NCBI GenBank assembly: GCA_903885965.1
Contig: CAISKQ010000032.1
Location: 1 to 59,938 of the forward strand
DNA from: an uncultured bacterium
GTDB lineage: Bacteria; Patescibacteriota; Minisyncoccia; Moranbacterales; GWC2-37-73
Direction: 5' to 3'
Length of the DNA: 59,938 nucleotides
Within the stretch, counting starts at the first letter, position 1, and every line of letters begins with the position of its first letter. The position numbers and the translations under genes were made by a program. The notes below the pieces were generated by a model. It saw nothing but the letters and a program-made list of their open reading frames with translations. It was not told the DNA's origin and made no database searches. Of this stretch, positions 1 to 59,938 are shown in pieces.

Positions 1-163
1 CGCCGATTGCTCTGAGGTTTGCACCTCTTCTATGCTGAGTATTTTTTGAATTAGTCCATAATCTGATAAATTCTGGTAGTAGTTGCTCAAATTCAGTAGG
101 TGTTACTCCTGTTAAGGCTGACATGGTTCTAGGGCTTTTAAGTACCCGCTGGATGTTTATCAT
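1..163 (-). CDS. Transposase N-terminal fragment that runs off the window start; the HTH resembles IS5-like/DDE_Tnp_4-type transposases
   Basis: My translation from the ATG at 163 gives MINIQRVLKSPRTMSALTGVTPTEFEQLLPEFIRLWTNSKNTQHRRGANLRAIG. The LTGvTxxEFeqLl pattern is typical of that HTH. The ORF is too short for the ORF track. Confidence 0.4.
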   Translation of the reverse strand, partial: MINIQRVLKSPRTMSALTGVTPTEFEQLLPEFIRLWTNSKNTQHRRGANLRAIG

Positions 164-344
164 TGGTTTTTGTATTTGTTTTTAAGATAACTAAATTTTA
201 ACATTATTGCTTAAAATGCAACAGGTCTAATATACGCACTGATAAATATGAGCCATTTGCCACCATGAATAGTATGCTCCGAATATTTGTCACTTTTATT
301 TTCAGCGTAAATCCAGTAGGGGTTCATATTTTTAGTGGTAATCT

Positions 345-707
345 TTATAAATACTGCGACCAATATCTCCAATCATCGAAAACTTGCTTAACTTTTTTAG
401 TTGCATTCATTGGCTGCAATTGAGATAATGGCACTTCAAATTTGCGCCCACTCCAATGAATATTAACCAGCATATCATTTTCACAATTTTCTCCGACACT
501 GATAACTTCCACGACCTCACCAATTTCTAACGGAGAAACTCCCTGCTTCTTGATGCATTTAGCCAAGAATGGAAACTTCAGCGTTTCATCCAAATAACAT
601 TGCCATCCCATCATCTGCTCTATTTCATCATAACAGTCAACAATAATTTCATCATAAATTCTTTTATCCCTAACTTTGTCCACTAAAACATACTTTCTAT
701 TTGTCAT
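345..707 (-). CDS. CcbP-like small acidic protein (Calci_bind_CcbP-type)
   Basis: 120-aa ORF. The motifs DEIIVDCYDEIEQMMGWQCYL..LKFPFLAKC, VPLSQLQP and DDWRYW match my recollection of Anabaena CcbP. Confidence 0.6.
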   Translation of the reverse strand: MTNRKYVLVDKVRDKRIYDEIIVDCYDEIEQMMGWQCYLDETLKFPFLAKCIKKQGVSPLEIGEVVEVISVGENCENDMLVNIHWSGRKFEVPLSQLQPMNATKKVKQVFDDWRYWSQYL

Positions 708-736
708 AAGATTTTTTAATAAAGTTTAGTGAGACA

Positions 737-1255
737 TTATCCCGGAAAAAATTCATAAAACATGTCCTGCAAATTATCATGAAAGCCCCAACCAGTGCCC
801 TTGGTATCTTTTACTATTTTTTCAAAACGACTTCTAAATAAATATTCAATCACATTCTCTGTGACATATTCATAAGCTTGTTCATACATTCTTTCCATAC
901 TTGCATAAAAAGGCTCGTCAATATCTCCAAATGCATTAGTATATTCCACGCCGATTTCAACATAATAAATCATGATATCTACCACATTTTTATTGTTCCT
1001 GCTAAATTTAGTAAAATCACTTACCGCCTTACAAGCAACCAACAAGCTAGCGTCCCCGCCCCAACCTCTCTTTGGCAAAAATTCATCCCTGATTATTTTT
1101 TTATATCTTTTCAGTAGTTCCTCCTCTCCACGCTCAGAAAGTTGAGCCTGATAATATTCGCGCACATCAGGATACAATTTGTGCAATTTTTTGATTTCTT
1201 CAATCAACTGCTCTTATGACAATGATTTTAAGTACTTTGAAATTTCCATAGACAT
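737..1255 (-). pseudogene. DUF6155-like gene interrupted by an in-frame TAA at 1214-1216; alternatively a TTG-started CDS at 737..1207
   Basis: The 156-aa ORF starts at TTG. Sixteen codons upstream in the same frame read ATG..MSMEISKYLKSLS-TAA-EQ and then LIEEIKKLHKLY. Confidence 0.5.
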
Positions 1256-1266
1256 ATTATTAATGT

Positions 1267-3432
1267 TTATTTTGTATTTTTCAAATCAAAATTCTTTTGA
1301 TAATATTTCAGTCTTTTTTTAAATAGACGTTCCAAATAATCAATTTTTGTGTCCCTATAATCATACACTTTTGCATCTTTGCCGTTGCCTCTTTGAATTC
1401 TGCCAATGTATTGAGTCAGTTTGCCCTGAAAAGCAAATGGGAAAACTAAAAACAGACAATCCAGATTATTGAAATCCGCACCTTCTCCAATAAGCTGTCC
1501 TGTGGCAAGAAGTATCTGAAAATTGCCATCTTGAATTTGTTTGATTTTTTCCTTTCTCTGTTTTTCCGTCAGATCGCCACTGAGTTCAATTGTTTCGCAT
1601 TCTTTTTTCAGATAATAGTTCAGCACCTCGATATGTTCCTTTCTTTCAGTCAACACTAGGCATTTCAAGCCCTTTTCAGTTTCCTTTTTTATATCCTCCG
1701 CAATTTGCTTATTTCTATTGGAATCAAAAGTTAGAATCCGGTATAGTAATTGCACATTGTCGGTTTTTACTTTGAATGGCACGTCCAATTCAGTTTCCTT
1801 TATGAAAACTTCCGGAGGATTATCCAGGTTACCGTTTCCAATTTCACCCTGCGCGTCTTTTTCTATGGTGTGCAATATCTCACCCAAGTAAAAAAAGATC
1901 AGTTTTTCATCATTATTCTTTCTTTCTGGTGTCGCAGTAAAACCATAGAGATAAAATGGGTTGAGTTTAGTGATCACATTGCGAAACATTTTTGCTGGCA
2001 TATGATGGCATTCGTCCACAATAACTACTCCGAATTTGTTTTCCAGCTCTTTTATATTTTCAAGCTTATTAAGCGTCTGCACCATTGCAACCGTGATTTT
2101 TTTTCCAACTTGCTTTTTGCTAGCCACAAACTGCCCGATTTCTCTTTTTGGAATTCCAGCAAAACTTTCTATTCTTTCAAGCCATTGGTTGAAAATCTGT
2201 TTTTTGTGAACCAGAATGAGCGCAGGTTGATTTAATTTCGTGATAATATCAATTCCAATAATAGTTTTACCTGACCCTGGCGGAGCTACCAGTAGCCCAT
2301 TTTCGCAGTTCGATATTTCATCCACTGCTTCTTTTTGATAATCAAACAATTTTATTTTGCTTTCATATTTCACTGTTTTCAGTTTATTCCTTTCATCCAC
2401 AATCTCGTACTTTATATTCTGCTCGCTCAGAAAAGAGGTGAGCTCATGCAAAAATCCTCGAGGAATAGCGATTTTACTTTCAAAATCTTCCACGAGTTTG
2501 AAATATTTTTCCAATCCGTATACACTCACACCCATCCTCTTTCTGATGGCAACTTCTGAATTTGAAAAGTTCAGTTTTTCTCTGATAAAATTCACAACTG
2601 ATTTTGGCAAATTATTCTTTTTAATAAACAGTTGCTCCCTCAGCATTATCTTTAGAACATTTTTTGAATTGCTTTTTTCGTCTACCTCTCCTGAAGTAAA
2701 CTTTTTGTACAAATCATCCAATGTTTTTGAAGAAGTTTTTTGAACTTCTGAAAGCATTTCCCATTGATCATGAAATGACATGCGATCTTTTTTCCAATCC
2801 AAAAATATAGTATTTTCAATATTTCTAGATTCACCCTGAAGTGGCAACGCTATCAAATTTCCAATTCCTTCACCACTATGCATATCCTGATTTGGAAATA
2901 GTCTGTCAAAAGCATCTTCCTTTTCAAATTGATCAATGATTTTTGCTTCTCTTAAAATTCCTAGTGCAATAGCCCTGCTTTTATATGCTGGGTATTTTTC
3001 TTCAAAGAAAATCCAAACGTGACCGCCATTGCCAGAGCGCGAACGTTCCAAATATGCAAATAAGCCATGCTTCTCGCATGCCTTGATAAAATCAATCGCA
3101 TCTTCTTTCCAATTTTTATCATCAAAATCTGCAGCTATGAAATATGAGGTATTGTCTTCCAATAATGGATAAACTCCATAAGTTTTAGCACCTCTCAAAT
3201 GTTGCTCCAAATATTGGGTATCAAATTGAGCATATGCCTTATGAACACAATCTTTGCATTTCTTTTTTTGCAACTTATTACAAAATCCTTGTTTCCATTC
3301 ATTCAAACATACAGGCGTATAACCGCTGGCTGATCCGTCAACTTTTTGCCAGCGTACAGCAAAAATATCTTCCCGTCCCCTGAAAAGACTTTTGAAAATT
3401 TCAATCTTTTGCTGACTCGTTAGCGTGCGCAT
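1267..3432 (-). CDS. Fusion of an archaeo-eukaryotic primase (AEP) domain and an SF2 (DEAD/DEAH-type) helicase
   Basis: 721 aa. The N-terminus carries AEP motifs (FIAADFDD, SRSGNGGHVWIFF) and a Cys cluster (C..CKDC). The C-terminal half has Walker A APPGSGKT, Walker B VDECHH and a helicase C region. Confidence 0.8.
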   Translation of the reverse strand: MRTLTSQQKIEIFKSLFRGREDIFAVRWQKVDGSASGYTPVCLNEWKQGFCNKLQKKKCKDCVHKAYAQFDTQYLEQHLRGAKTYGVYPLLEDNTSYFIAADFDDKNWKEDAIDFIKACEKHGLFAYLERSRSGNGGHVWIFFEEKYPAYKSRAIALGILREAKIIDQFEKEDAFDRLFPNQDMHSGEGIGNLIALPLQGESRNIENTIFLDWKKDRMSFHDQWEMLSEVQKTSSKTLDDLYKKFTSGEVDEKSNSKNVLKIMLREQLFIKKNNLPKSVVNFIREKLNFSNSEVAIRKRMGVSVYGLEKYFKLVEDFESKIAIPRGFLHELTSFLSEQNIKYEIVDERNKLKTVKYESKIKLFDYQKEAVDEISNCENGLLVAPPGSGKTIIGIDIITKLNQPALILVHKKQIFNQWLERIESFAGIPKREIGQFVASKKQVGKKITVAMVQTLNKLENIKELENKFGVVIVDECHHMPAKMFRNVITKLNPFYLYGFTATPERKNNDEKLIFFYLGEILHTIEKDAQGEIGNGNLDNPPEVFIKETELDVPFKVKTDNVQLLYRILTFDSNRNKQIAEDIKKETEKGLKCLVLTERKEHIEVLNYYLKKECETIELSGDLTEKQRKEKIKQIQDGNFQILLATGQLIGEGADFNNLDCLFLVFPFAFQGKLTQYIGRIQRGNGKDAKVYDYRDTKIDYLERLFKKRLKYYQKNFDLKNTK

Positions 3433-3540
3433 ATTTCATGTTTTATATAGCTTATTCTTAGCATAAATACTGAAATATGCAAATCTGCACTACCTAGCTA
3501 TGTGCAACCAATAAAAGACCCTACAATAAAGCAAAGAACA

Positions 3541-6180
3541 CTATTTTCCGCAACATACTTTGTATTTCTTCCCACTGCCACAAGGGCAAGGGTCGTTGCG
3601 ACCAACCTTATTATTGTTGATAATTGGTTTTTGAGCAGCTGGCTGCTGGCTTGTTTCAGCTTCCCCGCCGGAAGTAAGCGGCGAAAGATTCTCCTGAGCT
3701 CCTTGATATTGCACATTTTCCGGCAAAGCTTCGGCCTGAACTTCGCTTTGAGCAGAAACCATTGAAATTCTAAAAACAGTTTTAACCGTAGTGGAACGCA
3801 TATTTTCCATCAAGTGTGAAAACAAATGGAAAGCTTCACGCTTATATTCAATCAATGGATCTCGCTGACCATAACCACGCAAGCCAATTCCCTGACGAAG
3901 GTAGTCAATTTCATCCAGATGATTCATCCATAGAGTGTCAATAGTTTGCAAAATGATTGCTCTTTCGATTTGACGCAAATTTTGACTGCCGATTTCTTGC
4001 TCCTTTTTGATGTAAGCTTCTTTGGCTTTCCCCATCACATATTCCTGCATCAAAGTTATTTTTTCAACTGAATTCTTGGATTTGTCATCGCGAATCTGCT
4101 CCAATTTTTTGCTATCCTGATCCGTGAAAAGGAAGATACCTTGAATTTCAGTTGCAATGGTTTCAATTTGCCATTCATATTCATCACCCGTGCAATGAAC
4201 CGAGATGGTACGCTCAATTTCTTCTTCAATATATCCAAGTAATTCATGCTTAACATCCGTAGAAGCCAAGATTTCTTTACGTTTTTTGTAGACAACCTCT
4301 CGCTGCTTGTTCATCACATCATCATAATCCAAAACGTGTTTTCGCATATCAAAGTTATAACCTTCAATTTTTGATTGCGCACTTTCAATAGTTCTGGAAA
4401 TAATTGGATTTTGAATTGGTTGATCATCAGGAAGGCCCAATGAATCCATCATACCCTTGAGCTTGTCCCCGCCAAATCTTCGCATAAGCTCATCTTCCAA
4501 AGAAACATAGAATTGCGAAAGTCCTGGATCTCCTTGGCGACCAGCGCGACCACGAAGTTGATTGTCAATACGCCTTGCCTCATGACGCTCTGTTCCAATA
4601 ATGCAAAGACCCCCGACCTCCCGCACACCTTCGCCAAGCTTAATGTCAGTTCCGCGACCAGCCATGTTAGTAGCAATGGTCACAGCGCCTCGTTTGCCAG
4701 CGCCTGCGATAATTGAAGCTTCTTTTTCATGCTGTTTGGCATTGAGAACTTCGTGCTTGATGCCATTTTTCACAAGCAGCGCGCTAAGATATTCAGATTT
4801 TTCAATCGCAATTGTTCCAACCAAAACCGGCTGACCTTTTTCATTAAGCTCCTTAATCTTTTCTACAATTGCATCAAATTTTCCTTTTTCCGTCTTATAA
4901 ACCACATCCGCCAAATCTTTGCGAGACATCACTTTGTTAGTTGGAATTTCCAGCACATCCAATTTGTAAACCTTTGAAAGTTCCTCGGCGCTCGTTGAAG
5001 CTGTTCCAGTCATACCGGCTAATTTGGCGTACATACGAAAATAATTCTGGAAAGTGATGGTTGCCAAGGTGCGAGATTCTTTTTGCACTTCCACATTTTC
5101 CTTGGCTTCAATTGCTTGATGAAGTCCGTCGCTATAGCGCCTGCCTTCCATCAAACGTCCTGTGAAATCATCCACGATAATAACCTGACCGTTTTTGACC
5201 ACATAATCCTTATCGAGCTTGAAGAAAACTCCAGCCTTCAATGACTGTTCAAGATGATGCACATAACTAATTTTTCCAAGCTCATAAATGTTTCCCACAC
5301 CCAATTCTTTTTCAACCTTATCCAGACCTTTTTCTGTAAGAGTCACCGCCTTCATCTTTTCATCTTTTTCATAGTCTTCCGTTTCCTTCAAGCGAGGAAT
5401 AATCTGAGCAAAATGTTGATACATTTTTGTTGATTCACTGTCTGGGGCAGAAATAATCAGTGGCGTTCTGGCTTCATCAATCAAAATTGAATCGACTTCA
5501 TCTACCACAGCATAATTGAGCTCTCGTTGAGACATCTGCTGCGCACTTTGCACCATGTTGTCGCGCAGATAGTCGAAACCAAATTCATTATTTGTTCCGA
5601 AAGTAATGTCTGAAGCGTAAGCTTGCCTGCGAGAAATTTCAAAAAGATTTTCCATCTCCACACTAACTTCATCACTATCAATAATTTTTGGCTCATACAA
5701 ATATGAAACGTCGTGCATAATGCAAGCTGTGGAAAGTCCCAAAGCATTATAAACACTGCCCATCCAGTTGCAGTCACGCTTTGCCAGATAGTCATTGACG
5801 GTCACGATGTGCACGCCTTTGCCTTCTAGCGCATTAAGATAAACCGCCAAAGTTGAAGTCAAAGTTTTTCCTTCACCAGTTTTCATTTCCGTAATCAAGC
5901 CTTTATGAAGTGCAATTCCACCCAAAAGCTGCACGTCATAGTGCCTTTCATTGATCACTCGTTTGGCAGTTTCACGCACCACAGCAAAAGCCTCAGGCAA
6001 AATCTGATCCAGAGTTTCTCCATTTTTGAGACGCTCGCGAAATTCCTGCGTCTTGCCTTTGAGCTCTTCATCGGGCAAAGCTATCATCTTCTCTTCCAGG
6101 GAATTGACCACTGTTACAATCGGACGAAATTTGCTTACTTCTTTCTCATTTGATCCAAACAGTTTACTGAATAAAGCCAT
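3541..6180 (-). CDS. secA: Preprotein translocase ATPase SecA
   Basis: 879 aa with GEGKT and DEVDSILIDEARTPLIIS motor motifs and a C-terminal CPCGSGKKYKVCCG zinc motif. Confidence 0.97.
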   Translation of the reverse strand: MALFSKLFGSNEKEVSKFRPIVTVVNSLEEKMIALPDEELKGKTQEFRERLKNGETLDQILPEAFAVVRETAKRVINERHYDVQLLGGIALHKGLITEMKTGEGKTLTSTLAVYLNALEGKGVHIVTVNDYLAKRDCNWMGSVYNALGLSTACIMHDVSYLYEPKIIDSDEVSVEMENLFEISRRQAYASDITFGTNNEFGFDYLRDNMVQSAQQMSQRELNYAVVDEVDSILIDEARTPLIISAPDSESTKMYQHFAQIIPRLKETEDYEKDEKMKAVTLTEKGLDKVEKELGVGNIYELGKISYVHHLEQSLKAGVFFKLDKDYVVKNGQVIIVDDFTGRLMEGRRYSDGLHQAIEAKENVEVQKESRTLATITFQNYFRMYAKLAGMTGTASTSAEELSKVYKLDVLEIPTNKVMSRKDLADVVYKTEKGKFDAIVEKIKELNEKGQPVLVGTIAIEKSEYLSALLVKNGIKHEVLNAKQHEKEASIIAGAGKRGAVTIATNMAGRGTDIKLGEGVREVGGLCIIGTERHEARRIDNQLRGRAGRQGDPGLSQFYVSLEDELMRRFGGDKLKGMMDSLGLPDDQPIQNPIISRTIESAQSKIEGYNFDMRKHVLDYDDVMNKQREVVYKKRKEILASTDVKHELLGYIEEEIERTISVHCTGDEYEWQIETIATEIQGIFLFTDQDSKKLEQIRDDKSKNSVEKITLMQEYVMGKAKEAYIKKEQEIGSQNLRQIERAIILQTIDTLWMNHLDEIDYLRQGIGLRGYGQRDPLIEYKREAFHLFSHLMENMRSTTVKTVFRISMVSAQSEVQAEALPENVQYQGAQENLSPLTSGGEAETSQQPAAQKPIINNNKVGRNDPCPCGSGKKYKVCCGK

Positions 6181-6352
6181 ATGCGTGAGTTCTAATAGTT
6201 ATAGAGTTAAGAGTTTTGAAAGTTTGCCTTTTCTAATAGCCAAAAACCAAACCAATTTAATTTGGAATAGTCGTATCTAACTTATTTACATTATATAAGA
6301 AAAAATCGCACTCGTCCACTCCCTGCCGTGCTAAAATCAGTTGGCCATCAAA

Positions 6353-6541
6353 TCATTTAGAAACTTGCATTTTGATTTTCTCCAATTCCTCCTTCGGCAC
6401 ATTCTCTTTGATCTTCTCGACAATCTGCTGAGCCCGAGTGGCGGAAATTTTGACCTCCCTTGCGATATCACGAAAATCCATGCCAGTTGCATAGAGTCGA
6501 TAAACCTTTTTTCTTTGCGCCGTGAAATTGTATGATCTCAT
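6353..6541 (-). CDS. Small HTH protein (sigma-70 region 4 / LuxR-like helix-turn-helix)
   Basis: 62 aa. The segment LYATGMDFRDIAREVKISATRAQQIV looks like an HTH. Confidence 0.45.
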   Translation of the reverse strand: MRSYNFTAQRKKVYRLYATGMDFRDIAREVKISATRAQQIVEKIKENVPKEELEKIKMQVSK

Positions 6542-6613
6542 ATTTGTGTGTTTTATTGATTATGCGTTTATTGCGGAGGACCGTCCTCCGGGAAGTCTCA
6601 TATTCGGCTCAAG

Positions 6614-7585
6614 CTACACTTCACTAATCACATCAAAGCCCTTGAAACTTCCCGTAATTGAAAGACCAATAACATTTATAGCAATTTTCTTTTGCTTGAT
6701 TTGCAACGCTGTTTCATTAAGCGTTGCGCCAGATCCAATCGCATCATCAATCAGTAGGATGTTCTCGAAACTTCCCCGCTCATCAACGATTATGGTATTT
6801 CTGGCATTTTCAACACGATCACTCAATTTCGTGAGTGTTTTTTGTGGCACCATGATCTCTGACTTAACCTTAACAATGGAAACTCTGCGAAGCTTTTCTT
6901 GCAAATTCTTTTCCAGCTCTTTCATGAATTGAACTTCTCTTTTAACTGTTGGAGGAATGAAGCCGATTCCATCAATTTTATACCTCTCAATAATTTCATC
7001 AATTCTAGATTTAACATCATTCGATAATTCACGCATCAGATTTTTGCTTTGACTTTGTTTGGCATACAAAAGCAACTGACCAAGTTTTGTTTTTCCGAAT
7101 CTTTCAATGCTATAAAAATCCAAATAAAAAACTTTATCCAAGCCAATCTCATCAAAGGTTGTCTTGAATTTTTCCATTCCGTCAAGCAAGCCTCTTTTTT
7201 TGAAAGAGTTATATTTTTTCAAAGTTTTCACATATTCAGGTGCGACCTTTTCAACATTTTGTTTTGTTCTCAAACACCAATACTGAAAACCGTCAAGACC
7301 CTCTCTGCGTTGTCCATTTGGCGCAATAAAAAGAAAATTTTCTTCAATTATCTTTTTGACATCCTTTTCTATTTCAAAAGGACCCCCTTTCGAAATTTCT
7401 TGCTCTTTTAGCAAATAGAAAACAACTGGTGGCTTGCCAATTTTGGTAATTTCATCTTGTGCCAAAAGATTGCTAAGCTGCTTGGAAACAGCCACCCTGC
7501 TGATATGCAAAAAATCAACCAGCTCATTCACGGAAGCTTGCTGATTTTCGCCTAGATACTTCTTTATTTTTTCTGAAGTCTTCAT
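6614..7585 (-). CDS. Winged-HTH fused to a ComF-like phosphoribosyltransferase (PRTase)
   Basis: 323 aa. The N-terminal wHTH is VNELVDFLHISRVAVSKQLSNLL. The C-terminal PRPP-binding loop is ILLIDDAIGSGATLNETA, preceded by a ComF-like VPQKTL...R..N segment. Confidence 0.65.
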   Translation of the reverse strand: MKTSEKIKKYLGENQQASVNELVDFLHISRVAVSKQLSNLLAQDEITKIGKPPVVFYLLKEQEISKGGPFEIEKDVKKIIEENFLFIAPNGQRREGLDGFQYWCLRTKQNVEKVAPEYVKTLKKYNSFKKRGLLDGMEKFKTTFDEIGLDKVFYLDFYSIERFGKTKLGQLLLYAKQSQSKNLMRELSNDVKSRIDEIIERYKIDGIGFIPPTVKREVQFMKELEKNLQEKLRRVSIVKVKSEIMVPQKTLTKLSDRVENARNTIIVDERGSFENILLIDDAIGSGATLNETALQIKQKKIAINVIGLSITGSFKGFDVISEV

Positions 7586-7761
7586 ATTGAAAAAGTTTAT
7601 AGTTAACAGTTAACTGTAAACTATTATACAATACTGATAATATTTGTCAATATTTGGTCAATATGGCATTTTTATGGCTATACATAGGCATTTTCAAATC
7701 TCGCATTTCGCACTTTGAACTTTATTATATTTCCGGAGGACCGTCCTCCGGGAAATTCTTT

Positions 7762-8238
7762 CTACTTACCCTTTTCAAAATCTTGAATAATACTCAAATA
7801 TTTTTCTTGAATTTCTTTTGAAATTTGAGGATGATCAAGGGGGCGGATATTCCCATTATTTTTGATTATCTCATTTATTTCATCCGAATAAAAACCATCC
7901 AGAGTTGCAATAAACAAATATGATGGGTTCCATGATTCGCTCATTCTTCTGGCGTATCTCAAAACGTACTCAACATTAAGCTCTTTTTGATATTTTACCT
8001 CAACTAATTGGACTTCTCTGCTCTTTCTGTTTATCACAGCAAAATCTGGTGCAGTTCTCAAAGTGTTGAGCATTTCATTTTTCTCTCCATATCTATTCTT
8101 GATTAGATCTGGAATAATTTTTTCGTAACCAAATTCTAAAATAGTAAACTGCTCTGTTTGCCTAAGCATTTGAGCAAAAACAGTTTCGGCAATCTTTCCC
8201 TTAACTAGATTTCTTGCAAACGTAATTTCCTTTTCCAT
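7762..8238 (-). CDS. Putative PD-(D/E)xK-fold nuclease
   Basis: 158 aa. GKIAETVF, then PDFAVIN and VQLVEVKYQ, fit the D...E.K signature. Confidence 0.4.
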   Translation of the reverse strand: MEKEITFARNLVKGKIAETVFAQMLRQTEQFTILEFGYEKIIPDLIKNRYGEKNEMLNTLRTAPDFAVINRKSREVQLVEVKYQKELNVEYVLRYARRMSESWNPSYLFIATLDGFYSDEINEIIKNNGNIRPLDHPQISKEIQEKYLSIIQDFEKGK

Positions 8239-8267
8239 ATTTTTATTTTAATATTTATTTCCAATCG

Positions 8268-9011
8268 CTAATAATTATTTTCTTGTGTAATACTTTTAAT
8301 GAACTTACATTTTGGATAACTTGCGCAACCATAAAAATTATTTCCAGCATTGGATCCTTTCTTCGCAGTTCTCAAAACTAATTGGGATCCGCACCAAGGA
8401 CATTTTTCTGAAATAGCAGATCCAAAAACAGGACGACTTGAATCGGAAACTTCAATGCCTGATAATTTCACATATTCCATCAATCTTCTTCCATCAATCA
8501 ACTCAATTGGCTTTCCTTCGGCAAATTTTTCAGCTTCCAGTGTGAAAACATTTGTGGTGATAAAAAAAGCCTTTGCATCTGAAAGCTTATCAGTGATAGC
8601 TCCATAAAAATCCCGCATCGCACCAACACTTACTTGTTGAGTGATGAATTTCTTACATTGGATATAATGCTTGACTGCGTCCTTCTCCGCAATCACATCA
8701 ATTCCACCATCATTCGGTCCTCCGACCTTTTCTGCCTTATATCCCAATTTTTCAAACAAATCGCAAACAAAACTTTCGAATTGATCCGGCGTCAAAGCTT
8801 TTATTTTTTCCAATGAATTCCGACTGTTGAAAAACTTCATTGTTTTTCTCTTTTTATAAATCAAGATGATTATAAGAGGTGAACCAATAATGGCAAAAAA
8901 TAACGCGAACGCCAAATATGTATTTTTAAAAAATAAAGGAAGAATTTTTATGAACACAAGAAAGATATATAAAGTAAAAATCATCTCGATTAAAGATTCT
9001 TTTTTTGCCAT
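8268..9011 (-). CDS. Mrr-cat-type restriction endonuclease-like protein with N-terminal TM helices and a C-terminal C4 zinc finger
   Basis: Contains LGYKAEKVGGPNDGGIDVIAE...IQCKK (Mrr_cat-like) and CPWCGS..YGCASYPKCKF (topoisomerase-type Zn finger). I moved the start to the ATG at 9011 (MAKKESL); the ORF track starts at a TTG at 9026. Confidence 0.7.
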   Translation of the reverse strand: MAKKESLIEMIFTLYIFLVFIKILPLFFKNTYLAFALFFAIIGSPLIIILIYKKRKTMKFFNSRNSLEKIKALTPDQFESFVCDLFEKLGYKAEKVGGPNDGGIDVIAEKDAVKHYIQCKKFITQQVSVGAMRDFYGAITDKLSDAKAFFITTNVFTLEAEKFAEGKPIELIDGRRLMEYVKLSGIEVSDSSRPVFGSAISEKCPWCGSQLVLRTAKKGSNAGNNFYGCASYPKCKFIKSITQENNY

Positions 9012-9016
9012 AAGAT

Positions 9017-9181
9017 TTATTTCCAATCGCTAATTATTATTTTTTTGCGGTCAATTTTGAAAACCATTTTCTGACGCTCACGAATGCCGAGCTCAGCGAC
9101 TATTTCGGCAGGTATGACTACGGATAAACTACGCTTGCCTACTCGAGTTACTTTGCGAACCAAGGGTTCTGATTTTTTCAT
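9017..9181 (-). CDS. AbrB/MazE/SpoVT-family DNA-binding protein
   Basis: VRKVTRVGKRSLSVVIPAEIVAELGI is a swapped-hairpin motif. I trimmed the start to the ATG at 9181 (MKKSEPL). The upstream part of the 85-aa ORF is only a translation of a tandem repeat. Confidence 0.6.
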   Translation of the reverse strand: MKKSEPLVRKVTRVGKRSLSVVIPAEIVAELGIRERQKMVFKIDRKKIIISDWK

Positions 9182-9276
9182 ATTTGTTTTTGCCCCGTTA
9201 AAGTTAGTTGCACCTAACTTTTTAACTGAGGTTATTTTTATTTTTATTTTGTTACGTAGCATATTACGTAGCAATT

Positions 9277-12200
9277 TTATTCAGCACTCCAATCATCGGC
9301 CAGCATTTCGGCCTGCTTCAAAACATTTTCAGTTGCCAATTTTTCCATGTCTGGCGGATAACCAAATTGTCGCAAGGTTCTTTTCACCAAGACGCGAAGC
9401 TTGGCTTGAACACTCTCTTTAATTGTCCAATCAATGGAAGTGTTTGATTTCACTCTTTCCACCAAAACGCGAGCCAATTCTCGAAGTCTGTCATCACCCA
9501 AAACATCTATTGCGCTGTCGTTGTCTGCCAGCGCATCGTAAAAGGCAATCTCGTAGTCACTAAGTCCCGATCCAGTAAATCTGTTGTCTTCTTGATGAAT
9601 TTCTTTGGCAAGTTTAATGAGTTCATCAATAACTTGAGCTGCTGTCAAAATATTGTTCTGATATTTTTTAATCGCTTTTTCTAGCATCTCAGAAAGTTTT
9701 CTGCCTTGAATCAAATTCTTTTTCAATCTCGATTTAATTTCATCATTAAGAATTTTTTTCAAAAGCTCCAATGCAAGATTCTTTCTTTCCATTCCTCGAA
9801 TTTCCTCCAAAAATTCGTCCGAGAGAATTGAGATGTCCGGCTTTTTTATTCCGGCTGCGTCAAAAATATCAATGATGCCATCCGAAACAACTGCACGATC
9901 AACAATCTGTCTGATGGCAGTTTCGATTTCCTCATCTGATTTTCCAACTCCTTGCGGTTCAAATTTAACCAATCGAGCTTTCACTGTCTGGAAAAATCCG
10001 ACCTCATCTTTAATATTCATCGCTTGTAAGCTCGGCACGGACAAAGCAAAAGACTTGGACAGCAAATCAACATTTTGCACAAATCTGTTTTTCCCATTTT
10101 CCAAACTCAAAACATGTTCCTGGGCTTCCAAAATTATCGTCATCTTTTCAGAAACTGAAGCTGAAAAATATTTCTTGTAACCAAAACCATCACCTGCCTC
10201 TCCGGCAGATAAAAACATCTGCTCAACAATTTCATGTTTTTCAATCATTGCGGCAATGGCTTCATTTTGATCAAGAGTCGGCGCACCTTTTCCACCGCTG
10301 GCAGAATAAACAGCCAAAGCTTTTTTCAAATCTTGAGCAATTCCAATATAGTCAACAATCAGTCCGCCTGGCTTGTCTTTGAAAACACGATTAACCCGTG
10401 CAATTGCTTGCATCAAATTATGTCCTTGCATGGATTTATCGATATACATGGTGTGCAAACAAGGCGCATCAAAACCAGTCAGCCACATATCACGCACAAT
10501 CACGAGCTTGAGTTCGCTGCTTGGATCTTTGAATCTGTCAGCAATCTCTCTTCGTTCTTGTTTGGTTGTGCTGTGAATTTGCCAGTTTTCAGCATCAGAG
10601 GAACTTGAAGTCATGATGACTTTCAAAGTTCCTTTATTTTTTTCTTCGCTGTGCCACTCTGGTCTCAGTTTCACAATCTCTTCATAAAGTTCAACTGCAA
10701 TTCGGCGACTCATGGCCACAATCATACCTTTCCCTTCAATCACTTCTTGCCTTTTTTCAAAATGCTCAACAATATCTTTGGCCACAGTTGCAATCCTGTC
10801 GCGATGTCCGACAATTGCTTCAAGTTGTGTCCATTTTGCCTTGGCTTTTTCAGCTGCGGTTGATTCTTCATTTTCCGTGATAGCTTCAACCTCACTGTCG
10901 AGTTGCGCTTTTTCTTCTTCTTTCAAGTGAATTTTTGCCAGACGTGATTCATAAAAGATTCTCACGGTCGCCCCATCTTCCACCGCTTGAGAAATGTCAT
11001 ACACATCAACATATTCTCCAAACACAGCCGGAGTTGAAGCGTCTTCTTTTTCAATCGGCGTTCCTGTGAAACCAATAAAAGAAGCGTGCGGAAGAGCATC
11101 GCGCAAATATTTCGCAAAACCATATTTTGTGTGGGTGCCAATTTCATTTCCAGCTTCATCTTTTTCATAAACAGTCTTGGCTGCAAAACCATATTGACTG
11201 CGATGTGCCTCATCGGCTATCACAATGATATTTTTTCGATCAGAAAGCAAGTCAAAAGTTTCATTGCCATCTTCTGGGAAAAATTTTTGAATGGTTGTAA
11301 AGATTATTCCTCCTCCGGCAGTTTTCAATTTGCTTTTCAAATCTTCCCTGTTGGAAACTTGAACCGGCTCTTGTCTCAAAAGTTGTTTGCTTGAAGCGAA
11401 GGTGTCAAAAAGTTGATCATCCAAATCATTGCGGTCAGTGATGACAACAATCGTCGGATTATCAAGATCCAAAACAATTTTTCCAGCATAAAAAACCATT
11501 GAAAGAGATTTCCCTGATCCTTGCGTGTGCCAAACCACACCAGCTTTTCGATTTCCATTTTCCAAAGTTGCCTTTCTGGTTGAAATCAAAGCTTTCCTCA
11601 CTGCCCAATATTGATGATAAGCTGCCAGAATTTTGATAGTCTCAATAAAGGTTTGTTTCGTTTGGGCATCTTCATGTTTGGTTTTTTGAAAAACCACAAA
11701 ATTCCTGATCAAATCAAGCACAACTTCTTTGGCAAGCATGCCATTGATCAAAGTTTCGAGTTGAGGTGTGGTGGTTTTTCCTTCTTTTTCTCCATCAACA
11801 GTTTTCCAAGCAGCAAAACGTGACCAATCCGCAGTGAGTGACCCTGCCTTAGCATCCAAGCCATCGGAGGCAACCAAGATTCCGTTATATGCAAACAAAG
11901 ACGGAATGGCATTTTTGTAATTCTGAAGTTGCGTGAAAGCTTTTTTGGTTGTGGCATTTTCATCAGCAGGATTTTTGAGTTCCAAGACAACCAAAGGAAG
12001 ACCGTTCACGAACAAAACCACATCAGGTCTTTTGGTTTTTTCTTTTTCAACAACTGTGAATTGATTGCAAACCAAAAATTCATTGTTCTCCAAATTTTCA
12101 AAATCAATAAGCTGAATTTTGTTTCCTCGCACTCCATCAGCCGCCAAAAATTCCGCATCGATTCCATCGGTGAGCATTTGATGAAAAGCCTCATTGCTTT

Positions 12201-12450
12201 CAATCAAATTTTGATTGGCAACGCTTAAAACTGCCTTGAAAGCTTGCTCTCGCACAACTTCGAGCTTGTAGGGGTTGATGCGATTGATGGCATCTTTCAA
12301 ACGTTTTTTCAAAACAACCTCACTCAAACTTTCTCTTTCGTTTTCCTGATCCTCAGGAGAAAGATAAGCATAGCCCTGCTTTTCCAAGAGTTCAATTGCA
12401 AATTCTTCAATGTGAGATTCGGTGATTTTTGTCATATTATTATAATTCAA
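9277..12450 (-). CDS. hsdR: Type I restriction enzyme, R subunit
   Basis: 1057 aa with HTQGSGKS Walker A, DEAHRSQ, and a typical HsdR N-terminal nuclease and C-terminal helical region. Confidence 0.95.
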
Positions 12451-12723
12451 ATTTTATTATCCCTCTGCAAAGGGTTACAAAATGTCAATACTACACCTTT
12501 TCAAAGGGTTAGTAATTATTTTTAGATGTTCAATATGAGATTTGACGATTTTTCATTTTTTAGTATGGATTTTCCAAAATTTGATATTTTTTGTATGAAA
12601 ACTGCAAAAAATATCAAATTTTGGAAAACAACTCCTAATTTGGTGTATTGAATTTTCAGCATAAGGGCATTTTTCATCATTTTTTGCCCTCATTCCTGCA
12701 ATAGGGGCATTGCGCACCCGTGT

Positions 12724-13146
12724 TTAACTTTGATTAAACTGATTAAATGATTGACTGTGATTATTTTTTGGTTTCATCACTCGTTTGAATTGCAAGCTGG
12801 TGTTGCCAAAATTTATAAGTAGTCCAATTTCCAAGCCATAGGCTTCAAGATAATTAATGGCTTGCGCGAGATGAACATCTTCCAATTTAACAACAGCTTT
12901 TAATTCGACCATTATTTTTTCTTCCACAAAAAAATCAACTCGCCTGTTGCCTATCTTATGCTCTTTGTAGAAAATATTCATTTCATGCTCACGACTGAAA
13001 TTCAGCCCCCGCATTTCCATTTCAATCGCCAAAGCTCTTTGATAAATCACTTCTTGAAATCCATTGCCCAAAGCCCTATGCACTTCCATCGCGCATCCGA
13101 TTATTTTTTCTGTGATATCACTGTATTTATATTCACTATTGATCAT
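12724..13146 (-). CDS. GxxExxY-family protein (PD-(D/E)xK-like), a common passenger in type I R-M loci
   Basis: 140 aa. GNGFQEVIYQRAL matches the family signature. Confidence 0.8.
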   Translation of the reverse strand: MINSEYKYSDITEKIIGCAMEVHRALGNGFQEVIYQRALAIEMEMRGLNFSREHEMNIFYKEHKIGNRRVDFFVEEKIMVELKAVVKLEDVHLAQAINYLEAYGLEIGLLINFGNTSLQFKRVMKPKNNHSQSFNQFNQS

Positions 13147-13218
13147 AGAAATTTAAAAATTATAGTTCGTCATTTAATCACGCAAAATCCTATTCAGCAA
13201 TCATAGTTCATCATTTAA

Positions 13219-13686
13219 TCATTCAAATCCCAGTTTAGACATTTTGATTTCCATTCTCTCCACTCCATATTCATCAACTTCTTCCCAATATTTCTCTTCG
13301 ATTTCACCTTCCTTGTGAATCCTATCATGGTCGCTCATTTTCCTGATTGCTTCAATTCCATATTTTCTGACAAAATCTCGCCGAGCGAGCATTTCAACGA
13401 TTTTTTCCCAAGCGATATGCTCGTCATATTTGAAAACCAAATCCAAGTTTTTCTCAGACTTTTTTTCTTCCACAAATTTTCTGCCTTCAAATTCATCCAC
13501 CAAATCCTCCGATTCAAAATCTTTGGCTCTCTCCAAAAGATGCGAAATCACCTTATCCAAATCATCCGATTTTTTCTTGTATTTTTTGTTGTCCAGCATA
13601 TCGCCAGCATAACCATAAATATAATTGGCAGTGTCAAGAAATTCGATCAAATCCCGATATTGTTTCTTGCTCAGTTCGATTTTCAT
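13219..13686 (-). CDS. Hypothetical helical, acidic protein
   Basis: 155-aa ORF, co-directional and tightly packed in the R-M island. I recognise no motif. Confidence 0.5.
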   Translation of the reverse strand: MKIELSKKQYRDLIEFLDTANYIYGYAGDMLDNKKYKKKSDDLDKVISHLLERAKDFESEDLVDEFEGRKFVEEKKSEKNLDLVFKYDEHIAWEKIVEMLARRDFVRKYGIEAIRKMSDHDRIHKEGEIEEKYWEEVDEYGVERMEIKMSKLGFE

Positions 13687-13702
13687 AGATTTTTTGATTA
13701 AA

Positions 13703-14862
13703 TTAAAATTCTCTTAATAATTCTTCATCTGTCTTACACCTTTTGACTAATGGTTTTTCGTTGTCAAAATCGATGACAATATGCCCAAGTGAAGTTATGA
13801 TCCCATATTGAATTCCTTCTTTTCCATTTAAAACATCAACTCCTTCTGAATAATCTGGAGAATAATACCGTCTATCAACACTGTGTCTATTATCCGATTC
13901 CTCTTTTTGCACACTTTTTTCTGAGATGATGTTTAGTTTTACTTTTTGATTCTTAATTGTTTTAAAAAATAAATCAGAAAATGAAGTATCCAGACCATGA
14001 TGAGGAGTGATCAAAAAATCAACCCCTATTTCTTGAATAACGCTTTTAAAAATATCGCTATTATTAATTAAATACTCCATTCCATTTTTCATAATGTCTC
14101 CAGTGAAAAGAACAGAACTACTCCCTATTTTTACAAACAAAGTTAAACTTATATTATTAGCATACAATAAATATTCATCTTCACTATTTTCATCTAGTTG
14201 CTCACATTCTTTTGGAGGAATATAGCTAAGCAGCATATTGTTTGTATCGCATACCGCTAATGGGTTTTCATAATCAGGGTTATTTGCGTCTCTCCCAGGA
14301 ATTCTAAGTTTCATATCGTTAAGAATTTTATTTGCTGTTTCACTTTGAGGAATTTTATCTCTAGAAACTTTTAATTTTTCAGAAATATCACTATGATCAT
14401 TTGGCACAGTAAGCCATACTGGTTTAAAATACTCAGTAAAATTTTGATAATCAGAAATATGGTCATTATCTAGATGACTTAAAAATAGTTGATCGACTTG
14501 ATATTTTCCATCTATAACTTGAGATGATCTCTTCTTTGCGAGAGGTAAGAGAAAATCTTTAACTGGTGAAAAGCCATTACCAGCTCCAATATCAAATAAA
14601 AATCTAATTTACAAGCTTCCATATAATCATGATAATCGGAAAAATTTAAAAAATTTATCCACTTTAAAAATGGACCCACAACGAGAGAGCCTACTCTGCT
14701 TATAACTAATCCCACAAAGTAATACAGGAATAAGCCAAGGATAATATCTTTTTGAATAATTTTATATCCTATAAAATTTTGAATGAGCAGAGCAAAAATT
14801 ATACCCGGCAAAAGATAGTTAAAAAGATTATATGAAGATATTTTCTTAAAAATTTCATCCAT
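13703..14862 (-). pseudogene. Membrane-anchored MBL-fold hydrolase split by a 1-nt frameshift in an A5/T5 run (14598-14602)
   Basis: The frame of the 234-aa ORF stays open upstream to 14608 without a start codon. It encodes FLFDIGAGNG...VDQLFLSHLDNDHISD (HxHxDH-type motif), then later ITPHHG. The 116-aa ORF (2 TM helices, then MEACKLD) joins that frame if the T5 run were T6. Confidence 0.6.
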
Positions 14863-14873
14863 GCTTCAATAGT

Positions 14874-16052
14874 CTATTTTAATTCTCCACTCATCAACTT
14901 CGGCAACAATGTGTCGCGAAAGCGAGAGATAGTTTGAATTTCAGAATTATTTAAAATTGTTTTTTCAAAAATCGGTAAAATCAGATTATCTGCCATCCGC
15001 AAATGAGCCTCCCTCGGAATAATAACTTTTGCATCATCTAAATGATGTCTCTGAATATGACCCATTGTTACTGCCTTTGCAGTTGCGATTTGCCTAAAAC
15101 CTTGTAAGTGAAATTTTATCCAATAAAAATACAACCATTTAGGATATTTTTCTGATGTAACTTTAAACAAATGCTGGTTCAGTGCTCCTTTTCCATGTTT
15201 CCAAATATCAATATCTAAACTACCAGACCAAGAGAATAAAATGTCACCATTATTCACAACGTATTTTTCTGGAATATCTTTACTTGCCCGATCAGTTTGA
15301 TTTGTTATTCCAGAATTCATTTCTTTAATTTTAATAACAGGCAAAAAATCTACACCATCTTCTGCTGGAAATTTTTGCATTGCGTATCCGTTAAGAAAAT
15401 CTGCTATTTCAGTTAATTTCCCAACTCTCCACCATTCCGGAATTCCATTTTTCAATTTCAACTTTTCACCATTAATGGTGAAATCCACAAACCACTCCTT
15501 GAAAATAGTCTGAGCGATTTTTTCCAGCGTTTCATTTTCCTTCCGCAAAAGTTCAATCTTATCATCCAAACTCGACAACACCCCCGCAATTTCCTTTTGC
15601 TCTGGAAGTGATGGCAACAAAATATCAATTTTTTCAAAAGTATTTTTTGTTATTGTGTCAAAAACAGCCCCGTGAACATTCTTTTTAATATTCTTAATTT
15701 TCCACTTTATCAAATAATATAAAAAGTTTATATCCGAATTTTCTTTTGCCTTTATTCCATAGCAGGACTGATTAAACGCCATTGACTTTTTCAGCTGTGC
15801 CAATTCGCCAACCGTTCCCCTTGCAGAAATTATCAAATCACCTGCGTCCAAGAGTTTGGTTGGGCTATTTTTTAAGCCAATTTCGGTTATAGTTTTTTCA
15901 GTTTTTTTAACCCATCTTCTATCATTATTAAAATCAACAACAGAAAGCCATGAAATGTCACCATTCCAATATTCATCAACTGAGGTTTTTGGAGTTCCAC
16001 CTCCGACAATTTCAATCGCCACATCTAAAGTTGTTTCTTTCCAATTGTTCAT
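14874..16052 (-). CDS. hsdS: Type I restriction enzyme, specificity subunit
   Basis: 392 aa with two target-recognition halves separated by the conserved LPSLPEQKEIAGVLSSLDDKIELL helix and a C-terminal LLPKLMSGEL. Confidence 0.9.
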   Translation of the reverse strand: MNNWKETTLDVAIEIVGGGTPKTSVDEYWNGDISWLSVVDFNNDRRWVKKTEKTITEIGLKNSPTKLLDAGDLIISARGTVGELAQLKKSMAFNQSCYGIKAKENSDINFLYYLIKWKIKNIKKNVHGAVFDTITKNTFEKIDILLPSLPEQKEIAGVLSSLDDKIELLRKENETLEKIAQTIFKEWFVDFTINGEKLKLKNGIPEWWRVGKLTEIADFLNGYAMQKFPAEDGVDFLPVIKIKEMNSGITNQTDRASKDIPEKYVVNNGDILFSWSGSLDIDIWKHGKGALNQHLFKVTSEKYPKWLYFYWIKFHLQGFRQIATAKAVTMGHIQRHHLDDAKVIIPREAHLRMADNLILPIFEKTILNNSEIQTISRFRDTLLPKLMSGELK

Positions 16053-16053
16053 A

Positions 16054-16848
16054 TTAAAAAATATTTTTCATTATTTTTTTCACACCCATAATCAGATCCT
16101 CAATCTCCTCTTTTTTAGGATCATTTTTTTTCTTATGATCGCAGAGGTTCCTAATATCCGCCAAAAACTGAATTTTTCTCCAATCAGTTATTTCTATTAC
16201 ATTTGTATTTTTCAATGCCTCATTAAAATCATTTATCATTGGCTTTGTTTTTGAAATCTTAATGCCATGATTATCACAAACTGTTTTCAAATGACCTTCA
16301 AGAACGACTCCCGCAACTGCCCCAGCAGCTCTGGCAAATCCTTTTTTTAACAATTCCTCTGCAACATCCAATTCATTATCAAAAATATCAGCTTGAACTA
16401 GCTGGCGAATATCGAATAAGCTACTCTCAAATCTCTGTTTCAAAGATTTAAGAATGTTTAATTGCTGCTCAAATTTAGGCAGCGCTGCTTTAGGTCCAGC
16501 TATCTCTCTTGATCCCAAAGTAACATTTAACCCTTGCAAATAATCCCATATATTATAATTTGCATTTGTAATTTCTTTTCTTTTTGAATTTTCTTTGTAA
16601 AAAGAAATAAAATCCTCATGCCTAGATGGCAGTATTTGTCGGACACACTCCAAAGCCTCGGAATACCAAATTTGATATTCTTTCCTAAAATTAAGCATTC
16701 TCTGAACCTTTATCCATTCCTTTTCTGTGTATCGCTTCTTTATTATTTCTTTTTCACTCGGATTTATTTCAATAATCATTCCATAGTGAAGTAGTTCGCC
16801 ACGCTCAATCAGATCATCTATATCTTTTTTGTATTTATTTATATTCAT
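16054..16848 (-). CDS. HEPN-domain protein (DUF4145/Abi-like)
   Basis: 264 aa. The C-terminal helical domain carries an Rx4H motif (IRNLCDH). Its stop is 1 nt from the hsdS start. Confidence 0.5.
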   Translation of the reverse strand: MNINKYKKDIDDLIERGELLHYGMIIEINPSEKEIIKKRYTEKEWIKVQRMLNFRKEYQIWYSEALECVRQILPSRHEDFISFYKENSKRKEITNANYNIWDYLQGLNVTLGSREIAGPKAALPKFEQQLNILKSLKQRFESSLFDIRQLVQADIFDNELDVAEELLKKGFARAAGAVAGVVLEGHLKTVCDNHGIKISKTKPMINDFNEALKNTNVIEITDWRKIQFLADIRNLCDHKKKNDPKKEEIEDLIMGVKKIMKNIF

Positions 16849-16860
16849 AAAATTTATAAT

Positions 16861-17994
16861 TTAGACATTCGTTTCACTAACCCTCTCTTTCAAAAACTGG
16901 CTCATTGCAATATAAATTTTTTTATTATCCTTAAGCTCGTGCGTGATTCTACCAGCCAAAATTGCAGGAGAAATTTTATTTTCTTTTGCAATTCTAACAA
17001 TGCTTTCACCAATACTACCACCTTTTTCAAACAATTCTTTAATTGTAAAATTTGGCAACAGCATCTTTTGCGCAAAGTCATCAGCTTCTTTTTCTGTTTC
17101 CAGTGAAGCATTATATCCGTCCAAATCGATGTGAAATTCCTTCTTGCTATGCAAAAGCAAATGACCAAGCTCATGAAAAAGATTAAACCAAAATTTACCC
17201 TCATCTTTTCCATTAGATGTTGAAATCATAATCAAGGCTTTTTCTGGATTAATCCATTTTGTTGCAGCCTGAATATGTGTATTTTCAAAATATGGCGCAA
17301 AAACCAAAACGATTCCACAATCTGCAAAAGTGCTCTCAAGCAATGAAAGATATTCGCTTTTCTTCAACATTGAAAGTTTTTTGATTTCTTCTAATTTCTC
17401 AATTAATTTTTGCCTATCAAAAGATTCAACTTTCTTTGTTTGTGCTTTGATTTCTCCCAAACGAAGCCACGCTGCTAGCGTGTAGTGGTCGAGATTATTT
17501 CTATCATATTTTCTAAATGCAAAATCCATAGCACTGTTAACAAAACCAAGTGAAGAGATTCCAAAAAACTTCTGCAATTCAAATATTATTGCTGTGAAAT
17601 TTTTTTCTACCCAACGCTTGTTAGCCAATTTATTTATTTTAGAAAGTTCTTTATATGTATGTTTAAAATTCTCAAGATGCTCTAGATCATTTCTCAAATC
17701 ACAATCTTGATTTAGACGAGCAAAATCAGCCTCATATCCAGCCTGAAGATTGAGCCAATATTCCACAGACAGTGGAAAAACTTTGCTCAGCTTAACGGCC
17801 ATAGCTTCAGTGATTGGATTTTTGCCATTAATAATCTCATTGATTATTTTTTTTGACACCCCCGTTCTGATTGCCAGCTCAACCTGCGTGATGTTATATT
17901 CTTCAAGATAATCCAGGAGGAATTCCCCAGGATGAATCGCAATTGGCGATTCCCATCCGCTAATGATTTCTGAATTTATTTCTTTGTTACTCAT
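16861..17994 (-). CDS. XRE/HigA-type HTH fused to an ImmA/IrrE-family zinc metallopeptidase
   Basis: 377 aa. The N-terminal HTH is ITQVELAIRTGVSKKIINEIINGK. The HEXXH motif is FHELGHLLLH. Confidence 0.8.
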   Translation of the reverse strand: MSNKEINSEIISGWESPIAIHPGEFLLDYLEEYNITQVELAIRTGVSKKIINEIINGKNPITEAMAVKLSKVFPLSVEYWLNLQAGYEADFARLNQDCDLRNDLEHLENFKHTYKELSKINKLANKRWVEKNFTAIIFELQKFFGISSLGFVNSAMDFAFRKYDRNNLDHYTLAAWLRLGEIKAQTKKVESFDRQKLIEKLEEIKKLSMLKKSEYLSLLESTFADCGIVLVFAPYFENTHIQAATKWINPEKALIMISTSNGKDEGKFWFNLFHELGHLLLHSKKEFHIDLDGYNASLETEKEADDFAQKMLLPNFTIKELFEKGGSIGESIVRIAKENKISPAILAGRITHELKDNKKIYIAMSQFLKERVSETNV

Positions 17995-18024
17995 ATATTT
18001 TTTGAATTATTATAATTTAGGTGA

Positions 18025-18351
18025 TTATTTTTTGTAATGATCACTAATTTCTAATATTTTCAATGCCGTTATAGTTTCTTTTATATACATTCCATTTTCC
18101 ATTTTTTGAAGTTCACTTCCAAGAGGCTGACATATCAATCTTTTGCCATTACCTGTTTTTTCCAAATCTATCGCAAAGCAACCAGCATATTTTCCCTCCA
18201 AAAAGTGAGCGCGACCGTTGCTCGCAAGTTCCAGATCGCAAAAATTTTTTGCAGCCTTGATACTTAATATTCTTTTTGCAGTGATTTTGTTACTTTGTGC
18301 ATATTTCAATAGATCTTTTTTTATTTTTTCTTTCAGCCATTCAATTTCCAT
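18025..18351 (-). CDS. HigB/RelE-like toxin candidate
   Basis: 108 aa, immediately upstream of the HigA-like gene. RAHFLEGKYAGCFAIDL....RLICQP resembles the killer-protein pattern. Confidence 0.45.
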   Translation of the reverse strand: MEIEWLKEKIKKDLLKYAQSNKITAKRILSIKAAKNFCDLELASNGRAHFLEGKYAGCFAIDLEKTGNGKRLICQPLGSELQKMENGMYIKETITALKILEISDHYKK

Positions 18352-18463
18352 AATGAGAAGTTAAATATCATGTTGTTTTTGTTAACGTTTTATGTTAACT
18401 AAAATATATCACACATCTTAAAATAATGCAAGCGAAATGTTATTTAAAATAATAAACACTGAC

Positions 18464-18760
18464 TTACAGTTTAATTCCGATTTTTACCAATTGCTTTTTT
18501 ATTTCCTCAATCTTCTCTTCATATTCCCCATTCTCCCCAATTTCCAAATAACGATTCGCGCTCCCACCACACTTGGCACATTTGCCACGCACCACAGCAT
18601 CATTCAAATCATTCAGCTCAGCCTCCCAATCGATAATTGCCACTCCACCACCACATTTACCACAAAAACAATTAGTCAAAATCCTTTCTTCAACATTTTT
18701 CCAATTATCACCATAGACGTATTTCAATTGTCCTTTGGTAATTTTCTTTACTGCTTTCAT
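18464..18760 (-). CDS. Small double CxxC zinc-ribbon protein whose C-terminal 14 aa mimic the HsdM tail
   Basis: 98 aa with CFCGKCGG and CAKCGG. The tail EEIKKQLVKIGIKL compares with the HsdM tail [14 protein letters not shown]. Confidence 0.5.
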   Translation of the reverse strand: MKAVKKITKGQLKYVYGDNWKNVEERILTNCFCGKCGGGVAIIDWEAELNDLNDAVVRGKCAKCGGSANRYLEIGENGEYEEKIEEIKKQLVKIGIKL

Positions 18761-18823
18761 ATTTTTATCAATTTGCTCATATTATCAGCATAATCAAGAT
18801 TAGTATAAATCAAATTATACTAA

Positions 18824-19666
18824 TTACTTCAATTTCTTCACCGCTTTTGGCAATTTTTTGTCTTCTGATTTCAATCTTCTTTCAAGCTTCTTGAGATCCT
18901 CTTCAGCTGGCAAATTTTCAGGATAAATTCCACTTTTGCCAAGCATCTCTCGCATATTTTTGTTATTTTTGACATGCTCATTCGTGATCAAATTTTCGCC
19001 TCTGAGAGCTTGGTCTTTTTTGAGATTATGATTGGTGATTTCACTGGCAAGATCTTTGGCCTTGATAGTCACAATTGGCAAAAAATCTGCCAAAGGTCTT
19101 TTCTCTGGAACGCCCATTTTATTTTTCATATCTTGAGTTGTATATCCGCCAAAAAGAGCTTTATCGCCTTGACTGCGAACTCGGGCAAAACCTTGATTGT
19201 CAACGCCCCGTTCAAAAATAACACCAGAAAGTTCTTTCTCTGAAAGAGTCAATTTTTCTCTGACATGTAAGCGTTCCCACTCCTCAAGTCTTTGCTGAAC
19301 AATTTCTTGTTTGCGTGTTTGGATCGCAAAATAGGTCATCGCAAAAGCAATTTCATCTTTCCGTGGATCGCCATTTTGAGCAATCAAATAACAGGCATAA
19401 CGAGTAAGCATAATATCAAGAATCTCTTTTTTGGCTCCCTTGGGCATCATTATCGTTTTCGTGACGTCACGAAAATGATCCAAAACACTCTGCTTTGCTA
19501 CCATGCAAGCAGTTTTTGCTTTATTTAATGGATTTTCAAAATTTTCCCAACGACCATAACCAAGCAATCCCTGCAACTCTCGAGCATACCAAAATTCAAC
19601 CCCATCTTTCTGATGAGCATATTGTTCAAAATTTGTATGCAGTTTTGAAATAATTTCTTTTTCCAT
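18824..19666 (-). CDS. dinD: DNA damage-inducible protein D homolog
   Basis: 280 aa. LTRYACYLIAQNGDPRK and YFAIQTRKQE match E. coli DinD as I recall it. Confidence 0.8.
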   Translation of the reverse strand: MEKEIISKLHTNFEQYAHQKDGVEFWYARELQGLLGYGRWENFENPLNKAKTACMVAKQSVLDHFRDVTKTIMMPKGAKKEILDIMLTRYACYLIAQNGDPRKDEIAFAMTYFAIQTRKQEIVQQRLEEWERLHVREKLTLSEKELSGVIFERGVDNQGFARVRSQGDKALFGGYTTQDMKNKMGVPEKRPLADFLPIVTIKAKDLASEITNHNLKKDQALRGENLITNEHVKNNKNMREMLGKSGIYPENLPAEEDLKKLERRLKSEDKKLPKAVKKLK

Positions 19667-19683
19667 AATTTTATAAGCTATAT

Positions 19684-21228
19684 CTAAATTTTAATTCCAA
19701 TTTTTCCTAGTTGCTTTTTAATTTCTTCATTTAGCTCCTGCTCCTTTTCCATTTGTCCTTTCAGCTCTTGCGTCAAATCACCAATTTTTTTCTCAAATGG
19801 AATTCCATCATCAATTTCATCCGCAATGCCAACATATCTTCCGGGGGTCAGCACAAAATTATGCTTTTGGATATCAGAGAGAGTTGCAGATTTGCAAAAA
19901 CCTTTCACATCTTCATATTTGCTTTCCCTGCTTCGCCAATCTCGATAAGTTTCAGAAATTTTTTGCATGTCCTGATCAGTAAATTCCTTGTGCGTGCGGT
20001 CTGCCAAAAATCCAAGCTCACTGGCATCAATAAAAAGAATTTCCCCAGTTCTTTTACGATCGCCATTGCCTGAGCGTTTGCGAGAGATAAACCAAAGACA
20101 AGCCGGGATTCCCGTGTTGAAGAAAAGTTGTTTTGGAAGTGCAACCACGCAATCAACCAAATCATCTTCAATGATATTTTTTCTGATTTCACCCTCATTG
20201 GAAGTGTTGGAAGAAAGCGAACCATTGGCAAGCACCAGAGCCATCACACCTTTTGGTGAAAGATGATAAATCATGTGCTGCATCCAAGCAAAATTCGCAT
20301 TGCCTGTTGGAGGAACGCCATATTTCCAACGCGGATCATTTTTGAGAAGTTCACCAGACCAATCACTGTCGTTGAATGGTGGATTTGCCAAGATATAGTC
20401 CGCTTTGAGATCTTTGTGCGTATCATTCAGAAAAGATCCTTCGGTGTTCCACTTCACTTCTTGTCCGTCAATTCCCCTGATTGCCAGATTCATTCTGCAA
20501 AGATTGAAAGTGGTTTTGTTTGATTCCTGTCCATAAATTGAAATATCATCAATATTTCCCTTGTGCTGCTTCACGAATTTTTCACTCATCACAAACATCC
20601 CACCACTTCCGCAGGCTGGGTCATAAACTCGTCCCTTGTATGGCTCAATCATTTCAACCATCAACTTCACGATTGATTTCGGAGTGTAAAACTGTCCGCC
20701 CTTTTTTCCTTCAGCATTGGCAAACTCACCCAAGAAATATTCATAAACTCTTCCCAGGAGATCTTTCGATCGTGCAGCCGCATCGCCCAGGGCGATATTG
20801 CCAATCAGATCAACCAAACTGCCCAGAGCAGCTTTGTCCAAATTCGGACGAGCATAAACTTTTGCCAAAACTCCTTTGAGCGTTGGATTTTCTTTTTCAA
20901 TTTCTTCCATCGCCTCATCAATATCATTTCCCAAGGATGGAAGTTTTGCACGTGAATGAATGTATGACCAACGAGCCGTCAGTGGAACGAAAAAAACATG
21001 TTCGGCATCGTATTCATCCTTGTCTTCTGGATCAGCCCCTGCATAGTCGCCTTTTCCTTCTTGCAATTTTTCATGCAATTCTTCAAAAGAATCAGAAATA
21101 TATTTGATGAAAATCAAACCAAGCACCACGTGCTTATATTCAGCCGCATCAATATTTTTGCGAAGCTTATCAGCGGCCTTAAAAAGCGTCTTTTCAAAAT
21201 TTTCCTGTTTTTTATTGTCGTTTGCCAT
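19684..21228 (-). CDS. hsdM: Type I restriction enzyme, M subunit (N6-adenine DNA methyltransferase)
   Basis: 514 aa with the [11 protein letters not shown] motif and the ANPPFN catalytic motif. Confidence 0.95.
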
Positions 21229-21391
21229 AATTATTTAAAAAGCTGTTACGTGACCTGCTACGCAGCAATTATTATTGATGTACTTCCTTATCCTACTCCC
21301 ATTTTTCCTCCTTGGAAAGGCCTAGAAAATATAAATTTAATCAAAAAAAGCAGAGCCGATGAAGCCCTGCCTTTTGGTTTTTCGAGAAATC

Positions 21392-21907
21392 CTAATAAGC
21401 TTCAAAGTTCACTGACCCATCAGCTGAAACCCCGAAACATGATCCGCGCAAGCTGATTGTGTTGCCAACTCCGGCATTAATTCGGTTTTTTATCATTGGG
21501 GCATCTGGCGAGGCTGCCCTGACAGCGATGTTGACTGGAAAAGCTTGCAGACCGAGGACTGTCGCCTTGGCATAGGTTCCACCTTGTGGAATTGTTTCCA
21601 CAATCTTAAAACGCCAATAGAGTGACTGCCTCGTTGACATGGTTGTCTTGCTGCATGATTGCCAATCAACTTTCATTTGACTGTTTGCAATGTCAGCATT
21701 TGACGCGTCTGTTGCATTTTGCTGCGCCACCACATCGCTTGCCTGCACAGTGTTCAAATGATTGACAGGTGCCTCTGGTTGACTAGCGACATTTTTTTGA
21801 ACTGTGGGAGCAACGACTGTTTTCTTTTTTGAGAAAAGCAGAAACACGCCTGAGACAAGTCCCAAAAAAATCACCACGCCCAAAAATATTTTTATTCTGT
21901 TGTCCAT
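21392..21907 (-). CDS. Membrane-anchored or secreted hypothetical protein
   Basis: I set the start at MDNRIKIFLGVVIFLGLVSGVFLL (signal anchor). The longer ORF would overlap hpf. Confidence 0.5.
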   Translation of the reverse strand: MDNRIKIFLGVVIFLGLVSGVFLLFSKKKTVVAPTVQKNVASQPEAPVNHLNTVQASDVVAQQNATDASNADIANSQMKVDWQSCSKTTMSTRQSLYWRFKIVETIPQGGTYAKATVLGLQAFPVNIAVRAASPDAPMIKNRINAGVGNTISLRGSCFGVSADGSVNFEAY

Positions 21908-21923
21908 TTTATTTTTACAACGA

Positions 21924-22289
21924 TTAAAATCTTGCAGCCGCATCAACCACGAGTTTTTTCTTGAGCGACAGTGCGCCGCGCTTTCGGATGGTTCGCACCT
22001 TGTCTTTTTGATGCACGATTTGCTCTTGAAGCTCTTCCACGGTCAAATCGATTGACGATTCGATGCTGTCAGTCGTGTTTTCACTGCGGAAAAGATTACG
22101 AGGAGTTTTGATCATAACCTCAACTCTGAATTTTCCTTTTTTGTCCAAATCAATTTCAACCTCAGTCTTCAAAACCTCTTCCATGAATTTTTTGTCCAGG
22201 GTGCTTAAACGTTTTTCGACATAGTCACGAGCCGTTTGGTCGACTACTACTCCCTTGAACAAAAATCTCAGATTTTCCGTGGTACTCAT
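21924..22289 (-). CDS. hpf: Ribosome hibernation promoting factor / S30EA family
   Basis: 121 aa. The pattern YVEKRLSTLDK...VEIDL...F.VEV is typical of HPF/RaiA. Confidence 0.75.
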   Translation of the reverse strand: MSTTENLRFLFKGVVVDQTARDYVEKRLSTLDKKFMEEVLKTEVEIDLDKKGKFRVEVMIKTPRNLFRSENTTDSIESSIDLTVEELQEQIVHQKDKVRTIRKRGALSLKKKLVVDAAARF

Positions 22290-22309
22290 ATTTTTTATAT
22301 TTAAAAAAA

Positions 22310-23239
22310 TTAGAATCCTAAATAGTTCACTTCTTCAACCAATTGAACTCCAAATTGATCTCTGACTTGTTGCTTCACATAGCTTACTAGCATTATAACA
22401 TTTTCTGCCGTTCCGTCACCAGTGTTAACAATATAGTTTGTGTGCTCCTCGCTCACTTGCGCTCCGCCAATCTTTTTTCCGCGCAGTCCTGCCTTTTCAA
22501 TGATCCAACCAGCTGGCACAACGCCACCTCGTGCAGCAACGCCTTTTTCTTGTTCAAATTCTTTCAGCAGTTGCTCTCCATTGATTTTTGGATTCATGAA
22601 ATATGAACCTGCGCTTTTGGCACCCTGCAAACCTTTCTTGGTTCTGCCCATAACCGTTTCCATAACTTTGGCCTTGCACTCAGTCGCGTCAGCCGGTTTC
22701 AATTTCAACGTGGCAGAAAGCACAATAAGGTCTTTGTTTTTTTTGAAGAAGCTTGAGCGATATGAAAAATCGCATTGCTCATTTTTGAATTTAACAATTT
22801 CCAACGTCTTACCATCGATTGCAGTCACCTCATCGACGTGGCTGCCTATCTCAGTGCCATATGCCCCAGCATTGCCGCGCACTGCGCCGCCAAATGTGCC
22901 TGGAACGCCAGCCAAAGATTCAATCCCGGAAAAACCATTTTCCGCCGAAAAATTCACCACTTTGATTAAGGGTGTCCCGGCGCTCACTTGGACCAACTGC
23001 CCACTGACTGCTATTTCGCTAATTTTTATCCTAATTATTAATCCATCAAAACCAGTGTCACTAATCAATAAATTTGTTCCGCCTGCCATCACATAAAATT
23101 CAATTCCCTTTTCTTTGGCAAATTCCAAAGCCTCTTTCAATTCTTCAACAGTTCTTGCGTCTACAAAGTATCTGGCTTGCCCACCCAGCCGAAATGAAGT
23201 TAGGGGTGCCAGCAAAACATTTTCCTGAATATTAATCAT
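22310..23239 (-). CDS. murB: UDP-N-acetylenolpyruvoylglucosamine reductase
   Basis: 309 aa with GGTNLL and SAGSYFMNP motifs. Confidence 0.92.
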   Translation of the reverse strand: MINIQENVLLAPLTSFRLGGQARYFVDARTVEELKEALEFAKEKGIEFYVMAGGTNLLISDTGFDGLIIRIKISEIAVSGQLVQVSAGTPLIKVVNFSAENGFSGIESLAGVPGTFGGAVRGNAGAYGTEIGSHVDEVTAIDGKTLEIVKFKNEQCDFSYRSSFFKKNKDLIVLSATLKLKPADATECKAKVMETVMGRTKKGLQGAKSAGSYFMNPKINGEQLLKEFEQEKGVAARGGVVPAGWIIEKAGLRGKKIGGAQVSEEHTNYIVNTGDGTAENVIMLVSYVKQQVRDQFGVQLVEEVNYLGF

Positions 23240-23322
23240 AGATTTTTTATTATTATAAGTTACATGCTTTAACTTTTTGAGAGCAAGCGCATAAGTTCTG
23301 AAATTTTTAAGCTTGTTAATTG

Positions 23323-26061
23323 CTAATTAATTATTGATTTTCGACGAATGTCTGACTTTCGCGATTCTTCAAGAATAAACACGGCCAAAGTTGTGATGAC
23401 CACAACAAGCCAATCTTGCCAGCCAATTTGCGACATATGCAAATACTGACGAAGCAAAGGCACATTGATAAGCAAAAGCAAAATGCCAACTGAAATTGCG
23501 ATAGCTCCGAGTGCATAAACATTCTTGAAAAAGCCAATTGCAAAGACAGAAAGGTGTTCACTGCGAGCTTGCAGCAAGTTAGCCATTTGAGTCATAGAAA
23601 GAACCGCATAAGCCGCAGTCGTCGACTTCATGTATAGTACGCTAGTAAAGTCAATTTTATTGCCAAAATCCCAACCACCTCTTTTCATCGACAAAACAAA
23701 CGCAATTACAGCCCCAACAGCCATCAAAAGCCCTACTCTAATCAACCTAAAAATGCCATTTTTGTCAATAACTTTTTCCCTTGACTTGAAAGGTTTCCTT
23801 TGCATGATATCTGGCTCAGAAGGCTCTAGACTCAAGGAAAATGACGGAAAGATGTCAGTGCCCAAGTCAATTGCCAAAATTTGAACAGCGGCAATAGGAG
23901 CAGGCAATCCCAGCAGCACGCCAATGACAACTGTGAAAAATTCACTGACGTTTGAAGTGAAAACATAATAAACAAATTTTCTCAAATTTTGATAGATGGT
24001 TCGACCCTCTTTGATTGCTTCTACTATCGAAGCGAAATCGTCATTAAGCAGAATCATGTCCGAAGCATCCTTGGCAACATCGGTTCCAATTTTGCCCATT
24101 GCAATTCCAATGTCAGCCCGCTTAAGGGCCGGTGCATCATTGACTCCGTCGCCAGTCATAGCGATCACATAGCCGCTTTTTTTGAGCGCGGTTGCAATTC
24201 GAAGTTTTTGCTGCGGCGCAATTCGCGCAAATGCAAGTTCCTTTTCTTTGATTTTAGCAATCAATTCCTTGTCCGACATTGTGTCGAGAGTCTTCCCATT
24301 GATAACTTCACCATCCGACGATTTGAGCAAGCCAACTTTTCTGGCAATCGCCCTGGCCGTGATTTCATAGTCCCCTGTTATCATAATCACCTTGATGCCA
24401 CTTTGGGTGCATTGAGCAATGGCTTTGTGCACATCCAGCCGTGGTGGGTCTATCATGCCCATCGTACCTACCCAGACTAAATCTTTTTCAGATTCATTTG
24501 CATATTGATCTTTGGATATTGCCGACAAGTCTCGCGTTGCAAAAGCCAGCACTCGCAGCGCTTGCTCAGACATTGAATTAAAACTATTTCTTGCTCGCTG
24601 CTTGTCCTGCTGAGTGAAAGGCAAAATTTTGTCTCCAACTTGTTTTTGAGTGCACAAGTCAATCAGCACATCTGGCGAACCTTTCACAAAAGATGTCACG
24701 CAAGCACTTTTCTTGTCTTTGAAAACCAAACTCATGCGCATTCTTTCCGAAGAAAATGGAAATTCATCAACTTTCGTTTGCCCTTTTTGGAAAAAATTCA
24801 AATCATTTTGCCATTTTTTTGCGACGACTAAAAGTGCTCCCTCGGTTGGGTCGCCAGTGATTTTGCACATCCCATCACTCTCATTAACATCGGCATCATT
24901 GCAAAGCACACCGATGCGTAATAGCTGCTGCAAATGTAAATTCGAAGTTGGATCAATCTTTCGCCCGAACAAAGAAAAACTACCCTTGGTTGAATATCCC
25001 TCACCATCAATCGTAAGCTCCTCATCACCACACAAGATGTTTGTAACCATCAATTCATTGCGAGTAATGGTGCCGGTCTTGTCGGTGCAAATGATGTCTA
25101 CAGAGGCCAGTGTTTCGACGGAATTTAATTTCTTTGCCAACACATTCCGCTTGAGTAATCTTTTCATGCCCAGCGAAAGAGCCACCGAAATTGCAGCTGG
25201 GAGTCCTTCCGGCACAACTGAAACGGAAAGCGCCAATGCAAACAAAAAATTGTCATAAAGCGAAGTCTTGGAATAGTATCCCGCAATCATCACCAGCGTC
25301 CCAATTGAAACAGCTGCAATGGTGACATCGCGACCAAGCACTCTCATTTGTTTTTGAAGTGGTGTTTCTTCTTCCTTAACTTCAGCAACCAAATTTGCAA
25401 TGTTTCCAAGTTGCGTCTTCATGCCAGTCTGCGCTACCATAGCCACGGCAGTGCCGCGTGTGAGCGACGTTCCCATAAAAATCATATTGTCGATGTCTAC
25501 CAAATTCAAGTTTTCACTTTCAATGGCTCCGATAATTTTTTTTCCAGCTTTCGATTCGCCAGTGAAAATGAATTCATTAGCATAGACATCATAACCTTCC
25601 AGCAAATATGCATCAGCCGCAACTGTGTCGCCAGATGCGATATATATTATGTCGCCAGGAACGAGAAATTTCGCATCAATTTCTTTGCGTTTTCCATCGC
25701 GCAAAACCACAGCCCGGTCACTGGCCAAGCGACGAATGTTCTCCAAGGTTTTTTCTGCTTTATACTCTTGAAAAAATCCAATTAATGCGTTAATGCCAAC
25801 AATGAGCAAAATGATTGTAGTGTCGCGATATTCATGGAAAAGAAAAGACAAACCTCCCGCCACCAGCAAAATCCAAACCAGTGCATCATTAAATTGATTT
25901 GTCAGCAACGAAAACCAGCTCCAATTTTGTTTTTTTTGAACCTCATTAAATCCGTGTTCCTTGAGCCTCGCCCCGGCACTTTCGCTTGTCAAGCCCTTGA
26001 TTGTTGAATCAAACTTTTCTAAAACTTCCTCTTTGGTCAGATTATATGTTTGTTTTTCCAT
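23323..26061 (-). CDS. P-type cation-transporting ATPase (type II-like)
   Basis: 912 aa with CTDKTGTIT, TGDGVNDAPAL and multiple TM segments. Confidence 0.92.
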   Translation of the reverse strand: MEKQTYNLTKEEVLEKFDSTIKGLTSESAGARLKEHGFNEVQKKQNWSWFSLLTNQFNDALVWILLVAGGLSFLFHEYRDTTIILLIVGINALIGFFQEYKAEKTLENIRRLASDRAVVLRDGKRKEIDAKFLVPGDIIYIASGDTVAADAYLLEGYDVYANEFIFTGESKAGKKIIGAIESENLNLVDIDNMIFMGTSLTRGTAVAMVAQTGMKTQLGNIANLVAEVKEEETPLQKQMRVLGRDVTIAAVSIGTLVMIAGYYSKTSLYDNFLFALALSVSVVPEGLPAAISVALSLGMKRLLKRNVLAKKLNSVETLASVDIICTDKTGTITRNELMVTNILCGDEELTIDGEGYSTKGSFSLFGRKIDPTSNLHLQQLLRIGVLCNDADVNESDGMCKITGDPTEGALLVVAKKWQNDLNFFQKGQTKVDEFPFSSERMRMSLVFKDKKSACVTSFVKGSPDVLIDLCTQKQVGDKILPFTQQDKQRARNSFNSMSEQALRVLAFATRDLSAISKDQYANESEKDLVWVGTMGMIDPPRLDVHKAIAQCTQSGIKVIMITGDYEITARAIARKVGLLKSSDGEVINGKTLDTMSDKELIAKIKEKELAFARIAPQQKLRIATALKKSGYVIAMTGDGVNDAPALKRADIGIAMGKIGTDVAKDASDMILLNDDFASIVEAIKEGRTIYQNLRKFVYYVFTSNVSEFFTVVIGVLLGLPAPIAAVQILAIDLGTDIFPSFSLSLEPSEPDIMQRKPFKSREKVIDKNGIFRLIRVGLLMAVGAVIAFVLSMKRGGWDFGNKIDFTSVLYMKSTTAAYAVLSMTQMANLLQARSEHLSVFAIGFFKNVYALGAIAISVGILLLLINVPLLRQYLHMSQIGWQDWLVVVITTLAVFILEESRKSDIRRKSIIN

Positions 26062-26074
26062 TTTTATTTTTATG

Positions 26075-27370
26075 TTAAATATTTCTTAATTTTTCAATGA
26101 ATTTCCGCACCACTTGAAGATCATCTCCCCATTTATTTTCATCATTCCTCCATCCCCCGTAATCAATGAGTTTAATATCGAGCTCGCCATTGTCACCCAT
26201 TTTAATGAATATATTGTCTCCCAAAACATCAAGCACGAAATTATGACTTTCATATATATTCTCAATACCCAATAAAAATCTTTCCAGTTTTTCTTTGTTT
26301 TCTTTTATTTTAAGAATTTCTTTAAATCTTTCACCGCCTATCAACTCGTCAACTGTTGCATTTTTCAATACTTGCGATTTTTTAAAATTTTGTCTTTCCT
26401 GCAAGACGTAAATCGTCCCATTAGCTTTAGATTCCAAAATTGCTTGCTTGGGAAGAAATTCTTCTCCAAAAGCTTCCTTGAAAATGGCATAACTAAAAAA
26501 TGATTGCTGCTGCTTTTCAGTATCCTGCTCATCTCTCATCTCTCGCATAGTTTTTAAAACATAGGGACTTTTTTCAGACACTAGCACATTCGAAAAATTT
26601 CCCTGAAAAACTTTGCCGTCCTTATCATCTGACATATCCCTTATGACATCCTTTATCTTCTCAACTCCCAAACCAACAAACTCTGCGTCGCTGAGTTCTT
26701 CCAAATCTACAGCTTGGCCAAGAATATCTCGCTTTTCAGCTTTTGCAAAATCAACAGTTGGGTCAGCCAATATTTCTGCATACTGCGAATCAGCCAATTC
26801 CATTCGCAGTAATTTTCCAAATACATTCACCAAATCTTTGCCTCCTTTTTTCCATAAGCTGTCATGATTTTCATCACTAATCCCAAGTTTCTCCCGATTC
26901 TTCTGGCGATCTAAATTTAAAACATCATGAGAACTTAAAATATTTTTCAACTCAACCATATTAATATCAAGTTGCAAATTTTCAGTTTTTTCCAAAAAAT
27001 CAGCTACCAGACCATCCTGCTCAAGATGTTTTCTTTCCATTTTTAGTTCATCAAATCTTTCACTCTCTTTCCCTGCATGTTCAATCAAATCATCAACCAT
27101 ATTTTTGTAGATTAATTTTTTTGTATCCTCACTAATTGGAATTTCCGCCATCTCCATTTCCCGCATTTTATTTTCAAATTCTTGATTCCTCTTAGTTTCT
27201 ACTTCTTCTAAATCATTATTGCTGTCAGCATTAAAAATTAGTAGTTCGCGATTGATTTCATCCAATCTTGCTGCTCTTTTTTCCGCTGGACTTTTTTCTG
27301 CTGCAGCAGTTTCCGGGGTTTCATCGAAACCACTTTCCTGATTATTTTGTTTTTGACTTTGTTGATTCAT
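26075..27370 (-). CDS. Hypothetical acidic protein with a possible minimal kinase-like C-terminal domain
   Basis: 431 aa. The C-terminus has YVLKTMRE, then LDVLGDN (Dx4N) and KLIDYGG (DFG-like). This is pattern recognition only. Confidence 0.5.
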   Translation of the reverse strand: MNQQSQKQNNQESGFDETPETAAAEKSPAEKRAARLDEINRELLIFNADSNNDLEEVETKRNQEFENKMREMEMAEIPISEDTKKLIYKNMVDDLIEHAGKESERFDELKMERKHLEQDGLVADFLEKTENLQLDINMVELKNILSSHDVLNLDRQKNREKLGISDENHDSLWKKGGKDLVNVFGKLLRMELADSQYAEILADPTVDFAKAEKRDILGQAVDLEELSDAEFVGLGVEKIKDVIRDMSDDKDGKVFQGNFSNVLVSEKSPYVLKTMREMRDEQDTEKQQQSFFSYAIFKEAFGEEFLPKQAILESKANGTIYVLQERQNFKKSQVLKNATVDELIGGERFKEILKIKENKEKLERFLLGIENIYESHNFVLDVLGDNIFIKMGDNGELDIKLIDYGGWRNDENKWGDDLQVVRKFIEKLRNI

Positions 27371-27400
27371 TTTATAAATTTTCTTAACTTAGCAAAAATT

Positions 27401-28588
27401 TTAGCAATCAGCTATTTTTGAAATCATGAGTGCTTTTAATTCTTCGTAAACCTCAACATTAATTTCCTTCACTCTTTCAAGCTGATGATTGTATATCTTC
27501 AAAACACTCCTTGAATCATAATCCAAGGAACTTATCAAAGCCTCATCTCCTGTTAAAAGAAAATTTTTGACAACTTCAACGTTATTCTTGAAATTTTCCC
27601 TAATTGTCTGGATGTTTTTATTGAGATTTTTTTTCTCTATCAATTCTTGGATGTCATCGCTGCTTGAAAATATTAAATCAATGCGCTTCTTTTCATTTTC
27701 CATTTCTTGGCTTGTAGCAAATCTTTCAACCCCAGAATAAAGCCTAGCGAGCAGTTCTTCAAAATTAACTTTCTCGAATAATTCCGCGTGTTCAGCGAGA
27801 AAATTTTTAGCTGCAATTTTATCAATGTCTTCATCTGGGATATCCTCACTATTCGCCTCATCAACAAGGCAACCAAGATTTCCAACAATATATGCAGGAG
27901 CTGCTGAGACGTCCTGAATTCCGACATATCTATACAATACGTCGCTATCGTCAACGCTCAAGACCCTGCAACCTTCAATTTCAGTTTCTTTTGGTTTGAT
28001 TTGTTTCACACTCTTATTTAGAAAATCGACATACCACCAATCTCCATTTTCAAGATGAGCGATATCAATAGCGTGGCCGACAGGACTTCCTAAATAGTTT
28101 TCGATGCCTGCTTTTTTCAATAAACATTGACCCAGCAATGATGCTCCTACACAATTAAAACTTTTGTGCTCTCGCATCGTCTTTGGCCAAGAATTCCATT
28201 TGGTGCTTTTTCTTGGCGGTTCCTTGAATTCAGAAACCAGTTTTTGAATTCGAGAACTACAAGTTTGAATGTATTCAACTTGAGCTGCACTTTTCTCCTG
28301 CGCATTTTCCGCTTCACTTATTTTTCTGATCAACGCTAAATCCGGCTCCAACCCCCAATCTTTCGCGAGATTATCAATCTCAAGATTCAAAGATTGACTG
28401 AACCATTTTTTGATTTCCGAATCATTCAGCTGGTCAACATTTTCCGGCACAGTTTCAACGCCGAGCACCATCTCCTTCCAAGCTAAAACCGCCTGCCTTT
28501 TTTCCTCAGCAGTAAGTTCTTTTTCTTTTTGATTTTGGATATTTTTTTCTGGAACCTGCATCGGATTTCCAAGATATTCCATCGACAT
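27401..28588 (-). CDS. Hypothetical protein with a transglutaminase-like Cys-His-Asp core
   Basis: 395 aa. FNCVGASLLGQCLLKKAGI ... GHAIDIAHLENGDWWYVDF fits a C...H...D papain/transglutaminase-like arrangement. Confidence 0.5.
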   Translation of the reverse strand: MSMEYLGNPMQVPEKNIQNQKEKELTAEEKRQAVLAWKEMVLGVETVPENVDQLNDSEIKKWFSQSLNLEIDNLAKDWGLEPDLALIRKISEAENAQEKSAAQVEYIQTCSSRIQKLVSEFKEPPRKSTKWNSWPKTMREHKSFNCVGASLLGQCLLKKAGIENYLGSPVGHAIDIAHLENGDWWYVDFLNKSVKQIKPKETEIEGCRVLSVDDSDVLYRYVGIQDVSAAPAYIVGNLGCLVDEANSEDIPDEDIDKIAAKNFLAEHAELFEKVNFEELLARLYSGVERFATSQEMENEKKRIDLIFSSSDDIQELIEKKNLNKNIQTIRENFKNNVEVVKNFLLTGDEALISSLDYDSRSVLKIYNHQLERVKEINVEVYEELKALMISKIADC

Positions 28589-28661
28589 TGATTTTTCTGT
28601 TTATAAAATACAATCTTAATCTAATTGAAAAAATTTATTTCAATAAACAATCTAGCATGTT

Positions 28662-30203
28662 TTAATTCCTCTCAAACTTATAAATCAAAATATTATTGTA
28701 TTGATCAACCAGTACTAAGCCTTCGGTGCCGAAATATTGATTGCTGCGCGTGAGGGGTTTATTAGAAATAATGAGCGCGTTTGGATCATTGCGGATGTCA
28801 TCTTGACTTTCCGTTCGCTTAAGATCTGGGCCGATTGCTGCCCAATATGATGGATTGTATTGCGGCCAGTCATAATTGAAAAGTGTCAATCGCTCAGCGC
28901 CAAGATAATATTTGGTAATCACATAGTCAAATGCTGTGAAAATGTAGAAATTTTTATTCTTGTATTTATCCATATGCAAAATCATCTCATTGTAGCCCTT
29001 TGAATTTGTAAGTGGAACGGTTTGTGAGATAAGACCAAGATATGCTCCAAAAACCAAAACCACCACAGCAAAATGCAATCTTGAAAGCCAAAGTCCGATG
29101 AAAATGAAAATGAAATAAGCCGCCGGAAGCAAATAGCGCGCCACGAAATATTGTTGGTCCGGAAGAGTTGCAGAAAGCGTGTATATGATAAACATGAAGC
29201 CTGTCGAAAAAACAAGCAGACTAATAACTTTCTCTTTTCTTTCTTTTCGCATCAAATAGACAATTCCGATTCCAAACAACATCGCAATGGCCATACGAAC
29301 TGAAATATGAGAAATGCCTAACAGCTCATTCGGCTGAGGCATTCCCGATGACATTTCACCAAGTGGAGTTCCAAACAAAAACATTTGAATATTGACCACA
29401 ATGTCGCCGAAACTTGCTGGCTTGACCCAACTCAGATTATTGCCCTTGATTGAAATATGATGAATAAACATTTTTAGCCATGGCAGAAAAACCAAAAAAG
29501 CTATTACGTATCCAAGCAAAATTTCCTTGGTAGGCAAAATATTTTTAATAATGACCTTAATTTTTTTATATATAGAATCTAAAACAGCCCAATTTATATT
29601 AAAAATTCCCCAAGCAACAAAAACAACGTAGTAAACAGATGAGAAAATTATTCCCATATAGTGCGTCAGCATCGACAAGCCGGTGAAAAAACCCCAAAAC
29701 GCAAAATATTTTTTTTCTTTAGTTTGTAAACCTTTCACAAAGAAATATGCGCTGATTAGAATAAGAAAAACGAGCATCGTATACATCCTAGCTTCTTGCG
29801 AATATTGAATCGCAAAAGGAGAAACTGTAGCAACCAGTGCAGCATAGAGTCCCACTTTTCGACTAAATAGTTCTTTTGCCAGCAAATAAAGCGCCCAAAC
29901 TGCGAGCACACCGAAAATTGCCGAGAAAAGTCGGATGCCAAAAACACTATAATTAAAAAAAGAAGAAAAAACTTTCAAGGCTGCATAATATAGCGGTGGG
30001 TGCACATCATTGATAATCATAATAATCATATCGTTAAAATTCTCCTTTACCGCCACACCTGTGAAAGCCTCATCATACCAAAAATCTCTTCGCACCAATC
30101 CCGTAAAACGATTGAAAACTGCCACGGCCAATATCAGCCAGATGTAATACCGCTGATATTGCTGATGAGATTTTTCCAAACTTGCTTTGATTTTTTTGAG
30201 CAT
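28662..30203 (-). CDS. GT-C fold glycosyltransferase (family 39 / ArnT-PMT-like)
   Basis: 513 aa with about 12 TM segments and the N-terminal loop RRDFWYDEAFT. Confidence 0.8.
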   Translation of the reverse strand: MLKKIKASLEKSHQQYQRYYIWLILAVAVFNRFTGLVRRDFWYDEAFTGVAVKENFNDMIIMIINDVHPPLYYAALKVFSSFFNYSVFGIRLFSAIFGVLAVWALYLLAKELFSRKVGLYAALVATVSPFAIQYSQEARMYTMLVFLILISAYFFVKGLQTKEKKYFAFWGFFTGLSMLTHYMGIIFSSVYYVVFVAWGIFNINWAVLDSIYKKIKVIIKNILPTKEILLGYVIAFLVFLPWLKMFIHHISIKGNNLSWVKPASFGDIVVNIQMFLFGTPLGEMSSGMPQPNELLGISHISVRMAIAMLFGIGIVYLMRKERKEKVISLLVFSTGFMFIIYTLSATLPDQQYFVARYLLPAAYFIFIFIGLWLSRLHFAVVVLVFGAYLGLISQTVPLTNSKGYNEMILHMDKYKNKNFYIFTAFDYVITKYYLGAERLTLFNYDWPQYNPSYWAAIGPDLKRTESQDDIRNDPNALIISNKPLTRSNQYFGTEGLVLVDQYNNILIYKFERN

Positions 30204-30295
30204 AATTATTAACCTACAAATCTACAAATTAACTACAAATATACAAATAGTTTTTTGTCATGTTATTAAAATCGGTGCTCCGTTTTGATCCGTCA

Positions 30296-31675
30296 TTAAT
30301 CCGCGTCAATCAGTTGACGACCAATTTTCCAAACATCTCCTGCCCCCATAGTAATAAGCACATCAAACTCTTCCGCATGCTGCTTGAAATATTCAACTGC
30401 CTCATCAATCGTTGCAAGATATTCGGCTTTGCCATAGTGATATTTATTAACAAGCCCAACCAATTCGGTTGAGGAAACACCCCCCTGCTGCTCACGTGCA
30501 CTGCCATAAATATCCAAAATCACAACATTGTCAGCATCATCAAAACTTTGCGCAAAATCTTGCAGCAGCGCCCTTGTCCGCGTGAAAGTATGCGGATGAA
30601 AAACTGTCCAAATCTTTTTTTCACCATAACGCTGGCGAGCACCATTGAGCGTAGCCTTGATCTCATCTGGATGATGCGCATAATCATCAATCAAAATGGC
30701 ATTTTTAAATGTTCCAATTTGCTCGAACCTTCTCGATGTTCCCTTAAACTCTTGCAGTGCTAATTTAATTTTTTTCAAATCTAGCTCCATTGCATTGCAA
30801 AGTGCAATAGCAGCAACGCAGTTGAGCACATTATGCTTGCCAGACAGAGGCGTTTCGAAAATTCCTAAACTGCTGCCAGCATGCATAATTTCAAAAGATT
30901 GCTTTTCCAGCTCAACAATATGATTGACAATCGCATAATCGTTTTCTTTTCTAAAACCATAGGTAAAAACATTGCAATTAGCAGTCTTAGCAACTTCCAA
31001 ACAATCAGTACCATCACCCCAGGCTATCAAAAATCCAACCTTGGGAATTTTTGCCACGAAATCTTTGAAAACATTTTTGTAACTTGCAAAATCAGGAAAA
31101 AAATCGGGATGATCCCAATCAACGCTAGTCAAAATCGCCGACCATGGGTCATAAAATCGCAGTTTGTTTTGATATTCATCTGATTCTGCTACAAAATATT
31201 GTCCTTTGCCAGAAAGTGCGCTACTGTTCCAATCCAAAACTTGACTGCCAACAATCGCTGATGGATCAGCCCCTGCAATTGCCAAAGCTTGAGCCAAAAT
31301 GGCAGAAGTTGTGGTTTTTCCATGTGTGCCGCAAACCGCAATGCCAAGTTTTTCACGAAAAAGCATACCCAACATTTCAGGATAGCTAATCAAGGGAATC
31401 TTTTTTTCTTTGGCAGTTTTGAGTTCAATGTTATTTTCCAGGCTATACGCCGTAGAAAAAATCACTGCGTCAATATCATTTGTTATGTGCGCCGATTCAA
31501 AAGTTTCAAAAAAAGCAATGCCCACCCTTTTCAAGATAGCATCAGTATAAAAAACTTCGCTAGTGTCTGATCCTGAAATTTTAATCCCGCGCGCATTAAG
31601 AATTTCCACTACTGCAGTCATTCCTGCCCCTTTAATTCCCACACAATATATTTTTTTAAGATCTGAAATTTTCAT
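30296..31675 (-). CDS. murC: UDP-N-acetylmuramate--L-alanine ligase
   Basis: 459 aa with GIKGAGMT and GTHGKTTT. Confidence 0.93.
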   Translation of the reverse strand: MKISDLKKIYCVGIKGAGMTAVVEILNARGIKISGSDTSEVFYTDAILKRVGIAFFETFESAHITNDIDAVIFSTAYSLENNIELKTAKEKKIPLISYPEMLGMLFREKLGIAVCGTHGKTTTSAILAQALAIAGADPSAIVGSQVLDWNSSALSGKGQYFVAESDEYQNKLRFYDPWSAILTSVDWDHPDFFPDFASYKNVFKDFVAKIPKVGFLIAWGDGTDCLEVAKTANCNVFTYGFRKENDYAIVNHIVELEKQSFEIMHAGSSLGIFETPLSGKHNVLNCVAAIALCNAMELDLKKIKLALQEFKGTSRRFEQIGTFKNAILIDDYAHHPDEIKATLNGARQRYGEKKIWTVFHPHTFTRTRALLQDFAQSFDDADNVVILDIYGSAREQQGGVSSTELVGLVNKYHYGKAEYLATIDEAVEYFKQHAEEFDVLITMGAGDVWKIGRQLIDAD

Positions 31676-31736
31676 ATGTATTGAATCTTTGCTGAATAAT
31701 TAAACTTTTTCATTTGGCTGACTAAAAAGCCATTCT

Positions 31737-32843
31737 TTACATCCCAGCAAGTTCAATCACTCCATTGGCGATAACATCGGCCGCATTGGGATGATAAAAG
31801 GTCTTAACCCTTTCAATCATTTGCCCTCTAAGATTATCATCTGAAAGAATTTTTTCAGTTTTTTCGAAAAGCAAATGCTGACCAAGGTTCGATTCCTCCA
31901 GCACAAACGCGGCTCCAATTTTTGCCAATGCAAATGCATTCATTCGCTGATGATCATTTGCACTATTTTCCAGCGGAATCAAAATCGCAGGTTTTCCATT
32001 GGCCGCTATCTCGGAAATAAAATTTGCCCCAGCTCTGCTGATAACAAGGTCGCAAAGCGCAAAGGAATCCCTGAGCTGATTAGCATTCAAAAATGGTACA
32101 GCATAATATCCCTCTCTGCCAGCCTTTATTCCATGCTGAGCAGCCCCAGCCAGAACTTCATTAAAATTTTTCTCGCCAGTCTGATGAATGATTTGATAAT
32201 TATACAAAAGTTGAGGAAGTATTTTCACTATTGCTTCATTTATTACTTGCGACCCCTGACTGCCTCCCAACACAAGCAATGTTTTTTTTGAAGTAGTAAA
32301 CCCCAGTTGACTCCTCATCATCATCGCATCTCCATCTGTAACCTGAAACCTAACGGGATTGCCAGTAAGCGCAATTTTTTCTCTTGAAAAATATTGCTCT
32401 GCGGAAGGATAAGCAACCGCAACTCGATTAGCGAATTTTGCAAGAAACTGGTTTGACACACCAGGAATTGAATCTGACTCGTGAATCAAAATTGGAATAT
32501 GATAAATCCAAGCAGCAATCACAACTGGCACTGCTACATAGCCACCTTTGGAAAAAATAACGTCTGGCATAAATCCGAAAAGAACCCAGAGTGATTGCAG
32601 AAATCCGATTGGAATCTTCAAAACATCAGTAAAATTTTGCATGGAAAAATATCTACGCATTTTTCCACTAAGGACATGCTTAGTGGGTATACCATTTTCA
32701 GCCATCACACTTTTTTCCATCTCCGCACCACTGCCAATATAGAGAAATTTGGCTTCTGGTCCAATCTTTTCTTTGATTTTATTTGCAACAGCAATTAGCG
32801 GAAATAAATGCCCGCCAGTTCCTCCCCCGGTTAAAACGATTCG
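31737..32843 (-). CDS. murG: Undecaprenyl-PP-MurNAc-pentapeptide GlcNAc transferase
   Basis: I set the start at MRIVLTGGGTGGHLFP. The ORF track extends 18 codons further upstream. Confidence 0.93.
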   Translation of the reverse strand, partial: RIVLTGGGTGGHLFPLIAVANKIKEKIGPEAKFLYIGSGAEMEKSVMAENGIPTKHVLSGKMRRYFSMQNFTDVLKIPIGFLQSLWVLFGFMPDVIFSKGGYVAVPVVIAAWIYHIPILIHESDSIPGVSNQFLAKFANRVAVAYPSAEQYFSREKIALTGNPVRFQVTDGDAMMMRSQLGFTTSKKTLLVLGGSQGSQVINEAIVKILPQLLYNYQIIHQTGEKNFNEVLAGAAQHGIKAGREGYYAVPFLNANQLRDSFALCDLVISRAGANFISEIAANGKPAILIPLENSANDHQRMNAFALAKIGAAFVLEESNLGQHLLFEKTEKILSDDNLRGQMIERVKTFYHPNAADVIANGVIELAGM

Positions 32844-33001
32844 CATAAAATTATAGTTAAGTTCATGGCTTATTAATTCACGACTTACGGTCAACAATAA
32901 CCCCCATTTATAAGTTCATACCTCATAAAAATCATCCGTGGGATGTTGGCTGTAAACATTTTAATTTTAGCAGAAAACAGCTTAAAAATCCATACCTGAG
33001 C

Positions 33002-34114
33002 CTATTTATAACTTGAATCTGAAAACTTTGAAATATTGAGCAGAATTCCGACTGCTGCCATCAAGAAAATAATCGAAGTTCCACCGTAACTAATGAAAGG
33101 AAGCGGAATGCCAGTAAAGGGAACCAACGCTATATTAGCACCAATATTTATGAATGCCTGCATGATAATCCAAGTTGTTATGCCAGTTGCAACCAAGCGA
33201 CCAAAGACATCTGGAGCATTTTTTGCAACCCTAAAACCTCGCATAGCAAAAATCACAAACAAAACTATCAAGAAAATACCACCGATAAAACCAAGCTCTT
33301 CCCCGATAACTGCAAAAATTGAATCCCCAACCGGTTCAGGCAGATAATTAAACTTTTGGCGACTATGCCCGAGTCCAAGCCCTAAAAATCCGCCACTGCC
33401 GACAGCCAGCAATGCTTGGCTTATCTGATAGCCGATTCCCTTTGGATCCGCACCGGGGTCAAGAAAAGAAGAAATTCTATCAAAACGATATGGCTCCAAC
33501 TTAACCAAAATCCATAAAGCAATAGTTCCCAATGATCCCATTGCAAAAAGATGCTTAATTCTAGCGCCAGAAACGAAAAATATTGCAAACGACGTCATGA
33601 TAATAACGAAAAGGGTGCCCATGTCTGGCTGTTTGATGATTAAAAAGCCAATCAGTCCCATAACACCAAGAAATGGCAGCAGACCTTCAAAAAAATCTTT
33701 AATTTTTTGAGAACCCTTACTTTCAAACCAGGCAGCTAGATAAATAATGATTGCCAATTTTGCCATCTCGGAAGGTTGAAATGAAAAAGGTCCGAGTTGA
33801 ATCCAGCGGCTTGCGCCATAAACCCGCGAACCCACTCCAGGCACGAATACGAACATCAGAAGAATTATTGCCATCAAAAAAAACAGCACAGCAAATTTCC
33901 GCCAAAGATGATAATCGATTTTTTGAAAAAGATATAACACAAGAAAACCAGGCAACACTCCGTAAAAAAGTTGATGCTTGAAAAAGTAATATCCATCCCC
34001 GAAACGGGTCTGCGAATAAATCACACCAGCACTCGCAATCATCACAAGCCCAAAGGCTAGCAGTGAGAGAATTACAAAAAATAATGTCTTGTCGAATTGT
34101 TTATCGTTATTCAT
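33002..34114 (-). CDS. ftsW: SEDS-family peptidoglycan polymerase FtsW/RodA
   Basis: Multi-TM protein with SEMAKL and QPDMGT motifs. I took the ATG at 34114 as the start. Confidence 0.9.
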   Translation of the reverse strand: MNNDKQFDKTLFFVILSLLAFGLVMIASAGVIYSQTRFGDGYYFFKHQLFYGVLPGFLVLYLFQKIDYHLWRKFAVLFFLMAIILLMFVFVPGVGSRVYGASRWIQLGPFSFQPSEMAKLAIIIYLAAWFESKGSQKIKDFFEGLLPFLGVMGLIGFLIIKQPDMGTLFVIIMTSFAIFFVSGARIKHLFAMGSLGTIALWILVKLEPYRFDRISSFLDPGADPKGIGYQISQALLAVGSGGFLGLGLGHSRQKFNYLPEPVGDSIFAVIGEELGFIGGIFLIVLFVIFAMRGFRVAKNAPDVFGRLVATGITTWIIMQAFINIGANIALVPFTGIPLPFISYGGTSIIFLMAAVGILLNISKFSDSSYK

Positions 34115-34204
34115 AAATATTCTAAACAGATATTGGCTTTTAGAGTTCAAACTTTAGAAGATCCTCGAATTCATAATCCTAAATGATGCGCTAAAATCTA
34201 AAAT

Positions 34205-34873
34205 TTAAAATCCGTCTTTTGAATTTTCATTTCTCCATTTCTCAATCTCCTTGTGATTTCCACTTAGCAGAACTTCAGGAACCTTCCAACCCTCAAACTC
34301 TTCAGGCTTGGAATATTGGCCATGCTCAAGATAACCATCACTGCTATGTGATTCGTAAACTGCACTTTCAACATTACCAAGCACGCCAGAAAGCAAACGA
34401 GTAACACTATCAACAACTAGCATTGCCGGAATTTCGCCACCGGTTAGCACAAAATCTCCCACGGAAATTTCTTCATCGGCAATATTTTGAGCAACTCGTT
34501 CATCTACGCCTTCATAACGCCCGCAAATCAAAATCAACTGATCATACTTTGATAATCTTTCCGCATCCGCCTGCGTATAGCGCTTGCCTTTTGCTGAAAA
34601 TAATATTGTACGAACTAATGACTGATTACTTATTTTTGATGAATTTTTTACCGAATTCACGCAATTGTAAATTGGTTCTACTCGCATCACCATGCCTGCC
34701 CCTCCGCCATAAGGCGTGTCATCAACGTTACGGTGTTTGTTTTCAGTGTAGTCGCGCAGATTGTGAGTCCCAATTTCAATGGCGCCACTTTCTTTAGCCC
34801 GCTTCAAAATTGATTCGCCAAAATAGCTATCGAAAATCTCTGGAAAAATTGTCAGGATATCAAATCTTTTCAT
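34205..34873 (-). CDS. trmD: tRNA (guanine37-N1)-methyltransferase
   Basis: 222 aa with ILTIFPEIF and PYGGGAGMVM. Confidence 0.95.
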   Translation of the reverse strand: MKRFDILTIFPEIFDSYFGESILKRAKESGAIEIGTHNLRDYTENKHRNVDDTPYGGGAGMVMRVEPIYNCVNSVKNSSKISNQSLVRTILFSAKGKRYTQADAERLSKYDQLILICGRYEGVDERVAQNIADEEISVGDFVLTGGEIPAMLVVDSVTRLLSGVLGNVESAVYESHSSDGYLEHGQYSKPEEFEGWKVPEVLLSGNHKEIEKWRNENSKDGF

Positions 34874-34957
34874 ATTGATAACTTTAACACGTTTTATTGA
34901 ATAAAAAAAGGGCTCTGAGTTGTCTTTTTTGAAGTTTTGCGTTACGATAATCTAACT

Positions 34958-36298
34958 ATGCAAATCAAAACCCTATCTCAATTTGAAGTCTACCTCAAAA
35001 CTCGCATTCCGACGCGGGAGGCTTTGTTTGTAGGCGATTTGGGGCTGCAAAGAGCCAAGTATTTCATGCGCTTATTAAGTAACCCTCAAAATAAGCTCAA
35101 AGTTATCCACATAGCTGGAACTTCCGGCAAAGGTTCAACAGCCTATTTGACCAGCCACCTTTTGCAAAGCCAGGGTTTTCGAGTCGGACTTTCCATTTCC
35201 CCTCACATTTTTGACATCCGGGAGCGCATCCAAATCAACAACCAATTGCCAAGCGAAAAATTGATTTTGAAATATTTCAATCAAATTTTGCCAATTGTCA
35301 AAAAAATGGAAACTTGTCGCTATGGCGCCCCGACTTATTTTGAAATTATCGTGGGACTAGCCTACTATATTTTCGCTCAAGAAAAAATGGACTACGGGGT
35401 CATTGAAACAGGGCTCGGTGGCAAACTCGATGGCACCAACACAGTTGCCAGCAAAGATAAAATTTGCCTGCTCACCAAAATCGGACTTGATCACACGGAA
35501 ATTTTGGGAAACACAATTGCTGAAATTACCAAGGAAAAAGTTGGGATAATCGGAAAACAAAACATAGTAATCAGTAACTGGCAATCAGTAACCAGCAATC
35601 AAATAATTATTGACAGATGCAAGGAAAAAAATGCGAATTTATATTTCATAAAACCTCAAAAAAATTATTCACTCATTTCTTCAAATAAAACAGCGACGAT
35701 TCTTGATTTTAATTTCGCCAAAGACAATTTCAAAAATATTAAGCTTGGACTTCTTGGCCAGCATCAAGTTGAAAATTGCTCCTTGGCGCTAGCTTGCCTT
35801 TCGGTCTTGGCTAGTCGTGATAAATTCGCAATTGACGAATCAAAAATGCGCAGCGCTTTGCAAAAAATTTCCATCCCAGGTCGCATGGAAATTCGCAAGA
35901 TTGGCAAGACAAATTTGATCATTGATGGCGCTCACAACCCTCAGAAGATGACTGCTTTTATTGCCAGTCTTAAAATCATTTTTCCAAAACAAAATTTTGA
36001 TTTTATCCTAGCATTCAGAAAAGGCAAGGATTTCAGAAATATACTGACGGAAATCCTGCCGATTGCAGATCATGTCTTTCTAACTGATTTTTCTCTAAGC
36101 AACCAAGAAAATAGTTCCAGTTCAACTGACAGCAAAGAAATTGCATCCTATTTCAAAAAAGAAAAATTTTCAAATTTCTCCATCATCGAAAACAATCAAA
36201 AAGAAATTCTCACTACCATCAAAAAATGCAAGAAATCAATCGTGCTAACAGGTTCACTCTATCTCATTGGTTCGGTTTACGGGTACATGCAAAAGTAA
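34958..36298 (+). CDS. folC: Folylpolyglutamate synthase / Mur-ligase family
   Basis: AGTSGKGST P-loop and Mur-ligase central and C-terminal domains. I took the ATG at 34958 as the start. Confidence 0.85.
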   Translation: MQIKTLSQFEVYLKTRIPTREALFVGDLGLQRAKYFMRLLSNPQNKLKVIHIAGTSGKGSTAYLTSHLLQSQGFRVGLSISPHIFDIRERIQINNQLPSEKLILKYFNQILPIVKKMETCRYGAPTYFEIIVGLAYYIFAQEKMDYGVIETGLGGKLDGTNTVASKDKICLLTKIGLDHTEILGNTIAEITKEKVGIIGKQNIVISNWQSVTSNQIIIDRCKEKNANLYFIKPQKNYSLISSNKTATILDFNFAKDNFKNIKLGLLGQHQVENCSLALACLSVLASRDKFAIDESKMRSALQKISIPGRMEIRKIGKTNLIIDGAHNPQKMTAFIASLKIIFPKQNFDFILAFRKGKDFRNILTEILPIADHVFLTDFSLSNQENSSSSTDSKEIASYFKKEKFSNFSIIENNQKEILTTIKKCKKSIVLTGSLYLIGSVYGYMQK

Positions 36299-36316
36299 AA
36301 TCTCTAGTATTATTAA

Positions 36317-36469
36317 TTGTGTCATCCTGAGCGTAGCTGATCCGCCTAGGGCGGAGAAGCGAAGTCGAAGGATCTGAGCCCAGATTTCCTCGCCTCGATT
36401 CGATAAGATATTTTCTCATCGCAGTCGAAGCGGGTCGATTCCGCTCCGCTTCACTCGAAATGACACAAT
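36317..36469. repeat. GC-rich MITE-like element with inverted termini (ATTGTGTCAT ... ATGACACAAT)
   Basis: A GC-rich island in AT-rich intergenic DNA. The 10-nt terminal inverted repeat is perfect. The internal motif GATCCGCCTAGGGCGGAG recurs inverted at 58259-58276. Confidence 0.55.
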
Positions 36470-36501
36470 ACTACCAAATTAAATTAATTGCACATTAAAA
36501 C

Positions 36502-36532
36502 AAAAAGACATTTCGCATAGAAATGTCTTTTT
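36502..36532. terminator. Bidirectional intrinsic terminator hairpin
   Basis: AAAAAGACATTTC-GCATA-GAAATGTCTTTTT, a 13-bp stem flanked by A and T runs. It sits directly 3' of the tRNA-like gene. Confidence 0.7.
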
Positions 36533-36537
36533 GTTAT

Positions 36538-36677
36538 AGGCCCGGTTGGATTCGAACCAACTATCATGATCCTCAAACTAAGAAAACGTTGACTGACCAA
36601 AATTTTTGAAACAATAACAAGTCAAGATTTTCCAGCATCACCCGTGAGAAGTGCTTTTGCCATTAAGCTACGGACCT
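36538..36677 (-). tRNA. tRNA-like gene with an intervening insert of ~64-68 nt; isotype unresolved
   Basis: On the minus strand, AGGTCCG-TA-GCTT-AATGGCAA-AAGC-A forms the acceptor and D arm. GTTGG-TTCGAAT-CCAAC-CGGGCCT forms the T arm and acceptor. The 7-bp acceptor pairing has one G-U. Ninety nt lie between the D and T arms. Confidence 0.55.
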
Positions 36678-36709
36678 GCTTAGTATTACACTGCTAGGCG
36701 AAGCTTATT

Positions 36710-36898
36710 TCATTTTAATATTGCTGCTTTAAATTTTTCCACGGCTTCTTTTTCTTCAATCACTTCAGCTTTGTATAATTTCTGCAAAAGCAGTGGCACG
36801 CCACAATTTTCACATTTTCCCCAAGCACAAAATCCTTGCTTTTGATGATGTTTTCGGCAAATTGAAATTTCCTTTTGAAGTGTTTCTTTGGAAATCAT
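36710..36898 (-). CDS. Small Cys-containing hypothetical protein
   Basis: 62 aa with C..HH...C.WGKCENCG. It abuts the DUF3850 gene. Confidence 0.4.
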   Translation of the reverse strand: MISKETLQKEISICRKHHQKQGFCAWGKCENCGVPLLLQKLYKAEVIEEKEAVEKFKAAILK

Positions 36899-36900
36899 GA

Positions 36901-37164
36901 TTATTTAAAAGATATTATTTGATATCCATATTTTTCAACTTCTTCGTCACTCCAAAAATTTATATCTTTGGTTTTCAGGATATATGTAATTTCTTTTTCT
37001 AAAACTCTGCCAGTATAGTCTTTTGTTTCAGGATCCCATTCCTTCAGCACTAAGACATCACCCTCATGGCAATCCCAATCTGCAAGTCGAAGCTCATATT
37101 TTTTATCACCGTCAAATATTTTCTGAAAATACTCCGGCCAAACTTTTTTCTCAATATGCATCAT
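36901..37164 (-). CDS. DUF3850 (ASCH/PUA-like) protein
   Basis: 87 aa. WPEYFQKIFDGDKKYELRLADWDCHEGDVLVLKEW matches the DUF3850 pattern. Confidence 0.7.
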   Translation of the reverse strand: MMHIEKKVWPEYFQKIFDGDKKYELRLADWDCHEGDVLVLKEWDPETKDYTGRVLEKEITYILKTKDINFWSDEEVEKYGYQIISFK

Positions 37165-37170
37165 AATATT

Positions 37171-37638
37171 TTAAATTATTTTTAACTCTTTAAGCCACTC
37201 GCACCAAACTTTTTCCAAACCAGGATTCTTTTTCCAGTCATCCTCGGAAATTTTTCCAGTCTCATATTCCTCAGTTCTTTCAGCCAATTTCTTTATTTCA
37301 CCAACATCAAACCATCCAATCTGTTTCGTTTCAGAAAGACTACGATTAAGTTCGCCCTCAACCTCAACTTCAAAAATTTGCCAGAAGTGCCAAGTGCCGT
37401 CAATTCTGCGACAAGGATTTTCCTTGCGACCCTCGCCCAACAGTTTCAAGGACTTTGCCACCAGTCCAACTTCTTCAAATAATTCGATTTTGGCCATTTC
37501 TTCAAAGCTTTCATTTCCATCCAAATGTCCCGCGGGTGGCGCAAAGGCAAAGGGAAATTTTGCCCGCTCAATCAAAAGCAGTTCACCATCGCGCCAAACC
37601 AACATACCCACGCTTTTATGATCACAGATTTTGTTCAT
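37171..37638 (-). CDS. NUDIX hydrolase
   Basis: Nudix box GHLDGNESFEEMAKIELFEEVGL. Confidence 0.8.
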   Translation of the reverse strand: MNKICDHKSVGMLVWRDGELLLIERAKFPFAFAPPAGHLDGNESFEEMAKIELFEEVGLVAKSLKLLGEGRKENPCRRIDGTWHFWQIFEVEVEGELNRSLSETKQIGWFDVGEIKKLAERTEEYETGKISEDDWKKNPGLEKVWCEWLKELKII

Positions 37639-37643
37639 ATAGT

Positions 37644-38057
37644 TTAAATTGTTTCAAGAAATTCTTCTATATTTTCATATCTTTCATTAAAAATAAGATA
37701 AAGTGTTTCTGGCTTTTCCGGTTTTCCAATTAAAATAAGTGGCTTTCCATAACCAAAAGCAACTCCTGCTTCTATATGAGCTGAGGTTCCTGCAGGTAAT
37801 AATAATATAACTTTTTTCGCATTTTTTAATCCCTCTAAATCATTTTTGAAAATTTCTTTAAAATATTCATTATTATAAAAATCATCAACTGCCTCCAAAA
37901 CCCTCATTTGATCTTCCGGATGAGCATCTGGATTGTTTTGATCAGCAGGAATAGCACAAAAATTATAACAAGTTTTTCCTTTTTCAGATAGCCTTTTTAA
38001 TAATAATTCACACTGTTCTTTATTTCTAAATCTTGAAATTATTGTGTAATCAGTCAT
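37644..38057 (-). CDS. Nucleoside 2-deoxyribosyltransferase-like protein
   Basis: 137 aa. KVILLLPAGTSAHIEAGVAFGYGKPLILIG shows the conserved Glu in a Rossmann-like context. Confidence 0.55.
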   Translation of the reverse strand: MTDYTIISRFRNKEQCELLLKRLSEKGKTCYNFCAIPADQNNPDAHPEDQMRVLEAVDDFYNNEYFKEIFKNDLEGLKNAKKVILLLPAGTSAHIEAGVAFGYGKPLILIGKPEKPETLYLIFNERYENIEEFLETI

Positions 38058-38062
38058 ATTTT

Positions 38063-38479
38063 TTATTTTACCTTAGTTAAATCCCCATCCAAAATCACAT
38101 CATACATCGCTTTAATCTCATCGACATAAGAAAGTTCTTCTGGCGCCGGATTATATAAAAATATTTTTTTGTTCAAGACATGCGCAAATCCCATTTCCAA
38201 AAAAGAATTTCCACCAATATATCCAGCCACTCCATTCAAATCACAATTAACCACCAAGATTGCATCACTGGCTTTGATTTTTTTATAATAATCTCGAATT
38301 AAATCATTTTCAATTTTATTCTTCACTGATTCGTTATGGATGTGGTCTGAGGTTTTCGTCTTTGCATATTCCTCGGTATGCCGTGGCAAAACAACGTCAT
38401 GCCCAAATTTTTGAAGTTCATCCCTGACCTCGATCATTTTTGCTGAAACTTTCATGCTGCCACAAATAACAATTTTCAT
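38063..38479 (-). CDS. Nucleoside 2-deoxyribosyltransferase-like protein (second, divergent copy)
   Basis: 138 aa with MKIVICGSM... and SDAILVVN...GYIGGNSFLEMGFAHVLNKKIFL. Confidence 0.55.
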   Translation of the reverse strand: MKIVICGSMKVSAKMIEVRDELQKFGHDVVLPRHTEEYAKTKTSDHIHNESVKNKIENDLIRDYYKKIKASDAILVVNCDLNGVAGYIGGNSFLEMGFAHVLNKKIFLYNPAPEELSYVDEIKAMYDVILDGDLTKVK

Positions 38480-38598
38480 ATTTTCTTTCCTACGAATTAC
38501 CTGCCTACCGGCGGGCAGGCGAATTTATACAAATGTACGAATGTACAAAAACCTTCAAATAAATTACCTAGCGAACTTCGACTTTCCACCCAAAATAA

Positions 38599-39147
38599 TT
38601 AGTTTTGCCTATTTACTTTTAGAGCTTTAAATAAAAGTTCGTATTCATGCTCTCGAGGAATAAAATCCTGTCCATCAGCAGTTACTATTTCTTGCAACTT
38701 TGCCAGTGAAATAAATTTAACTTCCTCAATTTCTTCGACTTGTAAGGCTAACTCAGTCAAATCAAAATCTTTTTGGGCCAAATAAACTTGAGCAAAATCG
38801 TTGTTGATAAAATTTCCATCATTTTGAACGTCAGCTTTTTTGATGTCAAAAAGAAATTGAAAATCCTTTCCTTTCAAGATTAAATTGGTTTCTTCTTGAG
38901 CTTCTCGAATCAAGGCCTGCGACGGGGTTTCTCCGCTCAGCACATGACCACCAAAATACACATCCCAAAGTCCAGGATAATATTTCTTATTCCTAGCCCG
39001 ACGATGAACAAGAATTTCACCTTGTAAATTCATCAGCAAAACCTGTGCAGTCAAATGCCAAACTCCGTGACTGTGAACTTCCTCACGGCTAGCCGATTTT
39101 CCCGTCGCCTTGCCATCTTCATCCAAAACATCAAGATATTCTTGCAT
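38599..39147 (-). CDS. NUDIX hydrolase (IDI-like subgroup)
   Basis: Nudix box GGHVLSGETPSQALIREAQEETNL. I set the start at MQEYLDVLDEDG so it does not overlap lysS. Confidence 0.8.
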   Translation of the reverse strand: MQEYLDVLDEDGKATGKSASREEVHSHGVWHLTAQVLLMNLQGEILVHRRARNKKYYPGLWDVYFGGHVLSGETPSQALIREAQEETNLILKGKDFQFLFDIKKADVQNDGNFINNDFAQVYLAQKDFDLTELALQVEEIEEVKFISLAKLQEIVTADGQDFIPREHEYELLFKALKVNRQN

Positions 39148-39188
39148 AAAAAAATAATTGTTGTATATTATATTTTGAATATTGTCTA

Positions 39189-40640
39189 TTATTCCTTTTC
39201 TTTCATCGGCGGGAAAATCACGCATTCGCGGATTGATTTATTCATCAGGAAAGAAAAGAAACGCTCACTGAGTCCAAAGCCAAAAGCTGGAGGCATGCCA
39301 TATTCCAGAGCTTGCACGAAATCTTCGTCAATCATTTGCGCTTCCGCATCACCTGCTTCTCGTAGGGCCATTTGATCCTCAAAGCGCGCCCTTTGGTCAA
39401 TCGGGTCATTTAGCTCAGCAAAAGCATTGCAAAGCTCGGCTGTACCAGCTACGATTTGAAAACGCAAAACCTTATTTGGATTAGCTGGATCCTTTTTAGC
39501 CAATGGCGAAACTTCAATTGGATGTCCAATCAAAAAGCATGGCTGAATCATTTTGAGACGCACAGTTTTCTTGTAGACCGTATCAATCATTCTACCTTTG
39601 CCATATGATTTTTCATATTTAATTCCAAGCTCGTCGGCCTTTTTCATTAAATCTGCAACTGAAACTTCATCAGAAAGATTGATGCCAGTTTCTTTTTTGA
39701 AGGCATCAAAATAATCAACCACCGGAAATTGATTTTCCCAGTCGATTGTGGATTCTTCATATTGAGTAACCAATCCTCCTGTAACGTTTTTCACAACTTC
39801 CCTTGCCATTTTTTCAGAAAATTCCATGCCCTTTTTCAAATCCCAATAAGCTGCATAAAATTCCATGTGATCAAATTCTTGCAGATGATGTCGGTCGATT
39901 CCTTCATTGCGAAAAACTCTACCGATTTCAAAAACTTTTTCATAGCCGCCAACCAAAAGACGCTTGAGTGAAAGCTCCAGCGAAATTCGCATAAAGAAAT
40001 CCTGGTCAAGCGCATTGTGATGGGTAATGAAGGGCTCCGCATCCGCACCACCTGGCGTATGTTCAAAAACTGGATTTTGAACTTCTAAAAATCCATCGCT
40101 TGCTAAAAAGTTCCGAATGGTCTGCCAAAAAACATTTTTCTTGCGAAAAAGTTCTCTTGTGTCAGGATTTATCATTAAATCCAAATAGCGCTGACGCAAG
40201 AGCTGCTCCTCATCCTTAATCCCAAAATGTTCAGTTGGAATTGGACGAATATTTTTGCTTAGCATTTTCCAATCAGTAACTTTCAGTGATTTTTCTTCCG
40301 TCTTGGTCAAAAACAATTGACCCGTCACTTGCACAAAATCTCCTAAATCAGCGTTCTTAGTGAAAAGTCTAAACAATTCCTCATTCATGTTTCCCTTATT
40401 CAAAAAAAGCTGCATTTTCCCTGACTCATCTTCAATATTTGCAAATGCACTTCCTCCCATCGGCCGCAGTGACCTGACCCGACCAACCAAGGTTATTTTT
40501 TCTTCTCCGATTTCTTCAAACTTTTCCAAAGCCTGAGCATTGCTAAAATCCCGCTCAGCTTTTTCAGGATAAGCCTCCATACCAAATTCTTTGATGTTTT
40601 CCAGTTTATCAAGTTTTACTTGTAATATATCTTCTCTCAT
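39189..40640 (-). CDS. lysS: Lysine--tRNA ligase, class II
   Basis: 483 aa with an OB-fold N-terminus, FRNEGIDRHHLQEFDHMEFY and class II motifs. Confidence 0.95.
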   Translation of the reverse strand: MREDILQVKLDKLENIKEFGMEAYPEKAERDFSNAQALEKFEEIGEEKITLVGRVRSLRPMGGSAFANIEDESGKMQLFLNKGNMNEELFRLFTKNADLGDFVQVTGQLFLTKTEEKSLKVTDWKMLSKNIRPIPTEHFGIKDEEQLLRQRYLDLMINPDTRELFRKKNVFWQTIRNFLASDGFLEVQNPVFEHTPGGADAEPFITHHNALDQDFFMRISLELSLKRLLVGGYEKVFEIGRVFRNEGIDRHHLQEFDHMEFYAAYWDLKKGMEFSEKMAREVVKNVTGGLVTQYEESTIDWENQFPVVDYFDAFKKETGINLSDEVSVADLMKKADELGIKYEKSYGKGRMIDTVYKKTVRLKMIQPCFLIGHPIEVSPLAKKDPANPNKVLRFQIVAGTAELCNAFAELNDPIDQRARFEDQMALREAGDAEAQMIDEDFVQALEYGMPPAFGFGLSERFFSFLMNKSIRECVIFPPMKEKE

Positions 40641-40702
40641 ATGAATAGCTTTTAGCTCTAATTACATACGTAACAAGGCAAAGTTTTTAGCTTAAAATTA
40701 AA

Positions 40703-40866
40703 GTATCAAGAATGATTTTTCTAAGAATTACTGTTTGAGAAAATATTTATTGTCTAAAATTTTCCATTGTCCTTGTCGAGTGAGGCCTGCCTGTCGGCAG
40801 ACAGGAAAAATTTTAGTTACAATAAAGGTTTTCGAGTTTAATTCGCAGAAAAATCATTCTTGATAC
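40703..40866. repeat. 164-bp imperfect palindromic (MITE-like or structured-RNA) element
   Basis: Perfect 20-bp outer arms GTATCAAGAATGATTTTTCT / AGAAAAATCATTCTTGATAC. The inner arms are partly complementary (CTAAAATTTTCC / GGAAAAATTTTAG). The central GC hairpin is CCTGTC-GGCA-GACAGG. Confidence 0.6.
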
Positions 40867-40914
40867 GTCTTAAATACTTTGTTATTGTAAATCTTTTTCG
40901 CGATTTTTGCAAAC

Positions 40915-40941
40915 AAAAAATCCGCCAACAAGGCGGATTTT
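40915..40941 (-). terminator. Intrinsic terminator downstream of greA
   Basis: The minus strand reads AAAATCCGCC-TTGTT-GGCGGATTTTTTGTTT. Confidence 0.7.
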
Positions 40942-40965
40942 AGAAGTTTAAAGACAAAATATCAT

Positions 40966-41424
40966 TTATTTTACATCCAAAATTTGATATGCGATAGTAA
41001 TTCCTCTCGGTGTAAGGACATTTACGTCGTCTCCACCATTGTGTCCCATGAAAGCCTTTCCGAGTGGTGACTCATTTGAAATTTTAAAATTTGCAGGATC
41101 TGCCTCATTTGATCCAACAATTGTGAATTCCATTTCACTTCCATTTGATTTCACTTTCACAATTGAACCAATTTGAGCACCTTTAACTGTCTCATCTTTC
41201 TCAACCACTTGAGAATTTTTGACAATCATTTCCAATTCTCCAATTCTAGATTCATTTTCATTTTGTTGGGTTTTTGCTTCTGCATATTCAGCATTCTCAC
41301 TCAAATCTCCTTGCTCTTTCGCTTCTTTGATGGCTTGAGCAATTTCTTGTCTCAATCGTGTTTTTCTATCCTCCAATTCCTCATTAAGCTTTCTTAGTCC
41401 ATCTTTAGTAATAAATCGTACCAT
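40966..41424 (-). CDS. greA: Transcription elongation factor GreA
   Basis: 152 aa with a GreA-type N-terminal coiled coil (DLSENAEY) and a C-terminal globular domain. Confidence 0.93.
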   Translation of the reverse strand: MVRFITKDGLRKLNEELEDRKTRLRQEIAQAIKEAKEQGDLSENAEYAEAKTQQNENESRIGELEMIVKNSQVVEKDETVKGAQIGSIVKVKSNGSEMEFTIVGSNEADPANFKISNESPLGKAFMGHNGGDDVNVLTPRGITIAYQILDVK

Positions 41425-41593
41425 AATCTTTAGTCAACAATTTTAGTAATTAAGAAATATCGCCACGTAGGCGATATTTATAAATGCTTTTTAACACCCC
41501 AGAAATAATACACAAAATCTTCAGTGATGTCAATCGCTCGAAAACAGTCCATTTCTACTAATTAATTTTGCTTGAATACTACAACACTAAACG

Positions 41594-42724
41594 CTAAAAA
41601 ATTCCCTTAATCTTACCAATGATATCCATTCTGGCAAGATCAAAATATGTAACTATGACCATCAAAGTAATGAGCACAAGAAATCCGGCGGTATGAAAAA
41701 ATTGCTCAACCTTTTGACTAACTGGACTACCCTTGATTTTTTCTATCAATATAAAAAGGATGCGACCGCCGTCCAAGGCTGGGAAAGGAAGAATGTTCAC
41801 TATTCCAAGATTAACACTCAAAATAGCCATAAAACGAAGCAGGAAGGAAAAACCGAGAGGAATTATTTGTCCCGTATATGATGCGATTCCAACAACGCCA
41901 GTCATTGTAAGTCCAGCCCTATTGCCAACAAAAAGTTTCTTAATAACCTCCAACATCATCAACATCACCATTCCAATTTCAACCAATCCCTTCCATAAAG
42001 ATTCGAAAAAAGAAAATTTTGCAGTAACAACTTCAGCCAGGCCTGAAATTCCCAATGCTCCTTGCCCAGCTTCCGTTTGCTCGCGAGGTGTTCCTTTCAG
42101 CTGAAGCTTCCGTTTCCCTCTTTGGATATATAGCGGTATTTCCTTACCCGCGTTTGCCTTAATATATGATTGAACATCTTCCACGGTTGCAAACGCTCCA
42201 CTACCCCCAGAAATCAACACATCTCCAATTTGTAAACCCATTTTCTGAGCTGGAGATTTGTCCTCAACTGCTTGAATAAGCACTTTAGATCCAGCCACGT
42301 GATCACCTGTCACATCTTGATACGTTCCAATTATAAAGGTTGCCGAAAGCAATACCCAGGCAAACAAAAAGTTCATCACCACGCCAGCAGCTAAAACTGC
42401 AATTCTTGCCCAAGCCGGTTTTGATGAGAAACTGTCAGTGTCTTTTTTTTCGCCGCCATCCTCGCCTTTGATTTTCACGAAACCCCCGATTGGAAACCAA
42501 TTTAAAGAATATACAGTATTTTCCGAAACAATCGACTTGCCACCTGAAACAAATTTCCATTTACCACTTTTGTCGTCCTTAAAAACACCAAGTGCTCTTG
42601 GCGGGAAACCAAGTCCAAATTCCTCAGCCTTGATTCCATTCATCCTTGCCACCACAAAGTGCCCCAATTCATGAACAAAGACAAGAACTCCAAGAATTAT
42701 AATAAAGACTACGACTGTAAACAT
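41594..42724 (-). CDS. rseP: Site-2 zinc metalloprotease (M50, RseP family)
   Basis: 376 aa with HELGHF in TM1, a central PDZ-like region and a C-terminal LPFPALDGG. Confidence 0.88.
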   Translation of the reverse strand: MFTVVVFIIILGVLVFVHELGHFVVARMNGIKAEEFGLGFPPRALGVFKDDKSGKWKFVSGGKSIVSENTVYSLNWFPIGGFVKIKGEDGGEKKDTDSFSSKPAWARIAVLAAGVVMNFLFAWVLLSATFIIGTYQDVTGDHVAGSKVLIQAVEDKSPAQKMGLQIGDVLISGGSGAFATVEDVQSYIKANAGKEIPLYIQRGKRKLQLKGTPREQTEAGQGALGISGLAEVVTAKFSFFESLWKGLVEIGMVMLMMLEVIKKLFVGNRAGLTMTGVVGIASYTGQIIPLGFSFLLRFMAILSVNLGIVNILPFPALDGGRILFILIEKIKGSPVSQKVEQFFHTAGFLVLITLMVIVTYFDLARMDIIGKIKGIF

Positions 42725-42801
42725 ATTTTATGTAAAATAAAAATCACACCCATGTTACATGGTTTTATAATTTTTAATTTTTAATTTTTAATTTTTAGCT
42801 T

Positions 42802-43368
42802 CTAGATTGTCATTATTTCCTTTTCCTTAACAACACGAATCTCTTCTATTTTCCTGTTGTATTCATCAACTGTTTCTTGCAATTTTTCCTTTCCTTTGAA
42901 TTTGTCATCTTCGCTCATTCCACCTTCGGTTTCAATTTTTTGCAGTTCTTTCCAAGCATCTTCTCGAATTGAGCGCAGGGTTATGCGTGCCTCCTCAGCT
43001 TTCTGATTTAACACTTTAACCATTTCTTTGCGACGCTCTTCTGTCAACATTGGAATGTTAATCCGAACAAGAACCCCATCATTCATTGGATTCAAACTTG
43101 AGTCTGCCTCTCTGATCGCCCCTTCAATTGCAACAATCGCCCCCCTGTCCCATGGCTGAATCACAATGCTTCGAGGTTCTGGTGTTGAAATGCTGGCAAT
43201 CTGCTTAAGTGGGGTTTTTGCCCCATAATAATTGACTAAGATATCTTCAACCAATGATGGAGTTGCTCTGCCGGTTCTGACTTTGCTAGCTTCACTTTTC
43301 AAATGCTCAATCGCTTTTTCAAATTCAATGTTCTTTTGCTTGATAATTTCACTGTACATATTTTTCAA
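42802..43368 (-). CDS. frr: Ribosome recycling factor
   Basis: 188 aa with a typical RRF sequence (RTGRATPSLVEDI..., ITLRSIRED). Confidence 0.95.
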   Translation of the reverse strand: MKNMYSEIIKQKNIEFEKAIEHLKSEASKVRTGRATPSLVEDILVNYYGAKTPLKQIASISTPEPRSIVIQPWDRGAIVAIEGAIREADSSLNPMNDGVLVRINIPMLTEERRKEMVKVLNQKAEEARITLRSIREDAWKELQKIETEGGMSEDDKFKGKEKLQETVDEYNRKIEEIRVVKEKEIMTI

Positions 43369-43522
43369 TAAATTGGTTAATTATTTTTAAAAAAATTTTT
43401 CATACGCACTGAGTCAAATACTTGATGGCCTCTCGCATCTTAAGTGAAAGATAAGACCGCAACACAAACGACTACAAATACGCGTAACTATGCATACCAT
43501 ATAAATATACCATCAATCAAAC

Positions 43523-44578
43523 TTAATATTTCCGCAAACCTGCATAAATTTTCAACGAGTTTGATTTGTCATATTTTAGCACACTTATTTCTTTAGCGGA
43601 ATCGAGTTGAAATGTTGCCCAGGATGCACCACCATCTACTGATTTATAGATAGCATGCGAGGAAGAATACATAATCTCTTTCGGATTCATAGGACTAACA
43701 GCAAATGCGCGAATTGGAAATGCCTTTGAACTCTCAATAATATTAACAGCTTCCCAAGTATCACTGCTGCCGGTCTTTTTGAAAATTCCACTTCCTGTTC
43801 CGACATAAAACACTCCACCAACGCTTGGGTCGGCAGCCACAGCAAAAACGCTTGAGACATGCTGAGTTGCATCTATTTTTTGAGCAATATCTTCGATAGT
43901 TTTACCACCATCTTTCGTCTCAAGCAGTCCAATCTGGAAAACTGCGAAAAATAAATGCTGGTCATCCGAACTGTCAAAGACAATTCCCGTGACTGGACCA
44001 GTGGCTTTCTTGATGTTTGCCCAAGTGAGTCCTCCATCAGTAGTCTTCACAATCACACCATTGATAGTTCCGGCAAAAAGAACTCGTGAATTGACCTTAT
44101 TGATTGCAAGCGAGGTAATCACGGTCCCATCTGCCGGTTCAGTATAGACTTCTTTCCACTGTTCATTTGCGCTTAATCGCTTGAAAATTTTTGCTCTTCC
44201 ATTCAAGACACCGCTTGCGTACATGATGTCATGATTTTGCGGATCAAAAACAATATTATATATTTTGTCAGCAAGAGGAATTTGCGCCCATGTTTCTGCG
44301 CCGTCTTTTGAAACAAAAATCCCGTTTGCCATTGTGCCAATGTATACAATGTTAGAATCAACAGGATCTATTGCCATTGAGAGAACATCAACTCCGGCGA
44401 TTGTTTTTTTGTCATCAATTTTGATTTTAGGCTGCCAAGCAACCCCGCCGTCAACAGATTTAATCATCGTAGCATTCGCCAGCGGACCAGCAGGCGTGCT
44501 TGTGGTGCCTGACAAGCTGCAACCAGAAAAAATAAACGATGCTGAGATTAGGACTAATATTGAGAATGTTTTTTTCAT
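43523..44578 (-). CDS. Lipoprotein with BNR/Asp-box repeats (Ycf48/sialidase-like beta-propeller)
   Basis: Lipobox LISASFIFSGC. The SxDxGxTW-type boxes repeat: SVDGGVAW, SKDGAETW, TTDGGLTW, SVDGGASW. Confidence 0.7.
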   Translation of the reverse strand: MKKTFSILVLISASFIFSGCSLSGTTSTPAGPLANATMIKSVDGGVAWQPKIKIDDKKTIAGVDVLSMAIDPVDSNIVYIGTMANGIFVSKDGAETWAQIPLADKIYNIVFDPQNHDIMYASGVLNGRAKIFKRLSANEQWKEVYTEPADGTVITSLAINKVNSRVLFAGTINGVIVKTTDGGLTWANIKKATGPVTGIVFDSSDDQHLFFAVFQIGLLETKDGGKTIEDIAQKIDATQHVSSVFAVAADPSVGGVFYVGTGSGIFKKTGSSDTWEAVNIIESSKAFPIRAFAVSPMNPKEIMYSSSHAIYKSVDGGASWATFQLDSAKEISVLKYDKSNSLKIYAGLRKY

Positions 44579-44650
44579 ATAAATCCAGTGTATCAAAGAA
44601 ATTAGAAAAAATCCAGAGGGAAAAAACCTTAAAAACTTCAACCAGACTTG

Positions 44651-45721
44651 TTATTGAAAAGCTTCGACAATATCTTGCTCTGTCAATTTTTTGCGCCTTA
44701 TCTGCAAGGGAATCTCCTGCTTGACTAGTTCATAATTTTCAAAAGCGCCAGATAAATGAATATGAGAACGCAAAATACTTAATTGCACAATCGCCCTGCC
44801 AAGATTCTCCTGTCCCTGAGAACGATATTTTTTGACAAGTTCTTCATCAAGAGCATTTCTAAATTTTTTATTGTTCCACGAACGAGCTCGTAAATTTCCA
44901 AAATCGCGAATCATAGCAATAGCCTTATTCTGAAATATCCCAACCCATTCAAAATCCAATAATTCAACTTCGCCAGAATCGAAAACATAAAGATTATTTG
45001 GGGACACATCGCCATGAACTATCGAGGTAGCGTGATTTGACTTAGTATCAATAAGCGGCTCCAGGTGTGTTAAAATTTCCTTGGCCTTATTTTTCACATC
45101 AATTATAGGGAGTCTTCTTTCTAAAACCTTATGAAAAATTTCTACTTCACCTTTTCCATCTAACGTTCGAACTTTTCTATTAAGATAACGAAAAACTTGG
45201 CGCCTGAATCCTTTGTAATCTCCGGGATAAACTTTCAAAATCTTTCTTAGGCTTGGCGACAAAGATTCAATTGAAATGGAGTGAAATTTGAAAAGTTGAT
45301 CAACAACCTGTTTTGCCTCTCGACTACCAAGAAGCTGCGCCTCTTTGTTCCCTTCAATAAATCCGATTTTTGAATGATCAATAGGAAAAGTTTCCATAAT
45401 AGCAAACGGAACACCTTTTTTTGGATCATAATTTGCCACCACAACTTCTCTTGTGCGAATAACCTTGTTTGCTTTGAGATAATTTGCGATTTCAATTTGA
45501 CGCTGAAATGGCAAAAGAATTTTCTTGGTATTATTTTTAGGTATTTTAACGAATCGCTCAATGATTTTTCCTTTTTCCAATCTTTTTGCAACCATAAAAA
45601 AATACCTGCGTCCATTTGTGGTGCCTTTCTGAATAATTTTTCTTTCTCTGTTTTCAATAATAAATTCTTGCTCGTTAAGAACTTTGAAAACTCTATTTTG
45701 ATATTTTGTTAATTGATCCAT
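44651..45721 (-). CDS. Aminoglycoside/choline-kinase-like phosphotransferase
   Basis: 356 aa with HGDVSPNNLYV and LLDFEW (catalytic and DFG-like motifs). Confidence 0.7.
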   Translation of the reverse strand: MDQLTKYQNRVFKVLNEQEFIIENRERKIIQKGTTNGRRYFFMVAKRLEKGKIIERFVKIPKNNTKKILLPFQRQIEIANYLKANKVIRTREVVVANYDPKKGVPFAIMETFPIDHSKIGFIEGNKEAQLLGSREAKQVVDQLFKFHSISIESLSPSLRKILKVYPGDYKGFRRQVFRYLNRKVRTLDGKGEVEIFHKVLERRLPIIDVKNKAKEILTHLEPLIDTKSNHATSIVHGDVSPNNLYVFDSGEVELLDFEWVGIFQNKAIAMIRDFGNLRARSWNNKKFRNALDEELVKKYRSQGQENLGRAIVQLSILRSHIHLSGAFENYELVKQEIPLQIRRKKLTEQDIVEAFQ

Positions 45722-45808
45722 GTGACTATTTTAGTATATTTTTACATTTTTAATTTCCCACCAAAAAAGTACGGTCGAGGACAGTTCTTAACTAATCCCT
45801 GAAGAAAT

Positions 45809-46636
45809 TCATTTCCCGTGATGAAAATAAATTCTGCAATCAATTTTATTTTCACGGCAATATTCCTTTATTTCTTTTTCAACATCATTCCAATAATCAT
45901 TTTTGGTAAAATATATTTTTTCGTATTTTTCTAAGAGTTCGGGATGTTTTTGCTGAAGCCAACTCTTGATATTATTCCAGATGCTACCTTTAACGTTGAG
46001 ATTTTCCAGCATGTAAAAATCAGCATAGTCCTTGGTCTTGCGTATAATATCTCGCCAATCGGTTAAAAATGGAAAAATGGGACCAATAAAAACATAGGTT
46101 TTGATGCCCGCCTCGTGCATTTCTTTCAAGGCCTTTATCCTATCTGAAATTGAGGATGCGCAAGGTTCAACTTCTCTGCGAATATCATCATCGGTTGTTG
46201 TGATTGTAATTCCAGCTTCGCAATTCTTAAATTGCTTCAATAAATCAATGTCTCTTGCGATTAAACTAGATTTAGTCTGAATTCCAATTTTTGGCTCTAG
46301 CGGAATAAGTTTTTTTAGAACTTTTCTGGTTAATTCATATTTACGTTCAAACGAAAGATATGGGTCAGTGACAGAAGAGAGAAAAATCGATTTATTTTTG
46401 TATTTTGAAGTTTTTTCTGGAATTAAATTTGGAGCGTTTATTTTCACATCAACAAATTGTCCCCAGGGTTCAACGTGTCCAGTAAATCGCTTCATGAAAC
46501 TTGCATAGCAATAAATACAGGCATGCATACAACCGATATAGGGATTAATAACGTAATCCGCGTCTGGAAGATTAGATTTTGTGATTATTGAACTAGCTGT
46601 AACTTCCTTTAATATCATAGCCTTATTACAATCCAT
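45809..46636 (-). CDS. Radical SAM protein (SplB / DNA-photolyase-like family)
   Basis: 275 aa with the CMHACIYC (Cx3Cx2C) cluster near the N-terminus. Confidence 0.8.
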   Translation of the reverse strand: MDCNKAMILKEVTASSIITKSNLPDADYVINPYIGCMHACIYCYASFMKRFTGHVEPWGQFVDVKINAPNLIPEKTSKYKNKSIFLSSVTDPYLSFERKYELTRKVLKKLIPLEPKIGIQTKSSLIARDIDLLKQFKNCEAGITITTTDDDIRREVEPCASSISDRIKALKEMHEAGIKTYVFIGPIFPFLTDWRDIIRKTKDYADFYMLENLNVKGSIWNNIKSWLQQKHPELLEKYEKIYFTKNDYWNDVEKEIKEYCRENKIDCRIYFHHGK

Positions 46637-46652
46637 GCTTGTTTATGCCTTT

Positions 46653-46681
46653 ATGATATCACTAAGCAGTTAATTACTCAA
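46653..46681 (-). promoter_or_regulatory. Sigma-70-like promoter module (copy 1 of 4) driving the radical SAM gene
   Basis: The minus strand reads TTGAGT-17 nt-TGATATCAT (extended -10). The same module recurs at 49403-49445, 50616-50644 and 55222-55250. Confidence 0.5.
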
Positions 46682-46698
46682 TATCCTAGCGTCTGCCC

Positions 46699-46874
46699 GT
46701 TCGAATCCCTCTGCACCCACAAAAAAGAACACATGAGTGTTCTTTTTTTATCTGTGGGCATTTGGGGATAATTTTGGTAACCCTTTGGGGCGGACATGTG
46801 GGGAGATTTTGGAAAATTGGGAGGTTGTGGAGAATAAAGTGGCGAGGATGAGGGTTTTGATGCAATAAAAAAAG
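46699..46874 (+). repeat. Direct repeat copy 1: tRNA-Lys 3' end-like core, terminator hairpin and G-rich ~130 nt
   Basis: Roughly 93-95% identical by eye to 50770-50950. Confidence 0.8.
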
Positions 46875-46929
46875 ACAGTAGATAGGTTAAGAACCTCGCT
46901 ACTGTCTATATAAAACTTTTTACCATCTT

Positions 46930-47319
46930 TCACTGGGCAGTGAAAAAACTCGCACCACCAACAATAAAAATACCCTCATTGGTACGAGCAGCCACAACCC
47001 CATCAAAAGCGGCAACAACACATCCACAAGCAGTAGTCCCATTCTTTAAAGAAATGGACACTTTTTGATCTTTAATGAATTTCTTTTTTCCGGACTCCTG
47101 AGGAATTGAAATTGAGGCTGGATAAACCACTATAATTTCCCCTACTTCAGCCTCAGTAAAAATTCCACTATGCTGAAAAGGTGCCAAGAGCGTACTCATC
47201 ACTTCAAGTTTTCCATCTTCCACATTAATCACCGCAGCTTGAACTTCCTGAAGCGGAACGGAGGGAGTTTTAAAAGCAATAAAATCTCCAGCACTTAAAG
47301 CCACATTTTTAAAAATCAT
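46930..47319 (-). CDS. Hypothetical protein
   Basis: 129-aa ORF followed by a minus-strand terminator (GACAGTAG...CTACTGTC plus a T run). Confidence 0.5.
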   Translation of the reverse strand: MIFKNVALSAGDFIAFKTPSVPLQEVQAAVINVEDGKLEVMSTLLAPFQHSGIFTEAEVGEIIVVYPASISIPQESGKKKFIKDQKVSISLKNGTTACGCVVAAFDGVVAARTNEGIFIVGGASFFTAQ

Positions 47320-47356
47320 TAGTACTCCTTACAGTTTTATTGTTGATTTTTGTTCA

Positions 47357-47737
47357 TTAGAAAGTTCTGACAGGGCGAACCCTGAGTTTTTCAGTTGGCC
47401 TTTGAGCAAAAGCACACATCATTGGTCCATCGCCAAAATTCAAATACCAATAAAGATTTTTTTCCTTGTTACTTTTTGTGGAACTCCAATAATCCCACCC
47501 TTCGAATCCACCGATAAGCTCCATTTCTGGATAAATCTTTTTGAGTCTCCGAATAGTTGGCACTTTCCAACCAGTGTATCCGTCGATTACTAAATCGCTA
47601 CAAGCTTTCCTAGCTTCAGCTAAATTGTAATGTTCTGGAAGATCCTCTTTTGCCACGATCAGACCATGTTTGCCAGTGGTATCAATATAAACAATTTTAC
47701 CACCACCATAATCATCACCAATTCTAAGTTTTTTCAT
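47357..47737 (-). CDS. DUF1566 (Lcl C-terminal domain-like) protein
   Basis: 126 aa with GGGKIVYIDTTGKHGLIVA and GYTGWKVPTIRRLKKI. Confidence 0.6.
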   Translation of the reverse strand: MKKLRIGDDYGGGKIVYIDTTGKHGLIVAKEDLPEHYNLAEARKACSDLVIDGYTGWKVPTIRRLKKIYPEMELIGGFEGWDYWSSTKSNKEKNLYWYLNFGDGPMMCAFAQRPTEKLRVRPVRTF

Positions 47738-47926
47738 TGTGTATCCCTATGAGGTTTAGAGTTGTTTTCCTTCTTTCTTACAAAAATGTCAAAGAATTTT
47801 ATTAGACAATTTACCTCGCCTAATAACACAGTAATTTAGCATATTTTTAGAAGTATGTCAATAGATGCACGAAAAAATGGCTATTTCTAGCCATTTTTAT
47901 GATAAAAAAGATTTTTTTTCTTGGTT

Positions 47927-48421
47927 TTAGTTGCTTGTCAGTGCTGTTTTTATTTTTTGGGCTGATTCTGAAAAGTTTTCACCGACGAGGATGTGCTGAA
48001 TTGGCAAATTGATTTTTTTGTATAATTCATCGACAAACTGATCACGATTTTTGCGTCTTGGGTCATTGTGGGACTTGCCATCAAGCTCGATGCCGAACAG
48101 TGGTTTTGTGGTAGTGCGATTGCAAATCAAAAAATCAATATGGCGAGATTTTATTCTGCCTCGCAAACTCCAGCGACTGTTTGGCATTGCGCCTTTGCTC
48201 ACATCAACAAAGTCTTCAATGCGAACCTTGGAAAGCACGACATATTCATTGCCCAAGGTTTGGGAAAGGTTTATGAAAAGGGCTTGCTCTGATTCGTTCA
48301 TCACTCGCTCTTTTTTCTGATACAGCGACAAATCTGCAGGCGTTTGTTCTTTCTTTTCAAGATAGGCTTTTGCAACAGCGATTATTGCAACAAACAATAA
48401 TACGACGATATTCCAAACCAT
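47927..48421 (-). CDS. DUF2726 (NERD/PD-(D/E)xK-like) protein with an N-terminal TM helix
   Basis: ESEQALFINL...IDFLICN...GIELDGKSH fits the DUF2726 pattern. I took the ATG at 48421 as the start. Confidence 0.65.
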   Translation of the reverse strand: MVWNIVVLLFVAIIAVAKAYLEKKEQTPADLSLYQKKERVMNESEQALFINLSQTLGNEYVVLSKVRIEDFVDVSKGAMPNSRWSLRGRIKSRHIDFLICNRTTTKPLFGIELDGKSHNDPRRKNRDQFVDELYKKINLPIQHILVGENFSESAQKIKTALTSN

Positions 48422-48450
48422 AGTTTTTTGCACTGCCACTTATTGTTTAC

Positions 48451-56462: not shown

Positions 56463-57977
56463 ATGGAAGATTCAGAAATACCAAAAAAAATATTCTGGTG
56501 GACACTTTTTGTGCTTTTTTGGGTTGTCTCAGCAACTATTATAGGCTATGCTTTCGGCTATCGTTTTAATTTCAAACGAGGCGTTTTTGTTTATGGCGGA
56601 TCAGTCTCAATGAAAACAACGCCGCTAGATTCAGATATCTATATAAATAATGTCCTTTATTCTTCTAAAAAATTGAACAGACTTAATAATTCTTATCACA
56701 TCGACGGCATCCAACCAGGAGATTATTCTTTGGAAGTAAAATCTCCTGGATATGCAACTTGGTCAAAGAAGATTTCAATTCACAGTGGTATCTCAACTGA
56801 ATTTTGGAATGTAGTGCTGACAAAAAATGAATACATAAAAACCAGCTACGATACTAAAGGGGCACTCCGCTTTTTCGTTTCGCCCAGGAAAAACCTGACC
56901 GCAGTGGCTCTGCAAAATGAAAATGATTTTGCCATAAACGTCGTAAACGCTCAGGACAAAACCGTTGAAAACATTTTCAAATCAAGCGATTATGTCTTTA
57001 CCGATAATGCAAAAGAAAATATTGAGTGGACACCTCAAGCTCACCGCATAATCATCCCGGTCATCAAAAAAGATACGCAAAAAAAGAACTACCTTATTGC
57101 CGATATTCCAGCTGATCAAGTGCTCAATTTGCAAGACATTGCCCACACTGATGATCTTTCCCATGTGCGATGGGATCCAAAAACAAAAAATGCCCTTTTC
57201 TACATGTCAGGTGGAAATCTTTATCGCGTCGATCTTGACTCACCAACTGAGATTCGCCAAGTTGCCAAAAATATCGCCAGCTATGAGCTTGCTTCAAGTG
57301 GTTTATATTATTTCCAACTTCCAGAAGGAATCGTCTACAAAACCAACACAGACGGCACTGATGACCCATCACAAATCACCCTCTCCCCGCCATCGCATAT
57401 GGATGACCCAAATTATCAAATCATTGTCTATGACAAGAACAGAATCGTATTTCTTAATCCTAGCCATGATTTGTATGTCTATAATCAAGGTGAAAGTAAT
57501 GATTATTTCCAGCAGCTTTCCAGCAATGCACTTGGCAGTCAATTTTCAGATGATGGGAAAAAGCTGCTCTATTGGAATGAACATGAAATTAATGTCTATT
57601 TTGCCAGAAAATGGGATGTGCAACCAATGCGCAATGAAAATGATATCCTTCCTATCACCCGCTATTCTGACGTTATGTCCAATATCCAATGGTCTCGAGA
57701 CTATGAACACGTCATTTTTTCAACTAGCAAGCAAGTTAAATTTATCGAAACTGATCAACGTGATCATCGTAACCTCATGGATTTGTTTAAGCTCAATTCG
57801 GATAATAATCAAATCACCAACAATAATTCCGACGGTCTAATTTATTTTATTGATACTAATTCTGATGGAGCAAGCATGCTCAACACTATTGAATTCCCAG
57901 AAAAAACAACCCTCCTCGAAAATCTTGGCTTTGGAGCGACAGCGCCAACTGACACGAATGCCGGAAAACAAAAATAG
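56463..57977 (+). CDS. PEGA-domain membrane-anchored protein with a C-terminal beta-rich region
   Basis: Contains an N-terminal TM helix and a PEGA-like strand (VKSPGYATWSKKISI). I took the ATG at 56463 as the start. Confidence 0.6.
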   Translation: MEDSEIPKKIFWWTLFVLFWVVSATIIGYAFGYRFNFKRGVFVYGGSVSMKTTPLDSDIYINNVLYSSKKLNRLNNSYHIDGIQPGDYSLEVKSPGYATWSKKISIHSGISTEFWNVVLTKNEYIKTSYDTKGALRFFVSPRKNLTAVALQNENDFAINVVNAQDKTVENIFKSSDYVFTDNAKENIEWTPQAHRIIIPVIKKDTQKKNYLIADIPADQVLNLQDIAHTDDLSHVRWDPKTKNALFYMSGGNLYRVDLDSPTEIRQVAKNIASYELASSGLYYFQLPEGIVYKTNTDGTDDPSQITLSPPSHMDDPNYQIIVYDKNRIVFLNPSHDLYVYNQGESNDYFQQLSSNALGSQFSDDGKKLLYWNEHEINVYFARKWDVQPMRNENDILPITRYSDVMSNIQWSRDYEHVIFSTSKQVKFIETDQRDHRNLMDLFKLNSDNNQITNNNSDGLIYFIDTNSDGASMLNTIEFPEKTTLLENLGFGATAPTDTNAGKQK

Positions 57978-58500
57978 CTCATTAGGCTTTAGCTTTTTAG
58001 CTTTTTTAGTAAATCTTCCCACAAATCTACAAATTTATAAAAATATTACTAGTAATGTCATGCTGAATTTATTTCAGCATCTCTATTACAGTAAACTAAC
58101 TTAAACAAAGAGAGTAGATTCTGAAACTTGCCTACCGGTAGGCAGGCAAGTTCAGAATGACAAAATCATTTACAAAATAAAAAAGTGCTAACCACTAGCA
58201 TCATTGCGAGGAGGTAATCCTCCGTGGCAATCCAGGGCGCTGCTTTACTTATTTTCCACTCCGCCCCAGGCGGATCGCGAAGACAGTCCATGTTAGTTCA
58301 ATGCCCATGACTTTATTTTTGTGTTACAACTATTTTAAGATTACCCACAAAAATCGTCATTATCTCACGACCGCGAAATTATGACGATTTTTCTTTTATG
58401 ATAAAATTATTTTCAACAAAATAAAAAAGCCCATAGAGATAGTTCAGCGCGATATGCTAAACATTTTCTCTATAGACTTTTCTTTTTTGCCCTTTCAGAA

Positions 58501-58917
58501 TCAGAAAAAGTTACCAGTGGTATCTTTTTCCAGCCAGGCTGGCACTGGATTTACGGATACCTTCTCTCCCCTGAGAAACATACCCGATAAGATGTCATGC
58601 CGCGACTGTTCCCCAGGCGATGTCCCGGCTGATACTACAACAAGAGCCTCCCTGGCCAGAGAATAGGCGGTGAGATTAAACTGTCTTTCAGCACCTATTT
58701 GACGCAAGACAGAAATATTGTCGGTATCAGGGCTGGTCAGAATTAAAACCAGCGAACCGTCATTGTTAACTATGATAGCCCTGGCCCCGGCCTTTTTAAT
58801 CTTTTCCTGCATAGCCGATGTAACTTTTTCGGAATTTACAGGTTTTTCTTTCGAGCATCCACTGATTGCAAAAACCAGCGAAAACAATGCGACCAAAACA
58901 ACTAAGCTTTTTTTCAT
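58501..58917 (-). CDS. Lipoprotein, hypothetical
   Basis: MKKSLVVLVALFSLVFAISGC lipobox. Confidence 0.6.
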   Translation of the reverse strand: MKKSLVVLVALFSLVFAISGCSKEKPVNSEKVTSAMQEKIKKAGARAIIVNNDGSLVLILTSPDTDNISVLRQIGAERQFNLTAYSLAREALVVVSAGTSPGEQSRHDILSGMFLRGEKVSVNPVPAWLEKDTTGNFF

Positions 58918-59219
58918 GATATCCCCTATTTTTTTCGTTATTAATTGATTGAGTTTATGTCGAGCATTGAAACGACGAATAGTTTCCCCATTTCAATGCT
59001 CAACATAGCTCTCTCAAGCAATTTAATTTTCAACGCGACTGACTTTATATATTACACCCTTTTAACTATTTTGTCAAGCATAACTTTTCCCACATCAAAA
59101 AAATGCCTGAAATAAGGCATTTTTTGTGTATTTTTCCAAGGTTATATTTTCGTATTTTTACATTTCCTAAAAGCTAGTTTACGTATTTCCTAAAACCTAA
59201 AAGCTAGTGAAGCTAAAAG

Positions 59220-59492
59220 CTATTGTTCATCCCCATCTGGCACGCCAGCATTTTCACCCCAATCAAAAGGTTTCTTGAACATATAATTGTCACTGCATTT
59301 TTGACGACAAAATTCATAGGCACGATCACCCAAATTTGAATCTTCCACGCAAGCATTCCAAACAGCCAAATCTTGAATGTTTGTTTTTCTGACTTCCAAA
59401 TATTGACTGAAAGCATAACTAACCGTGAAAATGAAAGCAATCACTGCGAAAACAATTATCATCACCCGATTGAAAACATCATTGTTTTTCAT
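59220..59492 (-). CDS. Small membrane-anchored Cys-containing protein
   Basis: 90 aa with an N-terminal TM helix and 3 Cys in the ectodomain. Confidence 0.5.
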   Translation of the reverse strand: MKNNDVFNRVMIIVFAVIAFIFTVSYAFSQYLEVRKTNIQDLAVWNACVEDSNLGDRAYEFCRQKCSDNYMFKKPFDWGENAGVPDGDEQ

Positions 59493-59815
59493 AAAAGTTT
59501 TTTAATGTTTAGTGCTTTCATTATACTCCGATTTTTTTCAATCACAATAGTAAACAAACAAAACTTAATTTTGAAATTTCCTGCAGGTTCAAGTTTGTAA
59601 CTTAAACCTTAAAGTTTGCGAGCTGAAAAATATTACCAGTAAACATTAGGAGTAGGTTACAAACCTGCTCCTGCGAAAATTATGTAAATAAAAAAAACCA
59701 AAGCCGAAACTTTGGAATGATGTTTTTTGAAAAATAAAACTTTTCCAAGGAAACTTTTCCAAGGACGGTCCTCGGAGGATTTTTCCTCGGAGGATTTTTT
59801 CATAAGCTAGACCCT

Positions 59816-59938
59816 ATGACAATTGATATGGATGATTCGGGTATTGTAACCATCACGCAGATCAGTAGTTTCTTAAAAACTTCAGCCCTTGTAACTTTCA
59901 AGGGAGTCAGTAGAAAAGATAAATATCGTTGGGTAGAA
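59816..59938 (+). CDS. Partial ORF running off the window end; possibly the N-terminus of a transposase or integrase
   Basis: It translates to MTIDMDDSGIVTITQISSFLKTSALVTFKGVSRKDKYRWVE. The functional call rests on a vague recollection only. Confidence 0.25.
   Translation, partial: MTIDMDDSGIVTITQISSFLKTSALVTFKGVSRKDKYRWVE

Follow-up and report, generated by a model that had tools for sequence, protein, structure and literature searches.

The bacterial RNAs that have the shape of a tRNA and do not decode are few, namely tmRNA, YrlA and some tRNA-like regulators, and each of these has informed how tRNA enzymes or the ribosome recognise their substrates. To our knowledge, the non-coding RNAs of CPR bacteria are almost unexplored; our search of the literature on tRNA introns and tRNA-like RNAs in CPR, Patescibacteria and Moranbacteria returned nothing relevant, and no RNA of the kind reported here is described there. 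The tRNA-like module of M. smegmatis YrlA is cleaved by RNase P and has CCA added to it (PMC4201824), and in E. coli, engineered tRNA scaffolds, in which an insert replaces the anticodon stem-loop, are both processed and protected (PMC3753655).

The locus that we analysed lies within a window of 59,938 nt (by window we mean the whole stretch of DNA under analysis), which is cellular DNA with a G+C content of ~37%. The anticodon arm of a tRNA is replaced here by a long structured hairpin, and the most likely reading is therefore that of a tRNA-derived non-coding RNA rather than of an interrupted or dead tRNA. We consider it probable that this RNA, conserved in a group of uncultured Moranbacteria, joins an acceptor/T-arm handle to an effector arm, and we assign it to a new tRNA-derived structured RNA family within the tRNA-like non-coding RNAs. 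Like tmRNA (SsrA), it uses an acceptor and T arm to frame a long irregular helix that leaves at the anticodon-arm position, and one lineage lacks the D stem, just as tmRNA does. Unlike tmRNA, it has no G3-U70 pair, tag frame or pseudoknots, measures 130-175 nt rather than ~350 nt, and retains a true D arm in four of the six main lineages. It shares with YrlA a tRNA-like part of the kind proposed to confer stability and recognised by tRNA enzymes (PMC4201824), but YrlA ends in a Ro60-binding stem that replaces the anticodon stem, whereas the ends here form the acceptor. A Ro60/TROVE (rsr) gene was found in none of the neighbourhood tables, Rfam returned no YrlA-type match, and the motif GNCGAAN0-1G does not occur outside the T loop. 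The engineered tRNA scaffold (PMC3753655) likewise keeps the acceptor, D and T arms and carries a helix-closed structured insert in place of the anticodon stem-loop; it is a laboratory construct, whereas here the gene is natural and conserved, and the insert is under selection. If our reading is true, the acceptor/T-arm handle would be the counterpart in nature of the engineered scaffold.

The gene occupies positions 36677 to 36538 of the minus strand, the strand on which all of its features lie. A first-pass annotation had described both halves of a tRNA here as textbook, and the sequence reads as described. The acceptor is a 7-bp stem, including one G-U pair, between the 5′ strand AGGUCCG (36671-36677) and its partner at 36538-36544; the 3′ strand CGGGCCU and the discriminator A together span 36537-36544, and CCA is not encoded. 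The nucleotides TA, which include U8, separate the acceptor 5′ strand from the D arm, GCUU AAUGGCAA AAGC (in DNA, GCTT AATGGCAA AAGC; 36653-36668), and the T arm is GUUGG UUCGAAU CCAAC (36545-36561), both as aligned to the Rfam tRNA model. An 8-nt linker, UCAUGAUA, stands at the variable-loop position (36562-36569) and is poorly conserved (mean identity 0.46). The long gap between the D and T stems that had been reported is present, and on recounting it measures 91 nt, not 90.

The standard detectors do not recognise this gene. In the whole window, both ARAGORN in its default mode and Rfam with gathering filters miss it, and the one gene they report is a tRNA-Lys (55511-55584). Under permissive filters, the Rfam tRNA model (RF00005) matches 36537-36677 on the minus strand with 38.7 bits, compared to a gathering threshold of 29, and with an E-value of 6e-7 for the 301 nt searched or 1.2e-4 for the whole window, far beyond chance. 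The alignment covers model positions 1-71 and skips positions 27-43, so that 82 nt stand in place of the 17 anticodon-arm positions. Similar results are obtained with the homologues described below: RF00005 scores 38.6-42.9 bits for the window, L001, L005, L009 and L138, the anticodon arm is skipped every time, and L008, L060, L132 and L136 give no match to the model. No Rfam family besides tRNA matches, and no intron or ribozyme family appears at E ≤10. Thus the earlier failure to find a clean anticodon arm is borne out, since Rfam skips the arm, default ARAGORN is silent and the best virtual loop has U37. Compared to a canonical tRNA, the RNA has the 7-bp acceptor, U8, a D arm with GG, the UUCGAAU T loop, no encoded CCA, a monocistronic gene with a terminator and a score above the gathering threshold; it differs in having no 7-nt loop with U33 and a purine at 37, a second nucleotide at position 26, a linker of 8 nt before the T stem, a D arm that is dispensable in some lineages and a discriminator that is not fixed. 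Annotation with ARAGORN or default-filter Rfam would thus miss such genes or label them as pseudo or intron-containing tRNAs, and a covariance model for annotators is the practical value of the family.

We found eight distinct homologue sequences, all on contigs of Candidatus Moranbacteria (Moraniibacteriota; CPR). The names carried by FolC homologues assign the organism of the window to this group as well, and the FolC proteins of the homologue-bearing contigs are 61-95% identical to that of the window. One true homologue, L001, came from a pattern scan of species-representative genomes, which gave this match and three false positives at adjacent tRNAs. Contigs encoding FolC homologues supplied L005, L009/L010, L008 and L132/L133. 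A pattern scan of metagenome contigs supplied L060 and L088, the two true loci among the 120 matches listed; the pattern admitted too much, since genuine tRNAs and tmRNAs commonly contain the T arm GTTGGTTCGAATCCAAC. The clearly more diverged L138 and L136/L137 were reached through a 62-aa protein encoded next to the RNA gene, and score 73.8 and 46.3 bits, respectively, with our covariance model R1. A scan of viral contigs gave three chance matches and zero homologues. The family as found here is small, with eight distinct sequences, partly close kin, from one candidate phylum. The first-pass annotation had proposed comparing related genomes for presence or absence of the insert: the insert is present in all eight homologues, while the gene as a whole is absent from the syntenic spot in the close relatives L006/L007, L011 and L134/L135, whose fetched DNA gave no match. 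The gene is therefore dispensable at this genomic spot. Among the 378 tRNAs of the fetched loci, no convincing candidate for a parent tRNA was found.

The arm replaces the 17-nt anticodon stem-loop by 69-82 nt across the copies, of which the insert proper makes up 53-71 nt. RNAalifold, applied to a curated alignment of six sequences, returned a cloverleaf with a long irregular hairpin as its anticodon arm, and we joined L136 and L138 to this alignment by hand for an eight-copy comparison of compensatory changes. The arm opens with a 5-bp base helix, in which UUCUC (36646-36650), at the position of the anticodon stem, pairs with GAGGA (36570-36574); this helix is paired in all eight homologues, with pair 1 being U-A in six and C-G in L136 and L138. 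An asymmetric internal loop follows, with the unpaired 5′ strand ACGGGUGAU at 36637-36645. Across the family the 5′ side of this loop has 8-9 nt, A(C)GGGUGAN, versus 2 nt, UU or UC, on the other side; the GGGUGA itself (36638-36643) is invariant in all eight homologues and faces only UU (36575-36576) in the window. The remainder of the arm (36577-36636 in the RNAalifold consensus) consists of Pa (GCU/AGU, 3 bp), Pb (GGAAAAU/GUUUUCU; 7 bp, which an internal loop interrupts in the diverged copies), a 1x1 mismatch, and Pc (UUGACU/AGUCAA), which is nearly invariant in sequence and is the helix TTGACT/AGTCAA that had already been pointed out in the insert. The apex is A/U-rich (36595-36619 in the window), varies from 16 to 27 nt across the copies and is not conserved. 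The single-sequence folding energy is ordinary (z = -0.73), and the structure is visible from comparative data only; a helix GUGAU/AUCAU found in the single-sequence minimum free energy fold is not conserved in L001 or L005.

Three other readings of the arm were considered. A small ORF in the insert of the window (AUG...UGA, 21 codons) loses its AUG to ACG in L001 and reaches a stop after 10 codons in L005, and the substitutions preserve RNA pairs and not codons. The GGGUGA is unlikely to be a Shine-Dalgarno mimic, as none of 57 ORFs in the window has GGAGG or GGTGA upstream. A kink-turn geometry would draw on the GA that is invariant on both strands (GGGUGA and GAGRR); its bulge would be 7-8 nt, where a canonical kink-turn has 3 nt, and its pairing would compete with two pairs of the base helix and shift Pa by one, and we regard both the kink-turn and the box C/D reading of GUGAUGC...UUGA as non-canonical.

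To evaluate the pairing, we built a covariance model on the RNAalifold structure and counted pairs on the model-fitted alignment. In that alignment 96.8% of the cells are paired, compared to 33-57% if the partners are slid by 1-3 columns, with five pairs changed on both sides, and for the long hairpin in six sequences the values are 97.9% and three pairs; these counts lean towards this structure because the alignment was fitted to it, a bias that carries weight as the sequences are few and related. The observed covariation score was reached by 2 of 500 shuffles; in a family of eight distinct sequences that are partly close kin, the covariation statistics are modest. With L136 and L138 included, compensatory changes are found in the acceptor, T stem, base helix, Pa, Pb and Pc. 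In the acceptor, pair 1 occurs as A-U, C-G or U-G and pair 4 as U-G, C-G or U-A. The T stem changes from U-A to C-G at pair 2 and from G-C to A-U at pair 4, giving the compensatory forms GCUGG/CCAGC in L138 and GUUAG/CUAAC in L136, and the D stem takes the compensatory form GCUC/GAGC in L005 and L138. Within the long arm, Pa pair 3 occurs as U-A, U-G, G-U or G-C, Pb changes in a compensatory manner at pairs 1, 2 and 7, and Pc pair 5 is C-G, U-A or U-G. The G-U pairs are consistent with this strand only; antisense sequences score 15-21 bits with the covariance model, but 132-165 bits are obtained in the sense orientation.

The insert is under about the same constraint as the tRNA frame. Mean pairwise identity among the eight copies is 0.88 for the acceptor and T arm, and is 0.84 for the base helix with the internal loop and 0.83 for Pa and Pc, although it falls to 0.63 for Pb and to 0.26 for the position-26 nucleotides and the discriminator. 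The frame is plastic where that of a decoder could not be. The D arm has been lost in L008, L060 and L132, which have AUUUUAAUAAAAUUUU in its place, and the T loop of these copies is UUUGAUU, so that C56, the partner of the lost G19, is gone as well. L136/L137 keep the D stem, and their D loop holds a structured insertion of ~45 nt. The discriminator varies among homologues between A, G and U, and pair 1-72 between A-U, C-G and U-G. All of these variants retain the upstream boxes and the terminator, together with the acceptor, the T stem and the arm.

These boxes and the terminator delimit the gene. A -35-like box, TGAAATA (36706-36712), is invariant in the six closer homologues and also occurs in L136 and L138; in the window it overlaps the stop codon of the 62-aa ORF, and it is retained in L009 and L138, where no ORF ends at the box. 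An extended -10-like box, TGTAATACT (TGTAnTAT, 36682-36690), is invariant at T-G-T-A-n-T-A in the alignment with flanks, and its counterparts are TGTAATAAA in L136 and TGTATTATT in L138. The two boxes look like a putative promoter. The genes of the window have no Shine-Dalgarno motif and have TATAA-like words upstream, with which TGTAnTAT as a -10 element is in keeping. As 4 nt lie between the end of this box and the RNA's first base, the probable transcription start is A36677 or an adjacent nucleotide. At the other end lies the strong terminator that had been noted in the first-pass annotation, an inverted repeat of AUAACAAAAAGACAUUUC, a loop, GAAAUGUCUUUUUGUU and a U run (36490-36538), whose 19-nt arms (36496-36514 and 36520-36538) are 95% complementary and whose hairpin starts at the last acceptor base. 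All homologues have the terminator, with the stem kept and the loop variable, and it is probably bidirectional and shared with a folC-type ligase gene (34937-36298, plus strand) that converges on the element. A separate MITE-like insertion is found at 36316-36469, 70 nt downstream of the gene in the window. In the alignment with flanks, conservation spans the region from the boxes to the terminator and the sequence outside is unalignable. In L138, the RNA gene and the neighbouring operon lie on opposite strands, and the gene still has boxes and a terminator of its own; the leader between box and acceptor is ~13-15 nt in that copy, and 5′ processing would be required there.

We propose that the gene gives rise to an independently transcribed, stable RNA of ~140 nt that would descend from a tRNA gene, having kept the acceptor stem, the T arm and, in most lineages, the D arm while exchanging the anticodon stem-loop for a conserved hairpin of ~80 nt. 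Such an RNA would neither decode nor undergo splicing. The acceptor/T-arm module would most likely serve as a handle for maturation and stability, that is for 3′ trimming, CCA addition and exonuclease resistance, and RNase P would act wherever there is a 5′ leader; this role is suggested by the parallels with the engineered tRNA scaffold and the YrlA module. The working part would be the long arm, with the exposed GGGUGA loop as a putative binding site and the invariant UUGACU/AGUCAA helix, which may bind a protein or an RNA partner. The family may thus offer a rare view of a new RNA gene arising from a tRNA, which became a carrier for another domain and then, in sister lineages, lost or expanded its D arm, and its scientific value hinges on the partner of the GGGUGA loop. 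The full 7-bp acceptor and the T loop are conserved somewhat more than a mere handle needs, which leaves some room for a role of the tRNA-like end. A broader form of the proposal is that of an undescribed class of tRNA-framed RNA, in which the acceptor and T arm would recruit RNase P, the CCA-adding enzyme and perhaps EF-Tu or a synthetase to deliver or anchor the effector arm, possibly in a particle with a Cys-rich protein, so that the family would be a tRNA scaffold that evolved in nature and has its own function in the cell; we mention this as conceivable and on balance unlikely.

Might the locus instead be a tRNA that is interrupted? On this reading, it is a real tRNA-Thr (anticodon NGU) with a conserved intron of 53-66 nt at the 5′ edge of the anticodon loop that is removed by a pathway other than group I, and a role of the intron RNA or of the splicing structure would account for the conservation. 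Introns of archaeal tRNA-Trp that carry functional RNA are a precedent, and intron-containing tRNA genes in general resemble the locus in having extra sequence in the region of the anticodon arm, with archaeal introns able to match both its size and its carriage of a functional RNA. ARAGORN in intron mode indeed predicts a tRNA-Thr(agt) in the window with a 64-nt intron after position 31, and reproduces exactly the earlier model in which TTCTC and GAGGA close a loop once 64 nt are removed. It returns tRNA-Thr for L005 and L009 too, and for L136 if the D-loop insertion is first taken out. The sequences spliced in silico fold as cloverleaves, positions 35-36 are an invariant GU with position 34 variable (A, G or C), and in seven of eight copies the 3′ strand of the base helix is preceded by seven bases of the form Y-U-R/C-G-U-U-Y, which resemble a Thr anticodon loop.

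Nevertheless, the products of such splicing would be poor tRNAs. Every copy has U37, L138 has C33, position 26 holds two nucleotides and the variable loop is 8 nt long; a 5-bp stem closing a 7-nt loop with U33 and a purine at 37 was not found. The apparent position 34 covaries with arm column 44 (U-A, U-G, G-C) and is thus one side of a helix pair rather than a free wobble base. The ARAGORN intron calls are inconsistent, giving Thr with agt, ggt or cgt, Lys(ttt) for L001 and L138, Val(cac) for L136 and nothing for L008 and L060; neither these calls nor the discriminator and pair 1-72 are constant across the orthologues. The D arm is lost or disrupted in two lineages that retain the supposed intron, and the gene is missing at this site in close relatives. 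The suggestion of an archaeal-type intron also fails at the junctions. A loose scan for bulge-helix-bulge motifs gave 5-10 per sequence, compared to 5.3 in shuffles, with no conserved motif at the insert's borders, while the predicted 3′ splice junction falls inside the covarying helices Pa and Pb. Unlike intron-containing tRNA genes, this locus has its predicted junctions in a helix, and its exons yield no credible anticodon loop. The earlier exclusion of a group I intron stands: the insert is 53-71 nt as opposed to ~200 nt or more, it has neither a terminal G nor the U-G of a 5′ splice site (the predicted intron and the 5′ exon both end in C), and no group I or group II signature or Rfam intron match was found. 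We know of no bacterial splicing route for such an intron, and the contig fragments that make up the loci we saw contain no gene for a splicing endonuclease or ligase. We therefore give the tRNA-Thr reading little credence.

A second alternative, which we rate just as low, places the function of the tRNA-like RNA at its acceptor end. The RNA would be CCA-tailed and aminoacylated and act as a miniature, tmRNA-like ribosome factor or as an aminoacyl donor outside translation, for example for aminoacylation of the cell wall or of lipids, with the arm replacing the anticodon arm much as helix 2 does in tmRNA. Throughout the family, compensatory substitutions preserve the 7-bp acceptor, T stem and T loop, copies lacking a D arm are reminiscent of tmRNA's tRNA-like domain, and in the clade of the window the gene adjoins a cell-wall cluster (murG, ftsW, mur ligases). 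However, pair 3-70 is G-C in all eight copies, and with no G3-U70 and a discriminator that can be A, G or U, the copies share no constant set of identity elements. The arm has no conserved reading frame, and neither the Rfam tmRNA models, which the first-pass annotation had advised running, nor the tmRNA mode of ARAGORN found anything. The neighbours in L136 and L138 differ from the cell-wall cluster found in the clade of the window.

It is very unlikely that the element acts in cis at the 3′ end of the upstream operon of lysS (39189-40640, minus strand) and nucleotide-metabolism genes, with a tRNA-like RNase P site that sets the mRNA 3′ end. As a rule the RNA gene lies behind the operon's last gene, on the same strand, but all copies have promoter-like boxes directly upstream, the RNA of L138 is on the strand opposite to the operon, and the model leaves the conserved arm without a role.

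The two readings that survive least well had both been raised at first pass, and we hold each to be highly improbable. For a decaying tRNA pseudogene disabled by an insertion, the lack of a usable anticodon arm and the decay-like loss of the D arm in one lineage are outweighed by boxes, a terminator, an acceptor, a T stem and insert helices that are all kept, with compensatory substitutions, where the flanks no longer align, and by an insert as conserved as the frame. For a small mobile element (MITE-like or homing) of ~65 nt in a tRNA gene, the MITE-like insertion at 36316-36469 indicates that such elements are active in the genome, but the insert has no second copy in the window or in ~1 Mb of fetched loci, is bounded by neither terminal repeats nor a target duplication (its only inverted repeats are the arm's own helices), and has the same position, with covarying helices, in all eight diverged homologues.

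Returning to the tRNA-derived RNA that we favour, the genes around it point to one candidate partner. Upstream on the minus strand are NUDIX and deoxyribosyltransferase-like genes, a gene for a DUF3850/ASCH protein and that for the 62-aa protein, which is Cys-rich; the window also carries ftsW and trmD. The 62-aa protein gave nothing significant in Pfam or NCBIfam, and its AlphaFold model (pLDDT 57.5) is too poor for a structure search. The gene for the Cys-rich protein lies ≤1.5 kb from the RNA in all eight lineages, and where the RNA is absent, the protein is missing or truncated by an insertion sequence. By its neighbourhood, the Cys-rich protein may be a partner of the RNA, although the independent events are few and the co-occurrence of the two may be synteny only. 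The protein is 62-64 aa long with the motif C-x9-CAWGKCENC, and in L001 it is fused to the DUF3850/ASCH protein.

The tRNA frame of the RNA (36677-36538, minus strand) has diverged in two ways among its homologues on other Moranbacteria contigs. In one diverged homologue (L136:1535-1708, identical to L137:1475-1648), the D loop holds a structured insertion of ∼45 nt (CCAGCCUCGACUCACGGAGACAACUGUUUGUCGACGCUAGGCGG); because this insertion is the second one, a single tRNA frame carries two expansions in this RNA. The D arm is missing from three other homologues, which belong to one lineage (L008:2483-2613, L060:1579-1706 and L132:5443-5570); an A/U-rich 16-mer stands in its place, and the T loop reads UUUGAUU instead of UUCGAAU. 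G19 and C56, the two partners of the elbow contact, have been lost together.

The spacer between the RNA and the convergent folC gene contains a terminator hairpin (36490-36538), which is flanked on both sides by A-rich and U-rich sequence and is probably bidirectional. Among the folC/RNA spacers, only that of the window has a G+C-rich insertion of ∼154 nt (36316-36469). The insertion is bounded by 25-nt inverted repeats, imperfect but with perfect ends (ATTGTGTCAT ... ATGACACAAT), occurs once within the window, and looks MITE-like.

In each of the eight lineages, no more than 1.5 kb separates the RNA from a gene encoding a Cys-rich protein of 62-64 amino acids (36710-36898, minus strand, in the window). 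The protein has the motif C-x9-CAWGKCENC, matches no family in Pfam or NCBIfam, and its AlphaFold model is of low confidence (pLDDT 57.5). At one locus (L001:2258-2713), it is fused to DUF3850/ASCH, and at a close-relative locus without the RNA (L134:4261-4416), it is truncated and adjoins an IS (rve/HTH_Tnp_1). The lysS operon (37171-40640, minus strand) includes a variable set of nucleotide house-cleaning genes in the neighbourhoods compared (the window, L001 and another homologue locus, L138), with 2-4 NUDIX, deoxyribosyltransferase-like, Maf, CYTH, HD and NadD-like genes, and its content is not constant among close relatives.

Elsewhere in the window, a weak match to sn1502, a eukaryotic C/D-box snoRNA family (7535-7622, plus strand), scores 31.4 bits (E 0.009) compared to a gathering score of 60 and is almost certainly due to chance. 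We also examined the 19 nt preceding the ATG of 57 window ORFs, each of at least 120 amino acids. GGAGG, AGGTG and GGTGA occur upstream of none of the 57, and the most frequent words are ATAAA and TATAA, which suggests that these genes are translated without Shine-Dalgarno pairing, possibly from leaderless mRNAs.
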